The notes under the pieces were generated by a model. The model saw only the letters and a list, made by a program, of their open reading frames with translations. It did no database searches and was not told the DNA's origin. From contig JAHPZE010000003.1 of the NCBI GenBank assembly GCA_019058365.1, positions 1 through 64,000 of the forward strand: 64,000 nucleotides of DNA, read 5' to 3'. Of the stretch, positions 1 through 64,000 are shown one piece after another (the stretch's first letter is position 1; each line of letters opens with the position of its first letter). The DNA is from Promethearchaeota archaeon. GTDB lineage: Archaea > Asgardarchaeota > Lokiarchaeia > Sigyniarchaeales > SOKP01. Position numbers and translations under genes: made by a program.

Positions 1-144
1 AGGTCCTAATCTATTTTGTCGAGTGAGTGGGGTTTGACATTAAAGTTTTTTTTTATTAATTTTTATTTATAAGAAGCAATTATTAAAGTGTATATCTTAA
101 GTCTTCATTATTATTAAAACAAGCAATTTTTAAAGTGAGTTCGA

Positions 145-408
145 ATGGGTTTAGACAAATGGCTCAAGTCAGAAGATGACATAATAAAATCAAAAAAAAA
201 AAAACCATCCATTCAAGATAAAAAAAGGAAAAGTGAAGGTACCCCTGAAAAACTTCTTGAAAAAAAATCAGTTCAATTAACAAAATATACGCTTATTTGT
301 CAAAATTCAAAATGTAAATATCAAAAAACTTTAATAAAAAAAGAACTCACAGATGATGATAAAACCTGTCCAAGATGTAATAAAATAATGAAAACTAAAG
401 TAGGGTAA
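145..408 (+). CDS. Small basic protein with C-terminal zinc ribbon
   Basis: 87-aa ORF; CQNSKC ... CPRC cysteine pairs; Lys-rich N-terminus. Confidence 0.7.
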   Translation: MGLDKWLKSEDDIIKSKKKKPSIQDKKRKSEGTPEKLLEKKSVQLTKYTLICQNSKCKYQKTLIKKELTDDDKTCPRCNKIMKTKVG

Positions 409-661
409 GTGTACTTCCAGATCCGAGAGGTTGATTGATATTAACCATTTTTGTTGGAAGATTCTTTAAATCAAACTCAGATTCACAATTTGGGCAGGTA
501 TTAGGCTTTTTTGAATATTTTAAAATATAATAGATGATAAATCCAAGACCTAAAGTTAATATTACCATGAAACATAACACTTCGTGATAAATATGGTCAA
601 AATTCTTTCTTCTTAGGGTTACGATCTGTTCACAAGTTGGACAATATACCTTAAAACCCAT
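395..661 (-). CDS. LITAF-like zinc-ribbon membrane protein
   Basis: CPTC, then a ~25-aa hydrophobic segment, then CPNC: the LITAF domain layout. Confidence 0.6.
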   Translation of the reverse strand: MGFKVYCPTCEQIVTLRRKNFDHIYHEVLCFMVILTLGLGFIIYYILKYSKKPNTCPNCESEFDLKNLPTKMVNINQPLGSGSTLTLL

Positions 662-1106
662 TATTCGTTTCCCTAACTCTTTTGATTATATTTAAATTTA
701 ATATTATGAACTTTAATTATTTTTTGTTTAATTTAAAATATTATCATTATTTTTGCATTTTTTTGCATATCGATCAAAAGGTATATAATTCATCTCTAAG
801 TATTGATTTATTTTTGTATAACTTCCCATTCTTAGAAAAATTCCTTTTTTCACGATATTTTCAGGAAATATTACATTAAATGCTCCAATTGCACAATTAT
901 ATTTTAAAATTACCTTTTTCACCAGAAAAAAATCTTCCAAAACCATCGAACTCATAATTATTGCTCCTTCACATAAGGAGCAATTATTGAAACAGGTTTA
1001 GACAAAATAACATCAAATTGAAATAATATTCTATAACAGTTAAATGTCTTAATTTAAAAGAAAAGCTGCCATCTTATTTTGAAAAGATTAGGAATTATCA
1101 AAGATA

Positions 1107-1268
1107 TCATTTGAATCCCCTAAAGGTTGGTTTATTCTCGTCTTCAGGCTTTTTCTTTTTCTTTTCTCCAGTAATTAAAATATTCCATGTACTAGTGACG
1201 CCCAAATCTTTTAATTTCTTACGCTCTTCATCTAATGATATTTCATTTTCATTTTCATCTTCACTCAT
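1107..1268 (-). CDS. Small charged hypothetical protein (53 aa, not in ORF track)
   Basis: Manual translation MSEDENENEISLDEERKKLKDLGVTSTWNILITGEKKKKKPEDENKPTFRGFK*; composition typical of real genes here. Confidence 0.5.
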   Translation of the reverse strand: MSEDENENEISLDEERKKLKDLGVTSTWNILITGEKKKKKPEDENKPTFRGFK

Positions 1269-1488
1269 AATACACACTTATGAAATCTTTAATATTAATT
1301 AATTAGTATATTACAGTTTAATATAATTTTCTTAATTTGACATTAATACACCTAAGGAGAGATAATTTAAGATCTCAAGCATATCATTAAGATATAGAAT
1401 TCTAAATAAAATTTTAAATCTTTAATTTTATAATTTATTAAAACATAATTCTTTTGATAAATTAAATAATTCATTTTAGGTCGTAATT

Positions 1489-2475
1489 ATGGCAAATTGT
1501 GCTCATTGTGGTGAAGAAATAATTGGAGACCTCTTTAAATGCAATAAGTGTGGATATTATTATTGTGCAAGACATAAAGAGCCTATAAATCATGATTGCA
1601 ATGTTATAATCGAAAGTTTAAGGTTAGAACAATCACCATCAGAGCCTCAAACTTATGTTCCGCCTCCTCAAGTAATACATGTATCTCATGAACAGACATA
1701 TCAACAAACAGATACCCCAGGAGTCATAAGAGGTACTACAGATGGATCATATACTTGGTATCGCCGAGAAAGTCAAATCCCTGTAGGTGCATTTGATCCT
1801 GATTCAGGTATTAAATTCAAAGGAATCTTATTGGCTCATAAATCAGAACTATTTCATTTTATAGTTGGTGTTTCTCTGATTTTTTTTATTGGTTTATTAA
1901 CTTTCTTCAACCAACAATTAATTATTATGGGATACGGATGGGCGATTTTTATGTTAGCAGGTTTTTATGCTACAGCTTTTCTCTTTCATGAATTAGGGCA
2001 TAGACAAGTAGCAATTCATTTTGGACTTCAAACAAAATTTAGATTGTTAACTTTTGGAATGTTATTAACAGTTACCGGGGTAGTATTTGGGCTATATTCA
2101 TTAATATCAAACGGTTCAACTTTCCCCTCATTAGCTTTACCGGGTGCTGTAGTTGTTTTAGGTTTAAGTACAATTGATAGAACTACTGGTTTATGTAAAG
2201 CAGCTGGACCTACAGTTAATCTCGTATATGGTACTATCCTTTTCATAATTTCTTTTATAATCCCAACTTATCCGCTTAACTTGTTTATATGTTATGCAGC
2301 GAATTTAAATTTCATGCTAGGAACCTTTAATATGATTCCTATTGGCATCCTTGATGGACAAAATATATGGAAATGGAATAAAAAAGTATATATTATGCTC
2401 TGCGGTTTATTATTAGTGCTATTAATAACAACTTATTTGTTCATTTATTTACCTACTAGTCCATATATAATATGA
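1489..2475 (+). CDS. AN1-type zinc finger fused to site-2 (M50) intramembrane metalloprotease
   Basis: N-terminal CAHC...CNKC...YCARH...HDC; HELGH, AAGP and FNMIPIGILDG motifs; multiple TM segments. Confidence 0.85.
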   Translation: MANCAHCGEEIIGDLFKCNKCGYYYCARHKEPINHDCNVIIESLRLEQSPSEPQTYVPPPQVIHVSHEQTYQQTDTPGVIRGTTDGSYTWYRRESQIPVGAFDPDSGIKFKGILLAHKSELFHFIVGVSLIFFIGLLTFFNQQLIIMGYGWAIFMLAGFYATAFLFHELGHRQVAIHFGLQTKFRLLTFGMLLTVTGVVFGLYSLISNGSTFPSLALPGAVVVLGLSTIDRTTGLCKAAGPTVNLVYGTILFIISFIIPTYPLNLFICYAANLNFMLGTFNMIPIGILDGQNIWKWNKKVYIMLCGLLLVLLITTYLFIYLPTSPYII

Positions 2476-2652
2476 ATGTAAAATAGAAGTTGATTTTTAA
2501 GAGAACATTTTTTTAGTAAATTTTAGATCTTTCATGATTTAATGAAAAAAATGAAAAGTAAAAATAATGAAGGATGATAATTTAAAATAATTAACTTTTT
2601 AATTCTTAATAGAAGATTTTGAATTAATTTAGTGCTTTCTTGGTGAACTAGG

Positions 2653-3594
2653 CTGACATATTGCGAATTTTGTGGAAATCAAATTAGTTATTTACCATTC
2701 ACATGTAAATATTGTGGGGGAACTTTTTGTAAAAAGCATCGTTTACCTGAAAATCACGAGTGTACATTTGAGCTAAAACATGTACCACTTGTTCCTACTA
2801 CTCAGAAAGAACCTAAAAGACGATACGAAGATACTGAAATAAAAAAGTCCCAATCACGTGTTTATTTAGATAAAGAGCCTAAACCTTTAAAAAGATATTT
2901 AAAAAGACAAGAAAAGCAAAGAGAAAGAACATTGAGGGGCTATCAGCAATCTTATGAAAAACATTCACAGTATCAAGGCACTAAAAGCTTATTTATTACG
3001 ATTATAATATTTTCCATTGTTGGTTTGGTCTTTGCGTATAACTATATACCGGAATATTTCTATTTAAGTTTATATGGATTAGTGAATAAATTCACATACT
3101 ATACTTTTATTACTAGTCTTTTTATTAGTTCTGGTGATGTGATAAGTTTATTCTTCTTATTTATTATGCTATTTATTTTATATTTTATGGCTAGAAATAT
3201 TGAAATGAGCCTTGGGACAAAATTTTTAATAAAACTGTATGTAGTATGCAGTCTTTTTACGGCGTTATTCTATATTTTATTGAGAATTTCATTAATATTA
3301 ATATATCCCTTAAATTCTTCTATTCTTTATATTGGATTAGCGTGGGGGGGAATATTAGGGTTATTATCCTATTCATTGTTTCCAATTATGAATAAAAAAA
3401 TTACTGCCTTTATGTATTTCCTTCCAGTTAGAATGAATGGAAGGTCTCTTTTGTTAATTATAATAATACTAAGGCTGTTTCCTGTTTTACTATTTGTTTG
3501 GTATGACCCGGCTTATATCGTATTTTACCTACCGGAATTAGGAGGAATTTTAGGAGCTTATATTGTCTATAAGTATCAATTTCCCATAAGATAA
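2653..3594 (+). CDS. AN1 zinc finger plus rhomboid-fold membrane protein, probably catalytically inactive; probable CTG start
   Basis: Frame is open 93 codons upstream of the listed TTG (2932) and encodes TYCEFC...[21 protein letters not shown]; in-frame TGA at 2644; GGTGA SD-like motif at 2642; GLAWGG and PELGG replace GxSG and AHLGG. Confidence 0.75.
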
Positions 3595-3695
3595 AAACTG
3601 ATCCATATATTCCATTCTAATTCATAAAAATTATCAAGGAATAAGTCTTTATTTTTATATTCTATTAAATTTAAAAGAGCAATTGAATATTTAAA

Positions 3696-4352
3696 ATGTC
3701 TGAAAAAAAAACATCACGAATTATAGAATTGAATGAAGATTTAATTGAAAATAACGATAGATTAGCAGAACAGAATAAACAATTTCTAAAAAAGAAAAAT
3801 GTAAGAGCTTTCGATTTTGTAGGTGCTATTGGTGCAGGTAAAACAGCGATTATTGAATCTATAGTAGAAAGAATTGCAAAAGAATATGGAATTTTAGTTA
3901 TTAATGGTGATGTTGCTACTCGAATAGACGCTGATAGAATTGAAAAATGTGGTGTTGCAACAATCCAGATCAACACGGGGAAGGAATGTGCCCTTAATTC
4001 ATATCATATCTCTCAAGTTTTAAAAAATTATGATTTACATGAAGTTGGTATTCTTTTCATAGAAAATGTGGGTAATCTAATTTGCCCTTCTGATTTTATG
4101 TTAGGTACTGAGAAAAGGATTGTAATAGTCTCTATCACTGAAGGGCCATGGGTTATTCGAAAACATCCAATGCTATTTAAATATTCAGATATAGCGGTCA
4201 TCAATAAAATCGATTTAAAGGATGTTATGGATGTGAATATTGAAGATATGATAAAAGATGCAAAGGAGATTAATCCAAACATTAAAATTTTCATTACAAG
4301 TGCTACAACTGGAGAGAATATCTCCAAACTTATAAATTGTATTTTAAATTAG
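3696..4352 (+). CDS. hypB: HypB-family nickel-insertion GTPase
   Basis: GAIGAGKT, ENVGNLICP, SITEG and INKID motifs. Confidence 0.85.
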   Translation: MSEKKTSRIIELNEDLIENNDRLAEQNKQFLKKKNVRAFDFVGAIGAGKTAIIESIVERIAKEYGILVINGDVATRIDADRIEKCGVATIQINTGKECALNSYHISQVLKNYDLHEVGILFIENVGNLICPSDFMLGTEKRIVIVSITEGPWVIRKHPMLFKYSDIAVINKIDLKDVMDVNIEDMIKDAKEINPNIKIFITSATTGENISKLINCILN

Positions 4353-4416
4353 TTAAATTAAGAATAAAAACAAAAGAATATAATTATAATATTAACTACG
4401 AAAGTTCTGAAGTATT

Positions 4417-4845
4417 ATGTCAATAAGGCAATACAATACAGAATTAGGCATGTTAATTGATAAGATTGTTAAAGTTTATCTTGATAAAGAAAAATTCTTT
4501 GTTGGACAATTAAAAGGAGTTTCTGAGGATTCAAATCTGATTCTAGTAAATGCAAAGAATGAAAAAAATAAGCCATTTCCAAAATTGTTTATTAGAAGTA
4601 CTTTTTATAACTACGTAAGTTTAGAAGAAGAACCTTTTCCAATGGTTGCACTCGCGGAACGGATCGCAACCATATTTTCAAAAGGGCATGTTAATTATAT
4701 TGAAGATCAAAATATCATTTCAATATTAAATGGCAAAATTATAGTTGATGAAAATGAAGTAAGAGGAACGGGGCCTTCAGCAGAACGTGTTAAAAAGATT
4801 TTTGAACAATTTAAAATGGATTTAGAAAATCCACCTGAAGAATAA
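4417..4845 (+). CDS. Extended Sm/Lsm RNA-binding protein (SmAP3-like)
   Basis: Sm1-like N-terminus (V.V.L...F.G.L.G...NLIL.NA) plus C-terminal domain ending GTGPSAERVKKIF. Confidence 0.75.
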   Translation: MSIRQYNTELGMLIDKIVKVYLDKEKFFVGQLKGVSEDSNLILVNAKNEKNKPFPKLFIRSTFYNYVSLEEEPFPMVALAERIATIFSKGHVNYIEDQNIISILNGKIIVDENEVRGTGPSAERVKKIFEQFKMDLENPPEE

Positions 4846-4875
4846 CTTATTTTTATTTTTTTAAATTTTTTGAGT

Positions 4876-5382
4876 TCATTCATTTTCAAATACATTAAGT
4901 ATATTTTTTAATTGTAAATCCTTGATGATATTTTTCATAGTCGCTTTCCCTAATGGTGTAACTTTAATTAGTCCTAAATCGTCAAACTTTCTTAAATAAT
5001 CATTATTGATTAGAAATTGGATATCTGTATCCCATAATTCGGCAAAAATTTCTTTTAAATCATCAATTTTTATATTTTCATCAACTTCCTTACTTAAAGC
5101 TATTATTAGGGCTAAAATTCCATACTGAGATGGTGTAATATTATCATCTTTGCCATCAGAAGTTAAAATATAAAATTTTTGTTCAATGAATTTTGTTCTA
5201 ATAAGCTCAAAACCTACATTTCTTAAATTCAAATAAACTTCACTCATAATTTGTTCAAAATCAAAATTTTTACTTAAATTTTTAAGGTCTTCTTCCCTAA
5301 CAATTTTTTGAGGATTCGTTAAAATAAGTTTTGTAATATTTTTTATTATTTCATTAAAATTGTTTTTTACGGTTGACAACAA
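4876..5382 (-). CDS. Tandem winged-helix protein, KITE (Nse1/Nse3-MAGE/ScpB/MukE)-like
   Basis: FEQIMSEVYLNLRNVGFELI...FYILTS...YGILALIIAL resembles MAGE/Nse3 WH-A and WH-B; C-terminal wing VTPLG; adjacent to an SMC-like gene. Confidence 0.5.
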   Translation of the reverse strand: MLSTVKNNFNEIIKNITKLILTNPQKIVREEDLKNLSKNFDFEQIMSEVYLNLRNVGFELIRTKFIEQKFYILTSDGKDDNITPSQYGILALIIALSKEVDENIKIDDLKEIFAELWDTDIQFLINNDYLRKFDDLGLIKVTPLGKATMKNIIKDLQLKNILNVFENE

Positions 5383-5384
5383 AA

Positions 5385-7016
5385 TCAGCTCTCTTGTATA
5401 GTATAAATTTTTAAATTTTTAATTTCTCTTTTTAATTCTAAATTTGAGATGATAAAGATTAAATTAAACTTTGATAATTTTTCCTCCATTTCAAAAATTG
5501 GTAAAACTTTTCTGATTGTTCTATAAATGGAACCTCCTTTATCATATTTGCTTAAGATTGATACATTTGAAAAAATAATATTTTCTATTTTGATATTAAG
5601 TTTAATTGAGATATAAAATACCATAATGAAAAATATTTTTTCAGGAGTAGTTAATCCATCAAAATCAACTTTTTCTTTATCATTTCTTATGAATGTAATC
5701 TCAATAAAGAAGTACTTATTATCATCATTTACAATAATTCTAAGCTGAGACTTTATGTTTATTTCTGATAAAAATTTATTTACCAAAGATTCGATCTCGT
5801 AAAGGTTGTTCTCCAATCTTCTAAATTCTTCAAAGGATTCCAAAATATCTTTTTCATTTATTGTGATCATAATTTTTGATTCTTGATTTTTTATTTTTTC
5901 ATCTAACTCCTTTAGTTTTTTAGTGATAGGAGATAAATCATTAGGATTCTGAGGGGTATTGAAATCTTTTGGAAGGATTATTTTATTTAATTCAGTTTCC
6001 GTTTTTTTTAAATCATCTTTAATTTCTTGTGAGGGTTTAAATGATTTCAAATCAATTAAATCAAGATCCTGAACAAATGTATTTCCTTCATCTTTAATTA
6101 TATTTTTAAGTTCAGATTGAAGATTAATTATTCTTTTTTCCTCATTATTTATCAACTCTACCAATTCTTGATAATCTTTTTTATATATTTCAAAAACAAC
6201 GGTTAGTTCTTCTAGTTTAAATTGGGTTTGACTTTTTTTAGACTTTGTTTTAGTAATTTCAAACTGAACCTCTTTTGCTTTCTTTTGAAAATTTTTTATT
6301 TTCTCTGCATTTGTTATCTTGGTGCCAGACTCTGTGATATTATTATTTAATTCCTTTTTTGGTTCTGGGGTGTCTCCAGTCATTTCTCGTGTGATTTTAT
6401 TAATTTGACTAAAATATTGTTTTTTTTGTTTAGTTAATTCTTGAATTTTTGAATTATATTCACTTATTGTTTTTTTAATCTGATTAACTTGGTTTTTCCG
6501 CTGAAAATAATCTTCCTCTAAAAACTTTAATTTTTTTTTATTTATAGTTAAGGATTCATTCAATTTTTTTATTAAATCAGTACTAGCGGTAATTTCACTT
6601 GATTTTTTATACTGTTTTGATAATTCTAATTCTTTTAATAGAGATTCTTTTTTTTTTAAAAGCATATTGTATTTGAGGATTAAAATTAAATTATCTACAA
6701 TTTCATTATATTGAGAAAAGAGGAGTATATTACTAGAAACTATTTTACGATATTCGTGTATAAAATTTATTAGTCTTCTGGATTTCTGCAATTCATGAAA
6801 TTCTTCAGATCCTTCCTGTAAAAACCCAATATATTTTTCTATAGGAATTTTATTTAAATTTTCAGAAATTTCAAGAAACAAATTATTTTTATATTTATTT
6901 AATAGATTCTTTTTTATTTTTCCATTAATTAATGTAAATTTATCTTTAATTGGAACATCTTTTGAGCCAATGGATATAATTAAATTATCTTTTTGAATAA
7001 TTAATACCTTTTTCAT
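5385..7016 (-). CDS. Short SMC/Rad50-like coiled-coil protein with degenerate ATPase head
   Basis: Long coiled coil between globular ends; Q-loop-like GFLQEG; signature-like GLTTPEK followed by a hydrophobic helix; no intact Walker A or B. Confidence 0.5.
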   Translation of the reverse strand: MKKVLIIQKDNLIISIGSKDVPIKDKFTLINGKIKKNLLNKYKNNLFLEISENLNKIPIEKYIGFLQEGSEEFHELQKSRRLINFIHEYRKIVSSNILLFSQYNEIVDNLILILKYNMLLKKKESLLKELELSKQYKKSSEITASTDLIKKLNESLTINKKKLKFLEEDYFQRKNQVNQIKKTISEYNSKIQELTKQKKQYFSQINKITREMTGDTPEPKKELNNNITESGTKITNAEKIKNFQKKAKEVQFEITKTKSKKSQTQFKLEELTVVFEIYKKDYQELVELINNEEKRIINLQSELKNIIKDEGNTFVQDLDLIDLKSFKPSQEIKDDLKKTETELNKIILPKDFNTPQNPNDLSPITKKLKELDEKIKNQESKIMITINEKDILESFEEFRRLENNLYEIESLVNKFLSEINIKSQLRIIVNDDNKYFFIEITFIRNDKEKVDFDGLTTPEKIFFIMVFYISIKLNIKIENIIFSNVSILSKYDKGGSIYRTIRKVLPIFEMEEKLSKFNLIFIISNLELKREIKNLKIYTIQES

Positions 7017-7027
7017 TTTAATTATGG

Positions 7028-8062
7028 TTATTCAAAATGGTCTTTAAAGTTCTTGTACTCTTTTTCTTTTCTTTTCTTTCTTTCTCTAATTAAATCAAGA
7101 GGATCTTTATCATCATCTTTTTGAATCATATATTTTTCATCAAAACTTTTCTCAAGCTGAGATTTAAATTTCTCAATTTTTTCAGAAACCTCATCAGTTA
7201 ATTCAATATCTTTTTTTCCTTTAGATTCTGGGGAGATTTCTGTTAATTTTTCTCTGCGTTTCTTCCTCCTCATTCGTTTAAATTCGCTATCAGAAAGCTT
7301 TAAATAATTTTCATACGTTTCCTTTTGTTCTTCTTGTTTCTTTTTTAGTTTTTCTAATTCTTCTTTCTCTCTAACTTTTTTAATAACACCTTTTTTAACT
7401 GATATTTCTTGCTGAGTTAATTGACTCTCTATTATTCCCATGAAATTGTCAAATGTTAAAGTGGGAGTCTTTTCGAAATAATTTCTATATTCTTTTATTA
7501 ATATTGGATCTGTATCCTCAGGGACTTTTTTCAATTCTATATCAAGTCTTACTTTTAGTAATTTTTGATAATAATTTCTTATTTTTTTTACCGATTTCAG
7601 AAAAATTGTATTGTATTTTAAAGAATCCAAGAGATCTAACCATTCTGGAATTTCAATTGAAGGAATAAAAGAAACAAAATTGATGATTTTACTAATCTTT
7701 TTATCTTCAATTAGAGATAATCCTATTGATTTTGTCAATTCTTCATTTAGGTTTAAACTTTTCAAATTATCTTTAAATTTCTCTTTATATTTTCTAATTA
7801 ATCGATCCTGTAAATCTAGAAATTTACTAAGATTAGTTCTTGATATTTTGTCCAATTTGATATTGATCTTTTTTAATAATTCTTCAACGGTTTCTATTTG
7901 GAAAAGTAAATTTTTATCTTTCAAGTCTCTTTCAATAGTTTGAATATTTTTTATAACATAATTAGAGGTTTGAGTTAATTCATTCAATTTTATTTGGAGT
8001 TCTTCGATAGGAAGAGTTAATTTCTTAATTTTTTCTAGATCGAATAATTGGTTGTTATTCAT
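7028..8062 (-). CDS. Hypothetical helical/coiled-coil protein
   Basis: 344-aa ORF with highly charged C-terminal helices; operonic spacing. Confidence 0.7.
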   Translation of the reverse strand: MNNNQLFDLEKIKKLTLPIEELQIKLNELTQTSNYVIKNIQTIERDLKDKNLLFQIETVEELLKKINIKLDKISRTNLSKFLDLQDRLIRKYKEKFKDNLKSLNLNEELTKSIGLSLIEDKKISKIINFVSFIPSIEIPEWLDLLDSLKYNTIFLKSVKKIRNYYQKLLKVRLDIELKKVPEDTDPILIKEYRNYFEKTPTLTFDNFMGIIESQLTQQEISVKKGVIKKVREKEELEKLKKKQEEQKETYENYLKLSDSEFKRMRRKKRREKLTEISPESKGKKDIELTDEVSEKIEKFKSQLEKSFDEKYMIQKDDDKDPLDLIRERKKRKEKEYKNFKDHFE

Positions 8063-8105
8063 AATTTTAAAGAAATAAATTGTAATATAATTAATTATAT
8101 TTTAT

Positions 8106-9215
8106 TTATATTTCAGGAGGACCTAATGTCTTTTCCTTTTTTCCCTCATTTCTGCTCATATAGGTTTTAATTTGTCTTGCTTCACTTAAAATATCTTGTC
8201 TCTCAACATGAATAGCGGTACCACCAACTAATTTTATGGAATCATAAAATATATCATAAGTTAAAAGCCCTGTATTAATTGCCTTAAATAAAGCAACTCT
8301 CGTCCCCCTTTCAATATCAGAACCAGAATAACCATATGTTAATCCTAGAAGCCCTACTAATTTATTTTTTTTACTCAATTCCTCTAAAAAAATATTATCA
8401 TCAAATTCAGAAATAGTGCGTCCTAATTTCGTTTCTAGTTCTTTTGTTATTGCTAAAATTTCTTTATATTCATTATTTAAGTTCGTAAAAATCAAGTCAT
8501 CAACACCAATTTTTGCATTTTTTAGTTTTTCCATGAAAGATTCAATAATTTTTTTTCTTAAACGAAAATTTGGGAAATCAAATTTAAAATGAAATGTAAA
8601 CCGGCGCCATATTGCCGAATCTAGCTGATGCTGATGATTTGTTGCACCAAAAATCGCTAGAGGTACACCCTCATAGTTTATTCTATCTATAACTTGTAGA
8701 AAGGAAATAACAGCACGTTTGATCTCTCCTACTTCATGTATATTGGATCTTTCTGAGCCTATTGCATCTATCTCATCAAAAAATAAAATAAATGCACCTC
8801 TTTCTTTGGCGATTTCTGCTGCTAATTCAACAACTCCTCGAATATTTTTAATAGTATCCCCTAATAAAGGTGATACAAGTCTATCAGATTCTACAACACA
8901 AATTGGAATATCATATTTCTTTGCAAAACCTCTTGTTAAGGAAGTTTTTCCTGTACCTGGAGGTCCATATAGAAGTACTGTTAAATTTGGGCTAAGCTTA
9001 GTATTTTTCAAATTTTTAATAAATTCATCATACTTTTTTAGAGCTTTAAAAAAATCGTCCAAAATTTCTTTTTTAATTTCATTTCCTAAGATATCTTCTA
9101 CAGTTTCCTTAATATCTGAAGGAAAATAGACCGCACCATACTTTCCAAGTCGTTCTTTTATAACATCATCAACAAATATAATATTTTCTTCATTCTTAGT
9201 CCTTGGTTTACTCAT
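8106..9215 (-). CDS. Classic-clade AAA+ ATPase
   Basis: [18 protein letters not shown] and LDSAIWRRF (second region of homology). Confidence 0.9.
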   Translation of the reverse strand: MSKPRTKNEENIIFVDDVIKERLGKYGAVYFPSDIKETVEDILGNEIKKEILDDFFKALKKYDEFIKNLKNTKLSPNLTVLLYGPPGTGKTSLTRGFAKKYDIPICVVESDRLVSPLLGDTIKNIRGVVELAAEIAKERGAFILFFDEIDAIGSERSNIHEVGEIKRAVISFLQVIDRINYEGVPLAIFGATNHQHQLDSAIWRRFTFHFKFDFPNFRLRKKIIESFMEKLKNAKIGVDDLIFTNLNNEYKEILAITKELETKLGRTISEFDDNIFLEELSKKNKLVGLLGLTYGYSGSDIERGTRVALFKAINTGLLTYDIFYDSIKLVGGTAIHVERQDILSEARQIKTYMSRNEGKKEKTLGPPEI

Positions 9216-9241
9216 TTTTCCTCAATTCTTTATAATTAATT

Positions 9242-10552
9242 TTAGTTTTTTTTATTATTATTTTCAAGTTTTTCACAATACAATGATATTTCATGAATAA
9301 AATCTTTAAGATTATCGATCTGGGATCCAATGAAATTAAAGATTTCTTTTCGATATTGAACTGAATCTCTAATTTTCATCTTATCTAATCCTAAATAATT
9401 CGGAAAACATATGAGTTTCATTAAATATGGAAGAACTTTTTCATTTGTTTGTAAATCTTTAAAGATTGCATAGAATATATTTTCATCAGATAGTTTCCAT
9501 TTCAAGATCCCCATATATATCAAGAAAGAAAAATTCATTGAAATCCAATTAATTAATTCCTTTGATAAAAATCCTCTTCTTTGAGAAGCAAAAGCCAAAT
9601 AATATAATATTAGCGTTTCATTACTAAATTGTGGATAATATCTTATTGTTCCATCAGATTGTTTATTCTCTCGTAAAAAATTATTTTCTAACAATAAATC
9701 TACAAAATCCTCTTGTGGTGCCAAAAATATTCCATCAATTAAGCGTAACCCTAAACGTTCAGCAATCCTTTCTATAGCTTCTTCTTCTGGATTCGCAATT
9801 GAATCGACATATGGTAGAAAGATATCACTTTTTAAGATCATTGGAATTTCATGGTTCTCTTTCTCCGGATATTCTCCAAAGTTAGGATCTAAGTTATAAA
9901 GTGATGTTATATTGTTTATTATTTGATAAATCTTTGGAGATATACCAGGAACTTCAAAATATTCTAGACTCTCCAACTTTTCTCTATAATACGTATGAGA
10001 TTGTAATAAATGACGTTGACATTCATAAATGTCAACAGATTGTTGGAGTAATTTATTATATATGATCTTAAGATTTCCACCTCTTGGAAATAATTTGCTC
10101 TCAATAAATTTCACTAGCTGATATAAGTAAGTATTCTCTAAATTAAGTTCATCAGGATTCGTAATATGACGTAATATATTTAAAGCATTAACGGATTCAT
10201 GTAGAAAATCTAAAATGTAATCCTTAATATCAATTATAGGGATTTTTTCTCGATATTTAACAATAAAATCTTTAATAATATCATAAACATTTGATCGATA
10301 CATAGCAGAAAATTCTGAAAGTGCCCTAACTTTACGAATATTTCGCTTTTCTTCTTCTTGACGTATCTTATCCAAGATTTCTGTATCTAACAATAAATCT
10401 GCATCTAAATCGATAATAATTCTTCTTGTTTCTCTAAGAATTGGACGCATATGACTGATAAATGTTAAATATCTTGGTAAGATGTCTGTCCATTTCTCTC
10501 TTTTTCTCCCCGGTTTTACAATTCTTGTAGATTTTTTCTTATAGCTCATCAT
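9242..10552 (-). CDS. Hypothetical protein (436 aa)
   Basis: Long ORF with GGAGG SD-like motif upstream; no recognised family. Confidence 0.75.
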   Translation of the reverse strand: MMSYKKKSTRIVKPGRKREKWTDILPRYLTFISHMRPILRETRRIIIDLDADLLLDTEILDKIRQEEEKRNIRKVRALSEFSAMYRSNVYDIIKDFIVKYREKIPIIDIKDYILDFLHESVNALNILRHITNPDELNLENTYLYQLVKFIESKLFPRGGNLKIIYNKLLQQSVDIYECQRHLLQSHTYYREKLESLEYFEVPGISPKIYQIINNITSLYNLDPNFGEYPEKENHEIPMILKSDIFLPYVDSIANPEEEAIERIAERLGLRLIDGIFLAPQEDFVDLLLENNFLRENKQSDGTIRYYPQFSNETLILYYLAFASQRRGFLSKELINWISMNFSFLIYMGILKWKLSDENIFYAIFKDLQTNEKVLPYLMKLICFPNYLGLDKMKIRDSVQYRKEIFNFIGSQIDNLKDFIHEISLYCEKLENNNKKN

Positions 10553-10575
10553 AATACCTCCAATTTGTAGTTATA

Positions 10576-11715
10576 TTATTCTTCCTTGTAACCCACTAAA
10601 ATTTCGGTAAAAATGTTAGAGATCTCAATGAAAATGGGTATTTCCACTCGGCATAAATTTCCCAGTATCCACTTATTAACGTCTTTAAGCAGAAATCTTA
10701 TTTGATTATGGATCTTTTTATTAATTTCTGAATCTATTATTTTAGATAACCATAATCCTCCTCCTATCCTATATGCTATGATTTTAATGAGTGGTTCGAA
10801 TAAAGGTTCTAACACATGTTTCATCATCCAAGATTTTGGGATAATGCTCATATTTTTTTCGTCAAAATTTGGATCATTTAAAACTGGATTCGTTTCATCA
10901 ACGCTTAGTTTAGGCATAAAACTAAGCAGTAATATTAGTGCAAATATTGCAGAGATTCCATTAATTGTATAGGATCCTCCAATTTTATCAATATTATCTC
11001 TATTAATTGCTATATTTGCTAAAAACATGCAAATGAAAATATTTCTATCAAAATTATTTGAAACATAAGCATATCCTAATTCTTCATCAATGATCAAATA
11101 TTTCTCTTCAAGAATTTCAATAATTTCACTTGGAAATGTATAGAACACATAGACTTTTTCTTCACTCCTTCTTATATCCTTTTCAATTACTAGTTCTTTG
11201 GATACAAGTCCAAACATATTTACAAGTTCTTCAAGTTGTTTTTTCACATAATGACGTGGTTTATTTGGATCTCCAAACATAGCAAAAAATTGATGATCAA
11301 CGATATGAAAGTCATTTCTCTTGCTAAACGCCTCAACCATTCTATCTATTATCGGCCCTTGAGTTTCAGATGCTATAGCTTTTGCTTTAGATGTTACAAA
11401 TCCGTTTAATAATTCATTAATGATAAAATCTTGTTCATGAGTTCTCGATTTTAAAATCTTTTCAAAAGCTTCGGAAAAATTATTAGTGTTTGGAAAAAAT
11501 GCATTTTGAATTTTATCATTAATCGATTTTAAAAAAAGATCTCCATTATTTTTTGGAAAATGAAGCTTTATATTGTTTAACCTTTGAATCAAAGCCTCTT
11601 TTGCACCGGGAATATTTTCTACATCTCTTTTTTGCAATTCTTCTAATGCTTTTTCAAGTCCATCTTGAAATTCATTTAATAATCCTTTCCATGTTGTATC
11701 TTGAGCTTCTGTCAT
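10576..11715 (-). CDS. Hypothetical protein (379 aa)
   Basis: Long ORF in a tight co-directional cluster. Confidence 0.75.
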   Translation of the reverse strand: MTEAQDTTWKGLLNEFQDGLEKALEELQKRDVENIPGAKEALIQRLNNIKLHFPKNNGDLFLKSINDKIQNAFFPNTNNFSEAFEKILKSRTHEQDFIINELLNGFVTSKAKAIASETQGPIIDRMVEAFSKRNDFHIVDHQFFAMFGDPNKPRHYVKKQLEELVNMFGLVSKELVIEKDIRRSEEKVYVFYTFPSEIIEILEEKYLIIDEELGYAYVSNNFDRNIFICMFLANIAINRDNIDKIGGSYTINGISAIFALILLLSFMPKLSVDETNPVLNDPNFDEKNMSIIPKSWMMKHVLEPLFEPLIKIIAYRIGGGLWLSKIIDSEINKKIHNQIRFLLKDVNKWILGNLCRVEIPIFIEISNIFTEILVGYKEE

Positions 11716-11741
11716 AATTTTCTCTAACTTTTTAGTAACTT

Positions 11742-12710
11742 CTATTCATCTATAGTCCAATCTAATTCATTTGAAATTTTTTTTAGGGCATTGATTAATG
11801 GTCTAACAAGCTTTTTATCATAGAGGTTCGGAGAAGACATGCCTCTCTGAGCTTTCCACCCCATCTGAGTGCCATTTCCCATCTCCCTCTGTCCATATTT
11901 TAAAATATTACTTAAATCACGAACCCACCAATAGAACCTTAACCATTTTTTATTGGGATTATCCTTAGAATATATTATTGCTAATGCTTTCCACTCCCCC
12001 ATCAACCATTTAAGAGTTATTCCACTAACAGGTAAATAATAATTTATTGGAAAATTAGCATGAAACCTTAAATCGAGATCTTCTGGTGAAATATTAAAAA
12101 TTGGCTGGTTATATCCTTCCAATATAACAATTTCTCCACAGTGCTGACACTCATAATGGGATTTCATTTTATCCATTTTTTTCTGGCATCTAGGACAAGT
12201 TCGATTTTCAAGAATCCTATATTTTATAATCTCTAAATTCTTCTCTCTTTCTAAGTCTTCTTTTGTTTTAGATTTTTGTTTGCCATATTTTCCACTCCAA
12301 TTCCATATATCATCAAAAGAGCTATCAATTTTTTCCAAAGCATTGATTGTGTTATTTAAAACATGTTTATCATAAATTTTAAACATACCTGCATGTTGAT
12401 AATTTTTCCACCAAGATAATCTCACATATTTTTCATCTTTTAGATAGGCGCTATGACAAATCAATGCTGCGAATAACCGATTTTCGGTTTTATTGATTGT
12501 GATACCTTTTTCACAGATTTCATATTGTTTATTCAAACTTGCGTTTTTATGAAAATACATACCCTCTTGAAACATTCCTTCTTCAATTTTAATTTTACCT
12601 TTTGCTTCTGTTTTATTGTCACTTTGCTTAACAATTTTTTTACATCGAGGACATTGAAAAATTCCCTCTACTAAGGTTTCCATCTTGATATCACATGCAG
12701 GACAATTCAA
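11742..12710 (-). CDS. Protein with two repeated zinc-ribbon plus PC4-like nucleic-acid-binding modules
   Basis: CPAC..CPRC and CPRC..CQHC, each followed by a related domain (KYVRLSWW / KWLRFYWW; YDK..L...INAL.KI in both). Confidence 0.6.
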   Translation of the reverse strand: MNCPACDIKMETLVEGIFQCPRCKKIVKQSDNKTEAKGKIKIEEGMFQEGMYFHKNASLNKQYEICEKGITINKTENRLFAALICHSAYLKDEKYVRLSWWKNYQHAGMFKIYDKHVLNNTINALEKIDSSFDDIWNWSGKYGKQKSKTKEDLEREKNLEIIKYRILENRTCPRCQKKMDKMKSHYECQHCGEIVILEGYNQPIFNISPEDLDLRFHANFPINYYLPVSGITLKWLMGEWKALAIIYSKDNPNKKWLRFYWWVRDLSNILKYGQREMGNGTQMGWKAQRGMSSPNLYDKKLVRPLINALKKISNELDWTIDE

Positions 12711-12712
12711 AT

Positions 12713-13813
12713 TTACTCATCACTACTCATTAATACTAATCTTTCATAATCTAAATTTAATAATTTTAGTTCTTTTTCTGTTATTTTAGAAATTTGTTCA
12801 TTAATCTTTACTAACTCTTTTCGCAACTCAATCAAGGAATTTTGAATATGATTTACTAATCCATCTTGATTAAAAGACACTTTTTCGATAAATTCTAAAT
12901 AACCATATTTTTTGTTTTTACCTGAATAATATTTTTTTAAATCTATTAGTTTATTATTAATTTGTTCAATTTGGAATCTGCACTTTAGCATAGACAACAG
13001 TTGTGAATTCCATTGTGTAAATATGTCATCATTTTTATCAATTTTTTCAAAATTGAACTTTTCTGAGAGTTCTACTTTTTCATCTTTAAGATATTGAATA
13101 ATGTCTTTATTTTCTTCTATAGCGTTATTAATTTTTTTTATTACTAGCTTTAAATTTAATGCGGGTTCAACAATTTTAATATGTCTAGTAATTTTTTCTT
13201 GAATTTCTTTATACTTTTGATAAAATCCTTCAATGGTAATTTCAATTTTAATTGCTTGATATATGTTCCCATATTGATCCAAAATATAATAAAAATCATC
13301 CGATAAGGTATAATCATGTTCACCAATCTCTTTAATTAAGGAATGAATAAGATTACTTTTCTCACACCGAACTCCTTTTAACCTCGTAAGAGCTAAGTTA
13401 AAATTCCTTCTAGTTAAAAATTTAAATTTCTTATTTACTATTAAAAAAAGAGTGTCATCAGGAACTGAGATTATGTCATTCTCAATAGTTATTGTTTCCT
13501 CACCTAACTTAATGATAAAATCATTATCTTTTTGTTTGAATTCTCTCAAACTTCGAATATTTTTAATTAAGCCTAAGTCTATATAAATTTCAATAAATTC
13601 CTCATCCCAAAAATTTACAACGTTGCTTTTATAAATATCATCTAAAACTAATATTCTCTCAAAGGATTCTATAAGATTATCGTTGGTCAAATCTTTAAAT
13701 AAATCATTTCTAATGATATATAGGAAAAGAATTATGTATCTCATATCTACATTATCAAGAATGTTGTCAATAAGGTTTTTATCATCTTCCAATGTTAAAT
13801 TAGTATGTTCCAT
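12713..13813 (-). CDS. Hypothetical protein, possible winged helix plus coiled coil
   Basis: RRNFNLALTRL...YTLSDDF wHTH-like segment followed by long amphipathic helices. Confidence 0.65.
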   Translation of the reverse strand: MEHTNLTLEDDKNLIDNILDNVDMRYIILFLYIIRNDLFKDLTNDNLIESFERILVLDDIYKSNVVNFWDEEFIEIYIDLGLIKNIRSLREFKQKDNDFIIKLGEETITIENDIISVPDDTLFLIVNKKFKFLTRRNFNLALTRLKGVRCEKSNLIHSLIKEIGEHDYTLSDDFYYILDQYGNIYQAIKIEITIEGFYQKYKEIQEKITRHIKIVEPALNLKLVIKKINNAIEENKDIIQYLKDEKVELSEKFNFEKIDKNDDIFTQWNSQLLSMLKCRFQIEQINNKLIDLKKYYSGKNKKYGYLEFIEKVSFNQDGLVNHIQNSLIELRKELVKINEQISKITEKELKLLNLDYERLVLMSSDE

Positions 13814-14012
13814 ACCTAAAATCCACTCATATTTTTTTAAACTGCTAATATATTTCAGTCAAAAAGAGTATTTGAGATAATTAACCATTCCTAAAAAATT
13901 TTACTAAAATTCTTGAAATGTTTTCACATAAAAGCAAAAATATTTTAGCTTTCCTTATCTTTATTCTAAATGATGTTAGATAGATTTATTACATATTTAC
14001 GTAGTGATATTA

Positions 14013-14622
14013 ATGGGAAGAAGAAAACGTAAACAAGTATCACCAAAAAGGGTTAAAAGAGTACCTAAAATTTTCACCTGCCCAGAATGAGTAAATCGGA
14101 TTCCGATTTTTCCTCGAATGCGGTGAAAAAAGCGTCAAAGTAACTGATATTAAAAAGAAGGGTGCTTTTGCAACTGTGAAATGTGGAAATTGTGACTTAA
14201 CAAAAGAAGTATTAGTTAATTCGATTTCAGAACCCGTTGATGCTTTTGGAGATTTTATTGATGTCTATTATGCCGATCAAGAACTACAGAGATTAGAAAA
14301 AAGAATACAAAAATTGAAAGTTGACCACGAATGGGGAGAACTTGCATTAGCCTACTCTATTTTGTCAGATCTTTGTAAAACAAAAGCTGCAATATTGCTA
14401 GATGAAGAAAATGTTAATTTGGATGAAGTAAATGACTGGAAAGCGAAAGCTGAAGAATTTAAACGACTTGAAAAAGACACATTATTGAAACTTGATACTG
14501 AAGAATTAGATCGAGGGGTTCGGACCGATGAAGAATCTTTATTTACCGAAAGTGATACTAAAATAAAAAAGGAAAGAAAAATTGAAGATATTTTTGATGA
14601 TCCTGGATTTTTAGAGTTTTAA
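14013..14622 (+). CDS. elf1: Elf1 transcription elongation factor with helical C-terminal extension; interrupted, exons 14013-14087 and 14119-14622, 192 aa when joined
   Basis: MGRRKRK...PKIFTCPE|CGEKSV...ATVKCGNC...SEPVDAFGDFID matches the Elf1 pattern once 31 nt are removed. Confidence 0.85.
14088..14118 (+). other. Putative BHB-type mRNA intron in elf1
   Basis: Central helix CCAG/CUCG (3 of 4 pairs); two AAU bulges; intron hairpin AAAUCGG/CCGAUUU; exon-exon stem of about 10 bp; AA|U cuts restore the frame. Confidence 0.75.
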
Positions 14623-14647
14623 AATTCTAATAACATTTATAGCAATT

Positions 14648-16390
14648 TCATTGTAATATTCTTTTTTTCATTTTTTCAGGTATATGCTTCCATATTGGTA
14701 ATTTTAATATATAATTGAAAAATTCATTATGATTCATTCCTTTTTTTAATATGAGGTAACTCCAATTTTGAAAGGCTAATCTGTTAAATAGTTTCATTAA
14801 TTTTGTTCCTATAGGATTATATTTTGAAGCTAAAAAACGGGCAAAATAGGCACCAGGTCTTTTAGTTTGAGGAACAGATTCAGGATAAACAGATTCAAAT
14901 AATGGTTTATTAAAAAATTCATATAAAGCTATAATTGGAAGAAGGGTATCTAAGAGTAAACTGATTTTTTTTTTATAATTCTTGTCATCTAAGGAAAGGA
15001 TTGTTAATTCTTTTAATTTTTTTAATGCAAATTTATACTCTCTTTCTTTAAAGAATAACCACATTTTTGCCATTTTATCTCTTAATTTCTCTAATTTATG
15101 CACAACTTCTTCTTCTTCAAAATTAAAATTATGCTTCTGTTCATAATAATTAATAAATGATAATAAAACTGAATTCGCGGACTCTTGTTCATATTTATCG
15201 ATACTTTCTTTTTCTATATTTAAAATTTGTAAAAATTTTCCTCCTTCCTTGGGATTATAGATTGAATGCATATAAATAGGGGTAGTAAATAATAGTTCTC
15301 TAATTTTTTCCAATAATGTCCTATAATGACCATATTTATCTATAATTGGGTATTTCTTTGATAGTTTTTGGGATATCCTCGCAAACTCTTTCGCAGAATG
15401 CTTTGATCTTTCAAATCTAAATTTTAATTTGTCGGTTTTTTTTAATTTGCTTATGAGATTATTTCTTTTTTCTCTGTAGAAATTAATTTTTTGGATTAAT
15501 AATTTATTTACATTCAGTAGCTCTTTAACATAAGAATAGAAATCAATATCATAATTTTTAATGATATCATGATAGGATATTATGGGAAGGGTCAAGATCT
15601 TATTCTTACTGTTTTTTTCAATTCTCATGGCATGATCTCCAATAGAATAATAAAAAGTAGAATTTTGAAGAACTTCATCTAATGAAAAAAAATTACCTAA
15701 TGGTTTTGCTTCATTTTTAAAATATCCGTGTAAAATGGTATCGATTCCTTTATACACATTATCATTATATTCTGATATAATGACAGATTCAAATTCTCCC
15801 GGATGATGCCTTTTAGATTTTAAGCGTTTATTTCCCAAAACAATAGCTTGATTTGCTCTATGGGATACTGTATAGACCCATTTTAGTAATGGATCAAAAA
15901 ATTTTGCAAGTTTAAACTTATAATGATAGAATTCGGGACCAAAGTAAATAGGAAACCCAAAACCTCGTGAGGTTGAAAAAATAAATTGAAAGATATTTCT
16001 GATCTTTTCACCTCTTGAAAATCCAGGGAACTGAAGATGAAGTACAATACGAGGATAAAGTGCTTGTGTACCTAAATGCATCCACGCTTCGAATAGGATA
16101 ATGCTACCTGGAAACTTAACTAAATTATTTTCATTTAAAAATTTGTTATTTAAAGTGTTTAAAACAGTTGGAATACTTAGGACGTTGTCTTTATTATTTT
16201 TAAGTGATTTTAATTGTTCTTCGATTTTAGCTAAGATTAGTGGTTTTATTTTAATTTGGAGAGCTTCTTTCTTTTTATAATAATTATTTATGACTCTCAA
16301 TAAGGATGTCATTTCAAGAATTTGTCTTTGAAGATCATGAGCTACCCTAACCATAATAATTATTGAGGATATTTCTTTTAAGGGATCCAA
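14648..16390 (-). CDS. Hypothetical protein (580 aa)
   Basis: Long ORF; no family recognised. Confidence 0.7.
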   Translation of the reverse strand: MDPLKEISSIIIMVRVAHDLQRQILEMTSLLRVINNYYKKKEALQIKIKPLILAKIEEQLKSLKNNKDNVLSIPTVLNTLNNKFLNENNLVKFPGSIILFEAWMHLGTQALYPRIVLHLQFPGFSRGEKIRNIFQFIFSTSRGFGFPIYFGPEFYHYKFKLAKFFDPLLKWVYTVSHRANQAIVLGNKRLKSKRHHPGEFESVIISEYNDNVYKGIDTILHGYFKNEAKPLGNFFSLDEVLQNSTFYYSIGDHAMRIEKNSKNKILTLPIISYHDIIKNYDIDFYSYVKELLNVNKLLIQKINFYREKRNNLISKLKKTDKLKFRFERSKHSAKEFARISQKLSKKYPIIDKYGHYRTLLEKIRELLFTTPIYMHSIYNPKEGGKFLQILNIEKESIDKYEQESANSVLLSFINYYEQKHNFNFEEEEVVHKLEKLRDKMAKMWLFFKEREYKFALKKLKELTILSLDDKNYKKKISLLLDTLLPIIALYEFFNKPLFESVYPESVPQTKRPGAYFARFLASKYNPIGTKLMKLFNRLAFQNWSYLILKKGMNHNEFFNYILKLPIWKHIPEKMKKRILQ

Positions 16391-16599
16391 TTAGCTTAAC
16401 CAATAATAAATAAAATTGGTATTTAGTAAGTTAGGTATTTAAAATTTTTAATTTTAATTTTTTTCAATTTTAGAGGAATTTAAATTTTAGGATATATTTT
16501 AGTGAAAGTGTTTAATCTTCGACAATTTGATTTTCTGATTTAAGTTTCTCTTTAATTAATAGAAAATTTTTGATAAAATTTAAAATGTGATAAACAAAT

Positions 16600-17043
16600 T
16601 TAACCAGATTGGCTCTTGCGTTTACTAAATAATTCTTTGAGTTCTCCCATAATCGCCCCTCTCAGAGATACGGGACTTGCAGGACGACTTGGTCCAGGAG
16701 CAGATCCCGGTCCTCCGGGTGGCCCTCCAGGTGGAGGGGGAGGGGGTGGAGGACCTCCAGGCGCACGTGGAGCTGCGGGACTTGATGCTACGGGAGCAGT
16801 TACTCCTGGAGCTGCCGCAGATCTTGATTGAAGTGACGTAATTTGACTATTTAAAGAAGTTATCTGGTTTTGTAAATTCGATACTTTATCGTTAACAGAA
16901 CCAAGTGATTGATCAACCAAATCAGGGATACGTAAAACAATTGACATTATTTTTTCAATGATATCGGCTAAAGCATTTAATTTTTCTTCAATTGGTGCTT
17001 TTCGAGTACTATCCAAGAAGCTTGCAAATTCTTCAGCACACAT
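16600..17043 (-). CDS. Coiled-coil plus polyproline protein with C-terminal amphipathic helix
   Basis: Heptad segment, GGPPPPPPPPGGPPGGP, then SLRGAIMGELKELFSKRK. Confidence 0.75.
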   Translation of the reverse strand: MCAEEFASFLDSTRKAPIEEKLNALADIIEKIMSIVLRIPDLVDQSLGSVNDKVSNLQNQITSLNSQITSLQSRSAAAPGVTAPVASSPAAPRAPGGPPPPPPPPGGPPGGPGSAPGPSRPASPVSLRGAIMGELKELFSKRKSQSG

Positions 17044-17169
17044 TTTAACTCTTTAAGTCTAGTAATTTTTTATTTTTTTTAATAAGTTAATAGATTTTTA
17101 TTTAATAAATTTAAGTTTAAGCATTATTATTTTCTGACCAAAATATAAAAAAGGAAAGAAAAGTTGAAT

Positions 17170-17793
17170 CTAGCTTAATTCACCAACAGTATCTTTTAGT
17201 TTAATCCATAACGCGTTAATTTCATCTCTTACTTCAGTAAATTGAGTTATTTTTTTAAGTAATATATCTCGAGCTCTATCAAAATCTCTTTGAACATCAT
17301 TCAATTGTTGGTCGAGGATGTTTAATCTATCACCATCAATTAATTTATTTTTCGCTTTTTCAGCATCTAGTGCTTTTTTTATCACAGCAGTTCTTCTATC
17401 AGCAACTTCTGCTAATGCATCGACAAATTCCTTCTTTTTCTGAACTAAATATTCTTTTTGAACAGCAAGATCTTTAATCGCATTTAAATATTTATTATTA
17501 GCTTTAATATAATCGTCATTTTTTTGGATTATTTCTTTATATAAGTTAACTTCTTCATCTTTAATATTCGATCTATGTTCTCGGGCAAGTGTTTGCATCT
17601 GTTTTAATACATCCCTGAAAGTTCGATTTAACATCTCTCGAACATTATTTGCTTTAGTTAAATTTTCTGCATACTTTTTTTGAGAACCAATAAGCGCACT
17701 CTGCGCTTTAGCCAGTTTCTTAAACTGGGAAACGAGCTCCTTCTCAGACTTTGCTAACTCTAGCTCATCTTGATGCGTAATTATAGGACTCAT
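17170..17793 (-). CDS. All-helical protein, BAR-domain-like
   Basis: 207 aa in about three long helices; RRTAVIKKALDAEKAKNK...VQRDFDRARDILLKKITQFTEVR resembles SNX/Vps5 BAR helices 2-3. Confidence 0.5.
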   Translation of the reverse strand: MSPIITHQDELELAKSEKELVSQFKKLAKAQSALIGSQKKYAENLTKANNVREMLNRTFRDVLKQMQTLAREHRSNIKDEEVNLYKEIIQKNDDYIKANNKYLNAIKDLAVQKEYLVQKKKEFVDALAEVADRRTAVIKKALDAEKAKNKLIDGDRLNILDQQLNDVQRDFDRARDILLKKITQFTEVRDEINALWIKLKDTVGELS

Positions 17794-17882
17794 AAATTTC
17801 TAAATCTCCTTCTTATTGAATTTTTTTTTTAATCTATAGTTTAATATAAATCCTTTTGATAAAAGATTAATGGAGATTCAAG

Positions 17883-18229
17883 TTATAAATAATTATCCAT
17901 CTTTTTTTGATCATCTTGAGTATCAAAAAAATTATTATAATCTATTTTCGGGATTTCTGGCATTTTTTTATTTCCCAAGTGTTCATATTTATCAGTTATA
18001 TAACTTTGAATCTTACTGAAATGCACATAGTAGGGGATTTGAATTAAAATTACATCATTTTGTTTGCAGTGTTCTAATTTCGTTAAATCATCATCAATTC
18101 TTTGTTTTAGGTTCTCTAAGGTCTGGTTAAAGTATGTTACTGCGCGATAATGTTGTTCTCCTTGAGCTTCAAATGCTACGCTTAGACTTTCATTATACCC
18201 ATCTAATCCCATCTGATTACCCCGAGAGT
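17883..18229 (-). pseudogene. N-terminally truncated PD-(D/E)XK endonuclease-like domain
   Basis: (N)SRGNQMGLDGYN...AFEAQGEQHY...D..K...C....LIQIPY; similarity appears to run upstream of the ATG (18212) into the stop codon of the neighbouring gene. Confidence 0.5.
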
Positions 18230-19264
18230 TTATATTGAAAAGGATGCTGTTAGAATATTATCTTTATAATTTGCCTTTATTATTTTAGCAATTATTTCCT
18301 TTCGAATAAATTTTTCAGGATGAATGATTGATCTATTTAAGAGTACCTTTATACCATAATCATTATCAATTTTACCAATATATTCTCTTTTCCAACGTCC
18401 TTTAGATATAATTTCAAGTCTTATTAAATCATTTTTTTTTATATTCAAGGATGCTACAGTTATTCTTTTGTGAATTCCAAAATCTTGCGGGCCCAATTTT
18501 AATTTTATACTATAAATTTTTTCAAGTTTAGATAATTGTTTATAGAAATAATCCCAACTTTTTGGTCTGATTTTTTTTAATTTTCTACCAGTTTTATATA
18601 TCAAATATTTTTGAATACCAATCTGAATTTTTCTTTTAGAATATCCCATTTTCCTTAAATCTATGACATATTTTATTATATCTTCAATGTCGTTATCATT
18701 TTCCCCGGGAAACCATACAGGGGCAATTAATACATTAATTTTTGTATCTAATAAATGTAAAATGCTGTTTGTAAGATCGTCAATATTATAATTCTCACAA
18801 CCACAAAAAAAATTAGCTTTTTCTTTGTTTAAGGAATTTAAACTAATATTTATTCTTGATATTTTAACTTTTTCTAATTGGTTAATTATTTCTTCATTTA
18901 GTAATAACCCATTTGTTTGCATTGATATTATTTCAATTCCTTTTATTTTCCAAAGTTCCTTTATTAAATAGAATAATTTTGGATAAAGTAAAATTTCTCC
19001 ATAAGGTGCAAAATGGATTTCAATCTTATGTCGTCCTTTAGCTTCAACAACGTCCTCAATTTTTGCAAGCAAGTATTTAGGGTCAACAATAAAATTAGTT
19101 TCATAATCTCCAGCACTAACAAAACAATATTTGCATTTCAAGTTACATAAGGTTAGAGGTTTTACCTCAATAACATTAGTACCCCTATCAATTATACCAA
19201 AAAAATCAACGCCAAATAAGGGAATATCGGATTTATCATCTACATAAATAATTTCAGGAGTCAT
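18230..19264 (-). CDS. Radical SAM protein (archaeal family)
   Basis: CNLKCKYC; FGIIDRGTNVIEVKP. Confidence 0.85.
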   Translation of the reverse strand: MTPEIIYVDDKSDIPLFGVDFFGIIDRGTNVIEVKPLTLCNLKCKYCFVSAGDYETNFIVDPKYLLAKIEDVVEAKGRHKIEIHFAPYGEILLYPKLFYLIKELWKIKGIEIISMQTNGLLLNEEIINQLEKVKISRINISLNSLNKEKANFFCGCENYNIDDLTNSILHLLDTKINVLIAPVWFPGENDNDIEDIIKYVIDLRKMGYSKRKIQIGIQKYLIYKTGRKLKKIRPKSWDYFYKQLSKLEKIYSIKLKLGPQDFGIHKRITVASLNIKKNDLIRLEIISKGRWKREYIGKIDNDYGIKVLLNRSIIHPEKFIRKEIIAKIIKANYKDNILTASFSI

Positions 19265-19269
19265 ATCTA

Positions 19270-20364
19270 TTAAAGTTTATATCGTAAAATTCCTATTATT
19301 GAACCTAAATTTACCAATTGTTCTCCAGTGATATTCTCTGTACTCATAATATTTATTTCTCCACCAGAATTTTCAACACTGGATATAATTTCTTCTATTT
19401 TTAACTTGTGTTTTTTTGAAGAACCTCTAATTAATAGATCTGCTATTAATAGTTGTTTGATCGCGCCCCTTTCAGAAGCTTTAAACACTTCATCAAGGCC
19501 AATAACAATAAGATCAGCATCGTTAGCAAATTGGGTCATTATATTTTCGATCATCTCAGTTTCTTGAAGAACTTTAATTTTATTTTTAAGTTTTGCTAAC
19601 TTTTTTGATTTTAAGATTTCTCTAATTGCACTTTCAGTACCAGAACTTGCATGAGCCATTTCAATATTACCCTTAAAGTTAAAATTAGGATTCTTTTGAA
19701 GGAATTTAAGAAGGATTTCTTTAGTATTCCCAGGGCCACAAAAAATAAGTAAGTCTATGTTTGTATTTTTAACATTTTCAATTAATACTTTTAATATGTC
19801 GCTAAAGAATTCCTCTAAAGCCTTATTTCGATAAGTTTGTTCATATCTTTTACCAGGGATATTTTTTTTAATAGTAGCAATTCTATTATAGCTAAAATTT
19901 GTAATCAATGTTAAAGTTGCTAAACCCGTTTCAATTGCAGTAATTAACATAATAAAGTTAGCTTCGAACTTGGACGTTTCTTTCAGTCGGGCTACTTCAT
20001 GTTTTAACCAGTTTTCTTTGAATATTGTCAACTTTTGAGATACTTCTATGTTAAAAGTATGATAGGTTCCAAAACTAACAAAATCTTCGGGACCTTCTAA
20101 GATTTTGCCTTTTATTCTTAACCGATTTGAAAATTCATGAAAGGCAACATCTTCAACTTTCAATTTCAATCTCATTAATTTACGTTCACCTTTGGTTCCT
20201 TCTTTAAGAACGACTCTTCTGTGAGTTAGAGTAGTTACCTCATCATCTTTATTAATAATGTTATAAAGAGTCCATAAATCGTAGAGATTTTCAATTTTAA
20301 CAGCGATCTCTCCCTGTTTTTGATTAATATCCAGAATTTTCAAATCCTTAAACTGGCTCCACAC
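19270..20364 (-). CDS. pelA: Pelota ribosome-rescue factor
   Basis: DLWTLYN, LRIKGKI, G.YHT, IPGK and GPG motifs; eRF1-like three-domain layout. Confidence 0.9.
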   Translation of the reverse strand: MWSQFKDLKILDINQKQGEIAVKIENLYDLWTLYNIINKDDEVTTLTHRRVVLKEGTKGERKLMRLKLKVEDVAFHEFSNRLRIKGKILEGPEDFVSFGTYHTFNIEVSQKLTIFKENWLKHEVARLKETSKFEANFIMLITAIETGLATLTLITNFSYNRIATIKKNIPGKRYEQTYRNKALEEFFSDILKVLIENVKNTNIDLLIFCGPGNTKEILLKFLQKNPNFNFKGNIEMAHASSGTESAIREILKSKKLAKLKNKIKVLQETEMIENIMTQFANDADLIVIGLDEVFKASERGAIKQLLIADLLIRGSSKKHKLKIEEIISSVENSGGEINIMSTENITGEQLVNLGSIIGILRYKL

Positions 20365-20505
20365 GCGTTTATTAATATATTAATTTAATTTAATCTTACA
20401 GAAAAGCTTAATTTAATTTAGAAAGAATAAAAAATTGAGCAAAAATAAAATAAATATAAATAAAAAAGAATAAAAATTAACTGTGTAATAAATATCTAAA
20501 ACTAA

Positions 20506-20658
20506 TTACTTCTCTCCTAAGGCTGCTTTGACTTTTTCCAACTCTGCCATGCGTTTCTTTTTCTCTTCCTCTCTTCTTTTCATCTCTTCTTCATCAACTT
20601 TTTCTAATCTAACGCCTTTTTTAATTTCTTCTTGAAGTTCTTTATCTACTGGAGCCAC
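20506..20658 (-). CDS. 50-aa WH2-like peptide (not in ORF track)
   Basis: GTG start with AGGTG SD-like motif; MAPVDKELQEEIKKGVRLEKVDEEEMKRREEEKKKRMAELEKVKAALGEK*. Confidence 0.7.
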   Translation of the reverse strand: MAPVDKELQEEIKKGVRLEKVDEEEMKRREEEKKKRMAELEKVKAALGEK

Positions 20659-20751
20659 TCTTAACTAACACCTTATATTTTAATTGATCCAAAATAATTA
20701 AATTGATATTTACAGATATTATAATAGAATTTATTTATAAGTTTTGGTTTA

Positions 20752-21216
20752 TTAAGAGTCAAGATCGAGTTCCATTAAATACGCACTTTCCCCAGAGTGA
20801 TAATAGTTTTCTATAATTGATGGATTTCTTTTAAATTTGAATTTCTCATACATTTTAATCGCGATTAAATTACTGATTTGTACATTTAATACTATTTTTT
20901 TGATAGTCTTCAATTGTTTTATTTTATTTATTGTATGTTGTAGAAGATATGAACCATAACCACTATTTTGGAAATTGGGTTTAATAAGATAATTAATAAT
21001 ATTAGTTCTCTCTTTTGTTTCGTTTATAACTATTATAAAACCAATTAATTCTCTTTTTATTTTACCAATTTCTAATTTTAAAAAGAATGTGTGGTTCTCT
21101 ATTAATTTTTTCAATAGATGCTTCGAAAACGCATTCTCTTTAAAAACTTCTTGTTCAAGATTTACTATTTTTCTTAAATCTCTTGAATTTACATTACTAG
21201 TTATTAATGTAACCAT
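20752..21216 (-). CDS. GNAT N-acetyltransferase (RimI/Ard1-like)
   Basis: FQNSGYGSYLL acetyl-CoA loop; N..AI.MYEKF; ENYY..GE.AY.M. Confidence 0.85.
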   Translation of the reverse strand: MVTLITSNVNSRDLRKIVNLEQEVFKENAFSKHLLKKLIENHTFFLKLEIGKIKRELIGFIIVINETKERTNIINYLIKPNFQNSGYGSYLLQHTINKIKQLKTIKKIVLNVQISNLIAIKMYEKFKFKRNPSIIENYYHSGESAYLMELDLDS

Positions 21217-22348
21217 GTTCTTTTTTAAAAAGATTAATTGGGGTTTTTTCAGTTATTTGTTGATATTTTGATTGTCTAAAAGGTGTTATTTCAATAATAA
21301 AAGCTTCTAATTGATATTTTTCTAATAACACGTTTATTTGATTTTCGATTGCGATATAAAAAGGTATTTTAATATTTTTAAGATTATATGAGATTAATTT
21401 TTCAGATATTTTTAGTTCTGACAGTAAAATATTATATATCTTGTCCAATTCTTTTTTATCTCCTTCCACTTGTGCAAAAACTAAAAGACCTTCTTCTGTA
21501 ATTACTTCATAAGGTAATCTTATATTTTTAGCTCTTCTTAAATATCTATTTTTTAACTGATAATAATCTTTAGATTTAATTGAACAAAAATGCATTTTAA
21601 TAGAAACTTCTGAGCCTAGCTTACGAATTAAACGAAGAGCAGTTTCACGGCTATTTATTACAGAAGCAATGGAGCCTTTTTTCAATTGAAAGCCCCTTTC
21701 CTTTAGAGCTTGGCTGTTTGGAAAGCAAAATTCAAATTCGTTTAAATTGATGAAATCTGCGCCGATTTTGTCTAAATAAAGGATAAGATCCTCAAGATGT
21801 TCTTCACTTTCTTTATTTGGAATCACTGGCATTTCCACTCCCACTGAAATCTGTTTATTTAGAGCTTTTTCAATACGAGACCAATATTCTCTAGCTGGAT
21901 GAAATCTTATTTCATCTAGTCCTGCTAGAGAGAGAGCTTCCGCTTTAGCTTCATTAAAATCGATACCATTTGTATATAAATGAATGTGAAACTTTTTTCC
22001 TTTTTCTACCTTAATAAATTTAATATATTCAATAGTTTTTTCAAAATTTAGTTCTGAAAGTGGTTCTCCTCCCGTGATACTCATTCCTTCGGCTTTAATC
22101 ATATAGATTTCTTGAAGTAATTCTTGTTTAGTGTTTATTTCTATTTCATCAGCATAAGTTAGATTTTTTCCTCTCCTTTCTTCTGAAATTGGGCAATACC
22201 AAGAACAATGATAGGGTTTCTGGCAGATACCATTCAAAAACAAAACTAACTTACTTCCTTTAAGACAGTATTTACATCCTTTAGGAATACTCCTTCCTTT
22301 TATATAATAAGTTTCTCCATCTGATTTTACTAAATTTACTTTTTTCAT
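21197..22348 (-). CDS. Radical SAM protein
   Basis: CQKPYHCSWYC variant motif, TGGEP, HLYT, LDEIRFHP. Confidence 0.85.
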   Translation of the reverse strand: MKKVNLVKSDGETYYIKGRSIPKGCKYCLKGSKLVLFLNGICQKPYHCSWYCPISEERRGKNLTYADEIEINTKQELLQEIYMIKAEGMSITGGEPLSELNFEKTIEYIKFIKVEKGKKFHIHLYTNGIDFNEAKAEALSLAGLDEIRFHPAREYWSRIEKALNKQISVGVEMPVIPNKESEEHLEDLILYLDKIGADFINLNEFEFCFPNSQALKERGFQLKKGSIASVINSRETALRLIRKLGSEVSIKMHFCSIKSKDYYQLKNRYLRRAKNIRLPYEVITEEGLLVFAQVEGDKKELDKIYNILLSELKISEKLISYNLKNIKIPFYIAIENQINVLLEKYQLEAFIIEITPFRQSKYQQITEKTPINLFKKEHGYINN

Positions 22349-23052
22349 TTTTCAAATAATTTTTTTCTAATGATTGATTTCTTATCTGCCAATTGTTTTA
22401 AAACTTCTTCAGTAGTTTCATTAATCTGAAGTTGTCTTTTTAGAAATACTCCAGTTCTTCCATATTTTTCTCGTCTTAAAAGCACTTTTTTCCGCTCATT
22501 TACCATATCAATACTTATTCCCACTTCTTTAGCGCTATTAGCTTCGTTTCCTATCACTGAAATTTCCTCGTGTCCGTTAGAATTTGGTTTGATTAATACT
22601 AATCTCTTATCAATACCAACCACTCTTAATTCCGAATTCAACTGATCATAATTAACTTTTCCTCCAAAATCATAGAATTCCATCATTCTTTTATCCAATT
22701 TTGATAATGGAAGAGTTATAGTTTCTAATTCACTTAGATAGATATAAAGTTTTATTGAATCATGCGGTGTTGCCATTATGATTTCTCTAAAATAATTTTT
22801 AAAACCATTTTTATTTAAAATCAATTCAATCTGAAATGAGGGGATTTGCTGAAAAAATATGATATCAATATCGCTTGATTTATGTACGTCTCCGCGAGCG
22901 ATACTTCCGTGAATATATGGGGTGAATCCTTCTTTTATGAATACTTCTAATAATTTAAGTGCATCATTTCTTTCATTTTTTAAGAGAGTCCAATCATTTT
23001 CAGAATAATTAATTATTTCATTATGATTTCTTAAAATTTTCTCTTTTTTCAT
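22345..23052 (-). CDS. Pol-beta-superfamily nucleotidyltransferase
   Basis: HGSIARGDV..SDIDI; C-terminal GRTGVF. Confidence 0.85.
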   Translation of the reverse strand: MKKEKILRNHNEIINYSENDWTLLKNERNDALKLLEVFIKEGFTPYIHGSIARGDVHKSSDIDIIFFQQIPSFQIELILNKNGFKNYFREIIMATPHDSIKLYIYLSELETITLPLSKLDKRMMEFYDFGGKVNYDQLNSELRVVGIDKRLVLIKPNSNGHEEISVIGNEANSAKEVGISIDMVNERKKVLLRREKYGRTGVFLKRQLQINETTEEVLKQLADKKSIIRKKLFEK

Positions 23053-23061
23053 AAGTAAGAA

Positions 23062-23892
23062 TTAAGTTTTCGAACTCAATAATTTATTTTCAATTATATC
23101 TATTATGATGCTTAATACAATAGTCTCATAAAATTTAAAGGAGTGTTTGGCTTTATATATGGTTGAAAATTTTAAAATATGTGTGTATTGAGGATAAAAT
23201 TCTTTTAAATATATCTTTAAATTTCTATTTTTTAGTAAAAACATAGATTTTCTACTAAAAATTGTATATATTTGAGGATTGGTAGAGAATTCTTTAATAA
23301 TATCAAAATAATTCTTTAAATTTTGTCTATTTAGGTTTGGATTCACCAATATTATTCCGTTATTATTAATATCTGATAAAATCGCTTTGTAAGAAAGATA
23401 AGATTTTGAATAATTTAGTACTATATAATTAGTTTTTATAACAAGTTCTGCTTGATTAAAATATTCTCTTACAGTTGAAATAAGTGAGTTCCACTCATTT
23501 ATTAGTTCTTTTTCTATTACAACTTTCTTTGAAGAATGTTTTATTTTTACTTTGATATTAATAACATTAAAACCGTAACTAGATAAACCTTCGGTTAAAA
23601 TTCTCTGAAATTTTCTCTTATTATTCATTCTAATTACTAAAATAAGGGGATAATTGCTGACATTTACATTTGAATTTCTAGTGAAAGTCCATTTCTTTGT
23701 TAAAACTAACTGATTTTTGACTCTTTCATGAGCTTTGGGAAAATAGTAGTGATCTAGAGCTTGATTTGAAAAGGAATATCGCCATCGATGAGTTATTTTA
23801 AAAAATTTTACACTAAACAATAGAAGAAATAATAATACTATTATTATAGTATCTATGAAAATCCAATCAATATGGAAAATATCATCTAACAT
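23062..23892 (-). CDS. Membrane-anchored hypothetical protein
   Basis: N-terminal TM helix followed by an alpha/beta-like soluble domain. Confidence 0.6.
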   Translation of the reverse strand: MLDDIFHIDWIFIDTIIIVLLFLLLFSVKFFKITHRWRYSFSNQALDHYYFPKAHERVKNQLVLTKKWTFTRNSNVNVSNYPLILVIRMNNKRKFQRILTEGLSSYGFNVINIKVKIKHSSKKVVIEKELINEWNSLISTVREYFNQAELVIKTNYIVLNYSKSYLSYKAILSDINNNGIILVNPNLNRQNLKNYFDIIKEFSTNPQIYTIFSRKSMFLLKNRNLKIYLKEFYPQYTHILKFSTIYKAKHSFKFYETIVLSIIIDIIENKLLSSKT

Positions 23893-23913
23893 AAGTATAA
23901 TTAAAGAGATTTT

Positions 23914-24285
23914 TCATTTTTCAACAGCTTCCTTAATCCATTTAAGATATTTTTCAGAACCTTTTTCTAACTTAATTCCAATGCATTCTGGTACTGCATA
24001 TGAATGAATTTCACTTATTTTCTGAATTATTAAATCAGCTTTATTTTCTGTCGTTTTGATAAGTAATAAGTGTTCATTAGCTTCCTCGATCTTTCCTTTC
24101 CACCTATAGATAGAAAATACATTCTGAATGATATTGACACATGCAGCGAGCTTATGTTCTACTAAAATTTTTGATATCTTTTGACCTTCTTCAATATTTG
24201 GTACTGTCACAAGAAAAATAAAATAATTCATTGTAGTTCTTTTTTTGATTATTGTAATTTTGATTAATACAATACTTAATATCAA
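23914..24285 (-). CDS. cutA: CutA divalent-cation tolerance protein (true start probably at MNYF)
   Basis: LAACVN, SIYRWKG, HSY.VPEC, YLKWI. Confidence 0.9.
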   Translation of the reverse strand: MILSIVLIKITIIKKRTTMNYFIFLVTVPNIEEGQKISKILVEHKLAACVNIIQNVFSIYRWKGKIEEANEHLLLIKTTENKADLIIQKISEIHSYAVPECIGIKLEKGSEKYLKWIKEAVEK

Positions 24286-25211
24286 CTTTTTTAAGCTTTA
24301 TTGATCTTAACTGGTTCTTTTAGCCTATTTAAATAAATTGAAATTATTTAAGATACTTATCAAACACTGTAAAATTTAAGAATTATAATTGAATGAAAAT
24401 AATATAGAATTATTTGGAGTAATTATTTATCGAATCTTATAATAATTTCTTTTTTTCTTCTTCCTCCTTAAAAGAATCGACAAATCCCTTTAACTCTTGC
24501 CTAGTTAAAATATTTTCATGATTAATTACCTCAAGACACTGTTTATCAAAATCTAATTTACATTTATTATAAGAAATGAAATCATCATATTCTATGTTAT
24601 TTTCATTATCACTTGCACTGAAAGTGATAGAAAGGGCAATTGAAATAACCATAGAAACGTTTTCGCTTTTAAAACTATATGAAGAACAAGCAGGAATATT
24701 ACTCAGCATGAAGAACCATGAAGTAGCTTAAAATGTTATAAAAAAAGCTAGGCAACAATATCCATACAAAGAGATATATCCTAATTTATGTTAAAATTTT
24801 CTATTATGCTTTTAAAATTAACGTGATTAAATTTAAATTCTCATTTTATATTATAATTTAAATAAGAGATTATAGATTGAATATTATATCTATTCAAAAT
24901 ATTGTGCATATCAAATACCCTTATTGTAGGTTTTGAGTAGAAATTGATAGAAAATGCCAACTTTGTCCAATTTGTGGGGGATCTTTAAACTCTTTATATA
25001 AATTTAATTTAGATCGGTAATATCAGTAAAAACTCTGAAGTTTTAAAATTTTTATTTTGTATCTTTTAAATTATAGAAGAGTTGGATTAAGATTCTTAAA
25101 TTGATGTCAATTTCATTTTAAAAAAATTGGATCTAAATACATATAAAGAAATTTAAATTAGTATAATTCTATTAAATATACAATTAAGATATTATACTAA
25201 GGTATGGAAAA

Positions 25212-25937
25212 TTGTTACATAATGTTTATCTTATACACCAGCACACCGGCATATGTTTAATACATCGGAAGTATGGGAGTATAGAATTTAACCAAGATTT
25301 AGTATCAGGATTCTTAACGGCCCTAAAAGATTTTTCTGTTGAATTCTCTAAAGGTAGTGGGGAACTTAAAGTAATCGATATGCAAATTTTTTACTTATTG
25401 TTAGTCTTTAAAGAGGGCGTGCTAATAACTGCCGCAGCCGATAAAAATGATGATGCTAAGATAACGCATAGGGCGTTAACTGATATTATTGATAAATTTG
25501 TTTCTCAGTATGGGGATCGACTTGAGAGTTGGTCTGGTGACGTCCGTATCTTTCGGAATTTTGACCAGATTATTGATGATATTTTACAAATTGGTAGAAT
25601 CGCAGAGATTCAATTGAAACTTCCAATTTTGAAGATTTTCAAGAAAGATTTTCAAAAATCTCAGAAGCAGATTGCGAAGAAGGGTTTAGTGTTGTCAAAG
25701 GAGGATTTACGCGATGTTAGGGATGTGAAGCCAGAGTGGACTGAAAAGAGGTTGCCTAAGCAAATAGTTACTCAAGGATTCTTAGACAAAAAAGAGTATA
25801 AGATAGCTCATTTAGCGGATGGATTTCATACGATTTCTGAGATAGCTGAGGAGAGTGGATGTCCAGAGGGAGAGATTCAACGTATTATAGGGAGTTTAGA
25901 TGATTTAGGATTACTTTCATTTATTGAAATTAAATGA
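25212..25937 (+). CDS. Longin-domain protein with C-terminal winged helix
   Basis: VYLIH..GICLI...DLVSGFLTAL..F..E longin pattern; C-terminal DG..TI.EIA...L..LGLL. Confidence 0.75.
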   Translation: MLHNVYLIHQHTGICLIHRKYGSIEFNQDLVSGFLTALKDFSVEFSKGSGELKVIDMQIFYLLLVFKEGVLITAAADKNDDAKITHRALTDIIDKFVSQYGDRLESWSGDVRIFRNFDQIIDDILQIGRIAEIQLKLPILKIFKKDFQKSQKQIAKKGLVLSKEDLRDVRDVKPEWTEKRLPKQIVTQGFLDKKEYKIAHLADGFHTISEIAEESGCPEGEIQRIIGSLDDLGLLSFIEIK

Positions 25938-26063
25938 TGCATAAATCTATTTTTTTTGAAATCTAAATCTTCTACTAATCTTGTAATTGAATTCTTTATT
26001 TTTTGACATTTTATAGCATTAAATGAAAATATTTTTGAAAATTGTTTTACTTATAAAGTTAAG

Positions 26064-27536
26064 ATGAATGTTAATAAAATTGATGACAACATCTTCGAGA
26101 TTCCTCCAAAAACTTTAATGGTAAGGATTAAAGGAAATATTGAGAAATTTCAGATGAGAGTTCCGGTTAAAATTTATGCGAATGATTATATTTTAGAAAA
26201 AATTAGGTTAGATCGTACCTTAGATCAAATTTGCAATGTTGCATGCTTGCCTGGGATACAGAAACATGCCATTGCTCTTTCAGATGCCCATCAAGGTTAT
26301 GGCTTTTGTATAGGGGGCGTTGCTGGAACTGATGCGGAAAATGGGATGATTTCTCCCGGTGGTGTTGGCTATGATATTAATTGTGGTGTGAGATTACTGA
26401 GAACTAATTTATTTTTTAAAGACATTAAGGTTGTACTTCCAAATCTATTAGATTCAATCTTCAATAATATTCCTTCGGGTTTAGGATCAAAAGGCAAATT
26501 AAACATAAGTTATTCAGATTTAGATAATGTATTAAATAACGGTGTGAATTGGGCATTAGATAATGGATATGCTGATGCAGAAGACCATAAACATTTGGAA
26601 GAGAATGGATGTTTAAAGGATGCAGATGCTAGCTTAGTTTCTCAAAAAGCAAAACAACGTGCAATTAAACAGCTTGGTTCTTTAGGGAGTGGAAATCATT
26701 TTCTTGAAATACAAAAAGTTGATGAGATTTATAATAAGAATATCGCGAAAACCATGGGAATACATGAAAAGAATCAAGTCACTGCTATGGTCCATACAGG
26801 AAGTAGAGCTCTTGGCCATCAAGTATGTACCGATTCTTTGCGTAGTATCGAACAAGCAATGAAAAAATATAATATAAATGTTCCTGATAGAGAATTAGCA
26901 TGTGTTCCAGCAGATAAACCTGAAGCTCAGAATTATTTAAAACAAATGGCTTGTGCAGCTAATTTTGGGTTTACAAATCGTCAATTGATTACTCACTGGT
27001 TAAGAGAATCCTTTCAAAATACCTTTAAAAAGGATATTGACGATTTAGATCTCCATCTAATATATGGTGTCTGCCATAATATTTTAAAAATAGAAGAACA
27101 TGAAATTGATGGAAAAAAAATGAAATTGAATATTCATAGAAAAGGAGCAACAAGAGCTTTTCCCCCAGAACATCCTGATATACCTTCTGAATATAAATCT
27201 ATAGGGCAACCCGTATTAATCCCCGGAACTATGGGATCTGCATCCTATCTCTGTGTGGGTAAAAAGAAGGCTATGGACCTTTCATTTGGTTCTACTGCTC
27301 ATGGTTCTGGGAGAATTATGTCTAGATCTAAAGCTATTAAGAAATACTGGGGAGAGGAAGTCAAAGATAATCTAAGTAAGCAAGGTATTTTGGTGCGAGC
27401 TGCTTCGATGAAAGTAATCGCTGAGGAGGCTCCAGGTGCATATAAAGATATAGATCAAGTTGTTCAAGTTAGTCATGATCTCGGAATCGTTGAAAAAATA
27501 GTGAGATTAGTACCTATAGGTGTAGTAAAGGGATAA
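26064..27536 (+). CDS. rtcB: RNA-splicing ligase RtcB
   Basis: DAHQGYGF, GVGYDINCG, GSGNHFLE, HRKGAT, HGSGR, EEAPGAYK. Confidence 0.97.
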   Translation: MNVNKIDDNIFEIPPKTLMVRIKGNIEKFQMRVPVKIYANDYILEKIRLDRTLDQICNVACLPGIQKHAIALSDAHQGYGFCIGGVAGTDAENGMISPGGVGYDINCGVRLLRTNLFFKDIKVVLPNLLDSIFNNIPSGLGSKGKLNISYSDLDNVLNNGVNWALDNGYADAEDHKHLEENGCLKDADASLVSQKAKQRAIKQLGSLGSGNHFLEIQKVDEIYNKNIAKTMGIHEKNQVTAMVHTGSRALGHQVCTDSLRSIEQAMKKYNINVPDRELACVPADKPEAQNYLKQMACAANFGFTNRQLITHWLRESFQNTFKKDIDDLDLHLIYGVCHNILKIEEHEIDGKKMKLNIHRKGATRAFPPEHPDIPSEYKSIGQPVLIPGTMGSASYLCVGKKKAMDLSFGSTAHGSGRIMSRSKAIKKYWGEEVKDNLSKQGILVRAASMKVIAEEAPGAYKDIDQVVQVSHDLGIVEKIVRLVPIGVVKG

Positions 27537-27566
27537 ATAATTCAACTTTAAAATTGTACATTTGTT

Positions 27567-28004
27567 CTAAATGTCAAATACAATATTTATTTTAACTCCA
27601 TTCTTTTTTTCTTCGATTTTCATAAAAGAATAAGTTATAGCTTTAACTTCAGTGCCTGCTTCATGTTTGTTCGTATTAAATTTTTCTCCTTTTAAATTTG
27701 CTTCTAAACAAAATTTTTCCTGATTATGTTTTATTGGGTGAATTTTAATCTTACTAAAAATAAGCTCCTCCACATCAAATAAATAAAGAAATTCAGTTAA
27801 AAAATCAAATAATAATGCTTCTTTATCTTCTGCTTCGATTATTATGGTTCTTTCAATTTCTGGTGATATTGTTATTAAACTAGGAGTAATTGTTTCCATT
27901 AAACTATAAGCCGTTTGTTCAAAAGCCTCTTCCAAGTTTTTGCCTTTAGCTTCGACAGAAACATCAGCAGTATGATTTAAAAACCTATAACCAGTATTCC
28001 TCAT
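27567..28004 (-). CDS. Archease (RtcB cofactor)
   Basis: HTAD...EVKAITY...VFDI. Confidence 0.95.
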   Translation of the reverse strand: MRNTGYRFLNHTADVSVEAKGKNLEEAFEQTAYSLMETITPSLITISPEIERTIIIEAEDKEALLFDFLTEFLYLFDVEELIFSKIKIHPIKHNQEKFCLEANLKGEKFNTNKHEAGTEVKAITYSFMKIEEKKNGVKINIVFDI

Positions 28005-28110
28005 ATATTATTACCTAATTGAGTAGAATTGTAATGTATGATATATATAACATTTTTGTAATTATATAGATTTCTTAGTAGTTTAAATTGATTATAGAAA
28101 ATAATACAGT

Positions 28111-28611
28111 ATGTTCTATACGATTGCGGATGATTTGATATTTTATCAATTATTATCGTTTATTAAGAAATATAAAAATTTTGAGCTTAAATTACGAGAA
28201 TATTTTTACTCTCGTACAAATGGTATATATCCAGAATTTATTGTGGTAATTAACCAGTTTATCTTCTTTTTTATTAAAAAGGAGAATTATTTTAGTGCTA
28301 AAATGTATTTAGACGGTATGAGAAGGGAAATCACCGAAAGAAAAATTTTAATCATAAGGACAGAGAGAATTCTGATGAATTTACTTTTTAGTTTCTTCCC
28401 TGATTTAATTATTGATAATGTAAAAGTAGAATCTGATAACGAATCTGGGAGGAGAGAAATATCTATATACTTTTTATTTTATAAAGAAAGAGGGATTGCG
28501 ATCGGTCGTAACGGAGATTATATTAGAGCAGTAAATGAAATTTTTAAAAATTATGTTGTTTTTGAAAACAGAAATACTCCATTACAAGTCAAATGTAAAT
28601 TTAAGGATTAA
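28111..28611 (+). CDS. NusA-like KH-domain protein (divergent)
   Basis: C-terminal KH motif RGIAIGRNG. Confidence 0.65.
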   Translation: MFYTIADDLIFYQLLSFIKKYKNFELKLREYFYSRTNGIYPEFIVVINQFIFFFIKKENYFSAKMYLDGMRREITERKILIIRTERILMNLLFSFFPDLIIDNVKVESDNESGRREISIYFLFYKERGIAIGRNGDYIRAVNEIFKNYVVFENRNTPLQVKCKFKD

Positions 28612-28629
28612 CATCAATTTACGGTTATA

Positions 28630-29391
28630 TTACCAAGGAACTTCTTTTAAGCCGAGAACGTAAGCTACTGTATTCGCGATAATACTAACTGCGGGAGTCA
28701 GTATTATAAGAAATATTATGATATAGATATCGGGAAGCAAGAAGAGAGTTGGTGATATTAATCCAGGGATTGAAACAAAGAGTAATGCTACTAAAGCAAA
28801 ATCCAACTGATCTACGATCCAAAAAGGCGCTCCACTTTTAATATCAAATCTTCTTTTCAGAAAAGAACCAACTAAATCGCCTGCTACAGCACCATATGAA
28901 GCTAATATAATTCTTATAATTAAAACAAGGAAGTTGATTGGGAATTCTCCACCTATGAAGTAATATTTAAAAATTCTAATATCGCTATAAAGTATATATT
29001 GTCCTTGAGCACCCGCATCAATAATGACATCCTTTATTGGTTCCCATAAAAGAATGAAAAGAAGAAATATCAAAAAAGAGATTGGAATTCCAATGTATAA
29101 TGGGCCCTTTAATCCATTCCAAGTTTTGTGGTCGCCTAAAAGTCGCCTACCATCCCGAAATGTTCTTCCACCATCAATGGGTTTACCTCCACCGGTGATA
29201 ACCATCGAAGCATTTGAAATATATGCAGGAACAATGAATAGAAGGCTAAAAATTAATAAGGCGACCCAATCAGCCCAATTGAAGATTACAGCTATAAGTA
29301 GGAAATTTGCTAAGATTAAACATGCAAAAATAATAGCTAGAATTACAGCAATCTTTTTATGATTTTTTTCAATGTCAATTTCAGCTGGCAA
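28630..29391 (-). CDS. carS: CDP-archaeol synthase
   Basis: PAYISN, PID.G...DGRRLLGDHKTW.G, GDLVGSFLKRR, DQLDF. Confidence 0.92.
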   Translation of the reverse strand: MPAEIDIEKNHKKIAVILAIIFACLILANFLLIAVIFNWADWVALLIFSLLFIVPAYISNASMVITGGGKPIDGGRTFRDGRRLLGDHKTWNGLKGPLYIGIPISFLIFLLFILLWEPIKDVIIDAGAQGQYILYSDIRIFKYYFIGGEFPINFLVLIIRIILASYGAVAGDLVGSFLKRRFDIKSGAPFWIVDQLDFALVALLFVSIPGLISPTLFLLPDIYIIIFLIILTPAVSIIANTVAYVLGLKEVPW

Positions 29392-29670
29392 TGCTCAGTT
29401 TTATCATATTAGGTTTTTTTTTTCAAACAAAATAATTAATTAAACATATATTTAATTGAATTAAATTTTTTTTAATTGAAAAATCTATTAATAAGAAATT
29501 AATAAATGTTGCTTCATAAATAATATTCTTTTAAAATACCGACAATAATATTATATATTATTAAAAAGATTCATCAAAATTAGCTATTAAAGCTTTAACA
29601 TTTTTCTACTAAACTAAAGATTAATAAATAATTTTAAATATGCAATTGAAATATTGAATATATCTTTAAA

Positions 29671-29684
29671 TTTCGAGTGGAAAC
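29671..29684 (+). promoter_or_regulatory. ORB-like Orc1/Cdc6 binding site
   Basis: TTTCGAGTGGAAAC resembles the ORB core TTCCAGTGGAAAC; lies in the AT-rich intergenic region just upstream of cdc6. Confidence 0.5.
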
Positions 29685-29720
29685 ATTTTTTACTGCAATA
29701 ATGAAGCAATGGTGTTATAA

Positions 29721-31028
29721 TTGTTGAAAAATCATAATAATAATATTCAATTCAATATCGATAAATTCTACAAAAACTATCTTAGTGGTCCAAGAATTTT
29801 TAAAAATAGAGATGCGTTGGAATCATCATATATTCCAAGAGAATTACCTCATCGTGATACTCAGATAAAAAATATTGCAGAAAAGACTGCTTGTGCTTTA
29901 TTAGGTGATACCCCTCCAAATTTCTTATGTTATGGAATGACAGGAACGGGGAAAACAGCAACTATAAGGTATGTAAGTCAAAAGTTGGCGCAACAGAACT
30001 CAAAAATTAAACCATGGTGGATTTATATTAATTGTAATATAGTATCAACACCCTATCGTATTTTGGCTCACATTTACAACACTATTTCAAGAAGGGAGAA
30101 GATTCCACCTACTGGACTTCCAAAAGATATAATTTTTAAAAAATTGCTTGGATTATTAGATTCAAGGGTTGGTAATTCAATTTGCTTTTTGGTTCTTGAT
30201 GAAATTGATATTTTGGTCGATAAGAAAGGTGGAAATGAAATTTTATATGATTTAACAAGATTAAATGAAAACTTAGATAATAGTAAAACGAGTATTATTG
30301 GAATATCGAATAAATTGAAATTCAGAGAGAATTTGGATCCTCGAATAATATCGAGTTTAGGTGAGGAACATATTGTCTTTCCATCTTATGACGCAAGTGA
30401 GTTGAGAGATATCTTAATTGAGAGAGCTAAAATAACTTTTCAGGAGGGTGTTTTAAAGGAAGAGGTTATTCCCTTATGTGCTGCTCTCGCTGCAAAAGAA
30501 AATGGAGATGCTAGAAAAGCATTACAATTATTAAGGAAGGCAGGTGAATTAGCTGAAAGAGATCAAAATAAAATTGTTACAGCTAAGCATGTAGAAAAAG
30601 CTCAAGGAGATTTAGAAAATGATCACATTATGGAGTACATAAAAGGTATACCACTCCAAGCTCAATTGATTATAGCATCTATTTATTTAATTTCAAGATT
30701 TAGTCCAGACTATGTTATTATTTCTGGAGATATTTATGATGTTCACTCAGAAATTAGAGGGTTGATACCAGGAGTTAGACAATTAACAAAAAGGAGAATT
30801 AGTGATTATATTAATGAGTTATCATTAACAGGTATAATATCTGCAGAGGTTAAATCTATGGGACATTATGGAAGAACCAAAATAATTAAATTTGATATTG
30901 GTATGGAACTTATAGAAAAGGTATTGTCAGAGATTGACAAAATTCAAGGTATTATGAATTATAAACCCATTTTTTTACAAAATGATAAAGTTAAATTAAA
31001 AAATAACATATTTAAAAAGCTTATTTAA
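29721..31028 (+). CDS. cdc6: Orc1/Cdc6 replication initiator
   Basis: LPHR, G.TGTGKT, YINC, LDEID, GDAR.A, C-terminal wHTH with GRT. Confidence 0.95.
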   Translation: MLKNHNNNIQFNIDKFYKNYLSGPRIFKNRDALESSYIPRELPHRDTQIKNIAEKTACALLGDTPPNFLCYGMTGTGKTATIRYVSQKLAQQNSKIKPWWIYINCNIVSTPYRILAHIYNTISRREKIPPTGLPKDIIFKKLLGLLDSRVGNSICFLVLDEIDILVDKKGGNEILYDLTRLNENLDNSKTSIIGISNKLKFRENLDPRIISSLGEEHIVFPSYDASELRDILIERAKITFQEGVLKEEVIPLCAALAAKENGDARKALQLLRKAGELAERDQNKIVTAKHVEKAQGDLENDHIMEYIKGIPLQAQLIIASIYLISRFSPDYVIISGDIYDVHSEIRGLIPGVRQLTKRRISDYINELSLTGIISAEVKSMGHYGRTKIIKFDIGMELIEKVLSEIDKIQGIMNYKPIFLQNDKVKLKNNIFKKLI

Positions 31029-31726
31029 GTAGTAAATTCCCATTTATCTATTTCTTCAGCTAACTCATTTAGAAAAAATTCAGCAGAACTATTGTTCTTT
31101 TCCTTTAATAATAAGAAAAGTTTAGTTATATGTTTACAAAACTTCTTATTTTCCGCCCTCCTTTCCTCGAAATCATGGCAATTGTGATGTAATATTTTTT
31201 TATTAATATCTATTTCTATAATATAAGATTCTTCTTTTGTACCTGCAACTTTTGACTTGATAAGTCCTTTTGAGCGATCATATTCTAATAATTCAAAAGC
31301 AGCATCAGAAATGGTTACAGACCTGTTTAAAGTTCCTTTATCAACAAACGCATTGAATAAAATACTGAATTTAGACGAATCTTTTTTATAAATATCTTTT
31401 TTTAAATGTGTAATTTTTAAATAAGATTTAATCTTTTCTAAAACTACATTTTTTCTTTCTTTATGCCAATTTTGTAATTGCTCATTCAATGTTTTTGATA
31501 ATTTTAAACGTTGATTATTATCTTTGATGATGAGATTATTATTAATCGAGGCATTAATGAAGTTTCTAGCTTTATCTGGAGGAAATAGAAATAACTCAAA
31601 TGATATTTTATAAAGTAAATCATTGTAAGAAATATATGGGAGATCAATTATTTTCCAAATGTATAATACCATTTCTGAAGTTTTATTACGAGGAATCGAG
31701 AAATTCATGATCTTAAAATTATTCAA
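31025..31726 (-). CDS. SWIM zinc-finger protein
   Basis: HNCHDF.....FCKH motif. Confidence 0.7.
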   Translation of the reverse strand: MNNFKIMNFSIPRNKTSEMVLYIWKIIDLPYISYNDLLYKISFELFLFPPDKARNFINASINNNLIIKDNNQRLKLSKTLNEQLQNWHKERKNVVLEKIKSYLKITHLKKDIYKKDSSKFSILFNAFVDKGTLNRSVTISDAAFELLEYDRSKGLIKSKVAGTKEESYIIEIDINKKILHHNCHDFEERRAENKKFCKHITKLFLLLKEKNNSSAEFFLNELAEEIDKWEFTT

Positions 31727-31799
31727 ACCAATATTTTATAATTATTATAAATTTAACTCATTATAACTATTCTGATTTTTCTTTTTGAAATAAAAACTA

Positions 31800-33590
31800 T
31801 TAATTTAGGTGAAGATCTAATTGTGTTCCTTTTAGAGTATCTAATTCAATAATGGATAAAATACCCGGAGTAGGATGTATTCCTAAAGAATTCATAAAAT
31901 CTGTTTGACTTTGAAAACAACCAGAATTAACTAATGCAATATTATTATAATAATCCATTCCATTAATATGAATATGTCCTGTGTGAAAAATATCTGGAAT
32001 ATCATCAATTACAAGCCAATCTTTATTTGTGGGTGCTATTTGAGTTTTCTTTCCATATATTGGAGCTAAATGTCTGCATATCAAGAGTTCTTTCATTGTT
32101 TCTACTGGGTTATTGTTTTCTAAACCTGGTATCAACATATTTAAATCAAGAATACTGTCACCATGAAAAATTAATGAATTTACATTGTGCGTTTGAATAA
32201 GTGAAGGATTCCCTATACAAATAACACCGCTATTTATAAGTTCTGCTGAATATTTCTTTGGTACAGCGGGTCTAGGAATTGCATTCCTTACTGGTTCATG
32301 GTTTCCTGAGCTATAGAAAATTTTTATATAATCTGGAATGTTTGAAAGCATTTCTGTGGCTTTTTTAAATTGGTTATAGATATCAGGTATGTTAAGATCA
32401 TCCTTTTGGGTAGGATATACACCAATACCATCAACGAGATCGCCATTTATTATAATATATTTAATTCTTCCAGCTTGTTCTCTTTGATTCTTATTTCCTA
32501 TTTTCCCATTTAAGAAATCTATAAACCTATTCCATAATTTTTCTTCAAATTCTTTACTACCGATGTGAGTATCAGAAATCAAAACAATCGATAAAGGATC
32601 TGGCGATTTATTTGGTAAATAATTCTTGGGAATATCAATTTTTGATATATAAGTGCAATATATTATCCCACTTTTACCTCTTTCTCCTGGATTGTAAGTA
32701 CCCTCTATATAAATCATTTGATCGTTAATTGTTCTTTCCGCTATTTTTATATTATCTTGGTTTTCTGAATCTTTACGGATTATAATATTAATAAAATTAG
32801 TTTGATCTTCCAATGTTAAAAAAAAATTTCCATTTTTAGTCTTCCGAATTTGATTAACCATTCCTATTGCAGAAACTTCTACTCTATTAGTTAATCTTAA
32901 AATATTGTTAATATTATTAGCTGAAAGTACTTCTGGTCTCTTTTTAATTAAACTCCTAAGTTTATTGAATTTATCTAAAGTTAAATTGTAAAAATCTTCA
33001 TAATCTCCATTTGTATAGAGTTTTCCAGTAGGATCTTTTAAAATTTCATATTGAAAGTCAAAATTTTTTGCTATTGGCTTAAATCCTACCGTTGATTTCG
33101 AACTTCCAAAAGGAGAAACTTTTTGGTTATTCTTCTTTGAGATTTTAAGTGGATTATTATCAAGATTATTTAAGATTAGGGGATTCTCATTAATTTCTAA
33201 TTGATTTTTAAGGTGATCTGCATATTCAGATTTTTCATGAGTTTTTATTTTGATTTTTTCAGTTTCTATTATACTTAGTGAACTTGACAACTCAGTTTTG
33301 TCATTCTCTCCTAATTGTTTGTCTTGAATAGCTACTGAACTTATTTCTTTTAACATGACTGTCTTTAATGACTTGCTTAGTTCCTCGTTTGAAATTTTCT
33401 TTAAAATATCTTTTGTTAAATGACCCTCAAAATTAGGGAGAAAACTAACATTTTTAATAATTAATTTAACTTTTTTTAAGGGTTCCTCTAAATTTATAAG
33501 AAGATCTAGAATTGAAGGTGTTATATTGATGCCAGAATTGACCAAATCTTTGATAATGACTTTTTTTTCACTTATATTATCGGTTTTCAA
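31800..33590 (-). CDS. polB: DNA polymerase D small (proofreading) subunit DP1
   Basis: OB fold; SDTHIGS, GDLVDGIGVYP, GNHE, RHLAP.YG, HTGH.H. Confidence 0.95.
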   Translation of the reverse strand: MKTDNISEKKVIIKDLVNSGINITPSILDLLINLEEPLKKVKLIIKNVSFLPNFEGHLTKDILKKISNEELSKSLKTVMLKEISSVAIQDKQLGENDKTELSSSLSIIETEKIKIKTHEKSEYADHLKNQLEINENPLILNNLDNNPLKISKKNNQKVSPFGSSKSTVGFKPIAKNFDFQYEILKDPTGKLYTNGDYEDFYNLTLDKFNKLRSLIKKRPEVLSANNINNILRLTNRVEVSAIGMVNQIRKTKNGNFFLTLEDQTNFINIIIRKDSENQDNIKIAERTINDQMIYIEGTYNPGERGKSGIIYCTYISKIDIPKNYLPNKSPDPLSIVLISDTHIGSKEFEEKLWNRFIDFLNGKIGNKNQREQAGRIKYIIINGDLVDGIGVYPTQKDDLNIPDIYNQFKKATEMLSNIPDYIKIFYSSGNHEPVRNAIPRPAVPKKYSAELINSGVICIGNPSLIQTHNVNSLIFHGDSILDLNMLIPGLENNNPVETMKELLICRHLAPIYGKKTQIAPTNKDWLVIDDIPDIFHTGHIHINGMDYYNNIALVNSGCFQSQTDFMNSLGIHPTPGILSIIELDTLKGTQLDLHLN

Positions 33591-33830
33591 TATTCTACTA
33601 TCTAAAATGGAATTATAATAATAATTGAGGAAAATAAATAAATTATTTATTATTAAAGGAAAAACATCTTTATTTTTATAAGGGAAGAGTGTAGAAAATT
33701 AGCATTCTCTATAATTTTATAAATGAAATAGCTGATTAATAAATGAATTTAATTTAATTCATAAAAATAAGAATATTAATTCTAAGTTTTATTAAATTAG
33801 TTTTTCTCAATTTTAAAAATAGGTTAGTTT

Positions 33831-36800
33831 ATGCCAGACATGAGTAGAGCTATGGAATTATATTTTAATCAAATTCAAAAGCAAGTCAATGAATGTTATT
33901 CAATTGCTGAGCAAGCACGGCAAAAAGGTTTAGATCCTGAATTAGAAGTGGAATCCCCTCAGGCAAAAGATTTAGCTGGACGAGTAGAAAAACTTGTAGG
34001 GCCCGTGGGTGTTGCAGAGGTAATACGGGAGTTAAAAATAAAAGGATTGACTGAGGATGAACTTGTCTTTAAAGTAGTTGCTGATATTTTAGATGAAAAA
34101 ATTGGAAAGATTGCATCTTTAGAGGCCCGTGTGGATAGAGCAATAAGAGTAGGATTAGCTATTAAAACAATGGGTGTTGTAAGTGCTCCCCTGGAAGGAA
34201 TTTCTAAAATTTTAATTCGAAAAGATAATTTTGGCAGAAAATATCTATCTCTCTACTTTGCAGGCCCAATTCGGGCTGCAGGGGGGACAACCGCTGCACT
34301 TTGCGTATTAATTGCTGATTATGTAAGAAGAAAATCAAAAATTCCAAAATATGAAGCATCTGAAGCTGAAATTGGTAGATATGTTGAGGAGGTTAAATTA
34401 TATGACAGAATAGTACATTTACAATATCCTTCATCTAACCAAGAAATTCGATATGCTGTGAATCGATTGCCAGTAGAAATAAATGGTGATTCAACTGAAG
34501 ACGAAGAAGTGTCAGCATTCAGAGATCTACCTAGGATTGAAACAAATAATGTTAGAGGTGGTGCTTGTTTAGTTTTAAACGATGGTATTCTTCTTAAAGC
34601 ACCAAAATTACTAAAGATTGCTAAGGCTATGAAATTAGAAGGTTGGGACTGGCTTGAGGAATTAAAGAAAATTGCTCAGAAGCAAGATAATCAGGAGAAA
34701 GAAGAAAAAAGTGAGAAAAAAAACAATGTAAAAATCACCCCAAATTCGAAATTTGTTGCTGATATTATTGCTGGACGCCCAGTTTTCAGTCATCCTTCAG
34801 AAGTAGGTGGTCATAGAATAAGATATGGGCGTTCTAGAAATACGGGACTCGCCGCAGGAGGGATGCATCCGGCCACAATGGCTGTTTTAGATGATTTTGT
34901 AGCAATTGGAACACAATTGAGAATTGAACGTCCGGGAAAAAGCGCAAGTATATGTCCCGTGGATGGCATTGAACCACCAATTGTAAAACTGCAAAATGGT
35001 GATGTAATAAAAGTTTCAAGCATCAATAAAGCTAAACAGATTTTTTCTGAAATTAAAAAAGTGCTATTTATTGGCGATATATTGTTTGGATATGGTGAAT
35101 TTACTGAAAACAACCATCTATTAGTGCCCTCTGGATATGTAGAAGAGTGGTGGGCATTAGAATTAGAAAAATCTATTATTAACCTAGAAAAATGTGATAA
35201 GCAGCTACAAGCATTTATTAATAATCCTTTTACAAATATTCCTACAGCAGAAGAAGCAATTCAAATTTCAAAAAGATTTGATATTCCCTTACATCCTTCA
35301 TATTTGGATTTCTGGGGGAATATTACATTAGAAGAATTGGATTTATTACGAACTACGTTAATTAAGAGTTTCTCTAAATCTGAACGAAATATCAAGTTAA
35401 ATTATGAGAAATCGATAAAAAAGATTTTGGAAAAAGCATTTGTACTTCATAGAATAAAAGATAATAAAATAGTATTTAATAAAACAATGAGTCTCATTTA
35501 TAAAACAATTTTTAACTTAGAAGATGAAAAACTCATAAAAATTGAAAAGAATGATGATGTTTTCAATTATTTTTATAAGATTTCTTCACTCAAAATAAAA
35601 AATAAAGCACCATATTATATAGGCTCACGTATGGGAAGACCAGAAAAATCAGAAAGAAAAAGCATGAAAGGAGTTCATACATTATTTCCTTTAAGTGATG
35701 TTGTTGGTAGTTCGAGATTACTTGAAAAAGCCATAGGACATAATATTAAAAAAAGAAATGAAAATGAATTTGGATCTAAAAAAAGGAAGTCTATCGATTT
35801 TGGAAATAAAAATAACGTTGTAGAAACTGGTAAAGTCAGAATCGATGTATGTAGAAAAAAGTGTATGAATTGTGGGAAGTCGAGCATCTTTAATATTTGT
35901 CCGGTTTGTGGCACTCATACCGAAGTACAAAAAATCTGTCCACGATGCAAATTATTATATCCAACATTTGAGGAAAAATGCTCTAAGTGTCATGAAACTC
36001 TGAAAACCTCAAGTGAAGCTAAATTTAACATGAAAAAGTATGTAAACTCAGTATTAAAATCACTTAATATGCAATTACCTAAGAAAATAAAAGGTATTAT
36101 TGGATTAAGTAATGAATATAAAGTTCCAGAACCACTTGAAAAAGGAATTTTAAGAGCAAAAAATAATGTTTTAGTCTATAAAACAGCTGAGATAAGATAT
36201 GATGCCACAGATATACCATTAACTCATTTCAAGCCAAATGAAATTGGTACATCAATAAATTTATTAAAAAAATTAGGATATGAGACTGATTATTATAAAG
36301 ATCCTCTCAATAATGAAAATCAGGTTTTAGAATTGAAAGTTCAAGATGTCATTTTGTCTGATGACTGTGCTAAATACTTTATAAAGGTAGCTAAGTTCTT
36401 AGATGAAGAATTAGAGTTGTTTTATAAACTAAAGTGCTTTTATAATGTGTCTGTTAAAGAAGATTTAATAGGTCATTTAGTTGTGGGTTTAGCTCCTCAC
36501 ACGAGTGCCGGAATTATAGGAAGAATAATTGGTTTTACCCCAGCTCGATCAATCTATGCCCATCCTTATTGGCATGCCGCAAAGAGAAGAAATTGTGATG
36601 GAGATGAAGATGGGCTTATGCTACTTTTAGATCCTTTATTAAATTTTTCCAGACATTATCTCCCAAGTAAAATAGGAGGTCGGATGGACGCAACTCTAGT
36701 AATTGGTACAAAGATTGACCCTAATGAAATTGATGTGGAAGCGCTTAATATAGATACATTATTTAAATATCCTTTAGAATTTTATGAAGCAACTGAACGA

Positions 36801-37352
36801 TATTGTTCACCATCAGAAATAGAACCAATAATGAACCTAGTTAAAAATAATTTAGGTACAGAAGAACAGTATGAAAATATTGGCTATAATATTCCAACCG
36901 ATGATATTAATGAAGGTCCTAAAACTACGGCATACAAATTATATGAAACTATGGATGATAAGATTGAAGCTCAACTACAACTTGCAAACATCATCAAACC
37001 TGTTAATGCAAAGAAAGTAGCCGAGAAAATATTAATTACTCATTTCAATCCAGATATTCTTGGTAATTTAAGAAAATTTTCTGTTCAAAATTTTCGTTGC
37101 GTTAAATGCAATGAAAAATACAGGCGTCCTCCCTTATCAAACGGCGGTAAATGCCCTAAATGCGGAAACAGAATAATATTGACAGTAAATCGTGGGGGTA
37201 TTGAAAAATATATTCCTCGAGCCTTAAATTTAGTTAAAATATTTAATTTAGATAATTATACAAAACAAAGGATGGAATTAATTGAGGAATACGTAGAAAG
37301 TTTAACGAATAATCCAAAAATTAAACAACATAAGCTATCTGACTTTTTTTAA
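33831..37352 (+). CDS. polC: DNA polymerase D large subunit DP2
   Basis: AGPIRAAGGT, RYGRSRNTG, RMGRPEK, AKRRNCDGDED; no intein. Confidence 0.97.
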   Translation: MPDMSRAMELYFNQIQKQVNECYSIAEQARQKGLDPELEVESPQAKDLAGRVEKLVGPVGVAEVIRELKIKGLTEDELVFKVVADILDEKIGKIASLEARVDRAIRVGLAIKTMGVVSAPLEGISKILIRKDNFGRKYLSLYFAGPIRAAGGTTAALCVLIADYVRRKSKIPKYEASEAEIGRYVEEVKLYDRIVHLQYPSSNQEIRYAVNRLPVEINGDSTEDEEVSAFRDLPRIETNNVRGGACLVLNDGILLKAPKLLKIAKAMKLEGWDWLEELKKIAQKQDNQEKEEKSEKKNNVKITPNSKFVADIIAGRPVFSHPSEVGGHRIRYGRSRNTGLAAGGMHPATMAVLDDFVAIGTQLRIERPGKSASICPVDGIEPPIVKLQNGDVIKVSSINKAKQIFSEIKKVLFIGDILFGYGEFTENNHLLVPSGYVEEWWALELEKSIINLEKCDKQLQAFINNPFTNIPTAEEAIQISKRFDIPLHPSYLDFWGNITLEELDLLRTTLIKSFSKSERNIKLNYEKSIKKILEKAFVLHRIKDNKIVFNKTMSLIYKTIFNLEDEKLIKIEKNDDVFNYFYKISSLKIKNKAPYYIGSRMGRPEKSERKSMKGVHTLFPLSDVVGSSRLLEKAIGHNIKKRNENEFGSKKRKSIDFGNKNNVVETGKVRIDVCRKKCMNCGKSSIFNICPVCGTHTEVQKICPRCKLLYPTFEEKCSKCHETLKTSSEAKFNMKKYVNSVLKSLNMQLPKKIKGIIGLSNEYKVPEPLEKGILRAKNNVLVYKTAEIRYDATDIPLTHFKPNEIGTSINLLKKLGYETDYYKDPLNNENQVLELKVQDVILSDDCAKYFIKVAKFLDEELELFYKLKCFYNVSVKEDLIGHLVVGLAPHTSAGIIGRIIGFTPARSIYAHPYWHAAKRRNCDGDEDGLMLLLDPLLNFSRHYLPSKIGGRMDATLVIGTKIDPNEIDVEALNIDTLFKYPLEFYEATERYCSPSEIEPIMNLVKNNLGTEEQYENIGYNIPTDDINEGPKTTAYKLYETMDDKIEAQLQLANIIKPVNAKKVAEKILITHFNPDILGNLRKFSVQNFRCVKCNEKYRRPPLSNGGKCPKCGNRIILTVNRGGIEKYIPRALNLVKIFNLDNYTKQRMELIEEYVESLTNNPKIKQHKLSDFF

Positions 37353-38550
37353 CATCCTCTATCCTTAAATCAATGCTTCTTAATGCTTGATGACATATAT
37401 TTAAACATCCATTTAGATTTTCTAAAGAACATTTGTCAGGTGTATCTTTTAACGAATGAATATATTTTGAATCCTTACTTGAATGAAAGCACATTACTTG
37501 AAATTTACTCCTCACTTTTCTAGCATATTTCCTGAAGGATTTATAGTCACTATTGGGTTTAAGAGTTTTGTTATAAATTTGTAGGGGAATATTCAATTGC
37601 TTTGCTGTTGCCCTAAAAATTTCATTTAAATTTCGATTTATTTTTTTTCTAAATAATCCTGATCTATTTAAAAGCCCTATATAACTGCCAATCATATCAA
37701 TATTAATATTAAAGGATTTATCAAGATCATATGTCTGGTTAAGACTGTTAAAATGTGTTTTGCAGAACTTTTTTGATCCCTTTAAACCCCATTCTTCAGC
37801 TCCAGGCCATAAAATCAGAATATCTGTTCTTTCAAGGGGATTTTTTTTGAAAACCTTTGCCAATTCAATTGATATAGCAACTCCACTTGCATTATCGATT
37901 GATCCTGACGACGGATGGTCTTTAAATACTAAATACAACATGGGGATTGAAATAAATATCGCAATAATTGAAGTAAAAGCTATGGTAGTTACAATAAAAT
38001 TAGAGAGAGAGATAAATGCTAAAATATTGAGAAAAAATATTGTTATAAAAACGAAAAAGATTATACCATAAAAAAAAACTATCAATCTATAAATGAAAAA
38101 GATAATAACTTGCAACTTAAAAGGGATATTTGCAGAAATGGAGTCATAATGAGCAGATATTATTACCAATGGTCGATTAGGTGCTTTTTCTTTAGCGGAA
38201 ATTAACGTAAATATGTTTTTTGATTTCTCTGCTTTTATGAATGAAATATTACGTAGGGTTTCAAACATGTTTTTTATAATGAAATAAGCTATGACAATTA
38301 AGATCATACGGAAAAGTATTAAATTGATAAGTATAAGAATGTAACTCACCCTCATAAGTATCTTGAGTGGGCCTGTCCAATCAAAATGTTCAATTTCCGG
38401 TTTAAGATTATTCTGTTTTAACTCTTTTGCTATATAATTTAATGCTTCGGTCTCTCCTGTAGATGAAGCTGTTCGGTTAAAAGCTAAAGAATATATGTGC
38501 TCCATCGTTTTCGGCTCATTATTTAATTGCAAACTTGAAATCAAAATCAC
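37321..38550 (-). CDS. Membrane-embedded M28 peptidase
   Basis: SAHYDS, DNASG, GAEEWGL.GS, NIDM, HS..D. Confidence 0.85.
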   Translation of the reverse strand: MILISSLQLNNEPKTMEHIYSLAFNRTASSTGETEALNYIAKELKQNNLKPEIEHFDWTGPLKILMRVSYILILINLILFRMILIVIAYFIIKNMFETLRNISFIKAEKSKNIFTLISAKEKAPNRPLVIISAHYDSISANIPFKLQVIIFFIYRLIVFFYGIIFFVFITIFFLNILAFISLSNFIVTTIAFTSIIAIFISIPMLYLVFKDHPSSGSIDNASGVAISIELAKVFKKNPLERTDILILWPGAEEWGLKGSKKFCKTHFNSLNQTYDLDKSFNINIDMIGSYIGLLNRSGLFRKKINRNLNEIFRATAKQLNIPLQIYNKTLKPNSDYKSFRKYARKVRSKFQVMCFHSSKDSKYIHSLKDTPDKCSLENLNGCLNICHQALRSIDLRIEDVKKSQIAYVV

Positions 38551-38790
38551 TTATACAATATGTTATTTATTATTATAATTTATTAATTAGGAGAAATGAT
38601 CTCAATTTAAATGCTCTTAGTATAGAAATCAAATATATCATAATATTAAGTTAAATAATATAAGTCTTTAAAATTTAAATTGATTTATCCACGGTTTAAT
38701 TCAATAAGTATTATTATAAAAATTTAGATTTTTCAATGTTTTTCTTTCCATACTTCTACAGATTCAATTCTATTATTTAGAAATATAATG

Positions 38791-38933
38791 TGCAGGAGGT
38801 GGGATTCGAACCCACGAATTTAGGTCGAGGAGATATTTCCTTCGAAGACCTATGTCACTAGAGCCTCAGTAACGCCATAAAAGCACAAAAGTGTAATATT
38901 CTAGCGCCGTAGACCAGGCTTGGCAACTCCTGC
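38791..38933 (-). tRNA. tRNA-Leu(GAG) with two introns: 38900-38871 (position 30/31) and 38846-38819 (variable arm)
   Basis: Acceptor GCAGGAG/CTCCTGC; T-arm GTGGG-TTCGAAT-CCCAC; anticodon arm CTAGA-CTGAGGC-TCTAG after splicing; BHB helices CGCU/GGCG and UAGG/CCUA; 85-nt mature tRNA. Confidence 0.85.
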
Positions 38934-39270
38934 GAGGATAAAATTTTCTTTTTGTTAGTATATTTCTTGTTGGGGACTTGATCATAGATAATGAATTTAA
39001 TTTTTAATATTTTATTCCCCTATTATCTTTAATTAATAAATCAAAATAAAAAATAAGAGAGTAATTTCCAATCCTCAAAGCAAAATGATATTAGATCTTA
39101 CTTTAAACTGAATTAATGATAGGTACATTTTATTTTTATAAACCATAATTCTAAATTCTTTGAATTTTATCGTATTCTATAAATTTTAATAACAAATCTA
39201 TTATATTAAATAATATATTTTAGTTTATTTATAATAAATTTGAAACCAAAGTATAAAGGATATCGGATTC

Positions 39271-40284
39271 ATGTCAGTCGATCGAGATAAACTTGAAGCA
39301 CTTCTAAAATGGTATAAGCAAGAAGTTGGAGAGAACTTAATCGCTGTTCTCATTGTAAATAGAGAAGGTTTAGTAATGTCTGCATTAAAAGGATCATCAG
39401 ATCAAGATGTAGAAGAAGATGTAATTGGTGGGGTGAGTGCATTAGTAGAACCTGTTTTAACCAGAATTACAGAGGAATTTAGTTCTGGATCTTTTGGAAC
39501 TGGAACGTTCGATACAGAAGAGCAAAGATTTATTTTTTGCGAAGCTGGTCCGGAAGCAATTTTTGTAACTGTTTTGAATTCTATTGCCATGGTAGATCCT
39601 GTTTTTCCATATGCATATTTAGCTGCAGAAAAAATTGCCAGAATATTTGATGGAAGAACTGTAAGTCCTGTAATTCCTAAATTATTCACAGAAAGAGAAA
39701 CGCCAAAGATTGAAAGAAAAATTGATAAATTACAGCAAATCAAGATACAATCAGGAGAATATGCGTTCAAGTTAATCCTTGGTGGCGAAGGTGGTGTTGG
39801 AAAAACCAGTATGGTTCATCGATTTGTTGAGGATGCGTTTCAGACTGATTATAAATCCACAATTGGGACATCCATAATGAAAAAAGAGTGTGATTTTCAA
39901 GGTTTAGAATCTAAAGTACGTTTTGTTATTTGGGATTTAGCGGGTCAAGCGCAATTTAAACGTGTAAGGCAAACATATCTAGGAAATGCCGAAGCAGGTA
40001 TTTTAGTTTTTGATGTAACTCGTAAAGAAACCTTCGATAAATTAGAAGATTGGTTCAATGAAATTAAGAAGGTATCTTTAACAATTTCATTAATATTAGT
40101 GGGAAATAAGATAGATCTGGAAGATCAACGGATTATATCGCTTGGACAAGGAGAAGAACTCGCACAAAAATTGAACCTTTCTTATATTGAAACTTCTGCT
40201 AAAACAGGGGAAAATATAAATGATGCATTTAAAATGCTCGCTTTACAAATGATAAAACGCTTTGTTTTTACTGAAGAAGTATGA
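39271..40284 (+). CDS. Roadblock/LC7 domain fused to Rab/Ras-like small GTPase
   Basis: N-terminal roadblock pattern (AVLIVNREGL); GEGGVGKT, STIG, WDLAGQ, GNKID, ETSAK. Confidence 0.9.
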   Translation: MSVDRDKLEALLKWYKQEVGENLIAVLIVNREGLVMSALKGSSDQDVEEDVIGGVSALVEPVLTRITEEFSSGSFGTGTFDTEEQRFIFCEAGPEAIFVTVLNSIAMVDPVFPYAYLAAEKIARIFDGRTVSPVIPKLFTERETPKIERKIDKLQQIKIQSGEYAFKLILGGEGGVGKTSMVHRFVEDAFQTDYKSTIGTSIMKKECDFQGLESKVRFVIWDLAGQAQFKRVRQTYLGNAEAGILVFDVTRKETFDKLEDWFNEIKKVSLTISLILVGNKIDLEDQRIISLGQGEELAQKLNLSYIETSAKTGENINDAFKMLALQMIKRFVFTEEV

Positions 40285-40288
40285 TGAA

Positions 40289-40390
40289 AGCCTCTGGGGG
40301 GAATTGAACCCCCGACCTACAGATTACGAATCTTTAGCATTTTCTTCAAAGTGACATTTAATGTTGCTATACCTGCTAAGCCACAGAGGC
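40289..40390 (-). tRNA. tRNA-Thr(CGT) with 29-nt intron (40362-40334, position 28/29)
   Basis: Acceptor GCCTCTG/CAGAGGC; ACAGA-TTCGTAA-TCTGT after splicing; BHB helix AGCA/UGCU with ACA and AAA bulges; 73-nt mature tRNA. Confidence 0.88.
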
Positions 40391-40456
40391 AAGAAATTTT
40401 AAAAATATGAGTTACTTCAAAAATTATAATTATGATAAAATTTTAAATTTTATTTA

Positions 40457-41482
40457 ATGAAAAATAATCTTCAAGTAGGAAATTTAGGAGAAATAAAAAT
40501 AATAAAACTTATAGAAGAACTGGTTTTGAAAAAAACTGGAAAAGATCTTTTAAGAGATGATTCTTTTTTTTTTGAATTTAAAAACCAAGATTCAAATAGA
40601 AATATTGTTTTAAATTCTGATATGTTAGTCTCCACAACAGATGTCCCACCTCAAATGAATTCCTATCAGATCGGTAGGAAATCTGTATTAATGAATGTGA
40701 GTGATTTACTGGTTAAAGGTGTTAGACCAAGTGGTTTAATTATATCTTTTGGTCTTCCAAGGGAATTGAAAAAATATGAGTTAATTGAATTATTAAATGG
40801 GATTATTGATTACAGTGTTAAATTTAATCTGGATTATATTGGGGGAGACGTTAATGAAACAAAAGAATTAATCATAAATCCAACTGTATTTGGTTTTAAA
40901 AATCCTTCAGCAATGATTTATAGGAAGGGGATAAATATAGGTGATATCTTAATAGCTAATAATAAATTTGGTTTAACGGGAGTAGGTTTTGACATCCTTT
41001 TAAACAAAAAAGGTGGTTCTCATGAGTTTCCAAATTATGAAAGATCTATTATGAGTGTATTAGAGCCTAAAATCACCGGAAATGAAGCGTTCATATTATC
41101 AGAAAGAAATTTGGCAACTTCAAGTATAGATTCGTCAGATGGGTTGTTTAAATCTTTACAAGATTTAATGTTATCAAATCCTAATTTAGGTTTTGAAATC
41201 TACTTTAATGAAGATTTAATTGATACAGAAGCGATTAAATATTCCAATGAATTCAATGTTTCCTTAGAAGATTTAGTTTTAGGTGGGGGTGAAGAATTTA
41301 TTCACTTATTTACTATTGATCCTTCAGATTTTAATACAGCTCAACAAGAAATTCAATCTAAATATGGACAGATTTTTAAAATTGGAAAAGTATTATATGG
41401 AGAACATATATATATTGTTAAAGAGGGTGAAAAAAAAGAATTAAAGAGTCATGGTTTTGAGCATTTCAACAAAAGGACTTGA
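40457..41482 (+). CDS. thiL: Thiamine-monophosphate kinase
   Basis: GE..II, NVSDL, IGGD, DSSDGL, GGEEF. Confidence 0.88.
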   Translation: MKNNLQVGNLGEIKIIKLIEELVLKKTGKDLLRDDSFFFEFKNQDSNRNIVLNSDMLVSTTDVPPQMNSYQIGRKSVLMNVSDLLVKGVRPSGLIISFGLPRELKKYELIELLNGIIDYSVKFNLDYIGGDVNETKELIINPTVFGFKNPSAMIYRKGINIGDILIANNKFGLTGVGFDILLNKKGGSHEFPNYERSIMSVLEPKITGNEAFILSERNLATSSIDSSDGLFKSLQDLMLSNPNLGFEIYFNEDLIDTEAIKYSNEFNVSLEDLVLGGGEEFIHLFTIDPSDFNTAQQEIQSKYGQIFKIGKVLYGEHIYIVKEGEKKELKSHGFEHFNKRT

Positions 41483-41607
41483 GATTTTATAGCTTTTACT
41501 ATATTATTTAAAAATTGAAGGAAAGAAACTCATTTAAATAAAATTTTTATATTATAATGGATTTATTCTTATGCAATTTACGTCTACACATAAAAAAAAT
41601 TCTTTAA

Positions 41608-41711
41608 GGGCTATTGGCGCAGGCAGGTAGCGCAGCAGGCTTTTAACCTGACATTTAAGGGTATATCTCCCTTAAAAAGAAAGGTCGGGGGTTCAATTCC
41701 CCTATAGCCCG
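41608..41711 (+). tRNA. tRNA-Lys(TTT) with ~30-nt intron near position 43-45
   Basis: GGGCTAT/ATAGCCC acceptor; GCGC D-stem; CAGG-CTTTTAA-CCTG; inserted hairpin TTTAAGGG/CCCTTAAA before GGTC; exact junction ambiguous. Confidence 0.85.
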
Positions 41712-41827
41712 TTATTTTCCACTAATATATTAATAGTCGATTATCATCTAAAGAAATTTTATTAAGAAAAATTTATGAAATCTTTAAGTTTATAATTAAT
41801 TAATTATTCCTTTCACTATTATTCAGT

Positions 41828-42832
41828 ATGGAAAATTTAGAATTTAAATTACCCTCTGATGAACCTGAGCAACTTTTAGTAAAATCTCAAGATACTTCTG
41901 ACTCAAATTATGGCATTGAGCCTGAAAAGAGAAGTATTGAATTACTTTTACAATACGGAGTAATAAATCTTGATAAACCAAGTGGTCCAACTAGTCATGA
42001 AGTAGTTTCATGGGTTCGTAAAATTTTGGGTATTTCAAATGCAGGTCATGGGGGAACTCTTGATCCAAAAGTTACCGGTATATTACCATGTGCTCTTGGA
42101 AAAGCAACACGAGTGTTGTCAGCATTATTATACGCCGGTAAGGAATATATAGGAGTGATGTATTTACACTCTCCAGAAAAAAGAAAAAAGATAGAGAAAA
42201 TATTTGAATTATTTACAGGAAAAATCTATCAAAGACCTCCATTAAAATCGTCCGTTGCAAGAAAATTACGGGTAAGAGAGATTTATTATAGCGAAGTTAT
42301 TGAAGTTAACAATAATCACATATTATTTCGTATTGGATGTGAAGCGGGAACTTATGTGAGGAAATTTTGTTTTGATTTAGGAGAAGCTCTATGTTCTGGT
42401 GCTCATATGCTTGAGTTGAGAAGAACAAGAGTAGGTAATTTTAAAGAAAGTGATAATCTAATAACACTACAAAATTTAAAAGATGCCTTTACAATTTATC
42501 AAATAGAGGGAAATCATTATTATTTGAAGAAATTAATATTCCCAATGGAGAAAATGGTTTCTCATCTACCTAAGATTTATGTTAGAGATACAGCAGTAGA
42601 TGCTTTATGTCATGGAGCAGATTTAGCATCTGCTGGTATATGTTATATTGATGCTAGGATAAAACCCAATATGTTAGTTGCATTTATGAGTTTAAAAAAA
42701 GAGTTAATTGGGTTTGGTATAGCTTTAAAAGATGCACTTCAAATATATAAAGCAAAATCAGGAATCCTCGTAAAAACTAATAAAGTTTTCATGGAAAGAG
42801 GAACCTATCCACGTTGGAATGAGAAAAAATAA
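41828..42832 (+). CDS. cbf5: H/ACA pseudouridine synthase Cbf5
   Basis: LDKPSGPTSHEV, GHGGTLDP, YQRPP, GTYVR, PUA domain; uninterrupted ORF. Confidence 0.95.
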   Translation: MENLEFKLPSDEPEQLLVKSQDTSDSNYGIEPEKRSIELLLQYGVINLDKPSGPTSHEVVSWVRKILGISNAGHGGTLDPKVTGILPCALGKATRVLSALLYAGKEYIGVMYLHSPEKRKKIEKIFELFTGKIYQRPPLKSSVARKLRVREIYYSEVIEVNNNHILFRIGCEAGTYVRKFCFDLGEALCSGAHMLELRRTRVGNFKESDNLITLQNLKDAFTIYQIEGNHYYLKKLIFPMEKMVSHLPKIYVRDTAVDALCHGADLASAGICYIDARIKPNMLVAFMSLKKELIGFGIALKDALQIYKAKSGILVKTNKVFMERGTYPRWNEKK

Positions 42833-42861
42833 TAGATTTAAACAATACTAATTTTTATACT

Positions 42862-43491
42862 ATGGATAATAATAAAACCCATTATTATAGCAGAGTTCCC
42901 GAAGTTAATGTAAAAATTTATACTATACCAGAAAGTTTAAGAAAACATCTTTATATTTTTAAAACCATCACAGGTGTTTTTTCATTTAAAAAGCTTGACT
43001 TAGGTACTAAAGTTCTTATTGAACATATGTATATCCCAAAAGAATCTAGTATTTTACTTGATTTGGGATGTGGGTATGGACCAATAGGAATTGTTCTAGC
43101 TTATGAGTCTCCTCAAAGCTCTGTTTATCTATTAGATATTAATAGACGAGCTATTTGGTGTGCAAAAGAAAATATTAAATTAAATCTTCCAAGGGAAAGG
43201 AAAAATATAATTGCTTTATCTGGAAATTATTTTAACCCAATTAAAACCAAAAATTTAAGATTTGATGGAATTTATATGAATCCTCCTCTGCGTCAAGGAA
43301 GGAGAGATTTTTTAGATTTGCTTTCTAAAATTCACAACAATTTAAAACCAAATGGGTATTTTCAATTTGTAATTAAGAAAAAAATGGGGGCAGCTTACAT
43401 TTTAAAATATTTTAAAGATGCTTTTCCAAATGAAAATATTGAGATTTTATGTAAAAGAAGTGGATATTGGGTTTTTAATTGTTTTGATTAA
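42862..43491 (+). CDS. Class I SAM-dependent methyltransferase (RsmC/MTS-like)
   Basis: GVFS...D.GT, LDLGCGYG, NPP. Confidence 0.88.
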   Translation: MDNNKTHYYSRVPEVNVKIYTIPESLRKHLYIFKTITGVFSFKKLDLGTKVLIEHMYIPKESSILLDLGCGYGPIGIVLAYESPQSSVYLLDINRRAIWCAKENIKLNLPRERKNIIALSGNYFNPIKTKNLRFDGIYMNPPLRQGRRDFLDLLSKIHNNLKPNGYFQFVIKKKMGAAYILKYFKDAFPNENIEILCKRSGYWVFNCFD

Positions 43492-43604
43492 TTATAATTT
43501 AATAGAAACCCGTTTATTATGAGAAAAATGATAGAAAAATGGAAAAATTTTTTAGAATAGCATCACTTCATTATTTATAATTCGTAAAAATAGAGGATTT
43601 TTCC

Positions 43605-43862
43605 TTGACTAAAAAGAAACAGATAGATGTTTTGCTCCATAAATTTGTCCCTAAACATTTGCTCTTAACTAAAGAAGAATCGCAACATCTTTTAGAAAAA
43701 TATCGGATTGATATAACTGATTTACCACAAATGTTTGAAAAAGATCCAGTTGCGATCGCTATCGGAGCAAAAGAAGGAGATATTGTAAAAATAATTCGTG
43801 ACTCTAATACTACAGTAAGATCTATGGATTATTATCGATATGTTAAAAAGGAAAAAGCTTAA
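43605..43862 (+). CDS. rpo5: RNA polymerase subunit Rpo5 (H)
   Basis: H..VPKH..L, LP....DPVA, GDIVKI.R, YYRYV. Confidence 0.95.
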   Translation: MTKKKQIDVLLHKFVPKHLLLTKEESQHLLEKYRIDITDLPQMFEKDPVAIAIGAKEGDIVKIIRDSNTTVRSMDYYRYVKKEKA

Positions 43863-43907
43863 TATTGTTTTTTTATGAAAAATTACATATATATGGTTTA
43901 ATGAATT

Positions 43908-46900
43908 TTGAGTTCTGAAAAATTATCAAATGAAGATAAATGGATTATCTTAAAAAGTTTATTCGATGAAAAGGGTTTAGTTCGTCAGCATTTAGACTCA
44001 TACAATAATTTTATTGAATATGAAATGCAGACGATTGTTGATGAATCGGGGGAAGTCATTCCCGATATACCGGGATTTAAAATTAAATTTGGTAAAATTA
44101 AAGTTGGAGTGCCAAAAGTAAGAGAAGCGGATGGAGCTACTATGGAGATTACTCCAATAGAAGCTAGAATTAGAGAATTAAGCTATGCTGCAGATATTAC
44201 TTTAGAGATGACCCCTATAACCATTGATGAACGAACCCAGAGAGAGGAAGCTGAAGAAACTTTAGATATATATATTGGAAAGATTCCAATAATGCTTAAA
44301 AGCTGTCGATGTCCTTTAGAAAGCTTATCTGAACAAGAATTGATTAATAGGGGTGAAGATCCGTTAGATCCTGGTGGGTACTTCATAATAAATGGAACTG
44401 AACGAGTGCTCGTAACGCAGGAAGATCTTGCTCCGAATAGGATACTTGCTGAAGAAGCTAGTAGAAGTTCTAGTGCAACTCATCAAGCGAAAGTTTTTTC
44501 GACAAGAAGTGGTTTTAGAGCTCCTGTAACAATTGAGCGAAAAAAAGATGGCAATCTTAGAGTATCATTTCCATCAGTTCCAGGAAAAATACCTTTAGCA
44601 ATATTAATGCGTTCCTTAGGATTACATTCAGACAGAGAGATATTTGAAGCTATTTCAGAAAATGATGAAATCCAGAAAGAATTAATTCCTGTAATAGATG
44701 TTGCTTCTGAGATACAAGTATTAAAAGATCCAGAAAAATCACAGCATAATGCGCTTGATTATATAGGAAAAAGAGTTGCTATTGGACAAACGAAAGATTA
44801 TCGTATTAGAAGAGCTTTACAGGTTTTAGACAGATATCTTTTACCCCATATCGGAAATGATGAAGGAGATAGAATTAAAAAAGCTTATTATTTAGGACAG
44901 ATGGCGCAAAAAGTAATGGAACTCGCTTTAAATTTAAGAGAACCAGATGATAAAGATCATTATGCTAACAAAAGGTTAAAATTAGCGGGTGAACTATTCA
45001 CATCGTTATTTAGGGTAGCTTTTTTAAATCTTGTTAAAGATATTAAATATCAATTAGAAAGGACTGCTGTCCGAGGTAGAGCTCCAAATATAAAAACTGC
45101 GGTAAGGGCAGATGTGATTACAGAAAGGATTAGACATGCATTAGCTACGGGTAATTGGGTTGGTGGTAAAGCAGGTGTTAGCCAACTTTTAAATAGAACC
45201 AATCATGTTGGCACATTAAGCCACTTGAGAAGAGTTATATCACCTCTCAGCCGTAGTCAACCACATTTTGAAGCTAGAGATTTGCATCCAACTCAATGGG
45301 GGAAAATTTGTCCCGCAGAAACTCCTGAGGGTCCAAATTGTGGTTTAGTTAAAAATCTTGGATTAGCTTCAATAATATCTGTAGGAACTAATGAGAGGAT
45401 TATTGAGAATATTTTAATCGATTTAGGTGTTATTCCTATAAATGAGGTAAAAAATGTAAAAGGAGAGAAAGTAAAAGTCTTTTTAAATGGGAAATTAGTT
45501 GGTATACATCAACAACATAATCCATTCATACGTCAACTGAGAGAAAAACGAAGGAAAGGCGAGATAGGGCAACATGTAAATATAGGATATTATCATGAAT
45601 CCAGAGAAATTCAAATTAATTGTGATGCTGGAAGAGCAACCAGACCTTTATTTGTTTTGAAAAATCAAAAGCTACTCGTTTCAAAAGATGATATTGAAAA
45701 GATAAAACAAAATAAATTTATTTGGTCAGATTTGATTCAAAAGGGTGTTATTGAATATTTAGATGCCGAAGAAGAAGAAAATGCATATATTGCCATGTTC
45801 GAGGAGGATATCAGTATAGAACATACTCATTTAGAGATATCTCCTGCTGCAATTCTAGGTATTTGTGCTTCCATAATTCCTTTTCCAGAACATAATCAAT
45901 CCCCTAGAAATACATATGAGGCGGGAATGGTAAAACAAGCATTAGGTTTATTTGCAGCTAATATGCACTTGAGATTAGACACCAGAGGACACACATTACA
46001 TTATCCTCAACAACCATTAGTAAAAACCAGTCCAATGGAAATCATAGGGATAAATAAAAGACCCGCTGGACAAAATTTTATCATTGCGATGATGAGTTTC
46101 GAAGGATTTAATATAGAAGATGCGATCATCATCAATAAAGCATCAATTGAGAGAGGACTAGCACGTAGTCATTTTTTTAGAACCTACGATGCTGAAGAAA
46201 GAAAATATCCAGGTGGAGAGGTTGATAAATTTGAAATTCCAGAAAGAGGAGTAAGAGGATTCAAATCGGCTGAATCATATCGGTTATTATCTGAAGTAGA
46301 TGGAATAATAGAACCAGAGACACAAGTAAATGGAGGAGATGTGTTAATTGGGAGAACATCCCCACCTAGATTTATAAAATCGTACGAAGAATTTGAACTT
46401 ATGCAACCGAATAGACGTGAAACTTCAAAAAACATGCGACATAATGAACAAGGAATTGTAGATACAGTAATTATTTCAGAAACCGTTGATGGAAATAAAT
46501 TAGTTAAAATAAAAGTTAGAGATTTAAGAATCCCAGAATTGGGAGATAAATTCTCATCTCGCCATGGTCAAAAGGGGGTTTTAGGATTAGTAGTAGATCA
46601 AGCAGATATGCCATATACTACCTCTGGGGTCATTCCAGATATAATTGTAAATCCTCACGCAATGCCATCACGAATGACTTTAGGACAACTTTTTGAGGGT
46701 ATTAGTGGAAAGATTGCCTGTACAACAGGAAAATTAGGAGATGCAACTGCATTTGAGTGGACAGATATTACAAAACTTCAAGAACAATTAGTTGAAGCGG
46801 GATTTGAATTTAATGGAAGAGAAGTAATGTATAATGGAATTACAGGTGAAAAATATGAAGCAGGAATTTATTGCGCTCCAATTTATTACCAAAAGTTATA

Positions 46901-47279
46901 TCACTTAGTAGCAGATAAACTTCATGCGAGAGCAAGAGGGCCAGTTCAAATTTTAACGAGGCAGCCAACAGAAGGTCGTGCTCGAGAAGGAGGGTTAAGG
47001 TTTGGAGAAATGGAGAGAGATTGTTTAGTTGGTCATGGTTCTGCATTATTATTAAAAGAACGACTTTTAGATGAATCTGATCGAACTGTGATTTTAGTAT
47101 GTGAAAAATGTGGACTTTTAGCTGTATATGATCGAAATAGAGATAAGCGATATTGCCCAGTATGTGGAGAAGGAACCATTATTTCTAAAGTTGTATGTTC
47201 TTATGCATTCAAGTTGTTATTACAGGAGATGATGAGCTTAGGACTTGCTCCAAGACTTAAACTAAAAGAAAAAATTTAG
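43908..47279 (+). CDS. rpo2: RNA polymerase subunit Rpo2 (B), unsplit
   Basis: DPGGYFIING.ER, ETPEG, GDKFSSRHGQKG, GGLRFGEMERD, C-terminal zinc site. Confidence 0.98.
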   Translation: MSSEKLSNEDKWIILKSLFDEKGLVRQHLDSYNNFIEYEMQTIVDESGEVIPDIPGFKIKFGKIKVGVPKVREADGATMEITPIEARIRELSYAADITLEMTPITIDERTQREEAEETLDIYIGKIPIMLKSCRCPLESLSEQELINRGEDPLDPGGYFIINGTERVLVTQEDLAPNRILAEEASRSSSATHQAKVFSTRSGFRAPVTIERKKDGNLRVSFPSVPGKIPLAILMRSLGLHSDREIFEAISENDEIQKELIPVIDVASEIQVLKDPEKSQHNALDYIGKRVAIGQTKDYRIRRALQVLDRYLLPHIGNDEGDRIKKAYYLGQMAQKVMELALNLREPDDKDHYANKRLKLAGELFTSLFRVAFLNLVKDIKYQLERTAVRGRAPNIKTAVRADVITERIRHALATGNWVGGKAGVSQLLNRTNHVGTLSHLRRVISPLSRSQPHFEARDLHPTQWGKICPAETPEGPNCGLVKNLGLASIISVGTNERIIENILIDLGVIPINEVKNVKGEKVKVFLNGKLVGIHQQHNPFIRQLREKRRKGEIGQHVNIGYYHESREIQINCDAGRATRPLFVLKNQKLLVSKDDIEKIKQNKFIWSDLIQKGVIEYLDAEEEENAYIAMFEEDISIEHTHLEISPAAILGICASIIPFPEHNQSPRNTYEAGMVKQALGLFAANMHLRLDTRGHTLHYPQQPLVKTSPMEIIGINKRPAGQNFIIAMMSFEGFNIEDAIIINKASIERGLARSHFFRTYDAEERKYPGGEVDKFEIPERGVRGFKSAESYRLLSEVDGIIEPETQVNGGDVLIGRTSPPRFIKSYEEFELMQPNRRETSKNMRHNEQGIVDTVIISETVDGNKLVKIKVRDLRIPELGDKFSSRHGQKGVLGLVVDQADMPYTTSGVIPDIIVNPHAMPSRMTLGQLFEGISGKIACTTGKLGDATAFEWTDITKLQEQLVEAGFEFNGREVMYNGITGEKYEAGIYCAPIYYQKLYHLVADKLHARARGPVQILTRQPTEGRAREGGLRFGEMERDCLVGHGSALLLKERLLDESDRTVILVCEKCGLLAVYDRNRDKRYCPVCGEGTIISKVVCSYAFKLLLQEMMSLGLAPRLKLKEKI

Positions 47280-47416
47280 TTTCTTATTTTTTTATAATAT
47301 ATTTATGTGTATTGGAATCTCTCAAAAAAATGAACATCTAGTAGTAGTTTTTAACAATATAATAAATTATAAAAAAAAATGGAATTTTTATATTGAATTG
47401 TTAGATCTACTCTTAA

Positions 47417-47956
47417 TTAAAAAGCTACTCCAACAAATGTATATAATTCTGGTACCAAGGAAAACAAAATATATAGTAAGAATAGTAGCAACAATGAAAC
47501 CCAAACTGAATTATCCCACGGTATATCAATTAAATATTTAACCAGAACTAATAGTATGAGAAAACCAAATACGGGGACTAATAGTACTAAGAAATTTTGT
47601 CCACGATGATCAATCGCATTTCTAATATCAGCAAGAGCACCCCCAATCGCAGTTAAAACAGTTCCTATTGCATTCAGAACAACAGGTAAAAATAATACAA
47701 TAATTAGTGCCAAGAGAAGTATCATAAATTTCTTATCAGACGCTTTAGTTCTCGATTCTAATAGAAGAACAACTATATAAGCTATCAATGCTACGATAAC
47801 AGTTGCGATAACTAACCATATTAGAAATACCCAAGGCTCTGCGTTTTGAAACAGCATAATAATATCCCAAATTGTGTTTTTTTTACTAGTTTTTTTATTA
47901 AGATATGTTGTAATAAAAATATTACACTTCTTCTTTTTTAAATCTTGAGAAAACAA
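47417..47956 (-). CDS. Multi-pass membrane protein (true start probably at MLFQN)
   Basis: About four hydrophobic helices. Confidence 0.7.
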   Translation of the reverse strand: MFSQDLKKKKCNIFITTYLNKKTSKKNTIWDIIMLFQNAEPWVFLIWLVIATVIVALIAYIVVLLLESRTKASDKKFMILLLALIIVLFLPVVLNAIGTVLTAIGGALADIRNAIDHRGQNFLVLLVPVFGFLILLVLVKYLIDIPWDNSVWVSLLLLFLLYILFSLVPELYTFVGVAF

Positions 47957-48046
47957 ATTATAAATGAATAAAACTGAGAATTAAGAATGTGTAATGTTAT
48001 TTTGGAAAAAATACGTCTTACTTAGATGTATATGTTTATGATTAGA

Positions 48047-48259
48047 TTAAATACCCCATGAGAGTAATAAGAAATGAAAAGCGAATCCAAGAAATATTGA
48101 AGCAACAACTATACTTAATATAGAAAGGCGAATAGATACTTCTCTTCCATATTTAGTATATATTATTAAAATTGCAAATGAAGCTAACCCTATAAGAAGA
48201 AAAATCCACGCAAAAACCCATATAGTTAAGGAAGGAATTCCAGCCATATTATATAACAA
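48047..48259 (-). CDS. Ost5/TMEM258-like oligosaccharyltransferase accessory subunit
   Basis: Two TM helices; LLIG...TKYGR...VASIFLGF...FLLLSWGI resembles TMEM258 as recalled (TKY.R...VASLFMGF...FLLL..GI). Confidence 0.65.
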   Translation of the reverse strand: MLYNMAGIPSLTIWVFAWIFLLIGLASFAILIIYTKYGREVSIRLSILSIVVASIFLGFAFHFLLLSWGI

Positions 48260-48401
48260 TAAATTTTTTGTGGTCTGTATGTTTAGATATATTTTATTTT
48301 TTTTTAATTTTACTAATGAATAAAATTTATAATTATAATCTTGTGATATTTAATAAATAGAACAAAATTTTCTTCAAAGAAAAATTAAACTACTAAAAAT
48401 T

Positions 48402-49184
48402 ATGCATTTTATTAAAAAAATTATTGAATCACCGGTTTTGAATGATCCTGCGGAAAAATATAAAAGTATTCATCGGCACTTCTATAGATATTCTAGAGGA
48501 GATTTTATAGGACCTGCAATAAAAATTTCTAAAACAAAAGCTAAATTAACACTTAAAGGGAGTCATGAATATGAAGATTTGATTCTTGAAATAGTAACGA
48601 GAGGAATTTCAAATTCAGATGAAAAATTCGAAATTAAAGGAAAATTAATATCTGGAGTAGACGTTTCTGAAATGATAAATAATTTAGGGTATAATTGGAA
48701 TCTTAAACAATCATCAGGTCAAACGAAAAATTATAAAGCGGAGATCATAGACCAAACAAATAGAGATTTATTATTAGAGAGTATTGAAAGATTTCGGGAA
48801 AATAGCTATTTTCTGTTATCATTTAACATAAACCCGAGTTGCAAGGTGACAACCAAAAAAAACATACCTCAGCCATCTAAAAAGAAAGTTGAAGATGATG
48901 ATGTAAATAATAGGATTCAATTTTGCACAGGATATCTTAGTAATACTGAAAAAAATCTTAACTATACATTAGAGGCTATATTATCAGACTTTAAATCAGA
49001 ACTCCCTAAAAACTGGAAAACAATCACACTTTTTAATAATTATAAAATAATTGACGTTGAAATTCCTAAAAGCATCAAAGATTCAAGATTATTAAGAATA
49101 ATGGCTATAAGAAAAGGTACGCTATTTCGAATTGTCAATATAGATGGAGAAATTATTGAAAAACAATATTCTATCGTCGTCTAA
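48402..49184 (+). CDS. Hypothetical protein
   Basis: 260-aa ORF; HRHFYRYSRG.F.GP motif. Confidence 0.7.
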   Translation: MHFIKKIIESPVLNDPAEKYKSIHRHFYRYSRGDFIGPAIKISKTKAKLTLKGSHEYEDLILEIVTRGISNSDEKFEIKGKLISGVDVSEMINNLGYNWNLKQSSGQTKNYKAEIIDQTNRDLLLESIERFRENSYFLLSFNINPSCKVTTKKNIPQPSKKKVEDDDVNNRIQFCTGYLSNTEKNLNYTLEAILSDFKSELPKNWKTITLFNNYKIIDVEIPKSIKDSRLLRIMAIRKGTLFRIVNIDGEIIEKQYSIVV

Positions 49185-49272
49185 GGATTAAAATTAATTT
49201 CTTTTTAGAAATTTTAAAAAAATTTAATTTTTATCAAAGATAATTATATATCAAGTTAAAATTATATTACAA

Positions 49273-49863
49273 ATGAGGCTAAGTCGTATTATAGAATTAA
49301 ATCCTTACTTACAGTCTTTTTTATATATTATTGGTGGAGATATCGCAATTTATGTTGGAATGGAGCTTCTGAATTCTGAATCTAAAGATATAACAGATGA
49401 AGATATTACTGAAAATATAAAAGAGCATATTGAAGGTACGGATATTGATTTCGAACCAGATGACACTGAAATCTTAAAATTAAATACTGTTCGTAAAACG
49501 CTTTATAAACTTTATTCTGAAAAGTTAGCTCAGTTTAGACGTATAAGAGATAAATCAACTGGGTGGTTTATTTATTATTGGTGGCATGAATTTGACTTAC
49601 TTGAAGAAATTATTCTTGAAAAAAAGAAATTGATTGAATCAAAATTGCGAGACAGGTTGGAATTCGAGCAAAATAATTATTTCTTTATTTGCATAAATTG
49701 TGAAGATTCAAATATTAAATATAATTTTGAGGAAGCTTTTGAGCTTAATTTTAGGTGCCCTAACTGTGGAGGTTCACTTGAAGCACAAGATAATCAAGCT
49801 ATAATTGAGTTTTTAAAAAATAAGATTGTTTTAAATGAAAATACAAAAATTGCAATTGATTAA
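49273..49863 (+). CDS. tfe: Transcription factor E alpha
   Basis: LNTVRK.LY.L, GWFIYYW, FEEAFE..F.CP.CG. Confidence 0.93.
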   Translation: MRLSRIIELNPYLQSFLYIIGGDIAIYVGMELLNSESKDITDEDITENIKEHIEGTDIDFEPDDTEILKLNTVRKTLYKLYSEKLAQFRRIRDKSTGWFIYYWWHEFDLLEEIILEKKKLIESKLRDRLEFEQNNYFFICINCEDSNIKYNFEEAFELNFRCPNCGGSLEAQDNQAIIEFLKNKIVLNENTKIAID

Positions 49864-49916
49864 TAAATTTAATTGACTCGGACATTAATTTTTTAAATAT
49901 TTAATTTAGAGTTTTT

Positions 49917-51959
49917 ATGAAAGAAAACAAAAATCTCAAAAAAATTCGATTTGGTACTTGTACAAAAGATTGCTACGGTTCTTGTGTGTTTACAGGTGTA
50001 TGGAATGATAAGGTTCCTAAACATAAATTAATAAATGCCCATCCATTGAAAACTCATCCATTTACTAATGGTTTTTTTTGTCCTAAACTTACTCAAAGAC
50101 AAAATTTAATATATCATCAAGATAGATTGAAAAATCCATTAATCCGAAATGGCCCAAAACTTGAAAACAATTTTAAACCTATTTCTTTAAACCATGTGAT
50201 CAGTATTATTGCTGAAAAAATAGTTGAAATCAAGGAAAAAGGGAATTTAACTTCTATTTTGGGGGCTTTTTATTCTGGAAATTCAGGTTTAATTTCAAAA
50301 TACGCTCCTTTAAGATTTTTTAATAAATTGGGAGCCACAATCACCAATGGAGGTATCTGTAATGAAGGAGGATGTGCGGGACTTACACGGTTATTTGGTA
50401 CCTATTCCACTACAAATCCCTTTCAGTTAAAAAATCCGTCAACCAGATTAATAGTAAATTGGGGTAGTAATCTTTCAGAAAGTAATAACCATGCTTATTA
50501 TTTAGTTAAACAAGCTTTAAAAATGGGGACTAAACTTGTTGTTGTGGATTCTCGACGTACGAGAATAGCAAATAAAGCTCATTGTTTTCTACATATTATG
50601 CCAAGTACAGAACATTTGTTAGTTAAAATTGTACTCAATGAACTTATTACCTGTAATGTTCATGATGAAAAGTTTCTGAAAAACCATGTTGATAATTATT
50701 CCTCTCTTTTTCGAGAAGTAATCAATATTGATAAAAAGAAGCTTTTAGAGCAAATTGGAATTGACAGTCAGACATTTCAGAATTTTGTTGAATTATTGAT
50801 TAAATTTAAACACCATACTTTGTTTAATATAGGGTATGGCGTTCAGAAAGACTACTATGGTGGTAGAATCGTAAAATCTATTGCTTTTATTCAAATTTTA
50901 CTTGGAAATATAGGTAAACCCGGTTCAGGGTTGATCTATTCTCAGAGTGACTTTCTAAACCCTCTCCTTCAACCTCTTCGTAGATACATAGCGTATTTTA
51001 GCGGTGAATCAAAGATGAAAGAAATTCCTATAATAAAACTTGGCTCATCCTTATCTTCTGGGAATTATCAGGTATTATTTATATATAATTTTAATCCAGC
51101 AAGCTCATTACCTAATCAAAATTTATTAAGAAGCGCATTACTTAAAGAAGATCTATTTGTAGTAGTAATAGATATGTTTTTAAATGAAACGACTAAGTTT
51201 GCTGATATAGTCATCCCCGCAAAATTTGATTTAGAGTCTTTTGATTTGATATCTCCTTACTATATGCCAGGTTTATCGATTAATATTGGAGGTCCATGTC
51301 CATATGAAGATTGTGTATCTAACTATGAATTCTTCCAACAATTAGCATGGAAATTAGGATTTGAAAACTCGGTGATTTTTCAAGAATCAGAAAAAACAAT
51401 ATTTAAAAATTGTATAAAAATGCTACCGTTAGAAATTCAAAATCACCTTCATCAGGAAGGATATTATTTATTATTTAATAATGATGATGTTCCTTTTAAT
51501 ACATTAGAGTTTCCTACTCCCAATAATCGGATTCAAATTATTGGCACACAATTAAAATTTGGAGAAAGCGAATTGAAACGAAAAATAAACTTGAAAAAAA
51601 ATGAATTCGTCCTTATTTCTCCTTCTCATTTGCATTTCTTACACTCTCAACTATGGCAGTTAAATTCCAAATATGTGAATGAATTTAGTAAAATTTACTT
51701 ATCATCAAAAGATATTAAAAGATTGAATTTAGAAATTGGTCATGAGGTTCTTGTATCAAATGAATATGGATCTGAAACCTATATATTAGCAGAATCTCCG
51801 ATATTAAAGCATAAAACAACATTAATATATCATGGTTTATCTTCATCTTTAAAAGGAAGTCCAAATGTTAACTTTTTCATCCCCGATAAACCAGAAGAAT
51901 TAGGCTTTTCTGGATCATATAATTCTGCAATCGTTAAAATTAAAAAGATAGAGTCTTAA
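49917..51959 (+). CDS. Molybdopterin-dependent oxidoreductase
   Basis: CTKDCYGSC...FCPK [4Fe-4S] motif, RL..PL.R, WGSN, ET..FADIVIPA. Confidence 0.88.
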   Translation: MKENKNLKKIRFGTCTKDCYGSCVFTGVWNDKVPKHKLINAHPLKTHPFTNGFFCPKLTQRQNLIYHQDRLKNPLIRNGPKLENNFKPISLNHVISIIAEKIVEIKEKGNLTSILGAFYSGNSGLISKYAPLRFFNKLGATITNGGICNEGGCAGLTRLFGTYSTTNPFQLKNPSTRLIVNWGSNLSESNNHAYYLVKQALKMGTKLVVVDSRRTRIANKAHCFLHIMPSTEHLLVKIVLNELITCNVHDEKFLKNHVDNYSSLFREVINIDKKKLLEQIGIDSQTFQNFVELLIKFKHHTLFNIGYGVQKDYYGGRIVKSIAFIQILLGNIGKPGSGLIYSQSDFLNPLLQPLRRYIAYFSGESKMKEIPIIKLGSSLSSGNYQVLFIYNFNPASSLPNQNLLRSALLKEDLFVVVIDMFLNETTKFADIVIPAKFDLESFDLISPYYMPGLSINIGGPCPYEDCVSNYEFFQQLAWKLGFENSVIFQESEKTIFKNCIKMLPLEIQNHLHQEGYYLLFNNDDVPFNTLEFPTPNNRIQIIGTQLKFGESELKRKINLKKNEFVLISPSHLHFLHSQLWQLNSKYVNEFSKIYLSSKDIKRLNLEIGHEVLVSNEYGSETYILAESPILKHKTTLIYHGLSSSLKGSPNVNFFIPDKPEELGFSGSYNSAIVKIKKIES

Positions 51960-51980
51960 AAAAGATCCTGAGACAATTTA

Positions 51981-52517
51981 CTATTGATTCTTCTTTTTAA
52001 TAAAAGCAATATCACCAAGAGATGTCCGAGATGACTTTTTCATATATTTATCGTTCTGAACATTTGACTCAATCTCATCCGTCTTTTTTAGGATTTTTAG
52101 ATTATAAATATCTTCTATTTTTTTAGCTAATTTAATAGTAGGCTCTACTTTTCCAGTCTCAATTCTCTTTAATAATGAAGGTTTTTCATTTAGCTTTTGA
52201 GCGAACTGATCTTGATTGAGTCCAAGGGAATTCCTTTTATTTCTTATTTTATTAGCGTAATCAGAAATTAATTCCAAATCACCAATAAAATCCTTTTTTA
52301 AGACTTGTCGTTTTGGAGGATTTTTTCTATTATAGGGATAGGATTTTTTAATTTGCGTGTTAGTTGGTGGTTTATGTAATTTTGTGCCATGTTGAGCACA
52401 ATTATGACATACTGTTATTTTAGCTCCTTCTAATAAAACTTTTTGTCCTTTGCCCCAAATAATACTTCCACATATGGGGCATTCCTTATCAATTTCATTG
52501 TATCGTGATTTTGGCAT
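51981..52517 (-). CDS. mbf1: Multiprotein bridging factor aMBF1
   Basis: CPICG...VCHNC zinc ribbon, Cro/C1 HTH, SLGD tail. Confidence 0.9.
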   Translation of the reverse strand: MPKSRYNEIDKECPICGSIIWGKGQKVLLEGAKITVCHNCAQHGTKLHKPPTNTQIKKSYPYNRKNPPKRQVLKKDFIGDLELISDYANKIRNKRNSLGLNQDQFAQKLNEKPSLLKRIETGKVEPTIKLAKKIEDIYNLKILKKTDEIESNVQNDKYMKKSSRTSLGDIAFIKKKNQ

Positions 52518-52761
52518 AATTATGTCTCAAATACGATTTATAGATAGAAATGTGTTTTATGTATAGAATTTATTTAAATATTCTTATAATTTACGATTTA
52601 CTGTCATTATATTTTATAAACTATAAATTTTTTAAAAATCGACATTTTTAAGTAAATGTACAGAAGTAACCTTAAATTTAAATGATTAAAAGTTTATTAA
52701 TATTTTAAGGTATTTTCTTAAAAATGTAAATTAAAGTGAGAAAAGAAGGGGTATACTTTTT

Positions 52762-53970
52762 TTGACTACAACTAAAGAGAAACGAAAAAAAGAAGAAACT
52801 AAGGATGGAGAATATCTTATAACTTATACTAGACATTTAGAGAAACGACTTAGAAATTTGGAGACAGAAAAACAATTATTAGATGCAGAGCGTTTAAGAT
52901 TAGAACAAGAATTACATAGTCTAAGAAATGAAATTGATAGATTAAGAGAACCACCATTAGTATCTGCAACTATCATTGATTTTTTAGACGAAAAAGGGAG
53001 AGCAATTGTAAAAAGTTCAACAGGACCAAGTTTTGTTGTTAATAGTAGTAGAAAAGTGAAAAATGAAAAACTAGCACCTGGAACAAGGGTAGCTTTAAAT
53101 CAAAGAACTTTTGCGATTATGGAGGTCCTTCCTACTAAATTAGATCCTTTTGTTAAAGGTATGGAAGTAATTGATTCAATTCCAGACATATCATATGTAG
53201 ATGTCGGAGGATTGGAAGACCAAATGCAAGAAGTAAGAGAAACTGTAGAATTACCTTTAAAAAAGCCAGAATTATTTAAAAAAATTGGGATTGAACCACC
53301 TAAAGGAGTTTTGCTATTTGGTCCACCAGGTACTGGAAAAACTTTATTAGCAAAGGCAGTTGCGCATGAAACGGAAGCAACGTTTATAAGAATTATCGGA
53401 TCTGAATTAGTACAAAAATTTATCGGTGAAGGAGCACGTTTAGTAAGAGAGATCTTTAATTTAGCAAAAGAAAAAGCCCCTACAATATTATTTATAGATG
53501 AATTAGATGCAATAGGATCCCAAAGACTTAAGATTGCTACATCTGGAGATAGAGAAGTTCAAAGAACTCTTATGCAATTATTAAGTGAATTAGATGGATT
53601 TGAACAAAGAGGAGATGTAAAAATCATTGGTGCAACAAATAGAGTAGATATTTTAGATCCTGCACTATTGAGACCAGGAAGATTTGATCGTATGATTGAA
53701 TTTCCCATTCCTGATGAGGTAGCTCGAGAGGCAATATTTAAAATACACTCGAGAAATTTACGTATCGAAGAGAATATTGAATTTAAACGATTAGTAAATC
53801 TCACAGAGGGAGCTACTGGTGCTGATATTAAAGCAATTTGTACAGAAGCGGGAATGTTTGCAATTAGAAAAGATGCGGATATGATTATCAATAAAGATTT
53901 TATTGACGCTATAAGTAAAGTAATGAATAAAGTTAAAGGTCAAATGGTAGAATCCCGACTTTACTCTTAA
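52762..53970 (+). CDS. pan: Proteasome-activating nucleotidase
   Basis: Coiled coil, OB fold, [18 protein letters not shown]-terminal HbYX (LYS). Confidence 0.96.
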
Positions 53971-54043
53971 ATTGTGATTTAAACAATCTATTTATGTTCT
54001 ACTTTCTTTTTCTAAAATAAATATTATTTTTAATTATTGATCT

Positions 54044-54535
54044 ATGGAAACTGAATTATTATTAGGTTTAAGACAAATTAAAGCAATTTCAGATTATCAA
54101 TTTGGTAATGAAATTACTGATCTTCTTTTTGATGAAATTGATCAGATAAGTATAGAAAGATCACCAAATACTAATAAAATCAGATATATCTATTATAATG
54201 ATAATCTATTACTTACCTTAAGACCCACAAATGGTTTTTTTACTTTAACTCTCTTTTCCGCTGCTAAAATAATTAATAATACTATGTCTCCAAAGCTAAG
54301 AGTTATTGTTTTAAATGATATTTCAGAATTTATAAAAAAGGGAAGAAATGTTTTCTGTAAACATGTTGTTAGAATTGATGAAAATTTAAGACCTTTGGAT
54401 GAGGTAATTATCGTAAATCAAGAGGATGAATTGCTGGGTATTGGTAAGTTAAAAATTCCTGTTAATTATATAAAATCATTTTCTAGTGGTATTGCAGTTA
54501 ACGTAAGAAAAGGTATTCATAAATTAAAAATTTAA
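54044..54535 (+). CDS. PUA-domain protein (TGT C-terminal-like)
   Basis: DYQFG, GRNVFCKHV, AV.VRKG. Confidence 0.85.
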   Translation: METELLLGLRQIKAISDYQFGNEITDLLFDEIDQISIERSPNTNKIRYIYYNDNLLLTLRPTNGFFTLTLFSAAKIINNTMSPKLRVIVLNDISEFIKKGRNVFCKHVVRIDENLRPLDEVIIVNQEDELLGIGKLKIPVNYIKSFSSGIAVNVRKGIHKLKI

Positions 54536-54587
54536 ATTTTGAATAATTATATATTTTAAGAAAAAAGGTTTTTTAACGTGAAATAAA

Positions 54588-55067
54588 GTGGTAAAATTAC
54601 CAAAGGAAATGCAAAATAAAGAAAAAAGTAAACCCAAACGCCCACAACCAGTTAAAGCGCGAGAAGGTCAACAATTTGGATCAAGACAGATGCGTAGAAA
54701 AATGGCTCAACAGGGTATAGATATGGAACCTGTCGATGCTACTCGAGTTATAATAGAGGGAGTAGAAAAATCATTGATAATAGAACAACCCGAAGTGGTT
54801 AGAATGAAACAAGCAGGTCAAGAGATATATCAAATAATAGGTCAAGCTGAAGAAGTTTCTCCAGAGTGTATTTCAATCAAAAGTGATGATACGTATATGG
54901 AGTTGGAACCCAGTGAAGAATCTGAGGTAAAACCCACAATCACTGAAAATGATATTATGCTAGTGGCTACTCAAGCAAATGTAGATAAAAATGAAGCAGA
55001 GTCTATATTAAAAGAATGCAATGGAGATATCGCTAAAGCGATTTTATTTTTAAAGAATAGACCTTAA
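54588..55067 (+). CDS. nac: Nascent polypeptide-associated complex protein
   Basis: RQMRRKM.QQG; NAC domain; UBA-like DI.LVA.QA...GDIAKAI. Confidence 0.92.
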   Translation: MVKLPKEMQNKEKSKPKRPQPVKAREGQQFGSRQMRRKMAQQGIDMEPVDATRVIIEGVEKSLIIEQPEVVRMKQAGQEIYQIIGQAEEVSPECISIKSDDTYMELEPSEESEVKPTITENDIMLVATQANVDKNEAESILKECNGDIAKAILFLKNRP

Positions 55068-55145
55068 TATCGAAGCATTATTCAAATAATAAAGATTAAG
55101 AGTTATAAAATTTTTATAATCAAAAAGTACGAATTTTGATTTTAT

Positions 55146-55499
55146 ATGTCGAAAATTAAGAAGAAACATAGTGAAGATCTTACAATTATTTCAGATTTGG
55201 ATATTATATTTGAGAAAATCATTCAATTTTCAGGTTGGTTGTTTTTATTAGTTCTTGTGGGTTTTATGGGTGCTTGGATATTTTTTGATACTGTTTTAAA
55301 AATAGTAGATTTGGAATTAACAGCCATGACCTATTCTTTTATTATATTTATTGGAACAAACTCAGCAATTAGTTTTGCTTTAGCCACAAAGATAAAAAAC
55401 AATAGAGATAAGAAAAAACAATTTTTTCACGATTGGTTGTTAGGAGAATTTATGTTCTGTATGTTAACGGTTTTTGCTATTGCTATTTATCAATGGTAA
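55146..55499 (+). CDS. Small three-TM membrane protein
   Basis: Three hydrophobic helices. Confidence 0.7.
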   Translation: MSKIKKKHSEDLTIISDLDIIFEKIIQFSGWLFLLVLVGFMGAWIFFDTVLKIVDLELTAMTYSFIIFIGTNSAISFALATKIKNNRDKKKQFFHDWLLGEFMFCMLTVFAIAIYQW

Positions 55500-55946
55500 A
55501 TTCTTATTTAAGAAGTTTTTCTTTATTATAAAGGTACTTTCAGTTGTTGCAATGCTTTTTTTTAAATACACTTAATCTTAATTCTTATTAAATTTTAAAA
55601 GTTGAAACTAGTGAAATGTGCTAATTTACGCGACAAAAATTTCTATAAAATGTAATTAAAGAATTAATAAATTAGAAATTGAAGAGACTCCAAAGAATTA
55701 AGAATTCTTTTATAATTTTAGTAAACATGTTTTAGATTCGCAAATAAAGTATTAATAAAATAAGTTTAAATTGGAAAAACAAATAAATTTTTATATCATA
55801 AGAGGTAAAATATTAACGATAATAAGCAATTAATAATTCTCTAAATTCAGTTCATATTACCGACAAAAATTTTTAATTAAAAATAATGTTGTATTCCACT
55901 ATATTATAATAGGATGTATAAAAATTGAAAAAGAGGAAGGTTTATA

Positions 55947-58900
55947 TTGGTCTTGGTATCAGATTTAAAACCATTAAAAGATAAAGATACTGAAAAAATT
56001 AGACGTAAATATTTGACAAAATTATTACCACGAGTTTTTAGAACTGAAGGTGATGTAGTACCATTCGATCCAATAAAGATTGAACAAAGTCTTATAAATG
56101 AAACTGCTTTAACCCAAAAATCTGCGGATAAAATTACTGAATTAGTTATCAGGAGGATAATATCTTCTGGGATTAGGTTCTTATCGGGTCCTCATATTAG
56201 AGAAATTGTATGCTCAATATTATCAGAACAACATTTTGAGGACGAGCGAAAAATATATACGAGAATAGGAATGCCATTAATGGATTATGAAGCAATTTTA
56301 GAACATGGAATAGATGAAAATGCAAATCAAGATATGAATCCAGAAAGTATTCATCATTGGGCTGCAAATAGAATATCAGATGAATACGCTTTATTAAGAA
56401 TTTTAGATTCTGAAGAAGCTCATGCTCATTTATACGGTGATATTCATGTACATATGTTAAGATATTTTGATTTAAGACCATTCTGTCAGGAATGGGATCC
56501 ACGTATGATTCTAGAACATGGATTACCTCCTGTCGAGAGTTGGGCACATTGCAGTAGATCAGGACCAGCAGGAAGCTTACGTGTAGCTGTAACTCACCTC
56601 GCCAAGTGGCTTGGAATTATTCAGGGGGAATTCAGCTTACCTTACGAAGAAACTGTGCTAATTGAAGAAAATGGAATTTTATATTGGAGTAAAATTGGAA
56701 AAGTTGTAAATAACAATTTAAATTCCCTTAAAGAAATTTATACGTTTGCATTTAATCCTCGAACATTAAAAATGGAAAAACATCAAATAACTAATGTATG
56801 TAAACATAAATGCAATGAGCCCTTTTTAAAATTTAAACTTGAATATGGGCGTGAAATAACAGTAACAAAACACCATAGCTTATTTACTCTTGATGAGGGT
56901 GAAATTATTCCAATTAAAGGAGCAAATTTAAAAATTGGAGATTATATCGTTATTCCTAAGAAAATCAATTATGAGAATGAATTTCAATTTCTCAATGTTA
57001 TAGAACTAATTAAAAAATATTCTCCAAATGCATCCAAATGGTATATTAGATCAATAAAAAATAAACTTACATCAAAACAAATTGATAAACTGCGAAAGAT
57101 TGACAAATGGGCAAATCAGCACTTATATAATGATTCAATTCCTTTCAATTTCTTTTATGAATTGAATGTTAATCCTTCCATTTATAATCAGATTCAATTA
57201 GGAATAGCTCGAAGTTCTCACAGCATTCCAGCAAAGATCCCAATTACAAATGAGTTATTATTTCTTTTAGGGATTTATGTAGCTGAAGGGTCAGGTTCAT
57301 ATAAACATTTCAGTTTAACACTTGGAGTTCATGAAAAGAATTTAATTAATGAATTAAAACAAGTGTTCTATTCTATATTTAGTGTTGATCTCAAAGATAG
57401 ACATCCCCATAAATCCGTTGATCAATTATCGATAGATAGTGAGCTTTTTAGGGAGCTTTTTGAAAATTTATTTCAAATTGGTCACGGTGCTGCTAATAAG
57501 AGAGTTCCTTTTTTTGTATTCGGTTTAGGAGAAGAGGGTATTCGAAGTTTTATTAGAGGGTATTTTCTTGGTGATGGTTATTGTAGAAATTCATACTTGA
57601 AAAAAGCCCGTGTTAGAAACGAAATTTCTGGAAAAACCGTAAGTAATCAACTAATAGAGGATTTAAATTTCATATTACTTAAAATAGGCATTGTCCCTTC
57701 AATTAATTATAGAGAAAACGGAAATATAATATCGATTTATGGTAAAGAATACTTAGAAATATTTTTAAAATCTTTTAGAGAAAAAGATTTAAAATGGAGG
57801 GTAGAACAAACAGAATTTGATATATCTCCTCTTCCCTTACAAGTTCCGACTAATCATTGCGGATTGCAACAGCATTATGGAAACAATACTAAATTGAATT
57901 ATGTTGAAAGAGGGTCCATTAATCAAAAACAGAGAATTGGAAGAAAAGCTCTGAGAAAAATATTAATGAAGGTTCCAAATAGTTCTTACAAGTCTCAATT
58001 AACAAAATTTTTAAAAAGTGATCTAACTGTTTTAAGAATAAAAGATATAACTGAACTTCCTAAAGAAGAATATGCTTATGATTTTGAAGTAGCTCCTAAA
58101 GGTGAATTAATTGAAAATTTTATTGGTGGTAAAGGATTAATTATTGCTCATAATTCAGGAGGTCAAGGGTATGATTATATAACTACATTTTTAGCCCCAT
58201 ATGCACGTAATCTAAGTGCTAGAGAAATAGAACAATCAATGCAATGCTTAATTTTTGAGACTAATCAAATTTTTGCTGCTAGAGGTGGGCAAGTACCTTT
58301 CACCTCCATCTCATGCACTCCTACTGTACCTGATGGTTTGTTAAATATCCCTTCTATTGGACCTCATGGAAAAGTTGTAGGAAGATATGGAGATTATAAA
58401 GAGGAATGCCTCAGACTATTTGATGCTTTAACTGATGTTTATATTCAAGGTGATCATAATGGAAAACTTTTTGCTTTTCCGAAACATGAGATTAAAATTA
58501 AAAAAGATTGGTTGTACGAATTTGAACCATCTTATTTAAAAGTAATGGAAGAAGTTGCTACCATGGGAACTCCATATTTCCTTAATATGTGCCCTAATTG
58601 GATGCCAGATGAAATCCACAGTCAATGTTGTAGAAAATTTTTAAGGGGTGATAAAATCGTCGAGCAATGCAATTTAGATCCTGAAAAGAGAAAAAAAGTA
58701 AACGTATGGGAAAATTATGTAACAATTGGTTCACTTCAAAGTGTTAGTTTAAATCTTCCTCGGTATGCTTATCTTTCAGAAAATGAATCTGATTATTTCA
58801 ATGTATTAGATGAGAAAATTGAGCTTTCTGCAAGAATTTTATTAAAAAAATGGAAATTAATGGAGAGAAGATTAAAAACAGGGCATTTGCCATTGTGTAG

Positions 58901-59603
58901 TGGTAAAATAAAAGGTAAATCAATCTTCAACTTAAAAGATCAGAATCTTTCAATAGGGTTTACTGGATTAAATGAAGCTGTAAAAAGTCTATCTGGATAT
59001 GAACTTCATGAAGATAATACTGCTTATGAGTTAGGAAAAAAGATTTTAAATTACATCGTTGCTAAATGTAATACTATGACTCAAAGAGACGGGAAGTTTT
59101 ATTCTATATGGGAGCAACCTGCAGAATCTAGTTCTGGACGTTTTGCTAGATTGGATTTAAAACATTTCCCTAAAAAAGCAATAGTGCAATCGTCTGGCAT
59201 TTCTGCTTATTATACTAATTCAGGTCACTTTAGATATGACGCAGATTTACCTTTTTTCGAACGTATAATAAAGCAAGGAGATTTGCATCCAATTATTGAG
59301 GGTGGTGTAATTACTCACATTTGGTTAGGAGAACAAAAGCCAGATCTTTATGGACTTTGGGAACTTACCAAAAACATTTGCCTTAATACAAATACTGCCT
59401 ATTTTGCTTACACAATTGATTTTATTTATTGTCCTTCATGTAGGAAAATGTTTAGAGGGACTCAATTTAATTGTCCGAAATGTAATTCTGAGAATGTAAA
59501 AGTGTATTCAAGAGTTACGGGATATTATAGTGAAGTAAATAGATATAATCCCGGAAAAAAGGCAGAATGGGAAGCTCGTAGACGCGAGCATCTTTTTTAT
59601 TAA
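55947..59603 (+). CDS. nrdD: Anaerobic class III ribonucleotide reductase, intein-containing
   Basis: ATP cone; GDIHVH; SLNLPR; PAES; YYTNS; C-terminal CPSC..CPKC and YSRVTGYY glycyl-radical motif. Confidence 0.93.
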   Translation: MVLVSDLKPLKDKDTEKIRRKYLTKLLPRVFRTEGDVVPFDPIKIEQSLINETALTQKSADKITELVIRRIISSGIRFLSGPHIREIVCSILSEQHFEDERKIYTRIGMPLMDYEAILEHGIDENANQDMNPESIHHWAANRISDEYALLRILDSEEAHAHLYGDIHVHMLRYFDLRPFCQEWDPRMILEHGLPPVESWAHCSRSGPAGSLRVAVTHLAKWLGIIQGEFSLPYEETVLIEENGILYWSKIGKVVNNNLNSLKEIYTFAFNPRTLKMEKHQITNVCKHKCNEPFLKFKLEYGREITVTKHHSLFTLDEGEIIPIKGANLKIGDYIVIPKKINYENEFQFLNVIELIKKYSPNASKWYIRSIKNKLTSKQIDKLRKIDKWANQHLYNDSIPFNFFYELNVNPSIYNQIQLGIARSSHSIPAKIPITNELLFLLGIYVAEGSGSYKHFSLTLGVHEKNLINELKQVFYSIFSVDLKDRHPHKSVDQLSIDSELFRELFENLFQIGHGAANKRVPFFVFGLGEEGIRSFIRGYFLGDGYCRNSYLKKARVRNEISGKTVSNQLIEDLNFILLKIGIVPSINYRENGNIISIYGKEYLEIFLKSFREKDLKWRVEQTEFDISPLPLQVPTNHCGLQQHYGNNTKLNYVERGSINQKQRIGRKALRKILMKVPNSSYKSQLTKFLKSDLTVLRIKDITELPKEEYAYDFEVAPKGELIENFIGGKGLIIAHNSGGQGYDYITTFLAPYARNLSAREIEQSMQCLIFETNQIFAARGGQVPFTSISCTPTVPDGLLNIPSIGPHGKVVGRYGDYKEECLRLFDALTDVYIQGDHNGKLFAFPKHEIKIKKDWLYEFEPSYLKVMEEVATMGTPYFLNMCPNWMPDEIHSQCCRKFLRGDKIVEQCNLDPEKRKKVNVWENYVTIGSLQSVSLNLPRYAYLSENESDYFNVLDEKIELSARILLKKWKLMERRLKTGHLPLCSGKIKGKSIFNLKDQNLSIGFTGLNEAVKSLSGYELHEDNTAYELGKKILNYIVAKCNTMTQRDGKFYSIWEQPAESSSGRFARLDLKHFPKKAIVQSSGISAYYTNSGHFRYDADLPFFERIIKQGDLHPIIEGGVITHIWLGEQKPDLYGLWELTKNICLNTNTAYFAYTIDFIYCPSCRKMFRGTQFNCPKCNSENVKVYSRVTGYYSEVNRYNPGKKAEWEARRREHLFY
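56634..58154 (+). mobile_element. Intein with LAGLIDADG homing endonuclease (507 aa)
   Basis: Starts at SLPYEE; block B VT..HS; LLGIYVAEGS and FIRGYFLGDG; YDFEV...ENF...IAHN followed by +1 Ser (SGGQG). Confidence 0.92.
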
Positions 59604-59649
59604 TTTTTACTTTTCTATTTTTTAAATATTATCATATTTTATACTATAT

Positions 59650-59967
59650 ATGATTAAAGAGTATTTACTTAAAGAAGTGCAAGAAATCGTAGACAATTGG
59701 ATCCATAATCATGGGGGGTATTGGCCACCTTTATCAATGATTTGCGCTAGTATGGAAGAATTAGGAGAAGTTGCAAGAGAAATAAATTCTCTAGAAGGAT
59801 ATAAACCAAAAAAGTCAAATAATTTAGATTCTAATTTAGGACAAGAATTGGCAGATCTTCTTTTTTCTATTATATGCATTGCTAATCATTATAAAATTGA
59901 TTTAGGGAAAGAATTTAATAAAATAATTAATAAGTATTCCAATAGAGATTCAAAACGATTTAAATAA
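59650..59967 (+). CDS. MazG-like nucleotide pyrophosphohydrolase (YpjD-like)
   Basis: EELGEVAR...ELADLL...RD..RF. Confidence 0.88.
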   Translation: MIKEYLLKEVQEIVDNWIHNHGGYWPPLSMICASMEELGEVAREINSLEGYKPKKSNNLDSNLGQELADLLFSIICIANHYKIDLGKEFNKIINKYSNRDSKRFK

Positions 59968-60076
59968 GTTAGAGCCGTCCATAGGGAATTTCATTTGATA
60001 ATGCTATAATTTTAATTGTTTAAATTTTTCTATTTTATGAAGTAATAAGAATGAATAAGTAAGTTTTTAAGTAGCA

Positions 60077-61255
60077 ATGTTGAAAGAAGGATTGGAAAAA
60101 CAGGAAATACTAAAAATACTTGATGAAAAATTAAAAAGCGACTATTCATATAAATCAGGGTCAATTTTAGGGTCAATGTGTACTGAACCTCTAGCTATTG
60201 CCGTTGAAGTTTATATGAAATACGTTGCAAAAAATCTTGGAGATCCGGGTTTATTTTTAGGGACTGCAGATTTAGAAAAAGAATTAGTTACTGAGATTGG
60301 TGAGCTTTTTAGAGGAAAGAAAATAATAGGGACTTTCACTACGGGTGGTTCAGAAGCAAACTTAATAGCTATGAGGATTGCTAAAAAGTTAAGACCTGAT
60401 ATTGCATATCCAGAAGTAGTAGTTCCCTATTCAGCTCATTTATCTTTTGATAAAGCAGCAGATTTACTTGGAATTAAGCTTCGAAAAGCAAAATTACACG
60501 ATAATTTTGAACTTGATCTCGATCATTTTAATTCACTAATCAATAATAATACTTGTGGTGTTGTAGGAATTGCAGGGACAACTTCATTAGGTTTGATTGA
60601 TCCAATAGAAGATATTGGAAAATTAATTGAAGGCAAAAATATATTTTTTCATGTCGATGCTGCATTTGGGGGATTCATTTTACCATTTCTAAAAGAATTG
60701 AACTATCCCGTTCCTGCGTGGGACTTTTCTGTAAATTCGGTTGATTCTATAACCGCAGATCCCCATAAAATGGGTTTAGGAATCATTCCTTCAGGAGGTT
60801 TTTTTTTAAGAGATCCTTCAATTTTACAAAAAACAGGATTTGAAATTCCGTATTTAGCTGGAGGAAATTTTAAACACTTCCACATAGTGGGAACTAGATC
60901 TGGGGGAACTGTAATAGCTTTTTGGGTAATTCTAAAATCTTTAGGATTTAATGGATTTTTAGAAATCGTAAAAAATTGTATGGATAACACCCGATATTTG
61001 ACTCAACGAATAAATGAAATAAAAGGAGTAAAGTTAGCTACTAATCCAACTATAAATATTGTTGGTATTACTACTGAAAATAAAGAAAATATTTGTAAAA
61101 TTGATGAAGAATTACGAAAGAGAAATTGGATGATAGGTAAATTTGAAGATTTCAATCTTATTAGAGTGGTAATTATGCCACATGTTCAAAAAACTCATTT
61201 ACAAAATTTTACAGATGATTTAGAGAAAATTTTAAAAAAGTTAAAAATTTCTTAA
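60077..61255 (+). CDS. mfnA: PLP-dependent tyrosine/aspartate decarboxylase
   Basis: SMCT.P, NLGDPGL, GGSEAN, HVDAAFGG, DPHKMG, GTRSG. Confidence 0.9.
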   Translation: MLKEGLEKQEILKILDEKLKSDYSYKSGSILGSMCTEPLAIAVEVYMKYVAKNLGDPGLFLGTADLEKELVTEIGELFRGKKIIGTFTTGGSEANLIAMRIAKKLRPDIAYPEVVVPYSAHLSFDKAADLLGIKLRKAKLHDNFELDLDHFNSLINNNTCGVVGIAGTTSLGLIDPIEDIGKLIEGKNIFFHVDAAFGGFILPFLKELNYPVPAWDFSVNSVDSITADPHKMGLGIIPSGGFFLRDPSILQKTGFEIPYLAGGNFKHFHIVGTRSGGTVIAFWVILKSLGFNGFLEIVKNCMDNTRYLTQRINEIKGVKLATNPTINIVGITTENKENICKIDEELRKRNWMIGKFEDFNLIRVVIMPHVQKTHLQNFTDDLEKILKKLKIS

Positions 61256-61391
61256 GATTCGAATAGAAGTTTTATAAAAATTACCGTTTTAATTAATATA
61301 GTTAGAAAAAAAATATATTTAGTACAAATTATTATTAAATTAATAGTAAGGTTTTTTGGGAGTTTAATTTCAAAAACTTGGAATTAAGATT

Positions 61392-62165
61392 ATGGGCAAA
61401 GAAAAAAAAACACTTGGAATAAAAACAACAAGATATTTTACAAAAAATTGTTCTAAGTGTAATTTTGAATATCCTAATTGGTTTACTAATTGCCCTAAAT
61501 GCGGAGCAGCATGGGATGATACAGAAATTATCACTACTCCAAAGGAAGCTCATAAAAAAACAATTAAAATTGTTGTAAAAATCACAGAAGAAACTTTTAA
61601 TAAAGCTATTTTTATAGTAAATTTAATTTTTAGTGCTGATCAAGGGAAATCATGGTACCAAATGGAAATGGAATCTAAAATGGACTATTACATAGCTGAA
61701 ATTGCTGAAGTTCCCATTGGTTCGATTATCATTTATTACGTCGAAGTCTGTTTAGAAGATGGAGAGAGAATAATAGAAAATAATGATAATAAATACTTTT
61801 TTTATAAAGTGGGAGTCCCAATTGGAGAAATCGAATCCGAAACTCCCAAACCAGAACGAAAAGCGTTAGAAAAAAATATTAAAGAAATCCCTATTAAACC
61901 CCAAAAGTATACTAAACCTCCCTTAGAATTATCAGCAGAAAAAACTTATGTTACTAAAGAAATGGTTGAAAAATCCACTTTAGTTCCTCAAGATCAAATT
62001 AAAGCTCCTGTAGAAGAAAATCCTTATGAATATAATAAAGTTGAACCGACAATATTTGGGAAACCTCAAACACAAATCGATCCCGAATTAAAAGTATGCA
62101 TCCATTGTAAATCAAAAATTAAAAAAATGTGGAGTATTTGTCCAATTTGTGGAAAATCGCTCTGA
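61392..62165 (+). CDS. Protein with zinc ribbons at both ends and a central beta-rich domain
   Basis: CSKC..CPKC; beta-rich W.QM.M...YY.E segment; low-complexity linker; CIHC..CPIC. Confidence 0.7.
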   Translation: MGKEKKTLGIKTTRYFTKNCSKCNFEYPNWFTNCPKCGAAWDDTEIITTPKEAHKKTIKIVVKITEETFNKAIFIVNLIFSADQGKSWYQMEMESKMDYYIAEIAEVPIGSIIIYYVEVCLEDGERIIENNDNKYFFYKVGVPIGEIESETPKPERKALEKNIKEIPIKPQKYTKPPLELSAEKTYVTKEMVEKSTLVPQDQIKAPVEENPYEYNKVEPTIFGKPQTQIDPELKVCIHCKSKIKKMWSICPICGKSL

Positions 62166-62269
62166 CTTAAACGATTAAACTACCTAAATGTGAAACATAC
62201 TAAAAATTTAGAAATGCATTTTAAAAGAAGGACAGAAGATATAAAAATGACTTGATTCTAAACCATATA

Positions 62270-63889
62270 TTATAACGGGGCTCCACATTTATTACAAAAT
62301 TGATAATCGCTCGACAAAATTGCTCCACATTGTTGACAAATAATAATTTCTTTTTCTGAGGGTTTTGATACTTCTGATTGAACTGGTTTGCTTTCTATAT
62401 CTGGTATATTTGGTATAATTCTTAATTTACTAACCTCTTGAGTTTCAGATCTTTTTTTTGGTGTAAATGGCATAAAATCTGCGACTATAGGTTTCTCTGT
62501 CTCATCAGTTTTTTGACTTAAAGTTTGAAATAGAGAGGGTGTGCTTGATACTTCTGCTGTTGGGGTGGTAGGGACTGGGACTGTAGTTTTAGATTCTAAT
62601 TTTTCTTTCTTTTCTTTTTTTGGTTTTTCTTTTTTTTCTTTCTTAGCTTTTTTCATATCCTCTAATAATTTTTGTTGCCTTTCCTTTTCTTCTTGGAGTT
62701 TTTTCTCCTTCTCCGCTTTCTTTTTCTGCTTTTCAGCCTTTTTCATATCTTTCTTAGAATAAACTGGTTCTGGTAAGTTATCCATCAAAGAATCTGATTT
62801 TGTTTCTTGGGTATCTTGTGGCATTAAAAAAGGAGCACCACTTGAAGGTTTACTATCAATAGATGGTGTTACCAATGGAGATTGAAATCCTTCTGGTGCA
62901 GGAGCTGGAACTGGTACATTTGATGTAAAAGGTACTGCTTTTGGTTTATATATTTCATCTCTCCTCGTTGTAATGTTTGGTTCAGAAGGACTATGTAGTT
63001 GTTCTTCAGACAATTCATTCATTAATATTTCTTCTGGTGTTTTAAAGTCGAAAACGACGGGTTGTTTACTTGTTTTTTCAATTTGTGATTCTGGTAAAGG
63101 TATTTCTGGTTCAAATTCAGGTTCAAATATAGTTGTTGGTTCTGGAACTGGTGGAGCTTCAAACTCAAATTCAGGTTCTGGTTCAAATGTTGAACTTGGT
63201 TCAATATTTCCGGGAGATATAGGTTCTGGAACGGGTGGAGCTTCAAACTCAAATTCAGGTTCTAATTGCCTTAAAGGTGTTGGATAGGTTCCTGTTGCTG
63301 TTGTGAGAATTTGACCAGGACTGAACACAATTCCTTTTGAAATTAACTGATCGGGGACTCCTGATCCGATCATTAAACATGCAAGAATATAAAAACAATC
63401 ACCAACCCCTTCACCCGTTTTCGCTGAAGTTTCCATATAATACAAATTAAATTTACTTGTGAAATCATTAATTTCTTCAATGGAGACAGCTCTTAATTCG
63501 GTCAAATCACTTTTATTACCAACAAGGAGTAAAGGAATCTCTGTTTTAACATTCGCTCTTACTTCTTCTATCCATTGAGGAAGGTGTTCAAAGCTTGCAC
63601 CATTAGTAAGATCGAAGATCAATAATGCTCCTAAAGATCCTCTATAATACATTGGTCTAATTGAACTAAACCTCTCCTGTCCTCCGGTATCCCATATTTG
63701 AAGCTTTGCTCGTATTGAGCCTTCGACAGAATCGATATTAATTGTTTTTACGTGGAAATCTACCCCAATCGTCATTTTATAATCTTCAGTGAAAAAACCC
63801 TTACTAAATCTGAGAGTTAAAGCAGTTTTTCCGACTCCACCATCTCCTACGACAATCGATTTAAAGAGATAATCATATTCTTCAGCCAT
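62270..63889 (-). CDS. Rab-like small GTPase with long Pro/Glu-rich tail and C-terminal zinc ribbon
   Basis: YDYLFK, GDGGVGKT, TIGVDF, KLQIWDTGGQERF, YYRG, GNKSD, ETSAK; CQQC..CNKC. Confidence 0.9.
   Translation of the reverse strand: MAEEYDYLFKSIVVGDGGVGKTALTLRFSKGFFTEDYKMTIGVDFHVKTINIDSVEGSIRAKLQIWDTGGQERFSSIRPMYYRGSLGALLIFDLTNGASFEHLPQWIEEVRANVKTEIPLLLVGNKSDLTELRAVSIEEINDFTSKFNLYYMETSAKTGEGVGDCFYILACLMIGSGVPDQLISKGIVFSPGQILTTATGTYPTPLRQLEPEFEFEAPPVPEPISPGNIEPSSTFEPEPEFEFEAPPVPEPTTIFEPEFEPEIPLPESQIEKTSKQPVVFDFKTPEEILMNELSEEQLHSPSEPNITTRRDEIYKPKAVPFTSNVPVPAPAPEGFQSPLVTPSIDSKPSSGAPFLMPQDTQETKSDSLMDNLPEPVYSKKDMKKAEKQKKKAEKEKKLQEEKERQQKLLEDMKKAKKEKKEKPKKEKKEKLESKTTVPVPTTPTAEVSSTPSLFQTLSQKTDETEKPIVADFMPFTPKKRSETQEVSKLRIIPNIPDIESKPVQSEVSKPSEKEIIICQQCGAILSSDYQFCNKCGAPL
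63138..63263. repeat. 42-bp intragenic direct repeat (63138-63179 and 63222-63263)
   Basis: One mismatch between copies; encodes EPEFEFEAPPVPEP twice on the minus strand. Confidence 0.85.
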
Positions 63890-64000
63890 TACACGTCCCT
63901 ATATTACATTTCAATTTATTATATAATGAAATATTTTCTAAAATGGTCTAGCTTTTATATATTATAACTATAAATACAAATTTATAATTTTATTTATAAA

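What the first reader, a model, noticed from the sequence alone, without database searches (positions are those of the whole stretch)
14013..14622. Candidate bulge-helix-bulge mRNA intron interrupting elf1
Seen in sequence: Elf1 starts at ATG 14013 (MGRRKRK...FTCPE), meets TGA at 14088 and resumes in another frame at 14119 (CGEKSV...KCGNC). Deleting 14088-14118 (31 nt, phase 0) restores the CPEC zinc knuckle exactly. The RNA can fold as follows: exon stem 14071-14081 with 14120-14129 (about 10 bp, one bulged C), central helix CCAG/CUCG (one C-C mismatch), two 3-nt AAU bulges, and an intron stem of about 10 bp. Cutting after the second bulge nucleotide on each strand, the EndA rule, gives exactly the frame-restoring junction. 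Established: archaeal EndA cuts BHB motifs, RtcB ligates the ends, and the well-known archaeal mRNA intron is in crenarchaeal cbf5. Inference: this is an endonuclease-spliced pre-mRNA intron in a transcription-factor gene of an Asgard archaeon, reminiscent of HAC1/XBP1-type splicing. Unspliced mRNA would give only a 25-aa peptide, so splicing could act as an on/off switch. I do not know of an elf1 intron having been described, but cannot check.
Basis: partly seen in the sequence, partly recalled or inferred. Interest (0 to 1): 0.93.

Follow-up and report, generated by a model that had tools for sequence, protein, structure and literature searches.

The report
tRNA-type intron splitting Asgard elf1
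The gene for transcription factor Elf1 in this Asgard archaeon is broken by a 31-base insert shaped like the introns archaea cut out of tRNAs; about 40 related species carry such an insert at exactly the same spot, so the mRNA is very probably spliced, which papers document inside an archaeal coding sequence for only one other gene (cbf5).

Summary
Observation confirmed. In this Lokiarchaeia (Loki-b32 genus) genome, elf1 (14013-14622) carries a 31-nt insert (14088-14118) between the two Cys of its first zinc knuckle. Removing it gives the 192-aa protein of intron-less kin.

About 41 species in 4 genera have a 28-32-nt insert at the same junction; about 80 kin lack it precisely. Insert sequences diverge but the bulge-helix-bulge (BHB) fold covaries (92% of cells paired, 10 compensatory pairs) and fits only at the frame-restoring register (39/40, against 0/40 at ten shifted registers). 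Exon codons in the stem are constrained only where the intron is present; both exons show dN/dS about 0.08. The GAATG repeat occurs in only 15/40, so scar, assembly error and ribosome hopping are disfavoured.

The genome encodes an (alpha-beta)2 EndA with the broad-specificity loop, RtcB and archease, and similar introns in at least four more genes.

No spliced RNA was found, so splicing is inferred (about 0.9). The on/off-switch and HAC1 reading is unsupported; repeated gain and loss suggest a tolerated, mobile intron. Papers searched report only cbf5 (plus one 5' UTR). This scan noted the same elf1 intron before in other genomes.

The parts
14013..14087 (+). elf1 exon 1 (25 codons: basic tail, first Cys of the CxxC knuckle)
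   Evidence: Pfam PF05129 positions 1-26; dN/dS 0.079 among intron-bearing species
14088..14118 (+). 31-nt phase-0 BHB intron; begins with an in-frame TGA and shifts the frame by +1
14119..14622 (+). elf1 exon 2 (167 codons plus stop: second Cys, second CxxC, acidic helical extension); gene callers truncate it to a 148-aa ORF from GTG 14176
   Evidence: dN/dS 0.077
14071..14081 (+). 5' strand of the exon-exon (outer) stem; C14078 bulged
   Evidence: (helix 1, 97.8% paired)
14082..14085 (+). central helix, exon strand (CCAG)
   Evidence: helix 2; two pairs change on both sides
14086..14088 (+). 5' bulge (AAU); predicted cut between 14087 and 14088
   Evidence: (first base A in 40/40)
14089..14112 (+). 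intron hairpin (10 bp, 3-nt loop)
   Evidence: helices 3 and 4; all 8 counted pairs show double changes
14113..14116 (+). central helix, intron strand (CUCG)
14117..14119 (+). 3' bulge (AAU); predicted cut between 14118 and 14119
   Evidence: (first base A in 40/40)
14120..14129 (+). 3' strand of the exon-exon stem
26064..27536 (+). rtcB, the RNA ligase expected to join the exons (only copy found in the genome)
   Evidence: PF01139, E 3e-170
27567..28004 (-). archease, the RtcB activator, convergent with rtcB
   Evidence: PF01951, E 7e-44

Best explanation
The insert is a true mRNA intron of the archaeal tRNA type. The elf1 pre-mRNA folds so that exon 1, the intron and exon 2 form a relaxed bulge-helix-bulge (fold and conservation shown). 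The heterotetrameric splicing endonuclease EndA, whose alpha subunit carries the loop that allows relaxed motifs outside tRNAs, cuts after the second base of each bulge (inferred from the cbf5 and tRNA rule). RtcB with archease joins the exons into a 192-codon ORF with an intact four-Cys zinc ribbon (inferred). The intron is most likely a tolerated passenger, not a switch. It persists because only exact removal from the zinc knuckle is harmless. It has been lost precisely and regained many times, some exchanges apparently moving it with about 15-30 nt of exon 1 by DNA recombination (inferred from flank differences). It is one of several such mini-introns in this genome.
For: (1) The same-junction insert is complete in 40 species of 4 genera (19 g1, 16 g28, 4 g22, 1 g27) plus one cut by a contig end; 28-32 nt; every one breaks the reading frame by a stop or frameshift. 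More copies occur in metagenome contigs. (2) Covariation over 37 distinct rows: 92% of cells paired (shuffles 81%, slid controls 43-49%), 10 pairs and 81 cells with double changes, covariation score 0.299 against 0.125. (3) A BHB passes in 39/40 species at the protein-defined junction and in 0/40 at each of ten shifted registers. (4) The outer stem is stronger in intron-bearing genes (median score -17.3 against -8.8; within genus g1 -17.4 against -10.5). Among close pairs, exon sites next to the junction differ at 2.2% against 5.8% elsewhere when both carry the intron, and 7.5% against 7.1% when neither does. (5) Both exons are under purifying selection (dN/dS about 0.08) with no other lesion; spliced length 192-194 aa throughout; many carriers show only this one Elf1 match. 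(6) Machinery present: EndA alpha aligns to A. pernix EndA (E 1e-35) across the crenarchaeal-specific loop with its Lys, and keeps the catalytic Tyr/His/Lys region; a second subunit lacks the His; RtcB and archease are present. PMC5829648 reports Asgard EndA as (alpha-beta)2 with loop L1. (7) A blind genome scan ranked elf1 second, behind an intron in the DxHxxG motif of the single-copy methylmalonyl-CoA mutase small subunit (5 species, covarying) and ahead of one in an FAD-linked oxidase (13 species); carB and three uL11 inserts also fit.
Against: No spliced RNA, excised circle or junction peptide could be examined. The exact spliced junction was not found in metagenome contigs, and no intron-less contig was more than 95.6% identical to an intron-bearing one. 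The central helix is imperfect in 33 of 40 species (2 of 4 pairs in one) and the BHB is usually not the predicted minimum-energy fold. The species are related, so the statistics overstate independence. This genome has a divergent Elf1-like paralogue on contig C41. PMC2738675 notes that cbf5 introns were once confused with frameshifting, so that class of rival is real.
Confidence: 0.9

Rival explanations
1. Translational bypassing (T4 gene 60 style): the ribosome leaves at codon GAA before the stop and hairpin and lands on the matching GAA 31 nt later, so no RNA is cut.
For: In this genome a GAA codon is followed at once by TGA, a hairpin and a second GAA. Matched take-off and landing triplets occur in 15 of 40 species.
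Against: 25 of 40 have unmatched triplets and 19 have no stop right after the take-off codon. Bypassing does not predict a conserved exon-exon stem or a covarying 4-bp helix at one register. The mutase, carB and one uL11 insert split a codon.
Confidence: 0.03
2. Spliced, and regulated: EndA or RtcB capacity sets Elf1 level, an archaeal counterpart of the HAC1/XBP1 switch. This adds to the best explanation and does not exclude it.
For: Unspliced mRNA yields a 25-aa peptide; the BHB is suboptimal and could be cut slowly. Yokobori et al. proposed a negative-regulator role for the cbf5 intron (PMC2738675).
Against: The intron is absent from about 80 kin and changes state 13-17 times on the tree, with sister species at 95.6% exon identity differing. 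Similar introns sit in unrelated metabolic and ribosomal genes. No regulatory feature was seen.
Confidence: 0.12
3. Insertion scar, pseudogene or assembly error: elf1 is dead in carriers and a paralogue covers for it.
For: A 5-nt direct repeat flanks the insert here; an Elf1-like paralogue exists on C41.
Against: The repeat is present in only 15/40 and is 0 nt in 8. An independent contig 98.7% identical to the window has the identical insert. dN/dS is about 0.08 in both exons with no second lesion in any carrier. Compensatory changes occur in the insert.
Confidence: 0.02
4. Split gene: exon 2 is translated alone from an internal start (GTG 14176, or an ATG inside some inserts), with or without the 25-aa peptide.
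For: 16 of 40 inserts hold an ATG in frame with exon 2; databases list 148-175-aa truncated products.
Against: 24 of 40, including this genome, have no such ATG; where present it mostly forms the strand that pairs with exon CCAA. The product would lack the first Cys of the zinc ribbon and the basic tail. It does not explain the stems.
Confidence: 0.03

Closest known systems
cbf5 pre-mRNA intron of Desulfurococcales and Sulfolobales (Watanabe 2002; Yokobori 2009, PMC2738675)
   Same: Short (16-44 nt there, 28-32 here), often relaxed BHB, cut after bulge base 2, sits in an essential motif (catalytic Asp codon there, zinc knuckle here), variable intron sequence, lineage-specific precise absence, host with hetero-oligomeric EndA.
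   Different: Asgard lineage; transcription factor gene; phase 0; far more state changes (13-17 within one family); signs of exchange with flanking exon; several other genes in the same genome carry such introns, while this genome's cbf5 reads through GTLDP without one. Splicing of cbf5 was shown by cDNA and cleavage; here it is not.
HVO_1309 5' UTR intron of Haloferax volcanii (Schwarz 2020, PMC7714728)
   Same: BHB intron in an mRNA, cut by EndA.
   Different: 46 nt, in the untranslated leader; does not interrupt a coding sequence.
Non-canonical tRNA introns of Asgard archaea (PMC11291895; bioRxiv 10.64898/2026.10.13.758758)
   Same: Same motif and presumed enzymes, similar size to this window's tRNA introns (28-30 nt), repeated gain and turnover, route of arrival unknown.
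   Different: tRNA genes only; the preprint never mentions mRNA (0 occurrences) and states that none of its newly identified inserts has been shown spliced in an Asgard cell. The elf1 insert has no significant match elsewhere in its genome.
HAC1/XBP1 unconventional splicing (own knowledge)
   Same: Non-spliceosomal removal of an intron from a transcription-factor mRNA; the 26-nt XBP1 intron shifts the frame and is ligated by RtcB.
   Different: Cut by Ire1 at two stem-loops, under stress control; no BHB. No sign of regulation here.
T4 gene 60 translational bypass (own knowledge)
   Same: Matched codons around a stop and hairpin in this one genome.
   Different: Matched codons are not conserved (15/40); a conserved exon-exon stem and central helix are not features of bypassing.

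Membership tests
Archaeal EndA-spliced BHB mRNA intron (cbf5 type) | Two 3-nt bulges on opposite strands around a 4-bp helix (strict or relaxed), flanked by stems | tested here: met
   Relaxed form here (3 of 4 pairs); 4/4 in 7 species, 3/4 in 32, 2/4 in 1; covariation
Archaeal EndA-spliced BHB mRNA intron (cbf5 type) | Cuts after bulge base 2 restore the conserved protein | tested here: met
   39/40 at register 0, 0/40 at ten other registers
Archaeal EndA-spliced BHB mRNA intron (cbf5 type) | Orthologues without the insert are precisely intron-less; host gene under selection | tested here: met
   58 intron-less sequences read directly; dN/dS 0.08
Archaeal EndA-spliced BHB mRNA intron (cbf5 type) | Host encodes broad-specificity (alpha-beta)2 EndA and an RNA ligase | tested here: met
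Archaeal EndA-spliced BHB mRNA intron (cbf5 type) | Spliced mRNA or cleavage by EndA demonstrated | not testable with these tools
   No RNA reads available; search of DNA contigs for the spliced junction found none
Translational bypass element (T4 gene 60 type) | Matched take-off and landing codons with a stop after take-off | tested here: not met
   Matched in 15/40; stop directly after in 21/40
Insertion-sequence scar | Target-site duplication and decay of the host gene | tested here: not met
   Repeat length 0-5 nt, 0 in 8 species; no decay
HAC1/XBP1-type regulated intron | Ire1-type cleavage loops and condition-dependent splicing | not tested
   No Ire1 search was run and no expression data exist; the fold seen is a BHB
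Mobile archaeal intron with homing endonuclease | Intron-encoded or adjacent endonuclease; co-conversion of flanks | tested here: inconclusive
   No ORF fits in 31 nt and no LAGLIDADG_3 match lies near elf1 (three elsewhere, one in an nrdD intein). Flank differences are raised in 6 non-independent intron/no-intron pairs, 12.2% against 6.6%

The most novel reading that the evidence does not exclude
Marine-sediment Lokiarchaeia run a genome-wide, non-spliceosomal mRNA splicing system: a shifting set of about 30-nt BHB mini-introns in conserved motifs of many protein genes (here elf1, mutase small subunit, FAD oxidase, carB, uL11 three times), spliced by EndA and RtcB and spreading between species by DNA exchange with flanking exon. 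Intron-interrupted protein genes would then be routine in a lineage close to eukaryotes, independent of group II introns.
Probability: 0.75. Interest if true: 0.9.

Novelty: new member of a known kind. Interest (0 to 1): 0.8.

Why it matters
Papers I could search document endonuclease splicing inside an archaeal coding sequence for one gene only, cbf5 (PMC7714728 says so as of 2020; PMC2738675 says others had been predicted but not confirmed). A second, well-sampled case in Asgard archaea, with dozens of natural variants and intron-less sister species, makes three open questions testable: how BHB introns arrive and are lost, whether EndA routinely processes mRNA, and whether close relatives of eukaryotes already coped with interrupted protein genes. 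It also matters for annotation: public databases hold this gene as 148-175-aa fragments, some named hypothetical, so Elf1 and other markers can be missed or truncated in Asgard comparative genomics.

Tried and rejected
Search for the exact spliced junction in metagenome contigs: none; the 59 further loci held no intron-less twin of a carrier. Cluster members of the protein: none equals the spliced product of this genome. Rfam over 13800-14700: no match. Promoter and terminator scan: nothing above chance. BLAST of the inserts against the genome for a tRNA-intron or mobile donor: only short AT-rich chance hits. Reverse transcriptase (PF00078) in this genome: not found. A phylum-wide pattern search was too permissive to read, so the range outside Lokiarchaeia is untested; inside the class, inserts were found in one family only. 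Protein search in G114, G118, G120, G150, G006 returned nothing, so their elf1 state is unresolved. My genome scan is conservative: below the top hits its counts equal the shifted-register null, and it missed the uL11 introns and mis-registered carB. Motif searches for the EF-1alpha and Rpo1N introns noted by others did not locate them, and the one radA stretch printed (contig C12, about 290 codons) was unbroken, so those notes are untested. Literature searches for Asgard + intron + elf1 gave 0 papers; other searches gave no Asgard mRNA intron. The library lacks most subscription journals.

Full report
Observation. An ATG at 14013 opens MGRRKRK...FTCPE, TGA follows at 14088, and the Elf1 sequence resumes at 14119 in the next frame. 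Pfam PF05129 matches exon 1 at model positions 1-26 and exon 2 at 28-78. Removing 14088-14118 gives 192 aa. The RNA folds better than shuffles (z -2.96). The proposed pairs are all possible, but the strict BHB conformer lies about 3.2 kcal/mol above the predicted minimum and its central helix has one C-C mismatch. Because a 5-nt repeat flanks the insert here, six cut registers give the same product, so this genome alone cannot fix the cut site.

Organism. Close relatives carry Promethearchaeota (Lokiarchaeia) record titles; the isolate Loki_b32 is in the same genus.

Relatives. DNA and family searches over the genus and class and the fetched loci show an insert at the identical junction, after the CPx codon and before the second Cys, in 40 species with complete inserts (19 in this genus, 16, 4 and 1 in three other genera of the family) and one more cut by a contig end. 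Lengths are 28, 30, 31 and 32 nt; the 30-nt ones hold an in-frame stop and the rest shift the frame. Fifty-eight intron-less genes were read directly and about 80 are implied by uninterrupted matches. Other families of the class show none in the genomes searched. An independent contig 98.7% identical to the window has the same insert, which excludes assembly error.

Structure is what is conserved. The 31-nt inserts of this genus average 70% identity. On an alignment of 37 distinct rows the named structure has 92% of cells paired, against 81% in shuffles and 43-49% in slid controls; 10 pairs change on both sides, including two of the central helix and all eight of the intron stem. Both bulges begin with A in 40 of 40. 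A BHB test passes in 39 of 40 species at the protein-defined junction and in none at ten shifted registers. The exon-exon stem is stronger where the intron is present, and among close pairs exon sites beside the junction differ less than the rest of the gene only when both genes carry the intron (2.2% against 5.8%; intron-less pairs 7.5% against 7.1%). These species are kin, so the P values overstate the case, but all contrasts point the same way.

The gene is alive. dN/dS is 0.079 for exon 1 and 0.077 for exon 2 among carriers (0.043 and 0.061 in intron-less kin), and every complete carrier gives 192-194 aa with no second lesion. A 25-codon exon ending in a stop would not be kept this way unless it were joined to exon 2.

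Rivals. The terminal repeat is 5 nt in 15 species and absent in 8; matched take-off and landing triplets occur in 15 of 40; an in-frame ATG lies within 16 of 40 inserts. Scar, ribosome bypass and split-gene readings therefore each fit a minority, while the BHB fits nearly all.

Machinery. The genome has two EndA-family genes. One aligns to A. pernix EndA alpha (E 1e-35) across the crenarchaeal-specific loop, with its Lys and the catalytic Tyr, His and Lys region; the other lacks the His and is the likely beta subunit. PMC5829648 reports this type for Asgard archaea and ties the loop to cleavage of relaxed motifs. rtcB and archease lie side by side 12 kb from elf1 in this window. tRNA genes in the window carry 28-30-nt introns with 4-bp central helices at unusual positions.

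More mRNA introns. A blind scan for BHB folds whose removal joins two reading frames ranked three sites at the top. First, a 26-nt phase-1 insert in the DxHxxG motif of the single-copy methylmalonyl-CoA mutase small subunit, inside an intact mutase-meaB cluster; four other species have covarying 26-28-nt inserts there and about 90 have none. Second, elf1. Third, a 32-nt insert in an FAD-linked oxidase, in 13 of 27 loci read, where carriers all use an AGC Ser codon that pairs in the stem. A 30-nt insert with a stop in single-copy carB has a perfect central helix but was seen only in this genome, with 40 congeners lacking it. Three inserts of 37, 36 and 28 nt in uL11, first noted by another reader, were confirmed at the stated positions. 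The genome's cbf5 has no intron at the crenarchaeal site.

History. On a tree of spliced elf1 sequences without the junction flanks, presence or absence needs 17 changes, at least 13 forced by well-supported branches. This is a gene tree with incomplete sampling of intron-less genera. Sister species at 95.6% exon identity differ in state. In some such pairs differences cluster in the 16-30 nt upstream of the junction and the carrier's flank resembles distant carriers, as expected if the intron moved with flanking DNA; in another the intron-less gene keeps a stem-compatible flank, as expected for precise loss (six pairs, not independent). No reverse transcriptase and no adjacent homing endonuclease were found, so the route is open.

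Mechanism. Shown: the interruption, the conserved and covarying relaxed BHB at one register, selection on both exons, presence of the enzymes. Inferred: cleavage by EndA after bulge base 2, ligation by RtcB, translation of 192-aa Elf1. I put this at 0.9. A regulatory role is possible but unsupported (0.12).

Comparison with the literature. The element meets every testable feature of the cbf5-type intron (PMC2738675). PMC7714728 (2020) names cbf5 as the only other mRNA case beside the HVO_1309 5' UTR; PMC2738675 says introns in other protein genes were predicted but not confirmed. Asgard work covers tRNA introns only. No paper links elf1, Asgard and introns. It is thus a new member of a known but nearly one-gene class, in a new lineage and as part of a multi-gene set. 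Earlier notes of this scan report the same elf1 intron in other genomes and similar introns in many archaeal genes; these are unchecked AI notes and were not counted as evidence.

Verdict. Real and very probably spliced; novelty: new member of a known kind; interest 0.8.

Noticed in passing
G000:C6, minus strand, first intron base 17691 (L231, L235): 26-nt phase-1 BHB insert with a 4/4 central helix in the cobalamin-binding motif of the single-copy methylmalonyl-CoA mutase small subunit; covarying copies in G067, G026, G076, G020.
   Followed up: yes
G000:C33:20661-20692 (+) (L234, L241): 32-nt BHB insert in an FAD-linked oxidase gene; present in 13 of 27 loci read, absent precisely in the rest.
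   Followed up: yes
G000:C24, about 5759-5788 (+) (L271): 30-nt insert with in-frame stop in single-copy carB; perfect central helix, relaxed outer junction; seen only in this genome among 41 congeners with the motif.
   Followed up: partly
G000:C34, minus strand, 39280, 39222, 39157: Three inserts (37, 36, 28 nt) in the uL11 N-terminal region; removal restores the conserved sequence. Not compared across species.
   Followed up: partly
window 38790-38933 (-), 40289-40390 (-), 41608-41711 (+): Three tRNA genes with 28-30-nt introns at non-canonical positions, one with two introns; ARAGORN without intron mode finds none and miscalls them with it.
   Followed up: partly
window 26064-28004: rtcB and archease are adjacent and convergent.
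   Followed up: partly
window 55947-59603 (+): Anaerobic ribonucleotide reductase nrdD with an intein carrying a LAGLIDADG domain.
   Followed up: no
G000:C41:30857-31054 (+) (L240): Divergent Elf1-like paralogue (about 150 aa) with both CxxC pairs, no MGRRK tail and a different C-terminal domain.
   Followed up: partly
window 14280-14622: Elf1 of this family has an acidic helical extension of about 110 aa beyond the Pfam core, ending in a conserved acidic-aromatic tail.
   Followed up: no
window 16600-17793 (-): A coiled-coil protein (207 aa) followed by a 147-aa protein with a polyproline run; no clear Pfam match.
   Followed up: no
window 19270-20364 (-): Pelota/eRF1-family protein (three eRF1 domains).
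   Followed up: no
G004 (L011 and L049): One assembly holds both an intron-bearing and an intron-less elf1, far apart on the tree; with 9% contamination this is probably mixed binning.
   Followed up: partly
L108-L110 (G057, G058, G078): Elf1 in another family of the class has two Elf1-domain matches in one ORF (tandem domains).
   Followed up: no
G000:C46:49485-49718 and C35:94711-94959: Two further LAGLIDADG-domain ORFs; possible mobilisers, not examined.
   Followed up: no
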